This document shows, one piece after another, positions 1 through 48,262 of a stretch of DNA of 48,262 nt. Under the pieces are notes generated by a model. The model was not told the DNA's origin, ran no database searches, and saw only the letters and a list, made by a program, of their open reading frames with translations. Positions within the stretch are counted from its first letter, which is position 1; each line of letters opens with the position of its first letter. Source of the DNA: an uncultured bacterium (lineage in GTDB: Bacteria; Acidobacteriota; Thermoanaerobaculia; Multivoradales; JAHZIX01); the NCBI GenBank assembly GCA_965368975.1, contig CBDUPA010000032.1:1-48262 (forward strand), in the 5' to 3' direction. A program made the position numbers and the translations under genes.

Positions 1-55
1 AGTCATCGGAAGCACATCGAGTTTTGGGGTCCGCATCAGGACAACCTGCGAGCCG
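1..55. repeat. Terminal direct repeat, left copy (contig circularisation overlap)
   Basis: 1-55 (agtcatcggaagcac...ctgcgagccg) is identical to 48208-48262; an ORF reads in frame across the join. Confidence 0.95.
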
Positions 56-426
56 AGTTTGTGTGGATCGCGATTCGTCGCTTCCCCGAGCGCTCGGGTG
101 ATGGCCTCTACTACGTGGCCGTCAAGCGCGGCGACAAGGATTATGCGATCGTGTCGTATGACACCTCCAAGCCCGCCAAGGTCACCAAGCGGAACGTCAT
201 GGATGAAGGCTTCGAGACATCGAGCGCGATGCTGGAGGCTTTCAAGGAGTATCGCCAGCTGGCCAAGGATGAGCGCAACGAGGCACGAGCCAAGGCCAAC
301 CCTCCGAAGGCGAAGGCCAAGCCCAAGGCCAGCCCGGCTGCCAAGAAGGCGACCGCTGCTGCCAAGAAGCGCACCACCAAGAAGCCACCGGTTCGGAGGA
401 AGGCACCTGCTCGCACCAAGAAGTAG
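1..426 (+). CDS. 3' part of Lys/Ala/Pro-rich putative DNA-binding (histone H1-like tail) protein that starts near the contig end
   Basis: Frame +1 open from base 1 to TAG at 424-426, continuous with the ORF at 48088; C-terminus PKAKAKPKASPAAKKATAAAKKRTTKKPPVRRKAPARTKK. Confidence 0.8.
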   Translation, partial: SHRKHIEFWGPHQDNLRAEFVWIAIRRFPERSGDGLYYVAVKRGDKDYAIVSYDTSKPAKVTKRNVMDEGFETSSAMLEAFKEYRQLAKDERNEARAKANPPKAKAKPKASPAAKKATAAAKKRTTKKPPVRRKAPARTKK

Positions 427-447
427 CGAGCACCAGCCGAGCGATGG

Positions 448-472
448 AAGCCTCACTTCGGTGGGGCTTTCT
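448..472 (+). terminator. Intrinsic terminator-like hairpin
   Basis: AAGCCTCAC-TTCG-GTGGGGCTT then TCT, UUCG tetraloop, 21 nt after the stop codon. Confidence 0.7.
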
Positions 473-532
473 CGCGTCTCCAGCGCAAAGGCTCGCTTGA
501 AATCACGAAGAGGGTTAAGCTGAGGCCTGGCC

Positions 533-628
533 CAGCCTCGGTTGGTGAGGGAGGGCTTCGGGACAAGCTTCCTGTGGGTGGCCAACTCCCGTAGCCAGCC
601 CGGAGCCTTCGCTCACCAGCCGAGTCTG
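533..628 (+). promoter_or_regulatory. Long imperfect RNA stem-loop in the leader of the replication operon
   Basis: CAGCCTCGGTTGGTGAGGGAGGGCTTCGGG pairs with CCCGGAGCCTTCGCTCACCAGCCGAGTCTG (~30 bp, several GU pairs on the + strand). Confidence 0.6.
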
Positions 629-654
629 ACACAGGAAACAACCGGGAGAATTTT

Positions 655-1644
655 ATGGCTACGGCACGTCGCTTCGTTCGCAACTCCGAGACTTCGCTTT
701 GGCGCGAGTGTCGGCTCAAATGGTATCTGTCCTACTACCTCGGGTTCCTTACAGACACCATCAATCCGAACTTCTGGCTCGGCACTCTGATACACCAAGC
801 CCTATCAGAATGGTACCTCGGTCGAGTCCAGCACCCAGCCCACTACTTCTGGTGGCTCGCTGAGGAGTCGATCACCCAAGAGCGTGGGTTCTCAATCTCG
901 ATCGATGGCAGTGACTTCGAAATGGACTACCTCGCAGATCTGGAGAAGTATCAGAAGATGGGCGTAGCGATGCTCGAAGGGTACCTGGAGTGGGCAGCCG
1001 AGCACCATAGTGACTTCGATGTTCTCGACAGTGAGCTTTCCTACTTCGTAGATCTGGTCACTCACCACGGCAGGCCATTCACTTTCGTAGGCCGGTTCGA
1101 TATGCTGACCGAGGACAGTGAGGGCTTGCGAGTCCAAGACTTCAAGACCGCCAAAGACTTCCGGGCGATCCAGACGGTGGACCAAGATCCGCAATTCAGA
1201 CGCTACCCTTGGATGCTTACCGAGGCCCACCCCGAGTGGGCTGATGATGTCGCAGGCTCGCAATGGATCGGCCTCAGGAAGATCATTCCGAGCAGCCGCT
1301 CCAAACCTCCTTACTTTGACACCGTCCCGATCGATCTCACCTCAGCGGAACTGGCTGGAGCCAAGCGTGAGGTAGTCTCCGAAGTAACCGAGATGTTGGT
1401 GGTAGAAGAAACACTGCAGGCTGGCACCAATACGGCTGACGTCATCTACCCGAGTCCAACCTTCGACTGCTCTTGGAAGTGTCAATTCTTCAAGAACGGC
1501 ATGTGCCAGTCTTGGCGGGCTGGTCTCGATGTCACAGAATACGGCAAGCTGCACGGCAGCTGGAACAACGATCCGTATGCCGAGTACAAAGACGATTTCG
1601 ATACTGCGGTTCTGACGATAGGTCGCAGGGAAGGAGGCGAATGA
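655..1644 (+). CDS. Cas4/RecB-like PD-(D/E)xK exonuclease
   Basis: N-terminal Cys (RECRLKW), GRFD...QDFKT nuclease motif, C-terminal CxxxCx7C (Fe-S staple pattern). Confidence 0.85.
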   Translation: MATARRFVRNSETSLWRECRLKWYLSYYLGFLTDTINPNFWLGTLIHQALSEWYLGRVQHPAHYFWWLAEESITQERGFSISIDGSDFEMDYLADLEKYQKMGVAMLEGYLEWAAEHHSDFDVLDSELSYFVDLVTHHGRPFTFVGRFDMLTEDSEGLRVQDFKTAKDFRAIQTVDQDPQFRRYPWMLTEAHPEWADDVAGSQWIGLRKIIPSSRSKPPYFDTVPIDLTSAELAGAKREVVSEVTEMLVVEETLQAGTNTADVIYPSPTFDCSWKCQFFKNGMCQSWRAGLDVTEYGKLHGSWNNDPYAEYKDDFDTAVLTIGRREGGE

Positions 1645-1862
1645 TGCCCAAAGTGGATGTCGCCACCATCGCCATCAATGACAAGGTGGCTTGGGTCGAG
1701 CACGACCGGCGCGGTGAGCCACACACTATCAAGGTCTACGAAAGAGGTGCGGGCGATACGAAGAAGATCATTTGGTCGGGAGAGACTTCGGACACAGAGA
1801 TGAGCCGCTCCATCTTCGTCGGCCTCTGCCACGCGCAGGTGACTCGATTGGGGACAACATGA
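1641..1862 (+). CDS. Hypothetical protein (~73 aa)
   Basis: GGAGG RBS, ATGA overlaps with both neighbours. Confidence 0.6.
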   Translation: MMPKVDVATIAINDKVAWVEHDRRGEPHTIKVYERGAGDTKKIIWSGETSDTEMSRSIFVGLCHAQVTRLGTT

Positions 1863-2782
1863 CCAGCAGAACATCGAGGCCAGTCAAGCGCCCGAGCAAG
1901 CCGAAGAAGTCCACCCGGGCCAAGGCTGGCAACGCAGCCGCGCTGGCAGCGATCGTGACTCTTGAGCAGCGCGAGGTGCTGAGTGGCCGGGCAGTTCTGA
2001 TCCATGCGCTTACGGGCGCAGGCAAGACGGTGCTCGCACTGCACAAGGCACCACGTCCGCTGCTGGTGCTCGACTGCGACAACGGGCTTGACTCCGTATA
2101 CGGGACCTACAAGTCTGATGAGGTCCACATCTGGCAGCCCGAGGATGGTCATGACTTCACCTGGCCAGACCTTGACAATTTCAGGGATTACGTCAAGGCA
2201 GGAGATTGGATGCTGCCCTACAAGACAATTGTGGTGGACAACGCCACGATGGCCCAAGCACCGATCATCGCCTGGTCGAATCAAGAGTTGATCGACCGAG
2301 CCGGATCCGATCCAGACAAGGTGGCAAAGATCGACCCTGACGTTCCATCGCAACAAGGCTGGGGCAAGATCTACCGGGTGATGGATCGCTGGGTCAGAGA
2401 TATCCGTGACGCGAAGCGCAGAGGGGTTGATGTCATCTTCACTGCGGGCACCGCGGAGTGGCTCGACCCGGGCGAAGGCTATGTCAAGCTCATGCCAGAT
2501 CTGGAGGGCAAGGTGCGAACCCGCATCGCAACCCACTTCGATGCAGTCGGCTACTTGGAGAATGACGATGATGGGCGCAAGCTCATACTCGGGCCTAGCG
2601 GTACCTTCGTCACCAAGGCTCGACTGCCGGTTGCGATGCATGGCAAGATGCCAGATGAGATCGAGGATCCGGACTACGTCTCGATGATGGATGCGGTCCG
2701 CATGGTTGAGAAGAAGGGAGCAAGGAGCAAGGCTACGGCAACGAAGAAGAAGACGGCTACCACAAGGAGCAAGAAAAGATGA
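1859..2782 (+). CDS. Sak4-like / AAA_24 recombination ATPase
   Basis: Walker A ALTGAGKT, LVLDCDNG, Walker B TIVVDN, QQGWG and FDAVGYL motifs; lies between a nuclease and an SSB-like gene. Start placed at ATG 1859. Confidence 0.8.
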   Translation: MTSRTSRPVKRPSKPKKSTRAKAGNAAALAAIVTLEQREVLSGRAVLIHALTGAGKTVLALHKAPRPLLVLDCDNGLDSVYGTYKSDEVHIWQPEDGHDFTWPDLDNFRDYVKAGDWMLPYKTIVVDNATMAQAPIIAWSNQELIDRAGSDPDKVAKIDPDVPSQQGWGKIYRVMDRWVRDIRDAKRRGVDVIFTAGTAEWLDPGEGYVKLMPDLEGKVRTRIATHFDAVGYLENDDDGRKLILGPSGTFVTKARLPVAMHGKMPDEIEDPDYVSMMDAVRMVEKKGARSKATATKKKTATTRSKKR

Positions 2783-3672
2783 CGACTTTCGGATACGACT
2801 TTACCGACACTGATGAAGGCATGGGCGACTTCGTGACGCTCACGCCCGGTCGGTATGTCTTCAAGTTCACGAAGGCAGAGAAGGAAACCTCGGGTGCGGG
2901 CAACCCCATGGCCAAGGTTTTCTTGGAGGTGGTTGGTGGCAACCCGAACTACATCGGAGGCACCATCACACAGTACTGGGTCACCTCGGGTGCCGGTGCC
3001 TTCCGATGGCAGGCATTCCTGAAAGCGCTTGGAATCAAGCTCAAGGAACGTGGCAAGGTCAACCTTGGCAAGTACCTCGGAGAGACGATCGGCGCGCGGG
3101 TGAGCTTGAAGGAGGGCAAGGACAAGAACGATGCTGGCGAGACCATGTGGTTTCACGAACTCGCAGGCATCGTTCCGGGCGATCAGATGTCCGATCTCCT
3201 GGCCTCGGTCGATGATGAAGATGAGGACGAAGTCGAGGATGACGATGAGGGTGAGGACGAAGGCTCTGAGGACATCATGGTCGAGGACCTTGCCGAGATG
3301 GGTCTGGCCGAACTCAAGGAGCTTTGCGAAGAGTTCGAGGTGAGCATCAAGCCCGACAAGGGCAAGAGCCGCATCACCGCAGCCGCGCTCCGCAAGCGCC
3401 TGGCCGAAGTCCTCGAAGCCGAGGAGGACGAAGAAGAAGACGATGAGGATGAGGACGATGGTGAGGAAGAACTCACTGTCGAGGACATCGAAGAGATGTC
3501 GCTTGCTGAGTTGAAGGAACTGGCGGAGGAGTACGAAGTCTCCATCAAGCCAGCCCGAGGCAAGAAGAAGATCACCTCATCCGTCCTCCGCAACAGGATC
3601 ATCGACGAACTCTTCGAGGAGGAAGACGAAGACGATGCAGACGATGCAGACGATGAAGAGGAACCCTTCTAG
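2779..3672 (+). CDS. SSB-like protein (DUF669-like N-domain) with acidic tracts and two helical repeats
   Basis: LTPGRYVFKFTKAEKETSGAGNPMAKV N-terminus, D/E-rich linkers, terminal EEPF typical of SSB tails. Confidence 0.7.
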   Translation: MTTFGYDFTDTDEGMGDFVTLTPGRYVFKFTKAEKETSGAGNPMAKVFLEVVGGNPNYIGGTITQYWVTSGAGAFRWQAFLKALGIKLKERGKVNLGKYLGETIGARVSLKEGKDKNDAGETMWFHELAGIVPGDQMSDLLASVDDEDEDEVEDDDEGEDEGSEDIMVEDLAEMGLAELKELCEEFEVSIKPDKGKSRITAAALRKRLAEVLEAEEDEEEDDEDEDDGEEELTVEDIEEMSLAELKELAEEYEVSIKPARGKKKITSSVLRNRIIDELFEEEDEDDADDADDEEEPF

Positions 3673-3684
3673 CTAAGGGTGTTG

Positions 3685-3746
3685 GATTGCTCTGGTTGCC
3701 CACTCAACCCGCCAAGAAGCGTGTTGGATTGGGCAACCGGGCGATC
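3685..3746 (+). promoter_or_regulatory. Intergenic RNA hairpin 1 upstream of primase-helicase
   Basis: GATTGCTCTGGTTGCCCA pairs with TGGGCAACCGGGCGATC. Confidence 0.55.
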
Positions 3747-3802
3747 TCACCGGAAAGGCCATCCATGCGGTACAGAGCACTACACGGCTTCTCGATTTGT
3801 GC

Positions 3803-3953
3803 ACCCCTATCGGGCGCGCATTATGCGTGTGAGGCAAGATCTCTCTCCCCTCGTGTGTATATGCGCGTGAGTGGCTTTGATTCCGTTGACAGTCGCGCAG
3901 GTTATGCGCGAGAGGAGAGAGATCTGCCTTACGCATTATGCGCGCATAGGGGT
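3803..3953 (+). repeat. ~150-nt imperfect inverted repeat (hairpin 2) upstream of primase-helicase
   Basis: ACCCCTAT..CGCGCATTATGCGT..AGGC.AGATCTCTCTCC..CTCGTGTGTA pairs with TATGCGCGAG..GGAGAGAGATCT-GCCT..ACGCATTATGCGCG..ATAGGGGT. Confidence 0.8.
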
Positions 3954-4023
3954 CTGAGAATCCTCGCATGCATAATGCATGGACGGGCACGCACGCACGT
4001 GCGCAATTGGAGGTCCCCAGCTT

Positions 4024-6798
4024 TTGGCTAAATATCGAACACGCTACGAACGGATCCTCGGTGAGCTTCCTGCTCCAAACGACATCGGAGAGGTGAGCAT
4101 CCTCTGCCCGTTCCACGAAGACCACAAACGATCGGCCTCGGTCAACCTCAAGAACGGATTGTTCTACTGCATGGCTTGCGAGGCCAGTCACAACTTCCCT
4201 ACCTTCAAGAAGTCCTACATCGCAGAACACGGAGAGCCAGACCGAGCGCTCACGCCGACCAGCGAGGACCGCTTCATTGATGACCAGACGATCCGAGACA
4301 TGCACTTCGCCCTCCTCGAACGGCAACCGCTCCTCGATCAACTCAGAGACCAGCGCGGCATCAGCATCAAGACGATTCGCAAATACCAGATCGGCTACCA
4401 CCCGCGTACCAAGCGGATTGCCATACCCATACGGGATGCCAAGGGAGTCTGCCGCAATGTCCGTCTGTACTCATTCACGGAGAAGGGGCAGCAGAAGATG
4501 TTGTCGTGGCAACAGGGGTACGGTTCGGCTCGGCTCTGGCCGCTCGACACGCTTCATGACGAACCCTACGTATTCCTGGCCGAAGGGGAAATGGACCGTC
4601 TCATCCTCGCTGACCGAGGACTCAACGCCATTACATCAACCGGCGGAGCCAAGACCTGGAAGAGTGAGTGGTCCGAACAGTTTGGAGGGCTGAAGGTCTA
4701 CGTTGCTTATGACTGCGACATTGCTGGCGAGGAGGGTGCGAAGAAGGCAGCAGCCTCGATAGCCGCGTATGCCAAGACGGTTCGAATTGTCAGGCTCGAC
4801 TTGGCCCAAGGCGAAGACGTTACCGACTACTTTGTGAACTACGGACTAGACGTCCCTGACCTGCGTAAGCTGGTGAAGGAATCACCAGTGTTCAAGAAGC
4901 CGATCACCAAGGAGGATGTCAAGAACGAAGCTGAGTGGACCACCCTCGGTATGTCGCTGAGTCCGCAGTTCCGGAAGACTGAGGTGATGATGCCGGTGAT
5001 CGTATCGGCTCGCAGGGATGAACGATTGCACTACCCGGTAGAGACCTCATTCTCCTGCGACCAATCGGCTGGCAAAATGTGTGGCGGCTGCGGGTTGCTC
5101 GGGGCAGGCGAGGCTACGGTACGAGTGGCTTCGACTGATCAAGGCCTCTTGGATTTCGTCGGCGTGCCAACCAAGAACCAGCACTCGATTGCCCGAGGTA
5201 GGGCTGGCATCCCATCGGCTTGCCGTGCTGTTGAACACGCAGTCACCGAGTCAGGAACCATCGAAGAGATCTTGGTCACACCCGAGCTTGATACGTCTGC
5301 GGATGCCGATTCACTCCACCTCGTTCAGCGAGCCTTCTACGTCGGACTCGGGCTTGACTACAATGAGAGCTACGTGGTTCGATCGAGGCCGACACCGTTT
5401 CACAAGACCTCGAAGATTGTGCACCACGTAGTCGAAGCTACGCCAGCGCATGACTCAATCGAGAGCTTCGAAATGACGGACGAAATGGCGGAGCGGCTGT
5501 CGATCTTCCAAGCCGAGCCTGGCCGCGCCAAGCGCAAGCTCTGGGAGATCGCTACCGATCTACAGAACCACGTGACTCGGATCTGGGACCGGCTGCCGAT
5601 GCACGTTGGCATGGACCTGGTGTGGCATTCGGTGCTCGAATTCTGGTTCGAGAACAAGCTCCAACGCAGGGGTTGGCTGGAGGTGTGCGTAGTCGGTGAC
5701 ACCAGGACAGGAAAGAGCGAAGTTGCCCACCAACTTCAGAGGCACTTCGGGTATGGGGAGCTTGTCTCAGGTGAGAACACTTCGTATGCTGGGCTGGTCG
5801 GTGGTGCGGTCAAATATGATGAGGCTTGGTTCGTGAAGTGGGGCAGGCTGCCGCTTAACGATCGGCGTATGGTCATCATTGATGAGGTGTCTGGGATGGC
5901 GGTCCAAGACATTGCACTGATGAGTGGAGTCCGGGAGACGGGCGTGGCCGACATCACCAAGATCGAGACTCAGAAAGCCAACGCCCGTACCCGAGCAATC
6001 TGGATTGGCAATGTGCGGGAACCCAAGACCGATCTCGGTGATTACGATTATGGATGCTTAGCGCTCGGTGACTTGATAGGGCAACCCGAGGACATCGCCC
6101 GGTTCGATTATGCGATGACCGCAGCCCGCGATGAGGTGTCATCCCAGACGGTCAACTCTCGGCATGACATCAAAGGGGAGCAAGTCTACACCTCGGAGTT
6201 GTGTGCCGATCTGGTGCTGTGGGCTTGGTCGAGATCGCGAGACCATGTGATGTTCGAACGCACCGCGGTGGATGCTTGTCACCGGGTGGCGATCGAGATG
6301 GGAGCCAGCTACTCTTCATCCGTACCTCTGGTGATGGCAGAAAACCAGCGTATCAAGCTGGCCCGAGTCGCGGTGGCGATCGCTGCTCGATTGTTCAGCA
6401 CGGATGATGGTGAGAATCTGATCGTCACCGAGGAGCATGTGGAAGCCGCTCGGGATCTGCTGTCGATGTTCTACGAGTCACCGAGCTTCGGCTACGCAAC
6501 GCTCTCCCGTCAGAAGATCGGCTTCGCTCGACGAAGGGCAGCCGCTCGCGATGAGGTGACGTCATTCTTGAATTCACGCCCGGCTCTGGCCGACATGCTG
6601 AGCCGATCGAAACTGGTCAACGTACGGAAGATCGCAGACTTCACTGGAGTCAGCGATGAGGAAGCGAAGGAGGTTCTTCGAAAGCTAACGAGCACGATGA
6701 TGCTCGAAGACAAGGGGAGTCACGGCTACGGTGTGACGCCAGAACTGAAGACAATCGCGGAGCAGGTTGTTCCGCTTGAATACGAGGTGTCCTTATGA
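4024..6798 (+). CDS. Primase-helicase fusion: CHC2 zinc finger + TOPRIM primase + MCM-type AAA+ helicase
   Basis: CPFHED...YCMAC; EGEMD and YDCD TOPRIM motifs; GDTRTGKS Walker A, IIDE Walker B, WIGN sensor 1, IARFD arginine finger. Probable TTG start at 4024 after GGAGG (ORF is open from 3979). Confidence 0.85.
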   Translation: MAKYRTRYERILGELPAPNDIGEVSILCPFHEDHKRSASVNLKNGLFYCMACEASHNFPTFKKSYIAEHGEPDRALTPTSEDRFIDDQTIRDMHFALLERQPLLDQLRDQRGISIKTIRKYQIGYHPRTKRIAIPIRDAKGVCRNVRLYSFTEKGQQKMLSWQQGYGSARLWPLDTLHDEPYVFLAEGEMDRLILADRGLNAITSTGGAKTWKSEWSEQFGGLKVYVAYDCDIAGEEGAKKAAASIAAYAKTVRIVRLDLAQGEDVTDYFVNYGLDVPDLRKLVKESPVFKKPITKEDVKNEAEWTTLGMSLSPQFRKTEVMMPVIVSARRDERLHYPVETSFSCDQSAGKMCGGCGLLGAGEATVRVASTDQGLLDFVGVPTKNQHSIARGRAGIPSACRAVEHAVTESGTIEEILVTPELDTSADADSLHLVQRAFYVGLGLDYNESYVVRSRPTPFHKTSKIVHHVVEATPAHDSIESFEMTDEMAERLSIFQAEPGRAKRKLWEIATDLQNHVTRIWDRLPMHVGMDLVWHSVLEFWFENKLQRRGWLEVCVVGDTRTGKSEVAHQLQRHFGYGELVSGENTSYAGLVGGAVKYDEAWFVKWGRLPLNDRRMVIIDEVSGMAVQDIALMSGVRETGVADITKIETQKANARTRAIWIGNVREPKTDLGDYDYGCLALGDLIGQPEDIARFDYAMTAARDEVSSQTVNSRHDIKGEQVYTSELCADLVLWAWSRSRDHVMFERTAVDACHRVAIEMGASYSSSVPLVMAENQRIKLARVAVAIAARLFSTDDGENLIVTEEHVEAARDLLSMFYESPSFGYATLSRQKIGFARRRAAARDEVTSFLNSRPALADMLSRSKLVNVRKIADFTGVSDEEAKEVLRKLTSTMMLEDKGSHGYGVTPELKTIAEQVVPLEYEVSL

Positions 6799-7262
6799 CT
6801 AGCAAACCAGGACGGCACATGTACATGGCCGCCGGATTTTTCAACGATGAACAACGGAGGCTTTGCAGCTTCATCGAGAGCTTCGAGACACCGGAGTTCC
6901 CGATCTACTCACCGCGGAACGACGGCTTCGTTCTCAAGCCAGATGCGACAGCGGAAGAGCGCCAAGAGATCTTCCTGTCGAACACCGAGGCCATCGACCA
7001 CGCAGCTTTCATGCTGGCTTGGATCGATGACTTCGACACCGGAGTGATCTGGGAGATGGGTTATGCCCACGCCCGAGGGTGCCCCATCTTGGCCTTCTCG
7101 ATTGTCGAAGGGCGTGGGCTGAACGTGATGCTAGCAGGTGCTTGCGATCTCGGGTTCATCAACGGACGTGACACGCTCCAAGGCATCCTCGGACAGCTTG
7201 GTCAGGGTCGCTTCATACAGCACCTGGCTCCAAGGAACACCTGGAGGGGTGAGATCCAATGA
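6795..7262 (+). CDS. Nucleoside 2-deoxyribosyltransferase / dNMP N-glycosidase family protein
   Basis: YMAAGFF, YSPR, IFxxNxxAI and DxGVIWEMGYA motifs. Confidence 0.85.
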   Translation: MTSKPGRHMYMAAGFFNDEQRRLCSFIESFETPEFPIYSPRNDGFVLKPDATAEERQEIFLSNTEAIDHAAFMLAWIDDFDTGVIWEMGYAHARGCPILAFSIVEGRGLNVMLAGACDLGFINGRDTLQGILGQLGQGRFIQHLAPRNTWRGEIQ

Positions 7263-7825
7263 CGCCGATACAGGAAGTCCTCTACGGAGACTTGAGACGC
7301 ATGTCAGACGTGTTCAGGTACTCGGCGCAGCCGGTGCTTCAGCGTGAGAACGTAGCAGAGCATTCATTCTGGACTTCGCTCATCGCGGTGACGATCGTTG
7401 CCGAGATCGGTGGCGACTACAAGATGATGGGAGATGTCGCGGTTCGCTCGATCTTCCACGACATTGAGGAGACCGGCACCGGAGATCTGGTGCGGGATAT
7501 GAAGTACTTCGATCAGGAGACAAGAGACGCCATCGGACGCGTAGAAGAAGTCTTCGCCGATCGTCTCTTCAGCAACTTCGGACCCAATGAGTTCATACTG
7601 AAGCACGTCTGGAAGACTGCCAAGGATGACAGCGTAGAGGGGAAGATCGTTGCGCTGGCAGACCTCTTGTGTGTACTGGCGTACTGCGAGCGGGAGCGCG
7701 TTTTCGGCAACTGCCACCCTGCGATGATGAGGATAAGGAAAGACTGCCGCACGCTCGTCCGGGACAAGTTCTCCGACAACACGGTGCTGTGGCCGATTGC
7801 TGAGGAGGCACTCAATGTCGAGTAA
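7259..7825 (+). CDS. HD-domain 5'-deoxynucleotidase (YfbR-like)
   Basis: RYS...ENVAEHS, FHDIEETGTGDL and VALAD motifs. Confidence 0.85.
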   Translation: MTPIQEVLYGDLRRMSDVFRYSAQPVLQRENVAEHSFWTSLIAVTIVAEIGGDYKMMGDVAVRSIFHDIEETGTGDLVRDMKYFDQETRDAIGRVEEVFADRLFSNFGPNEFILKHVWKTAKDDSVEGKIVALADLLCVLAYCERERVFGNCHPAMMRIRKDCRTLVRDKFSDNTVLWPIAEEALNVE

Positions 7826-8120
7826 GAAGCACTACACCAAGTACCGAGTATTCCGGGAGCCTGACATTGATTCACCGGGTGGCCACCCTGTAGACGTCAT
7901 GGCGAACTACCTGGCAGGCTTCGAGTTCGACACCGAGGGCAAGGGTGAAGTCTGGGAGCCGCTCGAAGAAGTCACTGACGGTATGTTCTTCGTTCTGCGC
8001 CCAACCAAGGACCACCACGCCCGGGTCGCACTGGCCGCGTATGCAGCCTCCTGCGCAAAGGAGCATCCGCTGCTGTCGGATGACCTCTTCGACATGCTGC
8101 ACGACTCAGGACCATCATGA
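7815..8120 (+). CDS. Hypothetical phage protein
   Basis: GAGGAGG RBS before ATG 7815; FFVLRxxKDxHARxALxAYA motif; translationally coupled. Confidence 0.65.
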   Translation: MSSKKHYTKYRVFREPDIDSPGGHPVDVMANYLAGFEFDTEGKGEVWEPLEEVTDGMFFVLRPTKDHHARVALAAYAASCAKEHPLLSDDLFDMLHDSGPS

Positions 8121-8470
8121 TCAGAACACTCGAAGAAGCAATGGAGGAGATCCGCACCGATCGAGGAAGCAACGATGGTGGTCACACCTTCAAGCGCCAC
8201 CTCGATCGCTACGGACCGGCTGCCTACTTCTATGAGTTGGCTGGGATCCTCGGCAGGCTTGAAGCGCTTCTCGCTGACCGAGGCAACATCGCCTGGCAAG
8301 AGGACTTCGAATGGGATCGTTGCTTTGATCTGCTGATCGATCTCGGGAACTACGACAAGTTCCTGTTCGAATGGCTTCAGTGGTTCCGTGACCAGATGGA
8401 GAAGGAAGCCGTCAGGAATCCGCCCGTGCACATTCCGCTCGGGGAGAGAATCAGCGAGGGGCATCCATAA
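8117..8470 (+). CDS. MazG-fold / DUF1599 (nucleotide modification-associated domain 1)-like protein
   Basis: All-helical pattern with RLxxL and DLLIDLGNY resembling the DTLxDLxNY motif; nucleotide-metabolism context. Confidence 0.5.
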   Translation: MIRTLEEAMEEIRTDRGSNDGGHTFKRHLDRYGPAAYFYELAGILGRLEALLADRGNIAWQEDFEWDRCFDLLIDLGNYDKFLFEWLQWFRDQMEKEAVRNPPVHIPLGERISEGHP

Positions 8471-11400
8471 TGGATTACGTTCACCTGCACGCTCACTCGA
8501 CCTACTCGATCCTGGATGCCTGGGGCAGGCCAGATCAGATTGTCGAGCGGCTGCAGGAGGCCGGTTTGAGTGCGCATGCGCTGACAGACCATGACTCGAC
8601 TTCGGGACACTGGAAGTGGCAGAAGGAAGCTCTCGCAGGAGGGATCAAGCCAATCTTCGGTATCGAGATCCGAGTCATGGATGATCTGTCGCAGCGTGAG
8701 TGGCGATCGCCCGAGGGGAGAAGGTTCTATCCCTACCACCTCGGGTTGATCGCCCGCACTCAAGAGGGCTACCGTAACCTGATGAACCTGACCACGCTTG
8801 CTTGGCAGCAAGGCCTCGGTGGTCGAGGGAAGTACATGCCCGCTGTAACTTGGGCTGATATCAAGAAGCATCAAGCCGGGCTTATCGGGACCTCCGGATG
8901 TTTGTCGGGCAAGATCTCGCGCGCAATTCTTGGGGAGATCGAAGATGACTGGCGCGACGTTGCCGAGATGATGGAGGACTGCTTCGAACCGGGCTACCTG
9001 CTGTACGAATGGCAGAACATCGGCCTCGATGCAGTAGCCGAAGTCGCGAAAGTGATTGCTAAGCAAGAACGGTCGATCGTCACTCATGACGTCCACTTCA
9101 CCGTACCCGAAAAACGCCGAGCGCAGAACATCATGGCGGCAGTGATGCGCTGGAAGAAGGTTGTCGGTCCGGATGGTCAAGGGCCGATGCACGAGGATTG
9201 CTTCCTGGCGTCCGCAGATGAAGTCGTTGACATCTTCGATGGCAATGGGTTCGATGTATCGGACCGCGACTTTCGACGCGCTATGGCCACCACAGTCGAG
9301 ATCGCAGAAGAGTGTGACGTCACCTTGCCCAAGATCGAGATGGTGAAGTATCCGTACGATGGTGACAAGACTGAACTCTTCCAGGGCATGGTCAATGCCG
9401 GGTGGCGTAAGCGCGGACTCGACAAGCTCCCTCGGGATGAGAAGAAGGTCTACCTCGATCGAGTGAGGTATGAGGCAGGGATCCTAACCGAGAAGGACTA
9501 CATCGATTACTTCCTGATCATCGCAGACCTCTGTCAGTGGTGCGTCAGCGAGAACATCATGAAGGGTCCTGCTCGGGGTTCGTCGGCAGGCTCACTGGTC
9601 TCCTGGCTCTTGGAGATCACCGAGGTGGATCCGATCAAGCACGACTTGATCTTCGAACGCTTCATCGATCTCAACCGGCCAGACCCACCGGACATTGATC
9701 TCGACTTCCCGAGCCATAAGCGGGAGCCTATCCACGAATACCTGCGCCAGCGTTATGGCCCGGAGAACGTGGCGGTCATCGGAACCTTCACCCGGTACAA
9801 AGCAAAGAACGCGCTCGATGATGTCGCCCGGGTTCACGAACTGCCGAACTGGGTCACCAACAAGATCAAGCCGTACATCCCAGACCGGGCGCACGGTGAC
9901 GTTCGATCGGACATGACCTTCGAAGACTCGCTGTCGGACTTCGAGGAGGTCGCCAAGGTGGTGGACGAATTCCCAGAGCTACTACTGGCCTCAGATCTCG
10001 AAGGGCAGTTCAAAGCAATGGGCGTGCACCCGGCTGGTGTAGTCGTATCATCTTCTCCGGTAGAGGACGTGGCTCCGATCTATGAAATTCCTGGTAAGGG
10101 GAGAGTCATTGGTCTCGATGGCTGGGACATCGAATCTGTCGGATTGGTGAAGATCGATGTCCTGGCCATTGACGGCATGACCCTGGTTCAAGACGCGTAC
10201 GATTCGGTGCTGGCGAACCATGGAGTGGCGATCGACTTCTACGGCATGGACCTGGAAGACGAAGAGACCATGCGAGGGTTCACCGAGACGGACGTCCTTG
10301 GCATCTTCCAGTTTTCGGGCAAGGCGACGAAGAACACCTTGCGCCAAGTCAAACCCACCAGGTTCGAACAGCTGGTTGACATCAACACTCTGAGCAGACC
10401 GGGCGCGATGCTGGCTGGCACTACGGACCAGTATGTGCAGATCGCCCAGGGGAGGACCGAACCTCAAAGCATTCATCCGATCGTGGATGAGATCACTGCG
10501 AGCACTTACAACCTCGTGCTCTACCAAGAGCAGGTGCTCAAGATCATGAGGGAGTTCGGAGGGCTGTCTTGGAAGGAGGCCTCTGAGGTTCGTAAGTTCC
10601 TGAGCAAGCGGATGGGCATGGAAATCCTGGAGCAGTTTCGTGATGAGTTCATCAATGGGGCAGCCAAGCGAGGCATCGATTCCGAGCTTGCGACTGAGGT
10701 GTGGATGGCGACATCTACCTTCGGAGCTTACGGGTTCAACCGCTCGCACTCGCTGTCGTATTCGATGCTGTCGTTCTGGCAGATGTACGTCAAACGGCAC
10801 TACCCGAGGGAGTTCTACTACGCGGCTCTGAAGAACGAAAGTGATGCCGACAAGCGGAATCTGTTCATCGGAGAAGCTTGGCGTAAAGGGGTCCGCTTCT
10901 TGCCGATCGACCCAGACAAGTCCGGGTTGTCGTTCACCCTCGAACCCGAGGGCATACGTTATGGCCTGCAGCAGATCAGAGGGGTGGGTGCCAAGACGGC
11001 ACAACTCATCATGGAGAGCAGACCCTTCAAGAGTTGGGATGACCTGCGCTCGGTGAAGGGTGTCGGCCCCAAGACGATCGAGGTGTTCCGGGCAGCCCAT
11101 GACGCAGGTGATGACCTGTTCGGCCTCAGAGACTCTGCACGCCAGCTGGAAGACGTCAGGGTGAAGACTGGGGCAATGAACATACGCTCGCTTCTGCAGG
11201 CAGCTGAGAGGCCCGACACGCAGCGTGAGTACCTTGTAGCCGGGCATGTGGTGTCAAGGAACTATCGTCAGGAAGAGAAGCTGGCCACCCAGGCAAAGTC
11301 AAGCTCTAAGGTTGGGGCCAAGTCGGATACGGTCATCCTCTACATACGTGATGAGGAAGGCGAGTCCTTCCCAGTCGTGGTGGTGGGTTGGCTGGCGAAG

Positions 11401-11598
11401 AGGAAGGCGATTGAAATATGGGAAGGGGAATCAGATGACATCTACTTGATCCGAGGCAAGCTCCCAGACCACGGCAAGTTCTATTTGGCAAACGGGCTGG
11501 CCAACGTCGGCTGGCAAGACAGGAAGAAAACAGGAGGAACAAATGAGACGGCTACTACCAAAGATACAGCCAGACAACTACCACTCCAGATTGGATGA
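8470..11598 (+). CDS. dnaE: DNA polymerase III alpha subunit (family C)
   Basis: PHP HLHAHSTYS and LTDH, RGSSAGSLV, PDIDLDF, HPAGVV, KIDVL, YQEQV, YGFNRSHS, HhH motifs. Confidence 0.95.
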   Translation: MDYVHLHAHSTYSILDAWGRPDQIVERLQEAGLSAHALTDHDSTSGHWKWQKEALAGGIKPIFGIEIRVMDDLSQREWRSPEGRRFYPYHLGLIARTQEGYRNLMNLTTLAWQQGLGGRGKYMPAVTWADIKKHQAGLIGTSGCLSGKISRAILGEIEDDWRDVAEMMEDCFEPGYLLYEWQNIGLDAVAEVAKVIAKQERSIVTHDVHFTVPEKRRAQNIMAAVMRWKKVVGPDGQGPMHEDCFLASADEVVDIFDGNGFDVSDRDFRRAMATTVEIAEECDVTLPKIEMVKYPYDGDKTELFQGMVNAGWRKRGLDKLPRDEKKVYLDRVRYEAGILTEKDYIDYFLIIADLCQWCVSENIMKGPARGSSAGSLVSWLLEITEVDPIKHDLIFERFIDLNRPDPPDIDLDFPSHKREPIHEYLRQRYGPENVAVIGTFTRYKAKNALDDVARVHELPNWVTNKIKPYIPDRAHGDVRSDMTFEDSLSDFEEVAKVVDEFPELLLASDLEGQFKAMGVHPAGVVVSSSPVEDVAPIYEIPGKGRVIGLDGWDIESVGLVKIDVLAIDGMTLVQDAYDSVLANHGVAIDFYGMDLEDEETMRGFTETDVLGIFQFSGKATKNTLRQVKPTRFEQLVDINTLSRPGAMLAGTTDQYVQIAQGRTEPQSIHPIVDEITASTYNLVLYQEQVLKIMREFGGLSWKEASEVRKFLSKRMGMEILEQFRDEFINGAAKRGIDSELATEVWMATSTFGAYGFNRSHSLSYSMLSFWQMYVKRHYPREFYYAALKNESDADKRNLFIGEAWRKGVRFLPIDPDKSGLSFTLEPEGIRYGLQQIRGVGAKTAQLIMESRPFKSWDDLRSVKGVGPKTIEVFRAAHDAGDDLFGLRDSARQLEDVRVKTGAMNIRSLLQAAERPDTQREYLVAGHVVSRNYRQEEKLATQAKSSSKVGAKSDTVILYIRDEEGESFPVVVVGWLAKRKAIEIWEGESDDIYLIRGKLPDHGKFYLANGLANVGWQDRKKTGGTNETATTKDTARQLPLQIG

Positions 11599-12511
11599 CG
11601 GGGTTACTTCGATCATCGTCCAGTCCAAGGGAGTCATCGAAGCGCAACGGGCTGCACATCTGGTGGCGACCTTCGCTGAGACCACCTTCGGGGAAGGCCC
11701 TTCGGAGTATCGGGATAACCTGGCAGCATGGCGCATCGCTCAGGATGCTGCGGCTTTCAAAGGAGTGGTGCCGACTTCGCTCGAAGCGGTTCCGATCTCC
11801 TTCTACATCGATGGCGTTAGTCGGGCGACAACACACCAGCTGGTTCGAACCCGGGTGGGTGCTGGCTTCGGTCAGTTCTCCCAGCGAGCCAATCCGATGA
11901 CAGCCTTCAACGTCAGGCTGCCGAGATCGTTCGCGCACCTGCTCGATGATGATGTGTACGATTCGTACGTGAAGTCGCTGCCACATCTGCGCCGGTTCCA
12001 TGAAGCTCTACTCGAAGCCGGAGTGCCCTACCAAGATGCACGGTACGTACTACCCGAGGGCGTGGAGACCTCGATCACTGCCACCTACAATCTGCTCTCG
12101 CTGATGGGGACCATACGTCGGCGTGTCTGCAATCGGATGCAGTGGGAGATCAACTACCTGGCCCGGGTGATGGCCGACCTGACGGTGGCCGCGTACCCCT
12201 GGGTGGGCAGAGCCTTGCGTTCTGGGTGTGAAGGGTCCGGCACCTGCCAGACGATCGACCCAATGTTTCCACCCAGCTGTCTGGCCGCGGATGGAAGCTG
12301 GGCCAAAGACCACCGGGTGCTACTCAGCCGTGGCGAGGATGAATACAACTTTCCGCTCGAAGCCAACGGCACCTACATCCACTTTGCTGATCTTGACACC
12401 CAGCGGATCCAAGAGGAGCGTAAGTATCCCGGGATCGTGATGAGCATGGCCAAGCCTGGTGTTGTGTTGGCGAGGATCAATGGGCATGGACTTTGGGAAG
12501 GAGTCAACTGA
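11543..12511 (+). CDS. thyX: Flavin-dependent thymidylate synthase-like protein (divergent)
   Basis: GVSRATTHQLVRTR-x8-SQR, DARYVLP, RxCxxxQWEI; AGGAGG RBS. Confidence 0.8.
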   Translation: MRRLLPKIQPDNYHSRLDDGVTSIIVQSKGVIEAQRAAHLVATFAETTFGEGPSEYRDNLAAWRIAQDAAAFKGVVPTSLEAVPISFYIDGVSRATTHQLVRTRVGAGFGQFSQRANPMTAFNVRLPRSFAHLLDDDVYDSYVKSLPHLRRFHEALLEAGVPYQDARYVLPEGVETSITATYNLLSLMGTIRRRVCNRMQWEINYLARVMADLTVAAYPWVGRALRSGCEGSGTCQTIDPMFPPSCLAADGSWAKDHRVLLSRGEDEYNFPLEANGTYIHFADLDTQRIQEERKYPGIVMSMAKPGVVLARINGHGLWEGVN

Positions 12512-12888
12512 TGGCGAAGAAGAATTTGACCGTCTACCTGTTGCCGAAGCGCTGGGTGATCCCATTCCTGGCCGCTTACCGAGTCATGGAGCGATCGCTC
12601 AATCCGGCCTTCACCTTCATCCTGCGCTGCGCCAAGTGTGGCAAGATGGGTGGCGACAAGGTGAAGTACGTGATGTCAAGGAAGAACCCCGAAGCCATCA
12701 TCGGACTGCAGTGTGAGAACTGCGGGCAGACGGTGAAGCTGGAGGGCATGATCGATCCGAAGTCAAAGGGGTTCCCGAAGCGGCTTCGCAAGGAGCACCC
12801 CTCGGTGTTGGAGATCGATGGCAAGACCGCCAAGGATGGCGACTTGGATCCGGGTGACGTCACCAAGATCTTGTTCAAGAATGAGTAG
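12511..12888 (+). CDS. Hypothetical zinc-ribbon protein
   Basis: CAKC...CENC; TGATG coupling with thyX. Confidence 0.65.
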   Translation: MAKKNLTVYLLPKRWVIPFLAAYRVMERSLNPAFTFILRCAKCGKMGGDKVKYVMSRKNPEAIIGLQCENCGQTVKLEGMIDPKSKGFPKRLRKEHPSVLEIDGKTAKDGDLDPGDVTKILFKNE

Positions 12889-13264
12889 AGCAGACACGAA
12901 GGTGGTGGCGATTGATCCCGGGCTTACGTTCGGGATCTCGCACGCTGTCTCAGGCGAGTGCTTCCATGTTGAACGCCCTGCCCTCCGAGGACTTGAGTGG
13001 CTGCAATCGGCAATCGCTGCGGGTGTTGTCGATCGGGTTGTCATCGAGCGGTTCGATCCACGTCGCTGGGATGAGGAGGCTGTGCTGACCGTTGAGTTCA
13101 TCGGCGTGATCCGCTGGCTCTGCAAGCAGGGTGGGATTCCAATCGGGGAGGTCAACGCCGATGCGAAGAAGAAGACCTTGCCCGAGACGGAACATATCGA
13201 GGGCGGACATGCCAGGGATGCTGAAGCAGTTCGGCTCTGGGACCTCCGCTACGGGAAGTGGTAG
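12881..13264 (+). CDS. RuvC-like Holliday junction resolvase
   Basis: VVAIDPG, VVIE and HARDA motifs. Confidence 0.75.
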   Translation: MSRADTKVVAIDPGLTFGISHAVSGECFHVERPALRGLEWLQSAIAAGVVDRVVIERFDPRRWDEEAVLTVEFIGVIRWLCKQGGIPIGEVNADAKKKTLPETEHIEGGHARDAEAVRLWDLRYGKW

Positions 13265-13269
13265 CCGCC

Positions 13270-13617
13270 ATGGATCTCGACTTCGACTGGTACGAATACG
13301 CATCTTGCAAAGGCATCGCTCGGTCGCTCGATGACCAGAATGATTCTCCGTTCTTCATGGAGGGCAGAGGCAAGACGTACCCGAAGGCGAGAAGGTACTG
13401 CTCGGGTTGTCCGGTGGTGATCGACTGTCTTATCAGCGCGCTCCCCGAGGGCACTGAGGGCTTCTGGGGATGCACCTCGAAGACCAACAGGCAGACCATC
13501 AGGAAGCTCATGAATGAGTACGACTATGACTTCCAGCAAGCCGTCTCCGAGGTATGGGAGTATCATCGGAAGCTTGGCTCGCTGGTTCCGTCACCGAGCG
13601 TGTGGAAGGAATGGTAA
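13270..13617 (+). CDS. whiB: WhiB-family Fe-S transcription factor
   Basis: WxxxAxC...FF...ARxxCxxCPVxxxC...GFWG; family restricted to Actinobacteria and their phages. Confidence 0.85.
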   Translation: MDLDFDWYEYASCKGIARSLDDQNDSPFFMEGRGKTYPKARRYCSGCPVVIDCLISALPEGTEGFWGCTSKTNRQTIRKLMNEYDYDFQQAVSEVWEYHRKLGSLVPSPSVWKEW

Positions 13618-14183
13618 TGGCAGAGAAAAAGAAGAAGGGCATGGCTCACGGCATCCAGGATGGGAAGCGCAAGCCGACCACCAAAGCGACTGCGCCGAGA
13701 GCCACCCGCGCCATTACCAGGAAGAACAAGCAGCACGGCAAGTCCTCTGGACGTAAGCCCGGCAAGATCGATCCAGAGTGGGGACTCACACCCAATCAGA
13801 AGCGCATCGCTCGCAAGATGTTGGAGGCCGAACTGGAAGACGGTTTGTTCCCAGCCTCGGTCGCAGCGGTTGCGAAGGTATCGGGAGCGCAGCCAGCTTA
13901 CGTCCGGGACCTGCTTAAGCGGAAGGAGTTTCAGGCCTACCTGATGCACCTGCTGGAACTTGAAGGGGTGGTCCTCGAAGGAGCATTCTGGAGAGGGCTG
14001 GCGCTCGGGCTGCAGACTGGTGACGTCAAGGTGCTGGAGCTATACGCTCGCATGACCGGCAAGATCGACAACCAGAAGGACACCAAGGTAGTGATCGAGG
14101 TGACCAGCCCAGACGGTCAGCCTGCGCTGCCTGTCTACGAAGTGGAAGAAGCGGACATCGTTGAAGTTGGAGGCTACGAATGA
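13617..14183 (+). CDS. Putative terminase small subunit (HTH protein)
   Basis: LTPNQ...HTH-like segment...GDVKVLELYARMTG; lies two genes upstream of TerL. Confidence 0.6.
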   Translation: MAEKKKKGMAHGIQDGKRKPTTKATAPRATRAITRKNKQHGKSSGRKPGKIDPEWGLTPNQKRIARKMLEAELEDGLFPASVAAVAKVSGAQPAYVRDLLKRKEFQAYLMHLLELEGVVLEGAFWRGLALGLQTGDVKVLELYARMTGKIDNQKDTKVVIEVTSPDGQPALPVYEVEEADIVEVGGYE

Positions 14184-14470
14184 GTAAGGAAACTGCCGTC
14201 GCAGATCTGCGTCAGCTGACATTGGCGCTCGCTGAGTCAAGCGACCTGCCGTGGCAAGAGTGTGCTCCGGTAGTCGCCCAAATCGAGGGTGAGTTTGGAG
14301 GTATGGCCAGAGAGATCTTGGAGGAGGCTGCCGAGATCACAGACCGCATCAAAAACAAAGCGGGCATCTTGGAGACACTTACTTGGGTGATCTTGAACCG
14401 GCGCGTCACTGGCAAGCCGTATGACGTTCAGAAGACCTTCCCACTTACGGAGAATCCCGGAGCGCAATGA
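14180..14470 (+). CDS. Hypothetical protein
   Basis: GGAGG RBS, ATGA coupling on both sides. Confidence 0.65.
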   Translation: MSKETAVADLRQLTLALAESSDLPWQECAPVVAQIEGEFGGMAREILEEAAEITDRIKNKAGILETLTWVILNRRVTGKPYDVQKTFPLTENPGAQ

Positions 14471-15900
14471 GCAAGATATCCCTCAGCTGGAGTACAGCCC
14501 AAGAGAACCCAGCCCAGATGGGTTTCATTCAAGACACCACCCATCGCCACACCGGGTTCGTGGGTGGGCTTGGCTCGGGCAAGACTTGGTCCGGTGCGAT
14601 CAAGTCGATCCTGTATGCGATAGCCCACCCTGGTTGTTTGGGGCTGGTGTCTGCGCCGACCTATCGCCAGCTGCGAGACTCTACGATGAGGGAGTTCTTC
14701 AAGCTGCTGCCTCCGGGCCTTGTCGATAAGTTCAACCGATCAGAATACGAACTCAAGCTAACCAATGGCTCTGAGATCTTGTTCCGGTCGCTTGACAACT
14801 ACGACTCAGTGCGAGGTATCGAGGCTGCGTTCATCTGGATCGATGAAGCCAACCTGATCTCAGTGAAGGCTTGGAGGGTTACAGTCGGACGGTTGAGGCA
14901 GCCGGGCTTCCCTCACCGATCGTGGATTACAACCACACCCCGAGGCAAGACCGGCAACTGGCTGTATGAGGAGTACATCCTCAAGCCGCAGAAAGACCCC
15001 GAGGCTCGCAAACGGAGGAAGACCTATCACGCCCTCACCCGAGACAACATGCAGAACACCGGCGTGGAGTACATCCTCGATCTTGAGTCAACCTACACTG
15101 GAGACTTTGCCAAGCAAGAGTTGTCGGGCGAATTCGTAGACATCATCGAAGGCCGGGTTTACCCACAGTTCGAACGCCAGTACCATGTCGACTACTACGG
15201 TGAGGACATTATCTTCGAGCCGCACCTGCCACTCTACGCCTTCTGGGATTATGGGTTCTCAGATGAAGGCGCGCTCTGGCTGGCGCAGACGGTCAAGCTG
15301 CCTGCTCACAAATCGATACCGCTCCTTGATCCGAACAACCCAGACACGCTGACGGAAATGGATATACCTGAAAGCACCGGGCTGGTGCTCCTCGATGTCA
15401 TAATCGAAGACGGGCAGAACGCGGACTTCTGGGTCGAGACGGTGCGTGTGATCGAGGAGCGATGGAAGCCGATCGACAAACACTTTGGGGATCCGGCTGG
15501 CGAGCAGCGCGAGGTTAGTACCGGCAAGTCGATGGCCGATCACCTTCGGGCTGAGGGTATCTTCGTACGCTCGAAGAAGTCTCCGACAGACAAGGGGAGG
15601 TTGCTCATACACAAGCTCCTGAACGAACGACGGCTCTTCATTTCTTCGGAGTGTCAGCAAGGCATCGCGGCCTTCCAGAACTACCACTGGCCGCTCGATG
15701 CCGACGGCAATCGCAAGGAGGGGTCCCGGCTTCCGGTGCACGACTGGTCGAGCCACCCGATGGATGCGCTGCGCTATGGGGCAACTGGACTGTTCCCGAT
15801 CTTCGCACCATCGAAGCTCGACCGGCGCAACCTTGCCCAGTCAAATCGGGGTCCTTCATCGGGCTTTACAGGAAAAGGGCTCAAGAACGAGCAGTGGTGA
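14467..15900 (+). CDS. terL: Terminase large subunit
   Basis: GGLGSGKT Walker A, APTY, WIDEA Walker B, TTTP motif III, WDYGFSD, DPAG and HPMDALRY nuclease motifs. Confidence 0.95.
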   Translation: MSKISLSWSTAQENPAQMGFIQDTTHRHTGFVGGLGSGKTWSGAIKSILYAIAHPGCLGLVSAPTYRQLRDSTMREFFKLLPPGLVDKFNRSEYELKLTNGSEILFRSLDNYDSVRGIEAAFIWIDEANLISVKAWRVTVGRLRQPGFPHRSWITTTPRGKTGNWLYEEYILKPQKDPEARKRRKTYHALTRDNMQNTGVEYILDLESTYTGDFAKQELSGEFVDIIEGRVYPQFERQYHVDYYGEDIIFEPHLPLYAFWDYGFSDEGALWLAQTVKLPAHKSIPLLDPNNPDTLTEMDIPESTGLVLLDVIIEDGQNADFWVETVRVIEERWKPIDKHFGDPAGEQREVSTGKSMADHLRAEGIFVRSKKSPTDKGRLLIHKLLNERRLFISSECQQGIAAFQNYHWPLDADGNRKEGSRLPVHDWSSHPMDALRYGATGLFPIFAPSKLDRRNLAQSNRGPSSGFTGKGLKNEQW

Positions 15901-15912
15901 CTAAGCTGGCTT

Positions 15913-16140
15913 ATGGCCATCAACAGGAAGCGAGGCTACATCATGCGTGACGAATGTACATGCGAGTTATACGGATCCAGCTGCGTCCCCTGCAGCGACC
16001 GTTACACGATCAACCGCGGACTGCCGGGAGCGCCATCCCGTAGCCGGGTGCGAGGAGTCGAGAGCTTCCTTCCTGGGCGACGAACGATCTCCACCCGGCA
16101 GTCCGCTGCTTCTGAGAAGAACGATGCTCCTGCCCGGTGA
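15913..16140 (+). CDS. Hypothetical protein (Cys-containing)
   Basis: Fills the gap after terL; CxC...CxxC. Confidence 0.4.
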   Translation: MAINRKRGYIMRDECTCELYGSSCVPCSDRYTINRGLPGAPSRSRVRGVESFLPGRRTISTRQSAASEKNDAPAR

Positions 16141-16324
16141 TCGAGTCACCATCCGCTATCGCCACATCGAAGGCGAATACGAAGCCGTAGTGCTTCAGCC
16201 CGAGTCCGACGGCCAGGTTTGGGTTCAGGCGCTCGATGACAACCGCGGTGGTGCGGCTCAAGTAAACACCTACCGGGTGGTCTCAACACCACCACAACAA
16301 ATCCGAATAAATCTCTCGATTTAA
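16124..16324 (+). CDS. Small SH3-like beta-barrel hypothetical protein
   Basis: MLLPGDRVTIRY...EAVV...VWVQ pattern. Confidence 0.5.
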   Translation: MLLPGDRVTIRYRHIEGEYEAVVLQPESDGQVWVQALDDNRGGAAQVNTYRVVSTPPQQIRINLSI

Positions 16325-16325
16325 C

Positions 16326-16384
16326 TCGACATCAGCCGATAGGTTGACCATACTGTCCTTACGGCTACACAAGGAGAGGCCATG
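16326..16384 (+). promoter_or_regulatory. Sigma70-type promoter and conserved leader, copy A
   Basis: TCGACA-17nt-CATACT then ACGGCTACACAAGGAGAGGCCATG. Confidence 0.7.
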
Positions 16385-16876
16385 ACCACAGCACAAGACC
16401 GAGCAGCAGAACACGATCGCAAGGCAGCCGAGAGCTTCGAGCGTTGCGATACGGATGGCTTCGTCACTCAGGCAGCCCACGGCATCAACGCCCGACTTGA
16501 GCGACTTCAGGACAAGATCGACAAGGCCGGAGGCACCGCGAGCTTCGCTGGCCTCTTCGATGCAGAGGACAATCGAGTCAAGGCCAAGCTGGTCCTGGTT
16601 GACAACTTTCAGGGAACCGGCAAGGACCTGAAGTGGCTGGTGCTTGACGCCAACGACAATCCGCTTCATTGGATCGCCAGGCCACAGGATCCACTCCACC
16701 CAAGCAAGCGCTCGAAGATGGGGCAGCTTGGGCTACGCGAGGACTTGGAGTCTGCACCCGCGACTGCTTACATTCCGGACAACGGGCAGACCGGCACTGG
16801 CGGCATGTTCAACCTCCACCCGGCCATCCGGCGGACCGACAAGGGCTACCCCGAAGGCGCGGTGATCATGTCGTGA
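16382..16876 (+). CDS. Hypothetical protein (first gene of cassette A)
   Basis: AAGGAG RBS, 164 aa, phage-like codon usage. Confidence 0.8.
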   Translation: MTTAQDRAAEHDRKAAESFERCDTDGFVTQAAHGINARLERLQDKIDKAGGTASFAGLFDAEDNRVKAKLVLVDNFQGTGKDLKWLVLDANDNPLHWIARPQDPLHPSKRSKMGQLGLREDLESAPATAYIPDNGQTGTGGMFNLHPAIRRTDKGYPEGAVIMS

Positions 16877-17148
16877 AATTCGTCCCCATCATAATCAACC
16901 CCGAGGAAGATCGGGACAACCACTTGGTTGAGCATGCAAGGGAGATCGCTGCCGGTCTTCCTTGCGAGTGCGCCCGGGTCGACACAACCGAGTCAGGATT
17001 GGTTGTCGTCACCGAGCCGGATCCGATGACCGAAGTGGGCTTCGATCCGAACGAAGAACTCAAAGCTCTGTTCGGACTTGACCCGAACCAAACCCAGCAA
17101 CAGGAAGACGACAAGGACGGCTACGACCCAGGAGGTCCATACCTATGA
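16873..17148 (+). CDS. Hypothetical acidic protein
   Basis: GTGA overlap with the upstream stop; VKFVPIIINPEED... Confidence 0.6.
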   Translation: MKFVPIIINPEEDRDNHLVEHAREIAAGLPCECARVDTTESGLVVVTEPDPMTEVGFDPNEELKALFGLDPNQTQQQEDDKDGYDPGGPYL

Positions 17149-17498
17149 ACGGCACAACATCGACCCCAGTCCCATGCTTCTGCGTGGGCGATTGCTGGCC
17201 TGATGGGCCATGCGAAACAGAGACGGGCGGAGCCTGCTTCGCCTGTCAGGAGAACTGCCACAGCTGCCGTGGCAAGGGCACCGTAGCCTTGCACGGTATT
17301 GCGATCGCAGCGGGCGACTTCAACGGTCCCGATTGGGATGATGACTCACGTGAGGCTTATCTCTCCGGAGACTACGACACACCTTGCGAGATCTGCAACG
17401 GCAAAGGCTACTTGCCTCGGGGTGCGGAACAAGCCCGCCACGAAGACCGGGCACTGTACCGGGCAGAGTCCGGGATGATGCCAGGAAGGGATTACTAA
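17145..17498 (+). CDS. Cys-rich protein with DnaJ-like CxxCxGxG repeats
   Basis: CHSCRGKG and CEICNGKG plus additional N-terminal Cys. Confidence 0.7.
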   Translation: MNGTTSTPVPCFCVGDCWPDGPCETETGGACFACQENCHSCRGKGTVALHGIAIAAGDFNGPDWDDDSREAYLSGDYDTPCEICNGKGYLPRGAEQARHEDRALYRAESGMMPGRDY

Positions 17499-17746
17499 TG
17501 AGCGAATCAACCCACAATGTCCACGCCAAGCATGTGGCCATCGAAGTGTTGATAGAGCATCTTCAAACCGGACATGGCCTCTTGCTAAATCCCGGAGACG
17601 TTGCCAACATCATGGTTGAGAAGCAAGCGAGGCACTACCACGCTCAAGCACATCGTCACGGCAACAAGCGCAGGACCGGCTGCCAATACCATGTCGTCTC
17701 GTGGCGCGGCTGTGACTACTGTCCAGCAGTGGAGGAGACAACATGA
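17498..17746 (+). CDS. Hypothetical His/Cys-rich protein
   Basis: TAATG coupling; CxxH...CxxC C-terminus. Confidence 0.6.
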   Translation: MSESTHNVHAKHVAIEVLIEHLQTGHGLLLNPGDVANIMVEKQARHYHAQAHRHGNKRRTGCQYHVVSWRGCDYCPAVEETT

Positions 17747-17886
17747 TTGCCGCCATACCAGCTTGGACCGAGGCTGCGATGAATCTCGCCCTGCTCGGGC
17801 TAGGCTTCGGTGTAGCGATCGGTAAGACGGCAATCGATGCCCGCTGGCAAGAGCGCCAGTGGCGAAACAGGAAGGAACAGAAATGA
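17743..17886 (+). CDS. Small membrane protein (47 aa, not in ORF track)
   Basis: GGAGGAG RBS; MIAAIPAWTEAAMNLALLGLGFGVAIGKTAIDARWQERQWRNRKEQK; ATGA overlaps on both sides. Confidence 0.6.
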   Translation: MIAAIPAWTEAAMNLALLGLGFGVAIGKTAIDARWQERQWRNRKEQK

Positions 17887-18254
17887 ACACAGCGATACTG
17901 ACCATGGCGGCAATTGCGTTGGCTCTCGGAGTCAACGGGGAGACTGACATCTGGGGCTTCCCCGAGGAGGCACCCGAGGCCGACTTCGTAGCGATGGCTA
18001 CGGTTGAGGTTGCTCCCGAGGTTGCAGAGGAAGCTTGCCTGATCATCGAAGTCATTCACAATGGCTCCGATCGATTCACTGGGGAGACGGTTCTCACCGG
18101 AGGCCTCGAAGTGGGTGAGATCCGAACTTCCATCGTAGGGCACTTCTTGTGGGTTGCGATTGGCTATCCGGCTGACACCGACACCCGAGACATGGACGTC
18201 AAATCGATTGACGTGTCCGATGTCGAGTCAGTAACGATTTGCCTGCCGTCGTGA
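17883..18254 (+). CDS. Putative secreted/membrane-anchored acidic protein
   Basis: AAGGAA RBS; hydrophobic N-terminus MNTAILTMAAIALALG. Confidence 0.65.
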   Translation: MNTAILTMAAIALALGVNGETDIWGFPEEAPEADFVAMATVEVAPEVAEEACLIIEVIHNGSDRFTGETVLTGGLEVGEIRTSIVGHFLWVAIGYPADTDTRDMDVKSIDVSDVESVTICLPS

Positions 18255-18421
18255 CCCAGACCAAGCTCTGGCCGGTACCACGTCGCTGGTGGCTCTATCA
18301 AGGGCATCCGTGGCGAGAGTCGGCAAGCTACGACTCACAACGACCGGGCCAGGGTCCGAAGGCGCTTGTCCAGGCTGACCTGGACTTGTTCCTCAGGGAG
18401 ATGGAGGAAGGGAGAAGGTAA
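18251..18421 (+). CDS. Hypothetical protein
   Basis: GTGA coupling; 56 aa. Confidence 0.5.
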   Translation: MTQTKLWPVPRRWWLYQGHPWRESASYDSQRPGQGPKALVQADLDLFLREMEEGRR

Positions 18422-18513
18422 TGTTCGAGTTTGCGCTTGGCTTCGGTTGCGGAGTCGTGGCGACTTGGGGAATGGCTGCACTATGGCTACAACGTGCGAA
18501 TCGGCATCAGTGA
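18421..18513 (+). CDS. 30-aa membrane micropeptide (not in ORF track)
   Basis: TAATG coupling, GGAG RBS; MFEFALGFGCGVVATWGMAALWLQRANRHQ. Confidence 0.5.
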   Translation: MFEFALGFGCGVVATWGMAALWLQRANRHQ

Positions 18514-18641
18514 TCACCGAGGGCGTGTGGCCGCTTGAGTACTACTGGCGTTGCAGCTGCGGGCAGAGGAGCTACGTGCCCGAGCCAACCAAGCACCACG
18601 CCCGACAGCAATGGCTACGAAAACATAAGGGGAAGATATGA
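18510..18641 (+). CDS. Small zinc-finger-like protein
   Basis: WRCSCG...WLRKH; GTGA/ATGA coupling. Confidence 0.5.
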   Translation: MITEGVWPLEYYWRCSCGQRSYVPEPTKHHARQQWLRKHKGKI

Positions 18642-18814
18642 CCAGCTGGATATGCGAAGAGTGCGGAGCGCACTACGAGGCAGCCGAGCCTCCAGACCGT
18701 TGCGAGTACTGCTCCTGCAAGAGCTTCGTGGATGAGGCTTGGCAGGAGCCGATCGAAGGCCCGGTTGCGTTGATCGACTTCGGACAACCGGGCACAGACT
18801 GGAGTCCATCATGA
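18638..18814 (+). CDS. Rubredoxin-like small protein (58 aa, not in ORF track)
   Basis: MTSWICEECGAHYEAAEPPDRCEYCSCKSF matches the WxCxxCGxxY....PPxxCxxC pattern. Confidence 0.6.
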   Translation: MTSWICEECGAHYEAAEPPDRCEYCSCKSFVDEAWQEPIEGPVALIDFGQPGTDWSPS

Positions 18815-19053
18815 CAAGAATCTTGACTACCGACAACGAGGACGGCACCCTCACGCTGAGTGGCTTCGCAGGCTCAGTTACGATCGCGACATTCGAATGT
18901 GACGTGTGTGAGAGTGGCACTCCTGTGGCCGATCGCTACGTGGTCTGGGCAAAGCGTTACTCGGACGGAGAACTGACGGAGGTCATGTGGGTGTGCGAAG
19001 GTTGCGCACCCGAGGTCGGTGCCGACCACCACACAGAAGGGACGTCATCGTGA
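18811..19053 (+). CDS. Small zinc-binding hypothetical protein
   Basis: CDVC...CEGC; ATGA coupling. Confidence 0.6.
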   Translation: MTRILTTDNEDGTLTLSGFAGSVTIATFECDVCESGTPVADRYVVWAKRYSDGELTEVMWVCEGCAPEVGADHHTEGTSS

Positions 19054-19120
19054 GCGACAGACTCGAAGCTGGCAACCTGCAGTGGACTGGGGCCTTCGTT
19101 CCTGACCGGGAGGTATCGCC

Positions 19121-19897
19121 ATGAGAGCGTGCGAGATCTGCGGAGCGCCAGACGGTGATCCGTGCAATACCAATCTGCATGCCGTCGCCCGAGCCGGTCG
19201 ACGCGCCGAGGAGGCTGGTAAGCGGCTACGCACGACTCTGAAGGCGCTCTACAGAGCCGGTGGAGACGTTCTTGGGTCGAGTGCGGGCGATTGCCCTCGG
19301 GAACTGCCCAGGCTCGACTCAGGGCGCGGAGCGCGTTGTCCTCGAATCTACAAGCACTGCCCGAAGTGCGCTACGGAGCATGGCCCAAGCGGTGTGCGCT
19401 GCGCGCTCGGCAAGCATCACGGAGATCGGTGCGTGTTCGACTACGAACAAGCCGTTGAAGAGGGCTACGCCAAACCCATGCTGGCACTCGATCCTGCGAA
19501 GCCCGGCTACGCGGCTGGCATACCGTTCTTGAAGACACCAACGAGCCTGATCGGGCTGACCGTCTCCGGCAACCTACGCGGAGCAATGCACGAAGCGCTT
19601 AAAGCGGAGGAGCGAGCCAACGTGCGCAAAGCCCTCGGGTTGCCTGCCGTAGCCGATTGGAGACCGACTCTTGACAGCGTAGACTGCTGCGGGTTGCATT
19701 ACTGCCAGCAGTGCTCGGGCCTATATCGTGAGGCCTACCTAGAACAACAGAAGGGTCCTAGGGTCGAGATGCGCGGAGACGGTTCTGGGCTTACTTACAG
19801 CTTCCGTGACGTAGGCCGGGCAATTCCACAAGGGGAGGGTGTAGCGTTGGGTGCTGATCACCTTCCCCAACTACGTAAGGAGGACGATATGCGCTAA
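19121..19897 (+). CDS. Cys-rich hypothetical protein
   Basis: GGAGG RBS; several CxxC/CH clusters. Confidence 0.65.
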   Translation: MRACEICGAPDGDPCNTNLHAVARAGRRAEEAGKRLRTTLKALYRAGGDVLGSSAGDCPRELPRLDSGRGARCPRIYKHCPKCATEHGPSGVRCALGKHHGDRCVFDYEQAVEEGYAKPMLALDPAKPGYAAGIPFLKTPTSLIGLTVSGNLRGAMHEALKAEERANVRKALGLPAVADWRPTLDSVDCCGLHYCQQCSGLYREAYLEQQKGPRVEMRGDGSGLTYSFRDVGRAIPQGEGVALGADHLPQLRKEDDMR

Positions 19898-19968
19898 GGC
19901 TCAAGGAGGAGCCTGGCTACACACTACAGATCCCTACGCTTTGCTACAGTGCTAAGACCACTGGAGTT

Positions 19969-20004
19969 GAACCCCTCGTACACACCATGCGAGGGGTTCT
20001 TCTT
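19969..20004 (+). terminator. Intrinsic terminator ending cassette A
   Basis: GAACCCCTCGTA-7nt-TGCGAGGGGTTC followed by TTCTT. Confidence 0.75.
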
Positions 20005-20304
20005 ATGGGCGCATATACGTAGGTGGATCAGTACTGCTGTAGCACTGTAGATACCCTCGATCATTGATGGTACACCCCTCGTTATGCTTTACTGTTCAGG
20101 ATTGTTCTCAGACATAGGGGTGGCCCGAGACTAACGTGTATCCCAATGCTTCGTACAGCCCGTATTCACTGAGGTTTTCGTAGGGGCAGGCCATACTATC
20201 CGGGTGGTATGTAGACCATGGGCTATTGTCTCCGGCGGGGAGGGTCCGGTGTAGGTCGCTGGATGATGCCAAACCTCCACACCAATTCGTGTCCTGTTCA
20301 AGCC

Positions 20305-20590
20305 CTGTCGCCCGGATGGTGAAGCTTGGATGAGACTGATTCTGTCCTTCCAATCCATCCCATCCTCGGGTCGAACGATCTGCTGCAGGGATCCTGAAAA
20401 TTGTCGAGCGCGGCGTTGCTGTGTTCGGCATCCCCTCCACGAATTTTGCAGGATATGCAAATCCGGATGCGGCCTCGCTGGTTCCCTACATAAGCGAATC
20501 CGAATAGTAGGAAGCCCGGTTGCTGTGTTCGGGAGAACGGGGAATCACAGTGGTAGTGTGAAGGGGTGCAACCGGGCTTCCTTGGAAGCG
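20305..20590 (+). ncRNA. Candidate structured non-coding RNA
   Basis: Clustered stems in a ~750-bp gene-free gap: GGATGG/CCATCC with TTGGA/TCCAA, GTCGAGCGCGGC/GCTGTGTTCGGC (4 GU pairs), perfect 15-bp AGGAAGCCCGGTTGC/GCAACCGGGCTTCCT. Confidence 0.4.
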
Positions 20591-20651
20591 TTGAATGGCT
20601 CCTGTCGGAGCGTGTGGTTAGTCTAGTTGGGTCCTGCAAATGGGGAGCGAT

Positions 20652-20864
20652 CTATCCGCCTCTGAAGGGGTAGCTGAAGATGTCAACGAGGATGACCAAG
20701 ATGGCTGCACCGACAAGCTCCCGAGGCAAGCCGATGGCTAGGTCCACCAAGATGACTCCAGCTGAGACGATGATGGCCCTATCCCAGCTGGTCATAGCCT
20801 TCAGCCGACGTAGGGGTGGCGTCAGGACCTCACCGGCTCGGGCTAGGGCTTCATCGAGTCTCAT
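20652..20864 (-). CDS. Small membrane protein (two hydrophobic segments)
   Basis: MRLDEALARAG...AIIVSAGVILVDLAIGLPRELVGAAILVILVDIF; ATGA coupling. Confidence 0.6.
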   Translation of the reverse strand: MRLDEALARAGEVLTPPLRRLKAMTSWDRAIIVSAGVILVDLAIGLPRELVGAAILVILVDIFSYPFRGG

Positions 20865-21013
20865 GACTTGAACCGATTGCAAGGGCACGCCCAGTTGCCG
20901 TCTCCAACCTTGCGCGTGCATACGGGCGTGTGCTTGATCCGATGGTGGCCGCAGCTGTGGCAGATCCGACTCAGAGGAGCCGAGCGCTTACGCCAGGGGA
21001 GCTTGAACCTCAT
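20861..21013 (-). CDS. 50-aa Cys/His zinc-binding micro-protein (not in ORF track)
   Basis: MRFKLPWRKRSAPLSRICHSCGHHRIKHTPVCTRKVGDGNWACPCNRFKS; coupled on both sides. Confidence 0.6.
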   Translation of the reverse strand: MRFKLPWRKRSAPLSRICHSCGHHRIKHTPVCTRKVGDGNWACPCNRFKS

Positions 21014-21480
21014 TCTGGCCACCAGAGTCGCAGTAGGTAATCGTATTCAACTGGGTCACCATCAAGACCGTCTCCGCTTGGATGCGGATCCCACGCCGGT
21101 TTTTCTCCTCCACCGTCACGGTAGAAGAGCACCGAATGAAGGTAGTCTCCCCGAGGTGACTGACCCGAGGCCATGACGTAGCGGTTTAGTGGCGGCTCTG
21201 GCTTCTTGCGAGGTTCTTCGGTGTTCTCCGGGAGATCTGCAAGGTCACCAACTGTGTCGATGGTATAGATTCCGTTGGTACGCAACAACGTCCAGCCGAT
21301 CGCAACGTTGAACCAGTAGCCAGGCTGATCTCCTGCGGTTCCGGTAATAAGTGCGTGCAGTTGATCGCGGTCACGCGGTGAACCGCCCAGCATGATCGTC
21401 AGCGCGGTTGCATAACAGTCACCCTGTTCTTCGGGTGTTGCATCCGGGCCACCGAACTTGGTCTGGTGAAACAGTTTCAT
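21010..21480 (-). CDS. Papain-like (C39-type) fold hypothetical protein
   Basis: Q...GDCYATAL, HSVL and WDPHPS give a Cys-His-Asp order. Confidence 0.55.
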   Translation of the reverse strand: MKLFHQTKFGGPDATPEEQGDCYATALTIMLGGSPRDRDQLHALITGTAGDQPGYWFNVAIGWTLLRTNGIYTIDTVGDLADLPENTEEPRKKPEPPLNRYVMASGQSPRGDYLHSVLFYRDGGGEKPAWDPHPSGDGLDGDPVEYDYLLRLWWPE

Positions 21481-21794
21481 TTGGCTCTCCCTTCGTACTG
21501 GAACTTCAGGTTGCCTGCATCAGCGAAGAACAATCCGGTGTCCGTGTCGCTGTCGAAGTGATACGTCGGCATGTACTGCGTGGAGAAGTTGGTCAACGTC
21601 TTGTCCACGTGAACGTTGTCGAGGGTGTCCTTGAAGTGCCACTTCGTGTAAATCCCTCTGTCTCCGACGGTGAAGCGTTCGGGCTGCGTGACTAGACCAC
21701 CTTCAGCGAGCTTCGGCATGGGCAAGACGGCAGCGACCGGCACTGCAGCAGCCGCCAATCCGAGCTTGCGTAGAAACTGCCGTCTAGTGATCAT
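21477..21794 (-). CDS. Twin-arginine signal protein carrying virion-protein-like motifs
   Basis: MITRRQFLRKLGLAAAAVPVAAVL Tat signal; AGGAG RBS; segments similar to TMP, MCP and tail-fibre motifs of this genome. Confidence 0.8.
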   Translation of the reverse strand: MITRRQFLRKLGLAAAAVPVAAVLPMPKLAEGGLVTQPERFTVGDRGIYTKWHFKDTLDNVHVDKTLTNFSTQYMPTYHFDSDTDTGLFFADAGNLKFQYEGRAK

Positions 21795-22033
21795 CGAGCA
21801 CGTCTCCTGTTCTGGTGTCGCCGCCGGTTGAGTTCGAGCGACCGAGCGCTTGCCAGCACCTGCTTGCGTTGGTGGCGCGGGAAGGTTTGCAGCTTCCTGT
21901 ACTCCGGCTCAGAGATCTTCGTCAACGCAGCTTCAAAGTCAGCGAGTGCATCTGCTGCTTCATCGGTGGCTTGTGCCGCCTTCGAAATGCGCTCCAGTTC
22001 CTCGGGTGTGTAGAGTCGTCCACTGTTGTCCAT
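21791..22033 (-). CDS. Hypothetical helical protein with Arg-rich tail
   Basis: GAGAGG RBS before MDNSGRLYTPEELER... Confidence 0.65.
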   Translation of the reverse strand: MDNSGRLYTPEELERISKAAQATDEAADALADFEAALTKISEPEYRKLQTFPRHQRKQVLASARSLELNRRRHQNRRRAR

Positions 22034-22035
22034 GT

Positions 22036-22215
22036 TCACACCTCTCGATAGAAGACAGTTGCCCGGACCTTGTCGCATTCTCCTGGTTGCGCCAAGAAGT
22101 CCCAACAGGTTGTTTGCCATTCAGGAATCTGCTGGTGATGCGTTCGGCAGAAGTGGATGTCCACCTTGCGCCTGCGCGAGCGCACGCCCGCATGCATGGG
22201 GAAGTAACGTCTCAC
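22036..22215 (-). CDS. 59-aa hypothetical protein (not in ORF track)
   Basis: GTGA coupling; VRRYFPMHAG...FCRTH...C...C...REV; fills the operon gap. Confidence 0.5.
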   Translation of the reverse strand: MRRYFPMHAGVRSRRRKVDIHFCRTHHQQIPEWQTTCWDFLAQPGECDKVRATVFYREV

Positions 22216-22538
22216 CAGGGATCGTCTTCCGAATCGTCTTCGTCCTCATCGTGGACTTCAACCTGTGCCGAGCCGGTGTCGGTGGTTACGGTCATGAGGC
22301 CTCCACTACCGAAGATGATCTGCGGCTGCGGCATCACGATCGACTTGACAGCCCACATGATGCACTCTTCGAGCTTGGTGACCGCAAGCGATCGCTCCCG
22401 AGTGTTCGGGCAGCACTCCTCGATCTTGAAGCCGAGCGCCTTGCCGATAACCCTCAGTGCCTCGATCTGCTCCACCTGCTCGGGCGTGGGTGTGTGGTTG
22501 GTGAGGGATAACTTGATTTGGTCGTGTAGGTGACCCAT
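22212..22538 (-). CDS. Acb2/Tad1-like helical hairpin protein (candidate anti-defence nucleotide sponge)
   Basis: TNHTP...IEALR...CPNTRERSLAVTKLEECIMWAVKSI matches the SRExSLAxTKLEEAxMW family motif; AGGAAGG RBS. Confidence 0.7.
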   Translation of the reverse strand: MGHLHDQIKLSLTNHTPTPEQVEQIEALRVIGKALGFKIEECCPNTRERSLAVTKLEECIMWAVKSIVMPQPQIIFGSGGLMTVTTDTGSAQVEVHDEDEDDSEDDPW

Positions 22539-22576
22539 GGCTCTGTCCTTCCTGTCGATGTGTCAGAGCACTCGCC

Positions 22577-22606
22577 AGGTTAGTCGATCGCCCTATTCGG
22601 CGTGAA
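22577..22606 (-). promoter_or_regulatory. Leftward promoter of the minus-strand operon
   Basis: TTCACG-18nt-TAACCT-GGCG on the minus strand; shares GCCGAATnGGG and post -10 GGCG with the adjacent rightward promoter. Confidence 0.5.
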
Positions 22607-22635
22607 AGAAATCTGCCTCAACTATCCGAATTGAC

Positions 22636-22693
22636 TCGACAAAGCCGAATGGGGTGAGTAGACTGGCGTCAGGCTACATAAGGAGACACCATG
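22636..22693 (+). promoter_or_regulatory. Sigma70-type promoter and conserved leader, copy B
   Basis: TCGACA-17nt-TAGACT-GGCG then GGCTACATAAGGAGACACCATG. Confidence 0.75.
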
Positions 22694-23152
22694 TCAGACC
22701 TCAACCCGCAGCAGCAAGAAGCACTGGCCAACGCAGAAGGTTTCAGCACTTTCGAAGAGAACTGCCACTGGTGTGGTGAAGACGTCATCGAGGGCAACGA
22801 CTGCACCCAGGGTCATTACACCACCTGGCTTGCCAGCCATCAGAACACCAAGGTCGCCCGAGTGGTCGGTATCTTCAAGGACAACGGTTGGGACGTCAAA
22901 GCCAGCTGGGAAGACCTTCACGGAATGGGCGAAGTCACCGGGCGCATGTACTGGGTCAACGCTGAGATCAAGCGCGGCGGCAACGGGTTGTCCGACTATC
23001 GGGCACAGGTTGGGCTTCGGGTGAGCTTCGTAGGCCGCAACACCACCAAGCTGCAGACGGCTCGGTTCTCAGGCGTGTTCGATGATTTCGATGCCGTCAC
23101 CTGGCAGGCGCTGGAAATCTGGGCAGGCATCAGAGGCAATCGGGAGGTATAG
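22691..23152 (+). CDS. Hypothetical protein (monocistronic cassette B)
   Basis: TAAGGAG RBS; 153 aa; CHWC...CxxxH. Confidence 0.8.
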   Translation: MSDLNPQQQEALANAEGFSTFEENCHWCGEDVIEGNDCTQGHYTTWLASHQNTKVARVVGIFKDNGWDVKASWEDLHGMGEVTGRMYWVNAEIKRGGNGLSDYRAQVGLRVSFVGRNTTKLQTARFSGVFDDFDAVTWQALEIWAGIRGNREV

Positions 23153-23177
23153 CTAAACCAACAACCGAACAAGGGTT

Positions 23178-23203
23178 AGCCCGCTCCGGCGGGCTTTCTC
23201 TTT
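23178..23203 (+). terminator. Intrinsic terminator ending cassette B
   Basis: AGCCCGC-TCCG-GCGGGCT followed by TTCTCTTT. Confidence 0.8.
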
Positions 23204-23231
23204 GCCCGGAGTGAACTAGCCTCGCCAGCCG

Positions 23232-23573
23232 ATGAGAGATCTATCAAAGTTGAGGCTTCGAAGAGGAGCCGCACCACAAACCAAATCGAAGGTGGATACG
23301 TATCCGGATGACCGGGTGTGCGAGATCGATGACTGCCACACGCGGCTGTCGAAGTACAACCGGAACGAACGATGCTGGCCCCACCGAGCCAAGCAAGCAC
23401 CGCGACTCCGAGGGCAGACGGAAGAGGAGCGCAGAGCGAAGCTGCCTCGATGCAAAGAGTGCATCGGAGCGGTCAACAGTGCCGAGTCGTTACGCCAAGT
23501 CGAAGTGGAGGGTGCTCTCCATATCGAAGGGCGTGGCGGCTCGGGAACACTGTGCGAGTCGTTCAGCCAGTAG
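23232..23573 (+). CDS. Cys/His-containing hypothetical protein
   Basis: RVCEIDDCHTRLSKYNRNERCWPH motif; immediately upstream of the portal. Confidence 0.6.
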   Translation: MRDLSKLRLRRGAAPQTKSKVDTYPDDRVCEIDDCHTRLSKYNRNERCWPHRAKQAPRLRGQTEEERRAKLPRCKECIGAVNSAESLRQVEVEGALHIEGRGGSGTLCESFSQ

Positions 23574-23601
23574 CCCAGCGAGCAGGAGCAAAATCTAGCC
23601 C

Positions 23602-25014
23602 ATGACTACCGACATCAGACAGGCCTCAGTAGTGACCTTGGCGCAGCAAGACGCTAAGGCTGCGAATGGTCAAAGTGAAGCTCCTACAAAGAAGATTGAG
23701 GTTGGCAGTACCGGACTGGAAGTCTTCGGTGGAATCATTACCGGAGACCTGGCCGAACACAACTCAGCTTGGCGTGACAAGGAGCTATACAAGACGGTCG
23801 ATCGCATGCGACGTGGCGACTCGACTGTGGCAGCAACCTGGCTCTCGATCGTCTTGCCGATCTTGGCCACCGAAGTCCACATCGAGGCCCGGAAGGGACC
23901 CAAAGAAGCGAAGCCGGATCCGATCGTCGAAGAGGCAGCCGCGATGGTCCATGAGAACCTGTTCGGAGACGAACGGTTCCTGAACCGGCCTTGGCAAGCC
24001 CTCCTCAGGGAGACACTCCTCTACCTCGCGTACGGGCACTACCTGTTCGAGAAGGTCTGGGATGAGATCAGCATGGGTGAGTTCGCAGGAGCCACTGGCC
24101 TCAAGAAGCTGGCACCGCGCCACCCGAGCACGATCGAGCAGTGGCTGTTCGATTCACACATGGAATTGACTGGAGTCGTGCAGCGGGCTGCGCCGAAGTA
24201 CGAAGACGTGCCGATGGACACGCGCAAGCTCGCTGTCTTCACCAACCAGGGTGAGGCTGGGAACCCACTCGGGATCTCGATTTTCCGACCGAGCTACAAG
24301 CATTGGCGTTACAAGGATGGTTTCTACGCGGTGCAAGCCATCGCCATCGAGCGGCAGGGTGCCGGTGTCCCCTTCGCCAAGTATCCACCCGGCACGCCAC
24401 CCGCAGAAGTGGACAAGGCAGAGGAGATGCTGCAGAACGTGCAGGCGCATGAGCAGTCCTACTTCACCTACCAGGAAGACTGGGACGTAGGCTTCATGAA
24501 TATGGGTTCGCAGACCACCCTCGATCCCATGGATGCGATCAACCACCACGACTTGATGATTCCGAAGTCGGTGTTGGCTTCCTTCATGAATCTACCGCAG
24601 GACTCGAAGGGGAGCTTCGCACTGTCGAGCGATCAGACCGGATTCTTCAATCATTCGTTGCAGGACGCAGCCACCTACGTGGCCTCGATCTGGAACCACC
24701 AGATTATCCCTGAGATGGTCGAGATGAACTACCCGGGCATCCCTTCATACCCGCAGCTGCGGTTCGATCGCATTGGACATATCTCGGTAGACCGGATCCT
24801 CACCGCGGTGGTGTCGGCTGTCAAGGATGGAGTGGTGACCCCTGACATTGACTTGGAGAACCGAGTCAGAAACCTTCTGAATTTCCCGCCAGTTTCAGAA
24901 GAGGATTTCGAAGAGGGCAAGGAAGAACCGGAGCCGGTAGAGGGTGACGGTGACGACTTTGGTGGCGGCAGCGTAGCGGACGACAACGGAGGCCAGGAAG
25001 AGGATGACAGCTGA
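23602..25014 (+). CDS. Portal protein (Mu gp29 / DUF935-like)
   Basis: YGHxLFEKVW, GNPLGxSxxRPxYxxWxxK, IERQGAGVP, GSFALS motifs. Confidence 0.9.
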   Translation: MTTDIRQASVVTLAQQDAKAANGQSEAPTKKIEVGSTGLEVFGGIITGDLAEHNSAWRDKELYKTVDRMRRGDSTVAATWLSIVLPILATEVHIEARKGPKEAKPDPIVEEAAAMVHENLFGDERFLNRPWQALLRETLLYLAYGHYLFEKVWDEISMGEFAGATGLKKLAPRHPSTIEQWLFDSHMELTGVVQRAAPKYEDVPMDTRKLAVFTNQGEAGNPLGISIFRPSYKHWRYKDGFYAVQAIAIERQGAGVPFAKYPPGTPPAEVDKAEEMLQNVQAHEQSYFTYQEDWDVGFMNMGSQTTLDPMDAINHHDLMIPKSVLASFMNLPQDSKGSFALSSDQTGFFNHSLQDAATYVASIWNHQIIPEMVEMNYPGIPSYPQLRFDRIGHISVDRILTAVVSAVKDGVVTPDIDLENRVRNLLNFPPVSEEDFEEGKEEPEPVEGDGDDFGGGSVADDNGGQEEDDS

Positions 25015-25219
25015 GCGAAGACTTGATATTCACGAAGACAGAATTGGTGACCTGGAGGATGAGGTGTTCGGAAACGAGGAGAAAAAGATCCCTGGTCTAA
25101 AAGCTCACGCGCAGAGGGCGCACGACATAATTGAACGTGCCCGAGGGGTGATTTGGTTCATGGGGTTTGTAGGATTTACAAACCTGGTGGCAATCATTTG
25201 GCTGGCAGCTACGGTATGA
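25004..25219 (+). CDS. Small membrane protein
   Basis: Coiled N-terminus and C-terminal hydrophobic segment. Confidence 0.6.
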   Translation: MTAERRLDIHEDRIGDLEDEVFGNEEKKIPGLKAHAQRAHDIIERARGVIWFMGFVGFTNLVAIIWLAATV

Positions 25220-25713
25220 CCAGCCGGGCGCCAGGATCTGTTTACGAACAAAGGGTTGACTTCGAAGGCATCATGCGCGCCCAAGACCGTCGGCACGCCG
25301 ACACCTTGAAGGAGCTTCGGACTGTCATCTTTCAGATGCAGAATCGCACCCTCAGATTTGTCGAAGAAGCGTTGATACGTAACAAGTCACGTGCAGCCAT
25401 ACGAAGCTTCAAGCCCTCTGGCCAGAAGTACCGAGCCGTGCTCCGCAAGCGAATGGAAGCTGCGGCTCGACGTGGCCACCTCGATGTCAGGAAGGAGACT
25501 GGCGCTAAGTCACTTCCCTTCCGAGGCCCGGACACCAACCGGGCGCGAGAGCGCGCTGACACGCTCGTAGACGACCACCTTGGCAGGCTGACGCAAGATC
25601 TCAAGCGGGCTTGGAATGGAGCGATGCAGGCTCCTCTGGATGCCGATCAACTCAGGTACGTTACGAGGAAGGTCTTCGCCGACTTCGCTGGATGGAAACA
25701 GCCGGTGCCCTGA
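25216..25713 (+). CDS. Helical basic protein, possibly the N-terminal half of a split MuF
   Basis: ATGA coupling; between portal and MuF-domain gene. Confidence 0.6.
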   Translation: MTSRAPGSVYEQRVDFEGIMRAQDRRHADTLKELRTVIFQMQNRTLRFVEEALIRNKSRAAIRSFKPSGQKYRAVLRKRMEAAARRGHLDVRKETGAKSLPFRGPDTNRARERADTLVDDHLGRLTQDLKRAWNGAMQAPLDADQLRYVTRKVFADFAGWKQPVP

Positions 25714-26129
25714 TGTCCGGATACATTGACAACAACACCGGTCAGGGTCTTTGGGAGTCTTACGCAAGCGGGCGCGCATCCGCGGGCGCGCACCTCGAAG
25801 GCGGTTCCAGTCTCGCACAGTGGTCAGCCGTCAACGACTCGAAGACTTGCGACTTCTGCGGCTGGGCTGATGAGCGAATCTTTGACACCAGATTCCAGCC
25901 TTGGTATCCACCCGAGCACTACGGTTGTCGATGCATCATCGCTTACATTCTGTCGGATGAATTCCAGCCGGAACCAGACTGGGGCGAAGGACCTCCGTCA
26001 GAAGCCTTCCCTCCTGGCCAGATTGGATTGCTCGATGATGTCGCCAGGAATGTCGGGCAAACAGAGATCCCGGGCAGCAAGGCTGCAGCTGGTGCTGTCA
26101 AGAAGCCTCCGGTCGATCCTGATGACTGA
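25713..26129 (+). CDS. MuF-like minor head (head morphogenesis) domain protein
   Basis: WSAVNDSKTCDFC...PPEHYGCRC signature. Confidence 0.8.
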   Translation: MSGYIDNNTGQGLWESYASGRASAGAHLEGGSSLAQWSAVNDSKTCDFCGWADERIFDTRFQPWYPPEHYGCRCIIAYILSDEFQPEPDWGEGPPSEAFPPGQIGLLDDVARNVGQTEIPGSKAAAGAVKKPPVDPDD

Positions 26130-26193
26130 GGGTTCAGTCGATAGCTAACTCCGCAAGTGCATCATCTGCAGCGAGTGGTTGAAAGGAACCCCG

Positions 26194-26496
26194 ATGGACA
26201 AGCCGACACAGAAACGGGTGGCTCTCTACTTGCCGAGCCATTACAAGAACCGCACTAACGCAGTCACTGCTGGTCAAGCCAAGTCAGGCGAGATCTCCCC
26301 AAAGGGATTGATGACCGAGACGGAGGACTGGGAAGGTCGAGTCAAGGTGTTGGCGAGGCCGACTACGATTCACCTGAAGATGAATCCTGACGGGACCATA
26401 AGACCGAAGACGATGGCGGAGCTAATCGAAGAAGGCAAGTTCTTCATCGGCAAGGGTCCGTCCGATTTCTTGCCGACAACCCAAGGAGCAGCATGA
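26194..26496 (+). CDS. Hypothetical protein
   Basis: AAAGGAA RBS before ATG 26194. Confidence 0.65.
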   Translation: MDKPTQKRVALYLPSHYKNRTNAVTAGQAKSGEISPKGLMTETEDWEGRVKVLARPTTIHLKMNPDGTIRPKTMAELIEEGKFFIGKGPSDFLPTTQGAA

Positions 26497-26723
26497 GTGC
26501 ACGAATCGAAAGACTGCGTGCGGAGCTAGCACTTGCAGAGATGGAGGAAGCCTTCATTGATGCGAAGATGACTGGCAAGGTGACCAAGACGATGAAGGAT
26601 GAGCTTCGTGAAGCTCGGCGTTCGTTCCGGTCCACCTACCGCGAGCAGGTGAACGTCAACCCGGCCACCACGGAGGCAGGTGCGGGTGTTGAGAAGGCCA
26701 AGGCGAAGGGAGGCAAGTCCTAA
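26493..26723 (+). CDS. Hypothetical protein
   Basis: AAGGAG RBS, coupled to both neighbours. Confidence 0.7.
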   Translation: MSARIERLRAELALAEMEEAFIDAKMTGKVTKTMKDELREARRSFRSTYREQVNVNPATTEAGAGVEKAKAKGGKS

Positions 26724-27166
26724 TGGCGATCGCAGCAGCTGGGGCTTATGCCCTCACCTTCGAGAAGATGTTCATTGACACAGCCGGTCAGTCCATGGAG
26801 GCTGAGACCCATAAGGAACTCCTGGTTCAAGACGGGTACACGCCAGCCTATGACACCCACGACTTCCGTGACGACATCACCAACGAGGTGTCCGGAACTG
26901 GGTACACTGCGGGTGGTGTCGCCTGTACCGGAACTGAGTGGACCATCGCAGCAGGTTTGATGACGTTCGATATGGTGGACACCGTCTACTCGACAGTCAC
27001 CATTACGGATGCTATGGGTGGCGTTTACTACTTCAATGTAGGCACCGCAGGCACCGATCAGCTTCTGCTGCTGCAGGATTTCGTGACGGCAGCTTCTGCG
27101 ACGGCAGCTGACTTCACCATCCAGCATGCAGCTGGTGGCGTGCTCACCCTCGATCACACGCCATAA
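26723..27166 (+). CDS. Putative virion structural protein (beta-rich)
   Basis: NEVSGTGYTAGG...DFTIQ pattern; Thr/Ala/Gly-rich. Confidence 0.7.
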   Translation: MAIAAAGAYALTFEKMFIDTAGQSMEAETHKELLVQDGYTPAYDTHDFRDDITNEVSGTGYTAGGVACTGTEWTIAAGLMTFDMVDTVYSTVTITDAMGGVYYFNVGTAGTDQLLLLQDFVTAASATAADFTIQHAAGGVLTLDHTP

Positions 27167-27176
27167 GTGGAATGAG

Positions 27177-27203
27177 TGGGGAGGGCTTCGGCTCTCCCCA
27201 TTT
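27177..27203 (+). terminator. Hairpin / weak terminator
   Basis: TGGGGAGGGC-TTCG-GCTCTCCCCA-TTT. Confidence 0.6.
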
Positions 27204-27217
27204 AGAAAGAGTGGTTT

Positions 27218-30202
27218 ATGGCCGCCCCAAGCGCCCTGGTAGGTGAGGTTGGTTCCAACACTGGCGGCAACGCCACTTCGCTTTCTGTAACACTACCATC
27301 AGGCACAGGCCGCAAGGCCTTCATTGTCGCTGTTGATGGTGATGTGTCTGGATCGATAAGTTTCGATCTTGATTGGACTGGCAGGGTCTTGGTGTCCGGA
27401 GGAGCGGTCACTGTTGCCCTTGTCACCAGCGATGATGATACGGCCTTTACTGCATCTGGTGTTACTTGGTCAGGCAACCAGCGTGGAGCCGCGATCGGCT
27501 TCATGTTCCCATCCGATGGAGACGCGACGGCTCTAGTGATCCCGACAGGATCTACCGGAGCATCTGCCTCACCCGATCCTCCTGACACTGGCACTCTCAC
27601 CTCCGGTGACTACCGCATCGTTGCCTTGTGTGGATACGACAATGGTCTTCGCACCGTCTCGTCATATCCTGAAGCAGACGACAACCTCAACGAACGTGAC
27701 GCATCCAACCAGGCTGCCGGTGTCGGGATTTGCTCAGTTGGTCAAACATCAATCACTTCATACAATCCTGGGACATTTGGACTTTCGACAGGAGACCAGT
27801 GGGCAGCTTTTACTATTGCGATACCTGCTGACAGCGGGACTCCTGGTAGTGTTTCTCCAGCAGCTGTCGCCACCTCGATCGCAGCACCGACACCCACCCC
27901 GAGCGGAGCAGCAACCGTCAGCCCGGCTGCAGTCGGAAGTGTTGCGGGTCTTCCGACACCGAGTACCGAAGCCGGAGCCACTACTGTTGCACCAGCGACC
28001 GTAGCTAACTTGATCGCAGTCTTGTCCGCATCCATTAGCGCTGGAGCAAAGGTGTCTCCTGCAGCCATTGCGGCCATTGCGGCTTTGCCAGCAGCCACTC
28101 CTCTGACCGTCAGAATACCAGGCAGTTTTGCATTGACAGACTTTGCGGCCATCTACGACGGCATCGATTTGCCAGCCTCGGGAGACATCACTCAGTGGGA
28201 TGATCTCTCGGGCAACGACCGTCACCTGGACGAAGACATATCGGCCGGGACGAACCCACCATCAGTGACTACCTCTTACTTCGGTGGAGCGAAGGCTGCT
28301 GATTTCGATGACACCAACTTGGAGACTCTTGAGTACGATGAGGGGTCAACGTTCTATTCAGGAGATATCGGCTTCATAATCGTAGCCAGATTCCACACAT
28401 TCGTAGGTGCCTCTGATGTCATCTTGTCGGCTGCGACTGGAGGTTCCGGCTCCACCTGGAAACACGTCTTCGGAACCGCCACCTCTGGTGCAGCTTACGT
28501 TTGCATGCATGGTGATGGCTCACCGGGTGCACACAAGACATTCGGGACACCCGCAACGGCAACCGATTTCATCGCTACTGGTTATATTCGTTCCAGCGGG
28601 GACGATGACTGGTGGATAAACAAGACCCAGGAACTTGACGCTACAGATTCTGGAGGCAACGATCTTCGAGGCTGGAGACTCGGCACCAGGGAGACGGATG
28701 ATCGTCCGCTGGATGGCGCCATTGCTTACGTGGCCATCATCGAGATGGATGGGTTCAGCGAGACAGACCTGCTGGCCGCTCGTGATGATGTCGGAGGATG
28801 GTTCGGCATCACTGGCTTCGGAGCCAACTCTGTATCTCCTGCTGCAATCGCTGCCGCGCTTGGAATCCCAACGCCGACGATCAAGGTGGCTCCAACCCTC
28901 ACTCCTGCAGCCATCGCAGCTGCCCTCGCGGCACCCACAGCAACGCCGACGGTTTCACCTACAGTCGAGCCGACTGTAACAGCGTTGAGCTTGGCGACAC
29001 CAACACCGACCATCATCAGCCCAGGCAGCGCGTCTCCGGTTGCAGTCGGAACTGTATTCGGGCTGTTGGCACCGTCTCTCCTTGCGGCCGCGAGCGTAAG
29101 CCCGAGCGCAGCCGCGCTTGTGCTCGGGATGCCACTGCCTGCAATACTCGGAGGCTCGGCTGCTCTGCCAGCCGCAATCGATTTGTCCGGGAGTTTCCCA
29201 ACACCGACCGCTCTGGGTGAAGTTGTTGTAACTCCTGCTGCTGCAGATCTTGTCGCCAACTTGTTAAGTGCATCCTTGTCGGCTGCCTCTTCGGTGTCTC
29301 CCTCGGGCTTGGCGTTGGTCGCTGGTTTGCCGTCACCGTCACCGTCAGGAGGGGTGGCTTCAACTCCTGGTCTGGTCTCGGTGTTGGCTGACCTACTCGG
29401 TGCAGACATATCCGCTGGGGTCAATGCGGCAGCTGCACTGATTCCATTGCTGGGAGATCTACCTACGCCAGTAGCTACCTCACAGCCGATCGCCACACCT
29501 TCTGCAGTCGGGCTGGAGACAAGCCTGCTCACTCCTGGACTAACTGTCGCACCGACCGTTGACCCTGGCGTATTAGCGCTCTCAGTCGCCCTTCCCACAG
29601 CGTTAGTATCGGCTGCACCAGTAGCGAGCCCTTTTTCGATCGGCCTTGTTGCGGACCTACCACAACCCGTCATTTCAAGCTCTGGTTTGGCGCTCCCAGC
29701 CTCTGTCAGCTTGCCGCTTGATTTGCCGAATCCGGCGGCACTCACACCAGGTGGGGTGGCTCCTGCCACAATCGAGACTGCGACAGATCTGCCTTCTCCA
29801 ATCGTGGCGGCAGCAAGCTCGGTCACTCCTGGGTTGATCGTGGTGGCGGTTGGTCTCGACACTCCGCAACCAACTGGAGCCGCCAGTAGTTCACCCGGCA
29901 GCGTTGACCTCACCGTTGGCTCCTCAACTCCGGTAGTGTCGATCGCAGGATCATCGTCACCACTCGACTTGGCACTGGCAGTTTCTGTCCTCGCTCCGGG
30001 TGTCGATGCACCGGGCGCGGTGTCACCTGTTGTGATTGAGGCTTTGCTTGGTATATCGACACCCACCATAATCTCCAACCTCGGGATCCAACCTCGGGTT
30101 CGTCGAGGACGGACCAAGTCCTCGTTCTCAGGCTCGAAGGCCAGCGAGCACGCAGGTAGACACAAAAGCGAACACGAAGGAATGAGAACTTATGCCGATT
30201 GA
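27218..30202 (+). CDS. Large fibre-like virion protein with ~22-aa Pro/Ala/Thr repeats and a LamG/concanavalin-like domain
   Basis: ITQWDDLSGNDRH...LDGAIAYVAI lectin-like core flanked by many VxPxAxxxxxxLPTPx repeats. Confidence 0.7.
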   Translation: MAAPSALVGEVGSNTGGNATSLSVTLPSGTGRKAFIVAVDGDVSGSISFDLDWTGRVLVSGGAVTVALVTSDDDTAFTASGVTWSGNQRGAAIGFMFPSDGDATALVIPTGSTGASASPDPPDTGTLTSGDYRIVALCGYDNGLRTVSSYPEADDNLNERDASNQAAGVGICSVGQTSITSYNPGTFGLSTGDQWAAFTIAIPADSGTPGSVSPAAVATSIAAPTPTPSGAATVSPAAVGSVAGLPTPSTEAGATTVAPATVANLIAVLSASISAGAKVSPAAIAAIAALPAATPLTVRIPGSFALTDFAAIYDGIDLPASGDITQWDDLSGNDRHLDEDISAGTNPPSVTTSYFGGAKAADFDDTNLETLEYDEGSTFYSGDIGFIIVARFHTFVGASDVILSAATGGSGSTWKHVFGTATSGAAYVCMHGDGSPGAHKTFGTPATATDFIATGYIRSSGDDDWWINKTQELDATDSGGNDLRGWRLGTRETDDRPLDGAIAYVAIIEMDGFSETDLLAARDDVGGWFGITGFGANSVSPAAIAAALGIPTPTIKVAPTLTPAAIAAALAAPTATPTVSPTVEPTVTALSLATPTPTIISPGSASPVAVGTVFGLLAPSLLAAASVSPSAAALVLGMPLPAILGGSAALPAAIDLSGSFPTPTALGEVVVTPAAADLVANLLSASLSAASSVSPSGLALVAGLPSPSPSGGVASTPGLVSVLADLLGADISAGVNAAAALIPLLGDLPTPVATSQPIATPSAVGLETSLLTPGLTVAPTVDPGVLALSVALPTALVSAAPVASPFSIGLVADLPQPVISSSGLALPASVSLPLDLPNPAALTPGGVAPATIETATDLPSPIVAAASSVTPGLIVVAVGLDTPQPTGAASSSPGSVDLTVGSSTPVVSIAGSSSPLDLALAVSVLAPGVDAPGAVSPVVIEALLGISTPTIISNLGIQPRVRRGRTKSSFSGSKASEHAGRHKSEHEGMRTYAD

Positions 30203-30560
30203 TCCACTCGCAGTGATAACCCTTGGAACCTTTATCCAATACTCAACGCCACCGGCAGTCTCCTACCAATTCCTTGACGGCAACGGTGACCCGGAGGATA
30301 TGTCCGCCGGAACCTGGACCGGAGAGATCGAGGGCAAGCAGCTTCATGTTGCTGACGCCGATCAACCCACCGACATCTTTGAGAACACACCCTCAGTTGA
30401 TGATGCGTCAGCGACCATCAGCTACATATTCGATCCGGAAGACTTCGACTACGTTGGTCGATTCCGATTCACCCTCTACGCTGGCAACGGCACTAACCGT
30501 CTCGGAGTCACTTATGAGTACCGGGTCGAGGCCTCCTACAACGAGGAGCCGACCAACTAG
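30192..30560 (+). CDS. BppU-N-like Ig-fold structural protein
   Basis: YQFLDGNGDPEDMS...ISYIFDPEDFDYVGRF pattern. Confidence 0.55.
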   Translation: MPIDPLAVITLGTFIQYSTPPAVSYQFLDGNGDPEDMSAGTWTGEIEGKQLHVADADQPTDIFENTPSVDDASATISYIFDPEDFDYVGRFRFTLYAGNGTNRLGVTYEYRVEASYNEEPTN

Positions 30561-30631
30561 GTTCGGCAGGTAGGTGTGCTGTTCAGCGACACTACATTCC
30601 ACGACAAACCCCGAACACGGAAGGAGACAAG

Positions 30632-31792
30632 TTGCTGACCGAAGTCCTGTCACCCATCGCTTTAGAACTAGCGGATGGGGAGACCAAGCTCACCGGACTT
30701 CAGCTGATGCCGCTCGGTGTCTGGGATCACCCGCGAGGGAAGATCGCCATGACCGTAGACCGGGCACGTAGCTTCGCTGAAGGTTTCCGGAGGCAGGTCG
30801 CAGGCCAACGCCTGCCGGTGCTGTACATCCACTCAGACAAGAGCAACGTTGCTCATCCGATGTACGGTAAGGCTGCGGGATGGATCACCGACATGCGAGC
30901 CGACGAACAACGTGGCTTGCTCATCGATGTTGACTTCACAAAGCCAGGCGCACAGGTTGTCCGGAACAAAGAGTTCTCCTACCTGAGCGCCGAATACTTC
31001 GACAAGGTCCAACTGCCGCACCACGATCGTCCTCACCAGGACGTGATGGTCGGTGCGGCATTGGTGAACAGACCTCACCTGAAGGGTATGAATCCCATCC
31101 TCAATGAGGAGACCGGGCATCAGTTCTTCTACGAGGTGCAAGCGGATGAAGGAGGTGGTCCTGTGGACCCAATTCTGTTGCAGCTTTGTGAAGCTGCCGG
31201 GATTGAGATTGCCAAGGACGCCACAGAGTTGACTGACGATCAGCGCGAATCCATCACCACCTATCTCACGGAGCAGGCGACTGCTTCGAAGACGGTGGCG
31301 GATGAGCGTGACTCGCTCAAGAAGCAACTGGCGGACCTTGAGGATCCGGAGTCAGCCAAGGTTCGTTCCTTGGCAGAAGCCGGATTCGCAGAAGAGGCAA
31401 CGCTCCTTGCCGAACTGGCTGCCGAGCGTGAGCTAACGCAGCTGGAGGGTATGCTCCCGGATGGGCATATCTATACCAAGCCGACCAAAGAGAAGCTGGC
31501 GGAGTACTCACAGGACCGAGATCCTGTGAAGCTGCGCGAGGCCTTCGAACTGGTTGTCTCCGGCAAGGGTACAGCTGACACTCGGGAGCTTGGCTCCTCG
31601 GGTGGGACGAAGGATGACGATACCGATTCTGGCTCCGAATTCAACCTCGAAGTCGCCAAGCTGATGCGGGAGGACAAGGAATTGTCCATCGCCGAAGCGA
31701 TGGATCGAGTCATCGAGACCAAGCCCTCCCTGTACGAAGCCCATGAGCTTCAGATGCGCGGTGGGGCTGCGTTGGTTGGAGGTGGTGCCTAA
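30632..31792 (+). CDS. Prohead protease/scaffold (Mu gpI-like)
   Basis: LMPLG, AAGWI, YLSAEY, GAALVNRPHLKGM; coiled acidic C-terminus; AAGGAG RBS with TTG start. Confidence 0.85.
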   Translation: MLTEVLSPIALELADGETKLTGLQLMPLGVWDHPRGKIAMTVDRARSFAEGFRRQVAGQRLPVLYIHSDKSNVAHPMYGKAAGWITDMRADEQRGLLIDVDFTKPGAQVVRNKEFSYLSAEYFDKVQLPHHDRPHQDVMVGAALVNRPHLKGMNPILNEETGHQFFYEVQADEGGGPVDPILLQLCEAAGIEIAKDATELTDDQRESITTYLTEQATASKTVADERDSLKKQLADLEDPESAKVRSLAEAGFAEEATLLAELAAERELTQLEGMLPDGHIYTKPTKEKLAEYSQDRDPVKLREAFELVVSGKGTADTRELGSSGGTKDDDTDSGSEFNLEVAKLMREDKELSIAEAMDRVIETKPSLYEAHELQMRGGAALVGGGA

Positions 31793-32187
31793 TGGGTGCA
31801 GCAGCAGGATCTGCTCCTCCAGTTCCGGTCACTATGACCGCAGAGACCGACATGACCAAGTATCGATTTGTCAAGCTGGGGACAGCTGCCAATACTGTGA
31901 CCGCTGTAACGGCAATCACGGATGAGGCTCCCTACGTCCTGGTGGAGACGGTTGATGCCTCAGAGGCCGATGCTGCAAGTGTCTGGCCGCTCAACAAGGG
32001 AGGCATTGTTCCGATCGAGGCTGCGGCCGCGATCGCGCTCGGTGCTTCCATCGCCCCATCCACGAACGGTCGTGGGCAGACTGCGGTTTCTACGCAGTTC
32101 CCACGAGGTGTTGCGTTGGAGGCAGCCTCAGCCGCAGGCCACATCATTCCGATGCTGGTCCAGCCGGATGAGACTGCCGTAGTGTAA
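31792..32187 (+). CDS. Capsid decoration/cement protein (DUF2190-like)
   Basis: KYRFVKL...GVALEAASAAGHIIPM; between protease and MCP. Confidence 0.75.
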   Translation: MGAAAGSAPPVPVTMTAETDMTKYRFVKLGTAANTVTAVTAITDEAPYVLVETVDASEADAASVWPLNKGGIVPIEAAAAIALGASIAPSTNGRGQTAVSTQFPRGVALEAASAAGHIIPMLVQPDETAVV

Positions 32188-32202
32188 GAGAGGAGTTGAC
32201 CA

Positions 32203-33162
32203 ATGCCAGATTTTGCTAGCACACACGTTGACTCCGTGATGACGAACTTCTCTCGGCAGTACCCACTGCCGATAGGGATGGTGGCAGACATCATCCTGCC
32301 CGCATCGCGGGTGTCGAAGGAGTCCGGAGTCTTCTTCCGCTACTCGAAGGGCGACATGGCCCGAGTCCCCTACACCAAGCGAGCCATTCGGTCTGAAAGC
32401 CGTAGGGTCGATTGGCAAGTGGACACCGATTCGTACAAGTGTGAAGAGTATGCACTCAACGATCTGATCGATGACCGCGAGTACAAGCAGGCTGATCGCC
32501 CGCTCGATCTCCGGCGCGATACTGTCGCCAACCTTCAGCGGTTGATGCGGCTTGATCGTGAGAAGCGCGCTCACACACTTGCAACGAGCGCAGCCATTAC
32601 GAAGAACACCACGCTCACTGGCACCAATCAGTGGCGCGATGCTGGAGCTTCCGGTACGACCGCGACACCTCTGTTCGACATTGAGACTGGCTCCGAAGCC
32701 GTCCGTGCCGATACGGGTGTCCGGCCGAACCTGGCAGTCTTCGGTATGGCTGCGTGGCTGGCCTTCGTGAAGGTGTCCCAGATCCTCGATAGGATTGTCA
32801 CCCCTGGTGGCAACTGGGGTTCGCCTACGATCGGCGTGGATCAGGCACGCACACTTCTCGCTCCGTACGGCATCACTCGTGTGGTAGTCGCTGACGGTAT
32901 CGAGAACACTGCGGGCGTAGGAGTGACCGATTCCTTCTCCGACATTTGGACGGACGAAGTCGGCCTCTACTACGTCAACCCGTCACCGAGCATCCGTTCC
33001 GTCACCTTCGGGTTGACGTTCTGGGCGCAGCAGTGGCAGGTGCGCCGGGCGAGACTCGAACAGCAGCACTCGGACTGGTTCGAGCCAAGCTACGTTTCTG
33101 ATGAGAAGATTGTGGCAGCTGATGTCGCATACCTCATCAAGGACGTCAGCGACGGCACGTAA
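32203..33162 (+). CDS. Major capsid protein
   Basis: 319 aa, HVDxxMTNFS N-terminus, GxRPNxAVFG; canonical position. Confidence 0.85.
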   Translation: MPDFASTHVDSVMTNFSRQYPLPIGMVADIILPASRVSKESGVFFRYSKGDMARVPYTKRAIRSESRRVDWQVDTDSYKCEEYALNDLIDDREYKQADRPLDLRRDTVANLQRLMRLDREKRAHTLATSAAITKNTTLTGTNQWRDAGASGTTATPLFDIETGSEAVRADTGVRPNLAVFGMAAWLAFVKVSQILDRIVTPGGNWGSPTIGVDQARTLLAPYGITRVVVADGIENTAGVGVTDSFSDIWTDEVGLYYVNPSPSIRSVTFGLTFWAQQWQVRRARLEQQHSDWFEPSYVSDEKIVAADVAYLIKDVSDGT

Positions 33163-33247
33163 GGTCTGAATTCGATGTGGCTGTGTGGGTGGACGGAAGC
33201 CGTCTGCCCACACACTGCATCCAGAGGAAGCAAACAAGGAGGAAACC

Positions 33248-33649
33248 ATGCCGACTGCGGCAGCGAACTTCAGCCATGGGGACGGAACTGAGTCCCTCGA
33301 TTTCTTTGCGGGTGATGAGGTGCCCGAAGAGATTGCATCAGAGATCCCACCCAACCTCATCTTGGAGAACTTGGCGAAGGCGGATCCTGATCTGCTCGAC
33401 CGAGACCAGCTGATGCGGCTGGCCGGTGTCGGCCCTTATGCGGCAGACGGTCCGTTGGAGGATGAAACCGAAGCCGCGTTCGACGAAGAGGCCTTCCTGG
33501 AGGCTATCGGAGACTTCCCCAACAAGGGCGCGCTGATCGAGTGGGCTGCCGAGTTCTACCCGGAGCTTGCCCTCGATGACGCCATGAAGCGTTCCGAACT
33601 CGAAGAGGCTTTGCTGGCCTACGTCACTGGCGAGGACGAAGAGGAGTAG
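33248..33649 (+). CDS. Acidic hypothetical protein with C-terminal HeH-like motif
   Basis: AAGGAGG RBS before ATG 33248. Confidence 0.65.
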   Translation: MPTAAANFSHGDGTESLDFFAGDEVPEEIASEIPPNLILENLAKADPDLLDRDQLMRLAGVGPYAADGPLEDETEAAFDEEAFLEAIGDFPNKGALIEWAAEFYPELALDDAMKRSELEEALLAYVTGEDEEE

Positions 33650-33652
33650 ACC

Positions 33653-34120
33653 ATGGCCTATGCTGACTACGAAGAAGTGCGCAAGATTCTCCGGGAGCAG
33701 TTCGCTGCATTCCCTGATGACTTGACCGATCAGGTTGAGATCGCTGAGGCTTGGGTGAATTCGAAGTTGGCTGGCTTCTACTCAACTCCTTTCGATGACG
33801 TGTCCCTGTACACCGAGGTGCCGGTTCAGATCAAGTGGATCACTGCGTACTGGTTGGCATGGAAGCTCTACGATGAACTCACCGTCCTTGAGACGACTCC
33901 GCACATCAACACGACCACCTCTGCAGCCGACTGGAAGCAGATGGCCGAAGACTGGTGCCAGGAGATCCGTGAGGGTGAGATGAGACTGACGTACGAAGAC
34001 GGTTCTCTGGTGCCGATTACGAACGGCACCGGAGCACCGCGCTTCGCTCCCAGCGGAGCCGCAGTTGTCAACACTGACAACGAACCATTCTTCTCCCGAG
34101 ATCAAGCCCATGAGTGGTAG
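33653..34120 (+). CDS. Head-tail adaptor (Mu gp36-like)
   Basis: MAYAD...AEAWVNSKLAGFYSTP...IREG pattern. Confidence 0.75.
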   Translation: MAYADYEEVRKILREQFAAFPDDLTDQVEIAEAWVNSKLAGFYSTPFDDVSLYTEVPVQIKWITAYWLAWKLYDELTVLETTPHINTTTSAADWKQMAEDWCQEIREGEMRLTYEDGSLVPITNGTGAPRFAPSGAAVVNTDNEPFFSRDQAHEW

Positions 34121-34123
34121 CGC

Positions 34124-34627
34124 ATGGGTGTTCAACTTGACATCAGCTGGGAAGGCCGATCGGCCAAGGACTATTCGAGGTTCTTCGTAACCGCTGCCGC
34201 TATCGATGACTTCAGGGAACCGCTTGAAGATGTCGCCCAGGATGTGATCGCACCATCCATTGCAGCCAACTTCGATGCTGGCGGGCGACCATCCTGGACT
34301 CCGCTTGCCGAATCAACGGTTGCGAAGAAGTCTTCGATGGGAGTCAGCAACCCAGGCAAAATCCTGTTCCACACTGGCGCGCTTGAAGAGGCAGCGACCA
34401 ACCCGAGCAACTACCAAGTCTCGAAGAGTGAACTGGTCGCAGCACCCTTCGGAGTGGACTACTGGATACACCACCAGACCGGAACCGAGCACGTGCCGCA
34501 GCGAGTCATTATGAAGTTGCAGGCTCAAGACCGGACAGCGATCACTCGCATTATGGCAAACTGGATTCGTACCCACATGATCTTTGACCCGAGGCTTCCA
34601 GGTGCTCGGGTTCCAGGAGGCAGATGA
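34124..34627 (+). CDS. Virion morphogenesis / tail completion protein (Mu gpG-like)
   Basis: NFDAGGRPSWTPLAEST, ILxxTGxL, HQTGT..PQR. Confidence 0.8.
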   Translation: MGVQLDISWEGRSAKDYSRFFVTAAAIDDFREPLEDVAQDVIAPSIAANFDAGGRPSWTPLAESTVAKKSSMGVSNPGKILFHTGALEEAATNPSNYQVSKSELVAAPFGVDYWIHHQTGTEHVPQRVIMKLQAQDRTAITRIMANWIRTHMIFDPRLPGARVPGGR

Positions 34628-35112
34628 TGGCTTTGGAGACTGACCTGCAGAAGATGGCGGAGCACATCGCCTTCTACCTTGAACAAGCCCGAGATGAAAT
34701 CAAGGATGTAGATGGACATGCGGTTTTCGCCAAGGCTGAATACGGTGAGCCGCGCGTCATAACTGCCTGGCCATTCTGCTCAGTGCAGCCAACTGTCAAG
34801 GATCGAATCTTGCGCCAAGGTGCGACTCGCAAGTTCCGCATAGAGTTCGATATCTCCATCTTCCTGTATCATGGAGAAGTCGCAGACACCATGACGATTC
34901 AGGCTGGCACTCATAAGCGGGCTGAAGCTTTGGATCTCTGGTTCGGCAACGACTACAAGTGGAACTTCGTTGATACAGATGATCCGACAAAGGACAAGGT
35001 GATCTTCGGTTACGTGACCAGGCTGGATCACCCGATAGTGGTAGCCCGCGAGGGACAATTGTGGTCAGCAAGCAGGCTTGAGCTAACAGCCATAAGTGAG
35101 GAGACGTTCTGA
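34624..35112 (+). CDS. Putative tail terminator
   Basis: Size and position between neck and tail tube genes. Confidence 0.55.
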   Translation: MMALETDLQKMAEHIAFYLEQARDEIKDVDGHAVFAKAEYGEPRVITAWPFCSVQPTVKDRILRQGATRKFRIEFDISIFLYHGEVADTMTIQAGTHKRAEALDLWFGNDYKWNFVDTDDPTKDKVIFGYVTRLDHPIVVAREGQLWSASRLELTAISEETF

Positions 35113-35279
35113 TGCCTGACAAAGAGACTGTCCGTTACATCGGCCCCAACGCTAAGGGCGATCCGCGGACGATGACGGTGGCCTCTGATGAGGCAGACCG
35201 TCTTGAGAAGACAAAGCTGTGGGAGCGCAAGCGCAAGGCCACAGCGAAGAAAGAACCGGAGGTGAAGACCAATGCCTGA
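35112..35279 (+). CDS. 55-aa hypothetical protein (not in ORF track)
   Basis: GAGGAG RBS, TGATG coupling; MPDKETVRYIGPNAKG... Confidence 0.55.
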   Translation: MPDKETVRYIGPNAKGDPRTMTVASDEADRLEKTKLWERKRKATAKKEPEVKTNA

Positions 35280-36222
35280 TGTTGCAGGTGGAGGCCACGT
35301 AGGAGTCGCGCTTGAAGCGACCACCGGGACATACGAAGCTCCGGACGTTTATGCGCCGATCGAGTCTGAGTCCCTGTCCGAGAACCGCAATGACCAGAAG
35401 CGGAATCCGATCATTGGTCGGGCTGTCAACTCTGGCCTAGTCGAAGGCCGGGCACATGTTGAGGGTGAGATTGTGATGGAGTTTCTCCCGGAGATCTTCG
35501 TTTACTTCTTGACGGCTTCACGCTTCGGGAACAACATCGCCAAGACGGGTGTCGGCCCATACGTCTATACGGCAAACGATGATGCGGCCGCACATGTGAA
35601 GACCAACGCCCGCTCCCTGACGATTGTCATGGACAAGGCTGGTGTCGGCTTCGCATACCTCGGTTGCCAAGTGACCTCGTTCCGCTTCTTCTTCGAAGAG
35701 GGGATCCCGAAGGTCGCCATGAATGTCATCGGCAGGGAGCAGTCGGAGGACTACACCCCAGGCTCGGTGACTGCGCCGACTGAGACTCCGTTCGGAGCCG
35801 ATGAGGTTGCCATCACAGTGGCAGCTGGCGCCCGCACCGACATCGATTCATTCGAGATCAATCTGGATGATGAGGGTGAAGCGAAGTTCAACCTTTCGGG
35901 CGCGAGCGGAGCCGACTATGTGAAGTTCGGTGAGCACACCGGACAGGCCACCTTCGAAGTCGACTTCGAAAGCAAGGCCGACTACGCTATCTGGGTCGCC
36001 CGGACGGTGCAGGAAGTGAAGATGACTCTCACTAAGGGAGCCAATCAGATTGCAGTCGTAGAACTCCACGGAGCACTCTACGATTCGTTCGAGGTGAACT
36101 TGGAAGGCCTCGGGGATCAAGTCCGGGCAGCTGCGCAGCTTGATGCTTCGTACGTGACTGCGGACACTGCGGCCACCGAGATAGTGATCACCACCAACAC
36201 AGACCTGAGCGAAGTCAGCTGA
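35272..36222 (+). CDS. Major tail (tube) protein
   Basis: VGVALEATTGTY, SLTIVMDK, YLGCQV; precedes chaperones and TMP; no sheath gene. Confidence 0.8.
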   Translation: MPDVAGGGHVGVALEATTGTYEAPDVYAPIESESLSENRNDQKRNPIIGRAVNSGLVEGRAHVEGEIVMEFLPEIFVYFLTASRFGNNIAKTGVGPYVYTANDDAAAHVKTNARSLTIVMDKAGVGFAYLGCQVTSFRFFFEEGIPKVAMNVIGREQSEDYTPGSVTAPTETPFGADEVAITVAAGARTDIDSFEINLDDEGEAKFNLSGASGADYVKFGEHTGQATFEVDFESKADYAIWVARTVQEVKMTLTKGANQIAVVELHGALYDSFEVNLEGLGDQVRAAAQLDASYVTADTAATEIVITTNTDLSEVS

Positions 36223-36247
36223 GCTTAGGACAAGGAGGGTAAACGAA

Positions 36248-36634
36248 ATGGCAGACAAAATCGTAGAAGCCGGTCACCGACCGAGGCAGAAGCGGTATGA
36301 GTTGGAGACCATCGAAGGAGGCTGGGTCGAACTCAGAAGGCTCAACCATGGTGAGTCGAACGAGTTGTCGGACAATCGGCTGGCGTTCCACGTGCAGCAG
36401 GATGATGACAAGAAGAGCGAGGGAGCCAAGGCTGCAATCCAGTCGAAGCTCGGTCGGCATTATGCCTTCTCGAAGTGCATCGTGTCGCACAACCTTGGAG
36501 TCAACGGCAAACTGTTCGATTTCAAGAAGCGACGCGATGTCGATGACCTCGATGCCGTCATTGGGGACGAAATCGCCACGCTGATCGAGACTCACAATGA
36601 GACGTTGGAGGAGGCTGGTGACGTCCCAAACTGA
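36248..36634 (+). CDS. Tail assembly chaperone (G-like)
   Basis: Position; slippery heptamer at the 3' end. Confidence 0.75.
   Translation: MADKIVEAGHRPRQKRYELETIEGGWVELRRLNHGESNELSDNRLAFHVQQDDDKKSEGAKAAIQSKLGRHYAFSKCIVSHNLGVNGKLFDFKKRRDVDDLDAVIGDEIATLIETHNETLEEAGDVPN
36625..36631 (+). other. Programmed -1 ribosomal frameshift site C CCA AAC
   Basis: X XXY YYZ heptamer in the correct phase directly before TGA; the -1 frame is that of ORF 36634-36888. Confidence 0.85.
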
Positions 36635-36888
36635 TGAAGGAGTTGGACAGGCATTACCTTGCTGTGCTCTCGGATCCACCCAAGGCTTCGAGTGTCGGCA
36701 AGGTGGCCGGTCTGGCTGTCGAATTGGAGGGACTCTACCACCTTGGAATCTTGCCGGAAGCCGGAGGCTGGTTGGATCAAGACATGCGCAATGTCGAACT
36801 CATCCGATTAGCAGGCAGAGCAAGAGCGCGTAGAGAAGCGATCAACAAGCAGAAGACATCCAGATTCAAGAGACGGAAGAAGAGGTAG
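36634..36888 (+). CDS. Tail assembly chaperone frameshift extension (T-like)
   Basis: LPEAGGWLDQD motif; in the -1 frame of the upstream chaperone. Confidence 0.75.
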   Translation: MKELDRHYLAVLSDPPKASSVGKVAGLAVELEGLYHLGILPEAGGWLDQDMRNVELIRLAGRARARREAINKQKTSRFKRRKKR

Positions 36889-36893
36889 TCCGA

Positions 36894-39488
36894 GTGTCAG
36901 CCACCGCACAAGAAATGGCGTTGATCGTCCGAGCCAGAAATATGGCAAAGACCGAACTGCGTTCTGTCGGCAGCGATCTCGATGCACTGGAACGCAAGAC
37001 CGGCAGGATGGGCCAAGCGTTCGGAACTGCAGCGAAGGTCGCCAAGGTCGCAATGGTTGCGATCGGCGTTGCTGTCGTGGCTGGCCTTGCTGCGGGTGTC
37101 GGCGCTTGGGTTGGTTTCGATCAGAAGATGACAGAGTCGTTAGCCATCATGGGTCCAGCCGCGCAGGAGTGGAGGGATGAGATGGAGACGGCTGCGAGAG
37201 AAGTGGCGAAGACCACAACATTCTCCGCAGAAGAGGCAGCTGAGTCATACTTCTTCCTGGCGTCCGCGGGCATGAGCGCAGAGCAGTCGATTGCCGCGCT
37301 GCCTGCTGTCGCAGCTTTCGCACAGGCTGGCATGTTCGATATGGCTCTGGCTACTGACTTGGCAACTGACGCCCAGTCAGCGCTCGGGCTGGTCTCTGAT
37401 GATGCAGCCAAGAACTTGGAGAACATGACCCGGGTGACTGACGTCCTCGTTGGAGCTAACACCCTGGCGAATGCCTCGGTGCAACAGTTCTCAGAAGCGA
37501 TCACCAACAAAGCCGGTGCCGCGATGCGGGCTGTTGGCATGGACATCGAGGAAGGCACCGCGGTGCTTGCGGCTTTCGCCGACCAGGGTCTTAAGGGAGC
37601 CTCCGCCGGTACTGCTCTGCACATCGTTCTGCGAGATCTCCAGACTGCTGCGCTTAAGAACGTGGATGAGTTCTCTGAGCTTGGTGTGTCCGTCTTTGAT
37701 TCCCAGGGTGAAATGCGCAACATGGCGGATGTCGTGGGCGATCTCGAAGGGCTGCTTGATGGGATGTCTGACGCCCAGAGGAAGACCACTCTGGCGCAGC
37801 TTGGGTTCACTGACAAGTCAATGGGCTTCATCAACCAGCTGCTCGGCACCAGCGATGCGATCCGTGAATACGAAGGCGCGCTACGCGAGGCCGGAGGAGT
37901 CACTCAGGAGATCGCCGACAACCAACTCCAGTCACTCAGTGCACAATGGGACCTGTTCAAGTCGAAGATTATTGATGTGTTCATCGGGCTTGGCAAGCAG
38001 CTTTCTCCTGCGCTCAACAAGATCATGGAAGTGCTCGGAGACTTCGCCGAGAACGTTCTACCCCGAGTCGTTGAGAAACTGCAAGAGTGGGGTGCGATCG
38101 TCATGGAGGTTGGTCGAGCGATCTTCGAACACCTGGTCGCTGCCGTACAAGCAGTCATCAGTTGGTGGCAGGACTTGAGTCCGGAGATGCAGGATGCCAT
38201 TAGGTTTGGTGGAATCTTGGCGGGCGTGTTCATTGCCCTCGCTGCCGCGGTGGGCTTGCTCACCACTGCCCTTGGCATCCTGGCTTCTCCGATTCTCTTG
38301 GTCATCGCAGCCATCGTTGCGATCGGCGCAGGACTCAAGCTTGCTTACGATAAGTTTGAGACCTTCCGCAACATCGTAGATGCTGTCATCAAGTGGTTCA
38401 GGGAGGACGCGCTTGAGACCTTCGAGAAGGCCTGGGCTGCAATTGTCTCCGCGGTGGAGACGGCTTGGGCTGCGATCAAGCTGGCCTTCGTAACCGTATC
38501 TGAATTTCTGCAAGATCTTTGGAACAGTTGGGGTGAGGAGATCTTGGCAATGGCTCAGGTGGCGTGGGAGTTGATCGTGACCTCCATCGAAACAGCCTGG
38601 GCTTTCATCAAGGACGTGTTCGAGACTTCCGTAGAAATCATAAAGTTCATCTGGGAGAACTGGGGTGAAACCCTACTATCGCTGGCGCGTACTACTTGGG
38701 AGTTCATCACTGGTGTCATCGAAGGTGCCTGGGATCTAATCAAGGGGATCTTCCAAACTGCTACCGCGATTCTGAAGGGTGATTGGGAAGGCCTCTGGAA
38801 CGGATTGAAAGATGTCGCTTCAGCCGCTTGGGGTTTGGTTACAATTTGGTTCGGAACTGCCATCGCTGTGTTCAAGGCGATCTGGGAGGCAGCCTGGACC
38901 GGAGTCAGCATCTTCTTCAAGGGGATCTGGACCGGGCTAACATTCGCAGCCTCTGCAGCCTGGTCGGTGTTCATTGGATTCTGGAATCGGGTGTGGCAGA
39001 TCTTCAAGTCTGGTTGGGATTTGGTCTGGGGCACTCTGTCGGATGCAGTCAGTACAGCCTTCGGTGGTGTAGTCGGCGTAGTCGGTGGGATTCTGCAGAG
39101 CGTAGTCAACATTTTCAACACAGCAGTCAACGCAATCAAGGACACGATCAACAAGCTGATCAGCGCTTACAATGCAATACCGATCGCTCCCGACATCCCA
39201 CTCATCGGCTCGGGTGGTGGCAAGAAGAACATCACTATTCCCCACATGGCTCGGGGTGGCAAGACGATTGTCGGAGGACTATCGCTGGTCGGTGAGAACG
39301 GACCGGAGCTTCTCAACATGAACCGCGGTGCGACGGTAACTCCGTTGCCCACGAACAGCAACAGTGGTTCGCTCGGCAGTCCGACTGAGGTTCACCTCCA
39401 CATTCACGGAGTAGATCTCTCTGACTCTCGGGCAGCGATCGAGAAGATCCGCGAGGGCATCCGCCAACTTGATCTGGAGGCTTCGTAA
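36894..39488 (+). CDS. Tape measure protein
   Basis: TP901-type core (TTFSAEEAAE...LASAG), Trp-spaced 11/22-aa repeats, C-terminal MARGG...VGENGPE. Confidence 0.95.
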   Translation: MSATAQEMALIVRARNMAKTELRSVGSDLDALERKTGRMGQAFGTAAKVAKVAMVAIGVAVVAGLAAGVGAWVGFDQKMTESLAIMGPAAQEWRDEMETAAREVAKTTTFSAEEAAESYFFLASAGMSAEQSIAALPAVAAFAQAGMFDMALATDLATDAQSALGLVSDDAAKNLENMTRVTDVLVGANTLANASVQQFSEAITNKAGAAMRAVGMDIEEGTAVLAAFADQGLKGASAGTALHIVLRDLQTAALKNVDEFSELGVSVFDSQGEMRNMADVVGDLEGLLDGMSDAQRKTTLAQLGFTDKSMGFINQLLGTSDAIREYEGALREAGGVTQEIADNQLQSLSAQWDLFKSKIIDVFIGLGKQLSPALNKIMEVLGDFAENVLPRVVEKLQEWGAIVMEVGRAIFEHLVAAVQAVISWWQDLSPEMQDAIRFGGILAGVFIALAAAVGLLTTALGILASPILLVIAAIVAIGAGLKLAYDKFETFRNIVDAVIKWFREDALETFEKAWAAIVSAVETAWAAIKLAFVTVSEFLQDLWNSWGEEILAMAQVAWELIVTSIETAWAFIKDVFETSVEIIKFIWENWGETLLSLARTTWEFITGVIEGAWDLIKGIFQTATAILKGDWEGLWNGLKDVASAAWGLVTIWFGTAIAVFKAIWEAAWTGVSIFFKGIWTGLTFAASAAWSVFIGFWNRVWQIFKSGWDLVWGTLSDAVSTAFGGVVGVVGGILQSVVNIFNTAVNAIKDTINKLISAYNAIPIAPDIPLIGSGGGKKNITIPHMARGGKTIVGGLSLVGENGPELLNMNRGATVTPLPTNSNSGSLGSPTEVHLHIHGVDLSDSRAAIEKIREGIRQLDLEAS

Positions 39489-40717
39489 TGGCAGGCACAC
39501 TACAGCTGGCCAGGATTGGCGCTGTACTCGAACTCGATCCTATGGGCTTCCAGTTGCGAGGTCAGGAGTCTGGCCGGACACTACAAATCGTAGGAGAGAT
39601 TGCTCCGGCTGACGCCGATGAAGCGAAGTCGATTCGCAACGAGCTTTGGCGCATGAGCGAGAACCGAGACCTGGTTGTCCCGCTCGCGTATACGCAGGAC
39701 TCCTCGCTCGATGGCCTCTACCGATTGCTGTCGGCTGATGTCTCGATTGAGATGGTGTCGCTGTCGGGCTGGTACCCCTTCAGAGCCTCGCTGAAGCCTT
39801 ACGGAGCGGCTGGGCGAGCAGCTGTCGAGTCTCGCATTATTGGCGGGCTGCGGGCCAATGACCACTCAATCACGGCAGGCACATCGGAACCCTACCACGC
39901 AGTACCCTCCACAGCGATCGCTTATGACCCAGGAGCCACCATCCCCACCCGAATGACTCGAACCTTCGATGGTGTGACGATGCATGTCTACCGAGATGTG
40001 GACAACACCGTCAGCCCGATCTGGTCCATTCCTCCTGCCAATTTCTACGATGGCGCAGCCCGGGCTGAAGTAGGCACAACTCTGCGGGTTCTCTCGGGCC
40101 TCGATTCTGAGAACCTGCCCACTGCCTGGCTCATGAGTAACGACGGAGTGCGAGTCAAGCTGACCACTTCCATTCCGACAGGGATGCTGAGTGTCGAGCA
40201 CTACGATGGATCCCAATGGGAGACAGCCAAGATTTGGAAGGTGGTCGCTGCAGGCTCGACAGTCAACACCTGGCACGCTCTGTCGATTCTCAGGAACGAT
40301 GCGGCCGCAGTCTCCATCCGTCTCACCCATAACCGCGCCAGCGGAGGAGCCATCACTCTCGATCTCACCCTGCGCCGAGGATCAAGATTCCTGGAAGGCA
40401 GGATCAGCAACCCAGCAGCATCCAGCAGCTTCGAAGTCAGCCGTGGGGATACGACGGAAGCAGCCACCGCGATTACGGGTGGTGCTCGGGCGACTGCGAC
40501 TGACGGTGATGGGAACCGCTATGTTGTCGGATCGACCAAGACTGTTACCCTCGCTGCTACAGGAGGGATCCACCGAGGCACCTCCAGCACCACTTGGGAT
40601 TTCTTCATCGGCAGCGAGATTGGTGCAACCGGTGCTGCCTCCGGTGATGCGGCAGCCGATCTGATCAACCAGTACCACGGATACATAACTGAGACTCTCA
40701 ACCCGGTGAGACGATGA
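39488..40717 (+). CDS. Minor tail protein (distal tail-like)
   Basis: Directly follows TMP; beta-rich. Confidence 0.65.
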   Translation: MAGTLQLARIGAVLELDPMGFQLRGQESGRTLQIVGEIAPADADEAKSIRNELWRMSENRDLVVPLAYTQDSSLDGLYRLLSADVSIEMVSLSGWYPFRASLKPYGAAGRAAVESRIIGGLRANDHSITAGTSEPYHAVPSTAIAYDPGATIPTRMTRTFDGVTMHVYRDVDNTVSPIWSIPPANFYDGAARAEVGTTLRVLSGLDSENLPTAWLMSNDGVRVKLTTSIPTGMLSVEHYDGSQWETAKIWKVVAAGSTVNTWHALSILRNDAAAVSIRLTHNRASGGAITLDLTLRRGSRFLEGRISNPAASSSFEVSRGDTTEAATAITGGARATATDGDGNRYVVGSTKTVTLAATGGIHRGTSSTTWDFFIGSEIGATGAASGDAAADLINQYHGYITETLNPVRR

Positions 40718-43700
40718 CGTACACCAAGAAGCTGATGGCCCAAGGCCAGTGGTCACTGCGGCTCAAGGAGGAAGCTCCGGAGCAGCTAATCGACAAGATC
40801 GAGTACGCGGGACACATCGTCATCACCAACGAGCGTATCGACATCGAAGCCATGTCCGACTCCGAAATCTTGACAAAGGCCAAGTACGTTGGAGTCGTAA
40901 CCAAGAAGCCGACATCCGAGGTGCAACGCTACGGTGGCTTCGGTCTGGTCTGGTGGCTTGGCTCGCAAGGACGTGGCAAGATCTTCCGTGGGGCTTCTGC
41001 GATTTCCTGGACCAACGAGGCCTTCGAAGATGCGATCGATGACATCCTGGCTGCACCCACACCGATCACCAAGAACGACATCGAGACGACAGCCGGAACC
41101 TACACGCAGGACTTCGATCTGAAGAACCAACGGGAGGTTCTCGAAGTCCTCACCACTGCCTTCGGTGCAGAGTATCGAGTCAACAATGACTTTACCTTGG
41201 ATGCTGGAGCCTCGGGCTACCTCTACAACTCAACGCCCACTGCAGTCATGGCTCGCAAGTTTGCTGGTCGGGATCCCGAGCATGATGGATTGTTGGTGCG
41301 CAACCTCAGTGTCGATGGAGATATCGAAGACTTCACCACCACCGCGATTGTCGCAGCTGAAGGCACTGGCGAAACTTTGATCACCGAAGAAGTGTCGCTG
41401 GCCGACAAACTCTTCCTTGATCCGCAAGGCAACGACATCGATCGAAGTTTCGTAGTCAACGAGCCTTCGACATCGAGCGCCAATGCATCCGACCGGGCGC
41501 AGGCCTACCTCGATGCCTACGGAACCATACGCAAGGCTGTGAAGGTTGACCTCGATGACTTTGACATCGAAGGGCAGTTCGTACTGGGTGACTTGATCTA
41601 CATTTGGGATCCGAAGACTCAGCTGACCGACACCGACAACGAGTGGCACTACCGAGGACAAATGCTGAACCCGATCGCCATTCGGGTGGTCGGAGAGACC
41701 GAGCCGATACGTGCAGGCAATGGTGTTTACTACCGGGACACTGCTGCTACTCCCAACTACACAGATCTCTCAGACCACTTCGAGCCGGAGACGGGCACCT
41801 CCAAGATCGAGGTGAGCGCATCCAGCCGCAACTTGGTGAACGGAGAATCCGCTACGCTGGATGCCAGGATCTCGATCGACCCTGACGGCAACGACACTAT
41901 AGGTCCGGACACGCCCGCGCATGCGAGCACACCTTGGCTCTCGACTACCTACCTCGATGTCATGGGCATCAGGAAGTCGCGAATTGTTCCGGTGTGGGAT
42001 ACCCCTCTGAACACGGACGCCACCGCGGTGACAGATGGCTCGCACTACACCGTTCGTTATCGTCAGAACGGTCAGACCGAGTATCAGTACCTGTCTGTCG
42101 ACTGGGGAGTGAACACTTGCTCGCTCAACGAGCTTGCTCCGGGAGTCGTGTATGAAATCTCGGTGGCGGCTTCGGACGTCAACGGCAACACCTCAACCTA
42201 CGCTGCCGACGAATCCGTGACAGCAGCACAAGCCACTGGAGTTCCTTCACAACCCTCGGTGCCGACGGTGGCAGGCAATGCCTTGAACATCCAAGTCGTG
42301 CATGACCTCACCAAGAATGCTGGCGGCAATCTTGAAGACGACATCGATCACCTGGTTGTCTACGGGCACACCTCCTCGGGCTTCACACCATCGAGCGCCA
42401 ACCGGCTGGGCGAGATCGGAGCGACGGCTTCACACATAAACCTCGGAGTGCCTGTCGTCGGCACCTTCCCGCTCGAAGACACTGCGACTCGATACGTGGT
42501 GGTTACCGCGGTTGATCGGGAGGGTAACGAATCCGCCAAGTCACCCGAGGCCACCGTCACCGCGGACCTCATCGACACTCAGCACATCACCAATGCTGCG
42601 ATCACGAACGCACTCATTGACAACCTCGCAGTCACTGACGCCAAGATAGTTTCCCTGACTGCGGACAAGCTGACCGCTGGCGAGATCGATGCTGCTGTAA
42701 TCGATGTGGTCAACCTCAAAGCCGAAGAGATTCAGACGGGCACGTTGGGAGTCATCACACTCACCCTGTCGAACTCTGCCTCCTCCAAGATTCAATCGTT
42801 TGACGGCACCACCCTCATCATCCGAGGTGACGGGTACTTCAAGGCTGTCAGTGGCGACATCGGAAACCTGGATATCATCGACACCCTGACCATCGAAAGT
42901 GGTGGAGCGATCTACTCCTCCTCAGCGACCAGCCGGGTTGAGCTTGTCTACGCTTCGTTAGCAGGAGAGTCTGATGCGATACCTTCGGTGCTCTGGCGTA
43001 GCGGAGGGACGGTTGGTGGCAAGATTCAAGTTGAAGCTAGTACGCCAGACAGATTCCACATCGAGTCAGACAACGGTGCAGACATGTGGGTGTACTCGGA
43101 TGATGCCTTTTACCTGACTGCAAGCGGAGTGATCTACCTTGGCGGCACCGGCACCGCGTATTACAACTACATCGAAATCAATCAGGCCAACGATGATGTC
43201 GGCTTGTTCGTGGGTGCATCTTCAGCAGTTGAAGTTCTCAGAGCGCAGCATAACGCTGGCAGCCAGCAAGTACTAATTACGTATGGAAGCGCAGGCAACC
43301 CTGGCCTTGGGTTTATTGGCAATGCGACTACTGGCATCTACAGGGCAGACACCAATCGTCTGGCAATTGCGACTGGAGGTGTCGGTAGGTACGCGGTGGA
43401 CACTCAAGGCAGGTTCCGCACCGAGGCCTTTACGACAGGTTCTGCTTTGCTGGCTGCTGATGGTGCAGGCTCCTTGTCCGCTCCACCCCACAGCTTTGCA
43501 GGAGACACTGACACTGGCGCTTACCGGTATGGCGTTGACGAATACGGTATTTCAGCCGGAGGTGCTGAGATGGCGCGGTTCAAGAACACCACTATTGATG
43601 AAGCCAGAATCTTGCCTGCATATAGCAACACGTCATCCGGAGACGCTACAGTAGGAGTGACCTCAACCGGGTTGCTACGCCGACAGACTTCTGCCCGCAA

Positions 43701-44022
43701 GTACAAGAAGTACATCAAAGATGCCGACTGGTTGGCAGACATCGTGCTTCGCCCAGTCGAGTATAAAACTAAGGTTCTCAGCGCGTCCGTCAAGGAAGAG
43801 GGCGCGTCAAGGCATCTTTTCGGATTTATCGCTGATGAGATCGCAGAGCAAGAGGTTGATGCCGCAAGGTTCAGCCCAGAGGGTGAAGTCGAAGATTTCC
43901 ATGACCGGGCTGTCATGGCCGTCTTGGCTGCGAAGGTGAACCGTCTCGAAGATACGGTTAGGAAGCAACAGGAGGAACTGGATGAATGTAGACGAATTGC
44001 TCGAACTCACGCGGCGGCTTGA
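40714..44022 (+). CDS. Tail tip / central fibre protein with FN3-like domains and C-terminal S74-type chaperone
   Basis: LAPGVVYEISVAASDVNGNTS FN3 motif, ITNAxI repeats, SARKYK...LRPVEY...GFIADEI chaperone and terminal coiled coil. Confidence 0.8.
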   Translation: MTYTKKLMAQGQWSLRLKEEAPEQLIDKIEYAGHIVITNERIDIEAMSDSEILTKAKYVGVVTKKPTSEVQRYGGFGLVWWLGSQGRGKIFRGASAISWTNEAFEDAIDDILAAPTPITKNDIETTAGTYTQDFDLKNQREVLEVLTTAFGAEYRVNNDFTLDAGASGYLYNSTPTAVMARKFAGRDPEHDGLLVRNLSVDGDIEDFTTTAIVAAEGTGETLITEEVSLADKLFLDPQGNDIDRSFVVNEPSTSSANASDRAQAYLDAYGTIRKAVKVDLDDFDIEGQFVLGDLIYIWDPKTQLTDTDNEWHYRGQMLNPIAIRVVGETEPIRAGNGVYYRDTAATPNYTDLSDHFEPETGTSKIEVSASSRNLVNGESATLDARISIDPDGNDTIGPDTPAHASTPWLSTTYLDVMGIRKSRIVPVWDTPLNTDATAVTDGSHYTVRYRQNGQTEYQYLSVDWGVNTCSLNELAPGVVYEISVAASDVNGNTSTYAADESVTAAQATGVPSQPSVPTVAGNALNIQVVHDLTKNAGGNLEDDIDHLVVYGHTSSGFTPSSANRLGEIGATASHINLGVPVVGTFPLEDTATRYVVVTAVDREGNESAKSPEATVTADLIDTQHITNAAITNALIDNLAVTDAKIVSLTADKLTAGEIDAAVIDVVNLKAEEIQTGTLGVITLTLSNSASSKIQSFDGTTLIIRGDGYFKAVSGDIGNLDIIDTLTIESGGAIYSSSATSRVELVYASLAGESDAIPSVLWRSGGTVGGKIQVEASTPDRFHIESDNGADMWVYSDDAFYLTASGVIYLGGTGTAYYNYIEINQANDDVGLFVGASSAVEVLRAQHNAGSQQVLITYGSAGNPGLGFIGNATTGIYRADTNRLAIATGGVGRYAVDTQGRFRTEAFTTGSALLAADGAGSLSAPPHSFAGDTDTGAYRYGVDEYGISAGGAEMARFKNTTIDEARILPAYSNTSSGDATVGVTSTGLLRRQTSARKYKKYIKDADWLADIVLRPVEYKTKVLSASVKEEGASRHLFGFIADEIAEQEVDAARFSPEGEVEDFHDRAVMAVLAAKVNRLEDTVRKQQEELDECRRIARTHAAA

Positions 44023-44221
44023 TCGAGCCGAACAAGCCAATAAGGAGCTTCAGCGGATGCTGATCGGCTTCGCTCTGAAGGACATGGATGCCAAGGGTGT
44101 TGCCCGACTGGAGAAGCCCATCTTGAACAAGACGAACGACTTCCGAATTGAGATCGAGCCGTTGAAGTCCGGTTCACTGAAGTTCAAGGTGACCAAGAAG
44201 GAGGATGCCAATGGCGGTTAG
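43982..44221 (+). CDS. Hypothetical protein
   Basis: AGGAGG RBS; 79 aa coiled protein. Confidence 0.6.
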   Translation: MNVDELLELTRRLDRAEQANKELQRMLIGFALKDMDAKGVARLEKPILNKTNDFRIEIEPLKSGSLKFKVTKKEDANGG

Positions 44222-45152
44222 CACTCAGACGCTTCGGGAGGAGTATCCCGAGGCCATCACCCAGTGGGATCCACTGCGCTGTGATTACAGCGAGACGGTG
44301 GCAGTTCGGTTCCCTGCGAAGGGTTCCGCATATCCTCTGGGCTACGTCAATCTGAAGATCCATCCAGCACTCGTTGACGGCACAAGGGCTCTCGCTGCAG
44401 TTATGCTTTTCTACGATTACAGCTTTGAGGAGACAGCCGGTGGCACACTCAGCTGCCGGGCGATCACCGGAGGCTCGAACACCTCGGGGCACGCCCACGC
44501 AGTTTGCCTCGATTTCAACCCTTCGAAGAACGGCTACAGACACGTGGTCGGTGCTCTCGATGATCCTGACACGGAACATCAAGAGGGCTTGCTTCAGTGG
44601 GGCCGATACACGAACATGCCCGCAGCGATGATCCGTGCAATCAAAGCCATCAAGACAATCTCCGGTGCCCGGTTCTGGGCTTGGGGTGGCGACTGGTGGA
44701 ACATCAAGGATCCGATGCACTTTCAGCCAGCAGCGCATCGCGACTCAATCGAGGCTGGCCTGGACACCAATACAGTCGAAGGCTTGTCAGAGTACCTGGC
44801 TTGGGCTGGTATCGAGGAGGAAGAAATGCCAGAGGGATTCCTGCCGCTCAAGTTCAATGACGGCACAGGAGATCGAGAGCACAAGAAGTCGGACGTCGCA
44901 GCAGTGGCCGCGATGATGGAGCGGGCCTACGGGATCGATCTCGACAACGACGGCCACTACGATGAGAAGATGAAGGCAGCGGTTGCCGAACACCTCGGGG
45001 ACAATGGCTCCTCGATTTACGGCAACCTCTACGACAACCTGGTGTGGGACCTTGCGGTTGCAGCCGCCAAGACCGTCACACCTCCGGCCTCGGGCATGCC
45101 TGAGTTCGAAGTAGAAACTGTATCCGTAGTGAAAGGAATCAAGGTCTTATGA
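44211..45152 (+). CDS. Endolysin, M15-family metallopeptidase
   Basis: CRAITGG..SxHxxxxxxDxNP and WGGDW...DPMHFQ motifs; C-terminal wall-binding-like region. Confidence 0.9.
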   Translation: MAVSTQTLREEYPEAITQWDPLRCDYSETVAVRFPAKGSAYPLGYVNLKIHPALVDGTRALAAVMLFYDYSFEETAGGTLSCRAITGGSNTSGHAHAVCLDFNPSKNGYRHVVGALDDPDTEHQEGLLQWGRYTNMPAAMIRAIKAIKTISGARFWAWGGDWWNIKDPMHFQPAAHRDSIEAGLDTNTVEGLSEYLAWAGIEEEEMPEGFLPLKFNDGTGDREHKKSDVAAVAAMMERAYGIDLDNDGHYDEKMKAAVAEHLGDNGSSIYGNLYDNLVWDLAVAAAKTVTPPASGMPEFEVETVSVVKGIKVL

Positions 45153-45490
45153 TCGAACTGGACTTCGTAGCGGTCTCGGTGATCATCGGCACCCTGCTGC
45201 CGTTGGTAATCTCGCTGCTCAAGAACGTACCACGGACGTGGCCACGTCAAGTCGTGAAGGCTCTGGCTCTTGTCGTCGCTGTTATCGCAGCGGTTGTGCA
45301 AGTCGGAGTCGATCTCGGCTGGACCGAGTTGTCGTTCTCACAAGTGTTCGCGTCCTTCGGCGTCATCTACGCTCTTGCCCAAACCACATACAAGGGCATC
45401 TGGGAAGACACCGCACTGGAGATCGGGTTGGCACTGAGCTTCAACAAGGAAGCTCCGCTCCCGCCAGAGGACTTGTCAGAACTCGCATAA
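45149..45490 (+). CDS. Holin
   Basis: 2-3 hydrophobic helices, directly after the endolysin. Confidence 0.75.
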   Translation: MIELDFVAVSVIIGTLLPLVISLLKNVPRTWPRQVVKALALVVAVIAAVVQVGVDLGWTELSFSQVFASFGVIYALAQTTYKGIWEDTALEIGLALSFNKEAPLPPEDLSELA

Positions 45491-45495
45491 GTCAA

Positions 45496-45546
45496 GACAC
45501 CCGGAGCCGTCCAGCTTCCGAAACCCTCCTGGCGGCTTCGGGTGTC
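45496..45546 (+). terminator. Long hairpin ending the late operon
   Basis: GACACCCGGAGCCGTCCAG pairs with CTGGCGGCTTCGGGTGTC; no U tract. Confidence 0.6.
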
Positions 45547-45570
45547 CTCGCGTCTGCTATCCGAAAAGAG

Positions 45571-45630
45571 TAGACATCCCTGAATGAGCGATACTATACT
45601 GGCGGTACGGCTACATAAGGAGACGCCATG
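45571..45630 (+). promoter_or_regulatory. Sigma70-type promoter and conserved leader, copy C
   Basis: TAGACA-18nt-TATACT-GGCG then ACGGCTACATAAGGAGACGCCATG. Confidence 0.75.
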
Positions 45631-45915
45631 CAGGTAAACACTTTCCGCAAGATCAGGGGTTCGGTTCTCGAACTGACCGCAGGCGAAACACTCGAAGCGG
45701 TCTACAAGCCCGGAGCGGCAGAGCGTGTCGAGCTTCAGGTACGGGACCGTTTCGGCATCCCCAGCCACACCACCCGTCTCACCATCGAAGAGGCCCAAGA
45801 CCTCCTTCAAGATCTCGGTGAGATGGTGATGGAAACCCGAGGCCGGGTGCAGTGGACTCGGATGGCAAAGCTCCACCAAGAGCCAGACCCCGAGCACGGC
45901 AACCCGTTCATGTAA
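45628..45915 (+). CDS. Hypothetical protein (monocistronic cassette C)
   Basis: TAAGGAG RBS; 95 aa. Confidence 0.8.
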   Translation: MQVNTFRKIRGSVLELTAGETLEAVYKPGAAERVELQVRDRFGIPSHTTRLTIEEAQDLLQDLGEMVMETRGRVQWTRMAKLHQEPDPEHGNPFM

Positions 45916-45935
45916 ACCAACCTAGCCCAAGAATT

Positions 45936-45965
45936 GGACCCTTCGTGTAGAGGGGTCCTTTTCTT
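45936..45965 (+). terminator. Intrinsic terminator ending cassette C
   Basis: GGACCCTTC-GTGTA-GAGGGGTCC-TTTTCTT. Confidence 0.8.
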
Positions 45966-46006
45966 ATGACCCAGAAACAGTCTCAACCCGACTAAGCTCC
46001 GCGGGC

Positions 46007-47707
46007 ATGGCTACGATTACTCTTCACTCAGATCGGATCAGAATATCCGGCAACGACCGCGATCGGTCGCGGGCGCTTAAGCTCCCAGGCTCGAACTGGG
46101 CCAAGGCCGGGCATGTCACCATGCCGCTCAACGTGCTGTCCTGGTACCTGCTCTCTTCGAGCTTCCCCGAGAGCAGTCACGATTACTCAGAAGAGATTTT
46201 GGCGTGGCGTCATATCGAGTCCGAGATCACAGAGTTCGGCCGACTGGTGAACGATCAGGAACTGGAGGTCTGGGACCAGCCCGATATGTGGGAGTGGCAG
46301 GCCCAGGCGAAGGCTCGGCTGGCAGTCGGCTCGGTCGCCTTCTTCGATGACCGAGGCATGGGGAAGACTCGGGTTGTTGTTGAGGCCATCAGAGAGTCGC
46401 AGTCAGAAGGAGAGTGCTCTGCAGTAATCTTGACCGGAAGGAAGATCCGCAGGGTGTGGAGCGCTGATGCAGCGATGTGGTGGGGACCTGAGCATGTCTG
46501 CGTGCCGCAGGCTGGCCGGTGGAGCGATGCAGCAGACCAGATCGGCTCGGCGACCATTACTGTGCTCACCTACGAGTCCATTCTGAACCCAGACATCCAG
46601 AAGGCCATCAAGAAGCTGGACCCCGAGTGGCTGATTATGGATGAGGCCCACAACCTGAAGAAGCGGGCGCGCAAAAACAAGAAGAAGGACGAAGACGGCA
46701 ACCCGATCGAGAGCACCTCCACGAAGAGTGGCGTAGCCCGATCGCTGCCCGGGCGAAGGCGAGTCGTGCTGACTGGCACGCCAATGCCGAACCGTTGGCA
46801 CGAAGTCTGGACTCTGCTCAACTTCGTAGCGCCGAAGATCTTCACTTCCTTCTGGCAGTTCGTAGAAGTGCTCGGTCAAGTCCGCGAGTCCTTCTGGGGT
46901 GGCAAGGAGATCTCCGAGGATGTCTTCCGCACTGACATCTGGAATGAGATCTTCGATCGCTGGACGATTCGACGCGAGCGGCCAGACGATGGCAAGGTGT
47001 GGGACTTCGTTCCGGTTGAGCTTTCGAAGCGCGAGGCGGACGCGTATGCAAAGATGGCCAAAGACATGCGGGTGGAGAAAGACAACGGAGAAGTTCTCGA
47101 TGCCGCCACCGGCTTGGCCCAACTCACCCGGCTGCAACAGCTGGCCGGTGGACTCGGTGAGTGGGAGACCAAGGAAGCCGAAGACGGACGGCTGGTGTCA
47201 ACCTATCGACACGCCAACCCAAGCTCCAAAGTAGATCGACTTCTGGAGATGACCGAGGGCTTGGACCGAGCCGTCGTGTTCACCCGGTTCCGCAATCGAG
47301 CGGAGTTCGTGGCCGGGCGTATTGAGAAGGAGACTGACCTCACCCCACTGCTCATCACCGGAGGTATCTCCGAGCGGGCTTCGAACCGAGCACTCAAATC
47401 TTTCAGTGACCCGAGTCAAGGTCCGTTCGTTGCCGTCTGCGTGTTCGGCACAATCTCTGAAGGTATCAACGAACTGGTCTCAGCCCGAGACATCTTCTTC
47501 CTTGACTGGACGACGGTCAAGGACGTAACCCAGGCAGCCGATCGTCTTGACAGGCCCGGGCAGAAGTCACACATGGTTCGTTGCGTCACTTTGTTCGCAG
47601 AAGGGACAGTTGATGAAGCAGCAATTGATCGCGAGGCTGGTAAGGTCAAACCGCTGCGATCCATCCTACGTTCACCAGAAGCCTGGAGCTTTCTTCCGCA
47701 GAAGTGA
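46007..47707 (+). CDS. SNF2-family (SF2) helicase/translocase
   Basis: DDRGMGKT, MDEAH, LTGTPMPN, EGINEL and QAADRLDRPGQ motifs. Confidence 0.9.
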   Translation: MATITLHSDRIRISGNDRDRSRALKLPGSNWAKAGHVTMPLNVLSWYLLSSSFPESSHDYSEEILAWRHIESEITEFGRLVNDQELEVWDQPDMWEWQAQAKARLAVGSVAFFDDRGMGKTRVVVEAIRESQSEGECSAVILTGRKIRRVWSADAAMWWGPEHVCVPQAGRWSDAADQIGSATITVLTYESILNPDIQKAIKKLDPEWLIMDEAHNLKKRARKNKKKDEDGNPIESTSTKSGVARSLPGRRRVVLTGTPMPNRWHEVWTLLNFVAPKIFTSFWQFVEVLGQVRESFWGGKEISEDVFRTDIWNEIFDRWTIRRERPDDGKVWDFVPVELSKREADAYAKMAKDMRVEKDNGEVLDAATGLAQLTRLQQLAGGLGEWETKEAEDGRLVSTYRHANPSSKVDRLLEMTEGLDRAVVFTRFRNRAEFVAGRIEKETDLTPLLITGGISERASNRALKSFSDPSQGPFVAVCVFGTISEGINELVSARDIFFLDWTTVKDVTQAADRLDRPGQKSHMVRCVTLFAEGTVDEAAIDREAGKVKPLRSILRSPEAWSFLPQK

Positions 47708-47748
47708 CTAAGATGGCCCTAGGCCACCCAATCAGGAAGGAGCGCTAC

Positions 47749-48262
47749 GTGACTACCAGGCCCGAGGTACATCAGTTGTCCGAAGGCGATTCGATCAAAT
47801 GGCGATTGCCCAATGGGGTTACGGATGAGGCTACGATTGGCTCATTCGCCAGCCGTACCGAAGAAGGCTTCGCTTTCTTTGACGCCAAGGAGCGGGCGAT
47901 CAGCAGCGACGGCAACGGGTATACGCATTCGTACCGTCGCTGCGTTAAGACAGACTGGCTGACACACTTCCGAGGTAGGCGGCTCCGGCCTTCTCCGAAT
48001 CAGAGTAGACAGCCCGAAGAAGACGGAGTAGAGTTCGATACAAGCGCACCGAGGCAGACCGTACTCGGTATAGGAAAGGAAGCGCAGATGGCTACAAGGA
48101 AGAAGACCACTCGAAAGCCCGCACCGAAGAAGAGTGCGGCAAAGACCAAGGCTGCGGCAGGCAAGGTTCCAGCCGGATCTCGCAAGAGCTTGGACGACAT
48201 GTCTGAGAGTCATCGGAAGCACATCGAGTTTTGGGGTCCGCATCAGGACAACCTGCGAGCCG
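47749..48262 (+). CDS. 5' part of the junction-spanning ORF (long start GTG 47749; internal ATG 48088 gives a 181-aa Lys/Ala-rich protein)
   Basis: No stop from 47749 (AAGGAG RBS) to the end; ATG 48088 has its own AGGAAAGGA RBS; MATRKKTTRKPAPKKSAAKTKAAA; continues at base 56 to 426. Confidence 0.75.
   Translation, partial: MTTRPEVHQLSEGDSIKWRLPNGVTDEATIGSFASRTEEGFAFFDAKERAISSDGNGYTHSYRRCVKTDWLTHFRGRRLRPSPNQSRQPEEDGVEFDTSAPRQTVLGIGKEAQMATRKKTTRKPAPKKSAAKTKAAAGKVPAGSRKSLDDMSESHRKHIEFWGPHQDNLRA
48006..48034 (+). promoter_or_regulatory. Sigma70-type promoter, copy D (inside ORF)
   Basis: TCCGAA..AGAG-TAGACA-17nt-TAGAGT, resembling copy C upstream region. Confidence 0.55.
48208..48262. repeat. 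Terminal direct repeat, right copy
   Basis: Identical to 1-55. Confidence 0.95.

Follow-up and report, generated by a model that had tools for sequence, protein, structure and literature searches.

A small gene of a complete phage genome is predicted to encode a protein in which a twin-arginine (Tat) signal is followed by a motif of the N-terminus of major capsid proteins (MCPs) and by one copy of a tail-fibre repeat. The open reading frame (ORF; 21477 to 21794, minus strand, defined by frame and translation) comprises 105 amino acids from an ATG start and is hereafter called the target. With its combination of Tat signal, capsid motif and tail-fibre repeat, the target is, as far as can be judged from its sequence, a singleton phage gene. 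Our best guess, to which we give a probability of roughly 40%, is that the product serves as a Tat-exported accessory factor of the envelope.

The window, which is the whole stretch of 48,262 nucleotides that was analysed, begins and ends with the same exact 55-base direct repeat, and the contig represents a phage genome of about 48.2 kb that is complete and circularly closed. It belongs to an assembly that is a metagenome bin of 59 contigs and 7.1 Mb. The GC content of the phage contig is 57.5% compared to 65.4% for the assembly, and a comparison of the contig with the rest of the assembly yielded zero CRISPR-spacer-like or other sequence matches. Since a circular phage genome was binned here into a metagenome-assembled genome of different GC content, the assignment of the phage to the organism of the bin as its host is uncertain. 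The genome contains a rightward replication block, with an exonuclease, a Sak4-like annealing protein, a primase/helicase, a DNA polymerase of 1042 amino acids, a thymidylate synthase and the large terminase, and a rightward virion block, with the portal, a Mu-like protease/scaffold, a weakly recognisable cement-like protein, the MCP, the tape measure protein (TMP), a tail protein of 1102 amino acids and an endolysin. Three of these genes, which an earlier note on this DNA had compared with the target, carry the PHROGs labels major head protein, tape measure protein and tail/tail-fibre protein, respectively.

Between the replication and virion blocks lies a leftward cassette (approximately 20.65 to 22.54 kb), of which the target is the third gene. 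The first cassette gene (22212 to 22538, minus strand), two genes upstream of the target, encodes an Acb2/Tad1 hairpin-domain protein (PF24729, 58.8 bits with a cut-off of 27, E 5.9e-16; phrog_1454). No family was found for the product of the gene directly upstream of the target (21791 to 22120, minus strand), which has 109 amino acids or, with an internal ATG, possibly 80. The downstream gene (21010 to 21480, minus strand) is translationally coupled to the target and encodes a protein of 156 amino acids that belongs to phrog_5845. A language-model search of the Atlas gave for this protein a lead to viral clusters partly annotated with DUF261 or Peptidase_C39, and its AF2 model, with a pLDDT of 38.0, was too poor for a fold search. 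A small ORF with two hydrophobic segments was seen by eye in the same leftward block. The cassette region was identical in three metagenome DNA runs from sediment or marine samples of one study, and no sequence variants of the target gene were seen in these runs. A fourth run contained 240 bases of the region, which lie outside the target gene.

We take the target ORF for a real phage gene on the basis of its translation signals and its coding properties. A Shine-Dalgarno-like AGGAG (21804 to 21808, minus strand, read from the sequence) is located 9 nt 5' of the ATG, and the frame offers no start codon earlier than position 21794. ATGA overlaps are present at both ends, so that the ATG overlaps with the stop codon of the upstream gene and the stop codon with the ATG of the downstream gene. 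Codon usage is typical for the phage: the target frame has a log-odds of 0.324, compared to 0.31 +/- 0.115 for 78 chunks drawn from 16 confident phage genes, and it outscores the other five frames, all of which are negative. The protein contains no cysteine and is hence not a lipoprotein.

Searches against Pfam, PHROGs and NCBIfam revealed no family besides the Tat signal, and no PHROG matched at E <= 0.1. Likewise, the exclusion-protein families known to these three collections gave no match to the target, and among the anti-defence families in Pfam (Acb2/Tad1 and others) the neighbouring gene alone produced a match, namely the one to PF24729. The single-sequence AF2 model of the target reached a pLDDT of 45.8, too poor for a fold search, while a query of the ESM Atlas returned a best score of 0.87, which is a lead only. 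A complex prediction for the MCP (residues 24-319) and the target (residues 26-105) scored 0.00 and gave no verdict.

Residues 1-30 (21705 to 21794, minus strand) contain TRRQFLRK, an alanine-rich hydrophobic core and a lysine in the c-region. This region had been read as a twin-arginine signal in the earlier note, and the NCBIfam model TIGR01409 (TAT_signal_seq) places residues 2-30 above its curated cut-off (24.4 bits, cut-off 16.7, E 2.5e-5). The Pfam model PF10518 scored 7.8 bits, under its own cut-off of 22.7. We classify the N-terminus as a canonical twin-arginine signal and predict export of the protein. Like other signals recognised by TIGR01409, it shows the pattern T-R-R-x-F-L-[KR], a moderately hydrophobic core rich in alanine and, ahead of the likely cleavage region, a basic residue; unlike them, it would carry a cofactor-less phage protein of about 75 residues instead of a redox enzyme. 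TatC is encoded in the assembly that contains the phage contig, which says little about Tat export of the target because the host link is uncertain. No further Tat-type small ORF was detected in 417,092 bases comprising the window and related loci. A double-glycine leader, considered because of the EGG at residues 31-33 and the possibly C39-like neighbour, was rejected by eye, since the sequence does not agree with the conserved positions of such leaders.

The capsid motif is of the type HVDxxLTNxSxQY and occupies residues 58-74 of the target (21573 to 21623, minus strand, located by profile search). Its counterpart in the phage's own MCP of 319 amino acids comprises residues 4-20 (32212 to 32262, plus strand, identified by alignment and PHROG). 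The alignment with 9 of 13 identical residues that had been proposed previously is exact and scores 52-53 with BLOSUM62. We compared the mature part of the target with six-frame ORFs of at least 100 amino acids (34,833 amino acids) and repeated the comparison with 1000 shuffled versions, which gave a median best score of 39; the score of the capsid segment was attained by 0.5% of the shuffles. In a second control against 32 phage proteins (11,950 amino acids), one window with at least 9 of 13 identities was found for the real sequence and none in 30 shuffles. A single-pair BLASTP between the target and this MCP resulted in an E-value of 3e-4.

A profile of the MCP N-terminus strengthens this result. 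We found 62 relatives of the MCP, about 50 of them with 66-81% identity, on contigs of up to 53 kb, and some of them match PF03864. A metagenome scan with the MCP alignment provided 64 loci with flanks of 300 bases, and a search in 401 genomes of the phylum of the bin gave seven matches, all distant, among them one in G000 and a weak one in G029. In 61 aligned MCPs, the positions of the motif are strongly conserved (H in 59, D in 60, L in 57, T or S in 60, S in 52 and Y in 57). The profile has 32 columns and was built from 60 homologues, the target not being used. Tested on the 66,796 ORFs obtained by six-frame translation of the assembly (10.27 million amino acids), it ranked the MCP first with 67.8 bits and the target second with 24.7 bits (E 5e-5), separated by 14 bits from the best background match, which came third with 10.6 bits (E 1.2).

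The motif of the target is closer to distant MCPs than to that of its own phage: 12 of 17 residues are identical to the MCP N-termini of two related loci (L030 and L092), whose MCPs are about 36% identical overall, compared to the 9 of 13 given above. The residues kept in the target are those invariant in the capsid family. At the nucleotide level, the identity of the MCP-like stretch is low, with 30 of 45 positions shared with the phage's own MCP gene and at most 30 of 51 with 81 related MCP starts, and no nucleotide-level duplication was found inside the window. This bears out the earlier view that the stretch is not a recent duplication. Outside the capsid gene, a homologue of the Mu-like protease/scaffold in locus L004 (48% identical) has the motif N-terminally, within an extension of 61 residues, which suggests that the capsid N-terminal motif is a portable element in this phage lineage. 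Taken together, we consider the capsid likeness of residues 58-74 very probably real, the residual doubt stemming from the very many windows scanned at the first stage. The likeness is confined to these residues, and the HK97-type capsid fold over about 300 amino acids is absent from the target. We thus do not count the target among the lambda gpE-type major capsid proteins (PF03864 on homologues; solved relative PDB 3bjq), with which it appears to share the 17-residue N-terminal motif; the rest of the capsid fold is missing, and the motif is internal.

The C-terminal part of the target resembles a repeat of tail fibres. The core of this repeat (type PxYxFxxDxDTG...L.F...G) was located with a repeat profile at residues 75-102 (21489 to 21572, minus strand), directly abutting the capsid motif without a linker. 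The same profile detects two cores in the phage's 1102-residue tail protein (43285 to 43383, i-E 2.1e-8, and 43468 to 43569, i-E 7.9e-9, both plus strand), exactly at the sites that had been named in the earlier note. A phmmer search with the target in 1.84 billion representatives returned 153 proteins at E <= 1e-3. Among the 150 matches listed, all except the query are 181-4133 amino acids long and have 3-26 matched stretches each; over 1000 of the 1142 matched stretches span target residues 75-92, and at most eight span residues 1-30. In 147 proteins, 1294 repeat cores were counted, with a modal period of 53 amino acids. Nine of the ten repeat-bearing matches that were scanned belong to phrog_28766 (‘tail fiber protein’); one repeat protein (P0019) has a C-terminal Peptidase_S74 domain, and another (P0023) matches the chaperone part of the T5 L-shaped fibre (4uw8). 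Among the other 149 repeat-bearing proteins listed, none has a Tat-type N-terminus, while 11 have Sec-like N-termini, which indicates that some cellular proteins employ the repeat outside the cytoplasm as well.

The repeat profile (35 columns) was made from proteins collected with the target as query. In the 66,796 ORFs (10.27 million amino acids), it gave 48.6 bits for the phage's own tail protein, 41.3 bits for the target, a score that is partly circular since the profile members were gathered with the target, and 9.5 bits for the third-ranking ORF; the matches to the tail protein are independent. Kinship with the tail-fibre family is therefore a matter of the profile and not of pairwise counts. 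The two alignments with 8 of 27 identities, from which the likeness had first been deduced, are exact as written and remain at chance level: their BLOSUM62 scores of 33 and 32 compare with the shuffle median of 39, and windows with at least 8 of 27 identities to the 32 phage proteins numbered 72 for the real sequence and 66 on average in the 30 shuffles. As a caution, seven or eight identities over 22-27 residues carry no meaning unless profiles are used.

We interpret residues 72-102, approximately, as one copy of a widespread tail-fibre repeat that is present twice in the phage's own tail protein. Neither one-core nor two-core profiles detected a second, upstream copy in the target; the two-core profile aligned to residues 67-102, with an envelope of residues 37-104 and no confident second copy. 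The target hence lacks the tandem array of a long fibre protein. Its residues from about 72 to 102 fit the repeat core of phrog_28766-like tail fibres, some of which end in a chaperone domain of the S74/T5-pb1 type, but those fibres, among the matches listed, have 181-4133 residues and 3-26 repeats, whereas the target combines a single core with an export signal.

For residues 31-57 (21624 to 21704, minus strand), no kinship was established. This segment includes most of residues 26-47 (21654 to 21719), which had been described as similar to the C-terminus of the TMP. The 7 of 22 identities of that comparison are exact, and their BLOSUM62 score of 29 lies below the shuffle median of 39; windows with at least 7 of 22 identities to the 32 phage proteins were found 129 times with the real sequence and on average 114 times in the 30 shuffles. 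The TMP C-terminus has a motif of the type GG...VGE.GPE, common to three related loci. In a profile of this motif, which is thin (four sequences) because the search with the region returned the protein itself alone, the target ranked 79th of 66,796 ORFs with an E-value of 51. A PDB sequence search with the target led to a chance match alone, between residues 16-51 and ribosomal protein uL2 (E 0.41), which outscores the TMP likeness. The pattern P..A.GG..VG..G, present three times in 10.27 million amino acids, was dropped as a test, having been derived from the alignment itself. On present evidence, we ascribe the tape-measure likeness to chance.

The earlier note had described the protein as a mosaic of three virion proteins. 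Its ORF, its translation and its four ungapped alignments are exact as written, and two of the three parts, the MCP motif and the tail-fibre repeat, hold, while the tape-measure piece falls away. In the shuffled controls that the note had proposed, the TMP segment stays at chance level, as do the pairwise counts for the tail fibre, and the MCP segment rises above it.

We did not find relatives of the whole protein in any of the collections searched. Among 1.84 billion representatives, searched exhaustively with phmmer, there was no full-length homologue, and a word-indexed search of 5.8 billion clusters gave no relative of the same architecture, one of its 13 candidates being the target itself. 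Searches of 50,697 phage GenBank records with blastn and tblastn, as well as of six genomes of the family of the bin, revealed no relative of the target. The same applies to IMG/VR, where, in addition, a portal-based search for related phages confirmed none. According to the earlier note, full-length homologues that form one globular domain unrelated to virion proteins would speak against the mosaic; these searches returned no full-length homologue of any kind.

In our preferred reading, the target would have originated by module shuffling, its likenesses lying at the protein level without recent DNA copies. Its expression would come from the leftward accessory cassette, in which the Acb2/Tad1-type sponge gene is the first. 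We infer that the product folds in the cytoplasm and that Tat carries the module of about 75 residues to the envelope, where it may be released into the periplasm or held by the uncleaved signal. There it could have an accessory function, as a minimal module of the fibre type. The likeliest role would be to interfere with related phages or exclude them at the envelope, or to mask targets to which fibre repeats bind. The presence of a periplasm is assumed here, the host being uncertain. The main weakness of this reading is the capsid N-arm motif, which has no evident use in a periplasm that capsids never enter.

Exported phage proteins that exclude superinfecting phages are known from T5 (Llp), TP-J34 (Ltp) and HK97 (gp15). 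They are small, have signal or anchor sequences and act at the envelope. These proteins rely on the Sec or lipoprotein pathway or on membrane helices, whereas the target has a Tat signal. A literature search for phage exclusion proteins with a Tat signal gave nothing relevant, judged by titles.

Alternatively, the target could be a young chimeric ORF, formed when illegitimate recombination fused a Tat-signal start to the initial codons of a capsid gene and a fragment of a tail-fibre gene; a protein may be produced from it, but its motifs would be without a selected role. Phage genomes are mosaic, and several properties of the target would agree with such an origin: it is a singleton whose architecture was found in no homologue, it is the sole Tat-type small ORF in the window and related loci, and its motifs abut with no linker between them. 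Yet the nucleotide identity to capsid genes is 59% at most, and the residues that are invariant in capsid proteins were nevertheless kept, which points to constraint and not to a recent fragment in decay. The tight operon coupling and the normal codon usage also argue against this origin. We regard this origin as unlikely, although it is the foremost of the alternatives.

The capsid likeness might also be coincidental, so that the protein would consist of a Tat signal and about one unit of the tail-fibre repeat. Given the very many windows that were scanned, an E-value of about 5e-5 per 10 million amino acids could surface a few times by chance. Moreover, the pairwise alignments of three repeat proteins (P0097, P0095 and P0003) to the target run from about residue 40 to 102 and hence through the ‘MCP-like’ stretch, which is also covered by the envelope of the two-core profile. 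If the likeness belonged to the linker of the repeat, the repeat proteins themselves should respond to the capsid profile. They do not: a search with the MCP N-terminus profile in 149 tail-fibre-repeat proteins (149,899 residues), which include the 1294 repeat units, produced no match (best E 0.09), indicating that the capsid likeness is not a property of the linker. Together with the 14-bit gap that the independently built profile leaves to the background and the better agreement of the target with distant MCPs (12 of 17) than with its own (9 of 13), this makes coincidence rather improbable.

Less probable still is a function as a cytoplasmic trigger mimic, in which the target would engage sensors of capsid or tail-fibre proteins and block them, or expel them via Tat as hitchhikers. 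The Tat pathway carries folded proteins together with bound partners, and the target shares its cassette with a gene of the Acb2/Tad1 type, a family described as phage sponges for CBASS and Thoeris signals. It also carries motifs of two virion classes, capsid and tail-fibre proteins, which according to an editorial often trigger CBASS, Thoeris and other systems (PMC13728456). The cassette is compatible with a decoy or exclusion function of the target, which is context and not evidence. What speaks against the mimic is that no sensor, partner or homologue is known, that the motifs are short (17 and about 30 amino acids) and may not fold as in their parent proteins, and that the literature, judged by titles, holds no precedent.

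Finally, we consider it very unlikely that the target is directed to capsids, its N-arm motif serving as a portable tag that docks like capsid N-termini and lets the protein enter procapsids or interfere with assembly in co-infecting relatives: the same motif is N-terminal in the L004 protease/scaffold and competition for a capsid-protein site is a known strategy, but in the target the motif is internal, and the Tat signal would direct the protein out of the cytoplasm, the site of capsid assembly. The strategy is exemplified by SaPI1 CpmB, described as a small protein that occupies a site on the capsid protein normally used by another assembly protein (PMC5644958). CpmB is a conceptual precedent for competition by a short motif in assembly; it is a cytoplasmic, satellite-encoded, helical scaffold mimic, whereas the motif of the target is that of a capsid N-arm.

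If both motifs are functional, the target would represent a compact natural case in which a phage accessory gene mimics virion proteins through short linear motifs. A functional protein would also mean an unusual export pathway for a phage protein, encoded beside an anti-defence gene of a known kind. Should the decoy reading be true, the target, as a decoy for triggers, would complement the signal sponge of the Acb2/Tad1 type encoded nearby. Even if it were merely a chimeric ORF, it would still provide a clean case of gene-fragment shuffling. The target may therefore offer a small construct for asking whether host or phage factors recognise peptides of the capsid N-arm and the fibre repeat, whether phages use Tat to place folded modules in the envelope, and whether mosaics serve as a route of phage gene birth.

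The contig carries an exact 55-base terminal repeat (window 1–55 = 48208–48262), and the phage genome is therefore closed, at ~48.2 kb. Its GC content is 57.5%, compared to 65.4% for the assembly G000, the metagenome bin in which it sits. A GC content of 55–60% was also found in seven other contigs of the bin (C41, C46, C48–C51 and C54). The phage contig may have been mis-binned, and the same may perhaps apply to these seven contigs.

All G000 contigs were translated in six frames, and the resulting 47,793 ORFs of at least 80 amino acids were searched with a strict Tat pattern ([ST]RRxFL[KRQ] followed by a hydrophobic core). The phage protein was the only match. A looser pattern returned 52 matches, which were largely ordinary membrane N-termini. 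Canonical Tat signals seem to be scarce in the bin despite the presence of TatC.

The leftward cassette that encodes the Tat-signal protein opens with a gene for an Acb2/Tad1 hairpin-domain protein (22212–22538, minus strand; PF24729, 58.8 bits; phrog_1454), the product of which is likely a cyclic-nucleotide sponge of an uncultured sediment phage. The gene translationally coupled to that of the Tat-signal protein (21010–21480, minus strand) encodes 156 amino acids, with a cysteine opening a predicted helix and a histidine further on. An Atlas lead (0.96) connects its product with viral clusters of which 15–32% have DUF261 or Peptidase_C39, and a papain-like peptidase is a possible identity; the quality of its AF2 model was poor. 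Two further minus-strand ORFs, whose translation was judged by eye, lie at the end of the leftward block. One encodes a Cys/His-rich product of 53 amino acids (20861–21022), the other a product of 89 amino acids with two hydrophobic segments (20652–20921), which had no match in Pfam or PHROG.

Immediately downstream of the cassette follows a stretch of ~750 bases without a convincing ORF (19900–20650), which contains a perfect 15-nt inverted repeat (20509–20523 and 20568–20582). For positions 20000–20650, the folding z-score was −4.0 on the minus strand, a value equalled by none of 20 shuffles, and −0.6 on the plus strand. Searches against Rfam returned nothing at the gathering score and nothing at E ≤ 1. 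It is possible that this stretch represents a structured RNA.

In the virion block, a plus-strand ORF of 994 amino acids between portal and protease (27218–30202) could not be assigned to any family in PHROG or Pfam. In the related viral locus L004, a homologue of the Mu-like protease/scaffold protein (L004 1682–3001, plus strand) bears the capsid N-terminal motif at its own start, on a 61-residue extension that is absent from the protease of this phage. Within this phage lineage, the motif appears to be portable as an N-terminal element.
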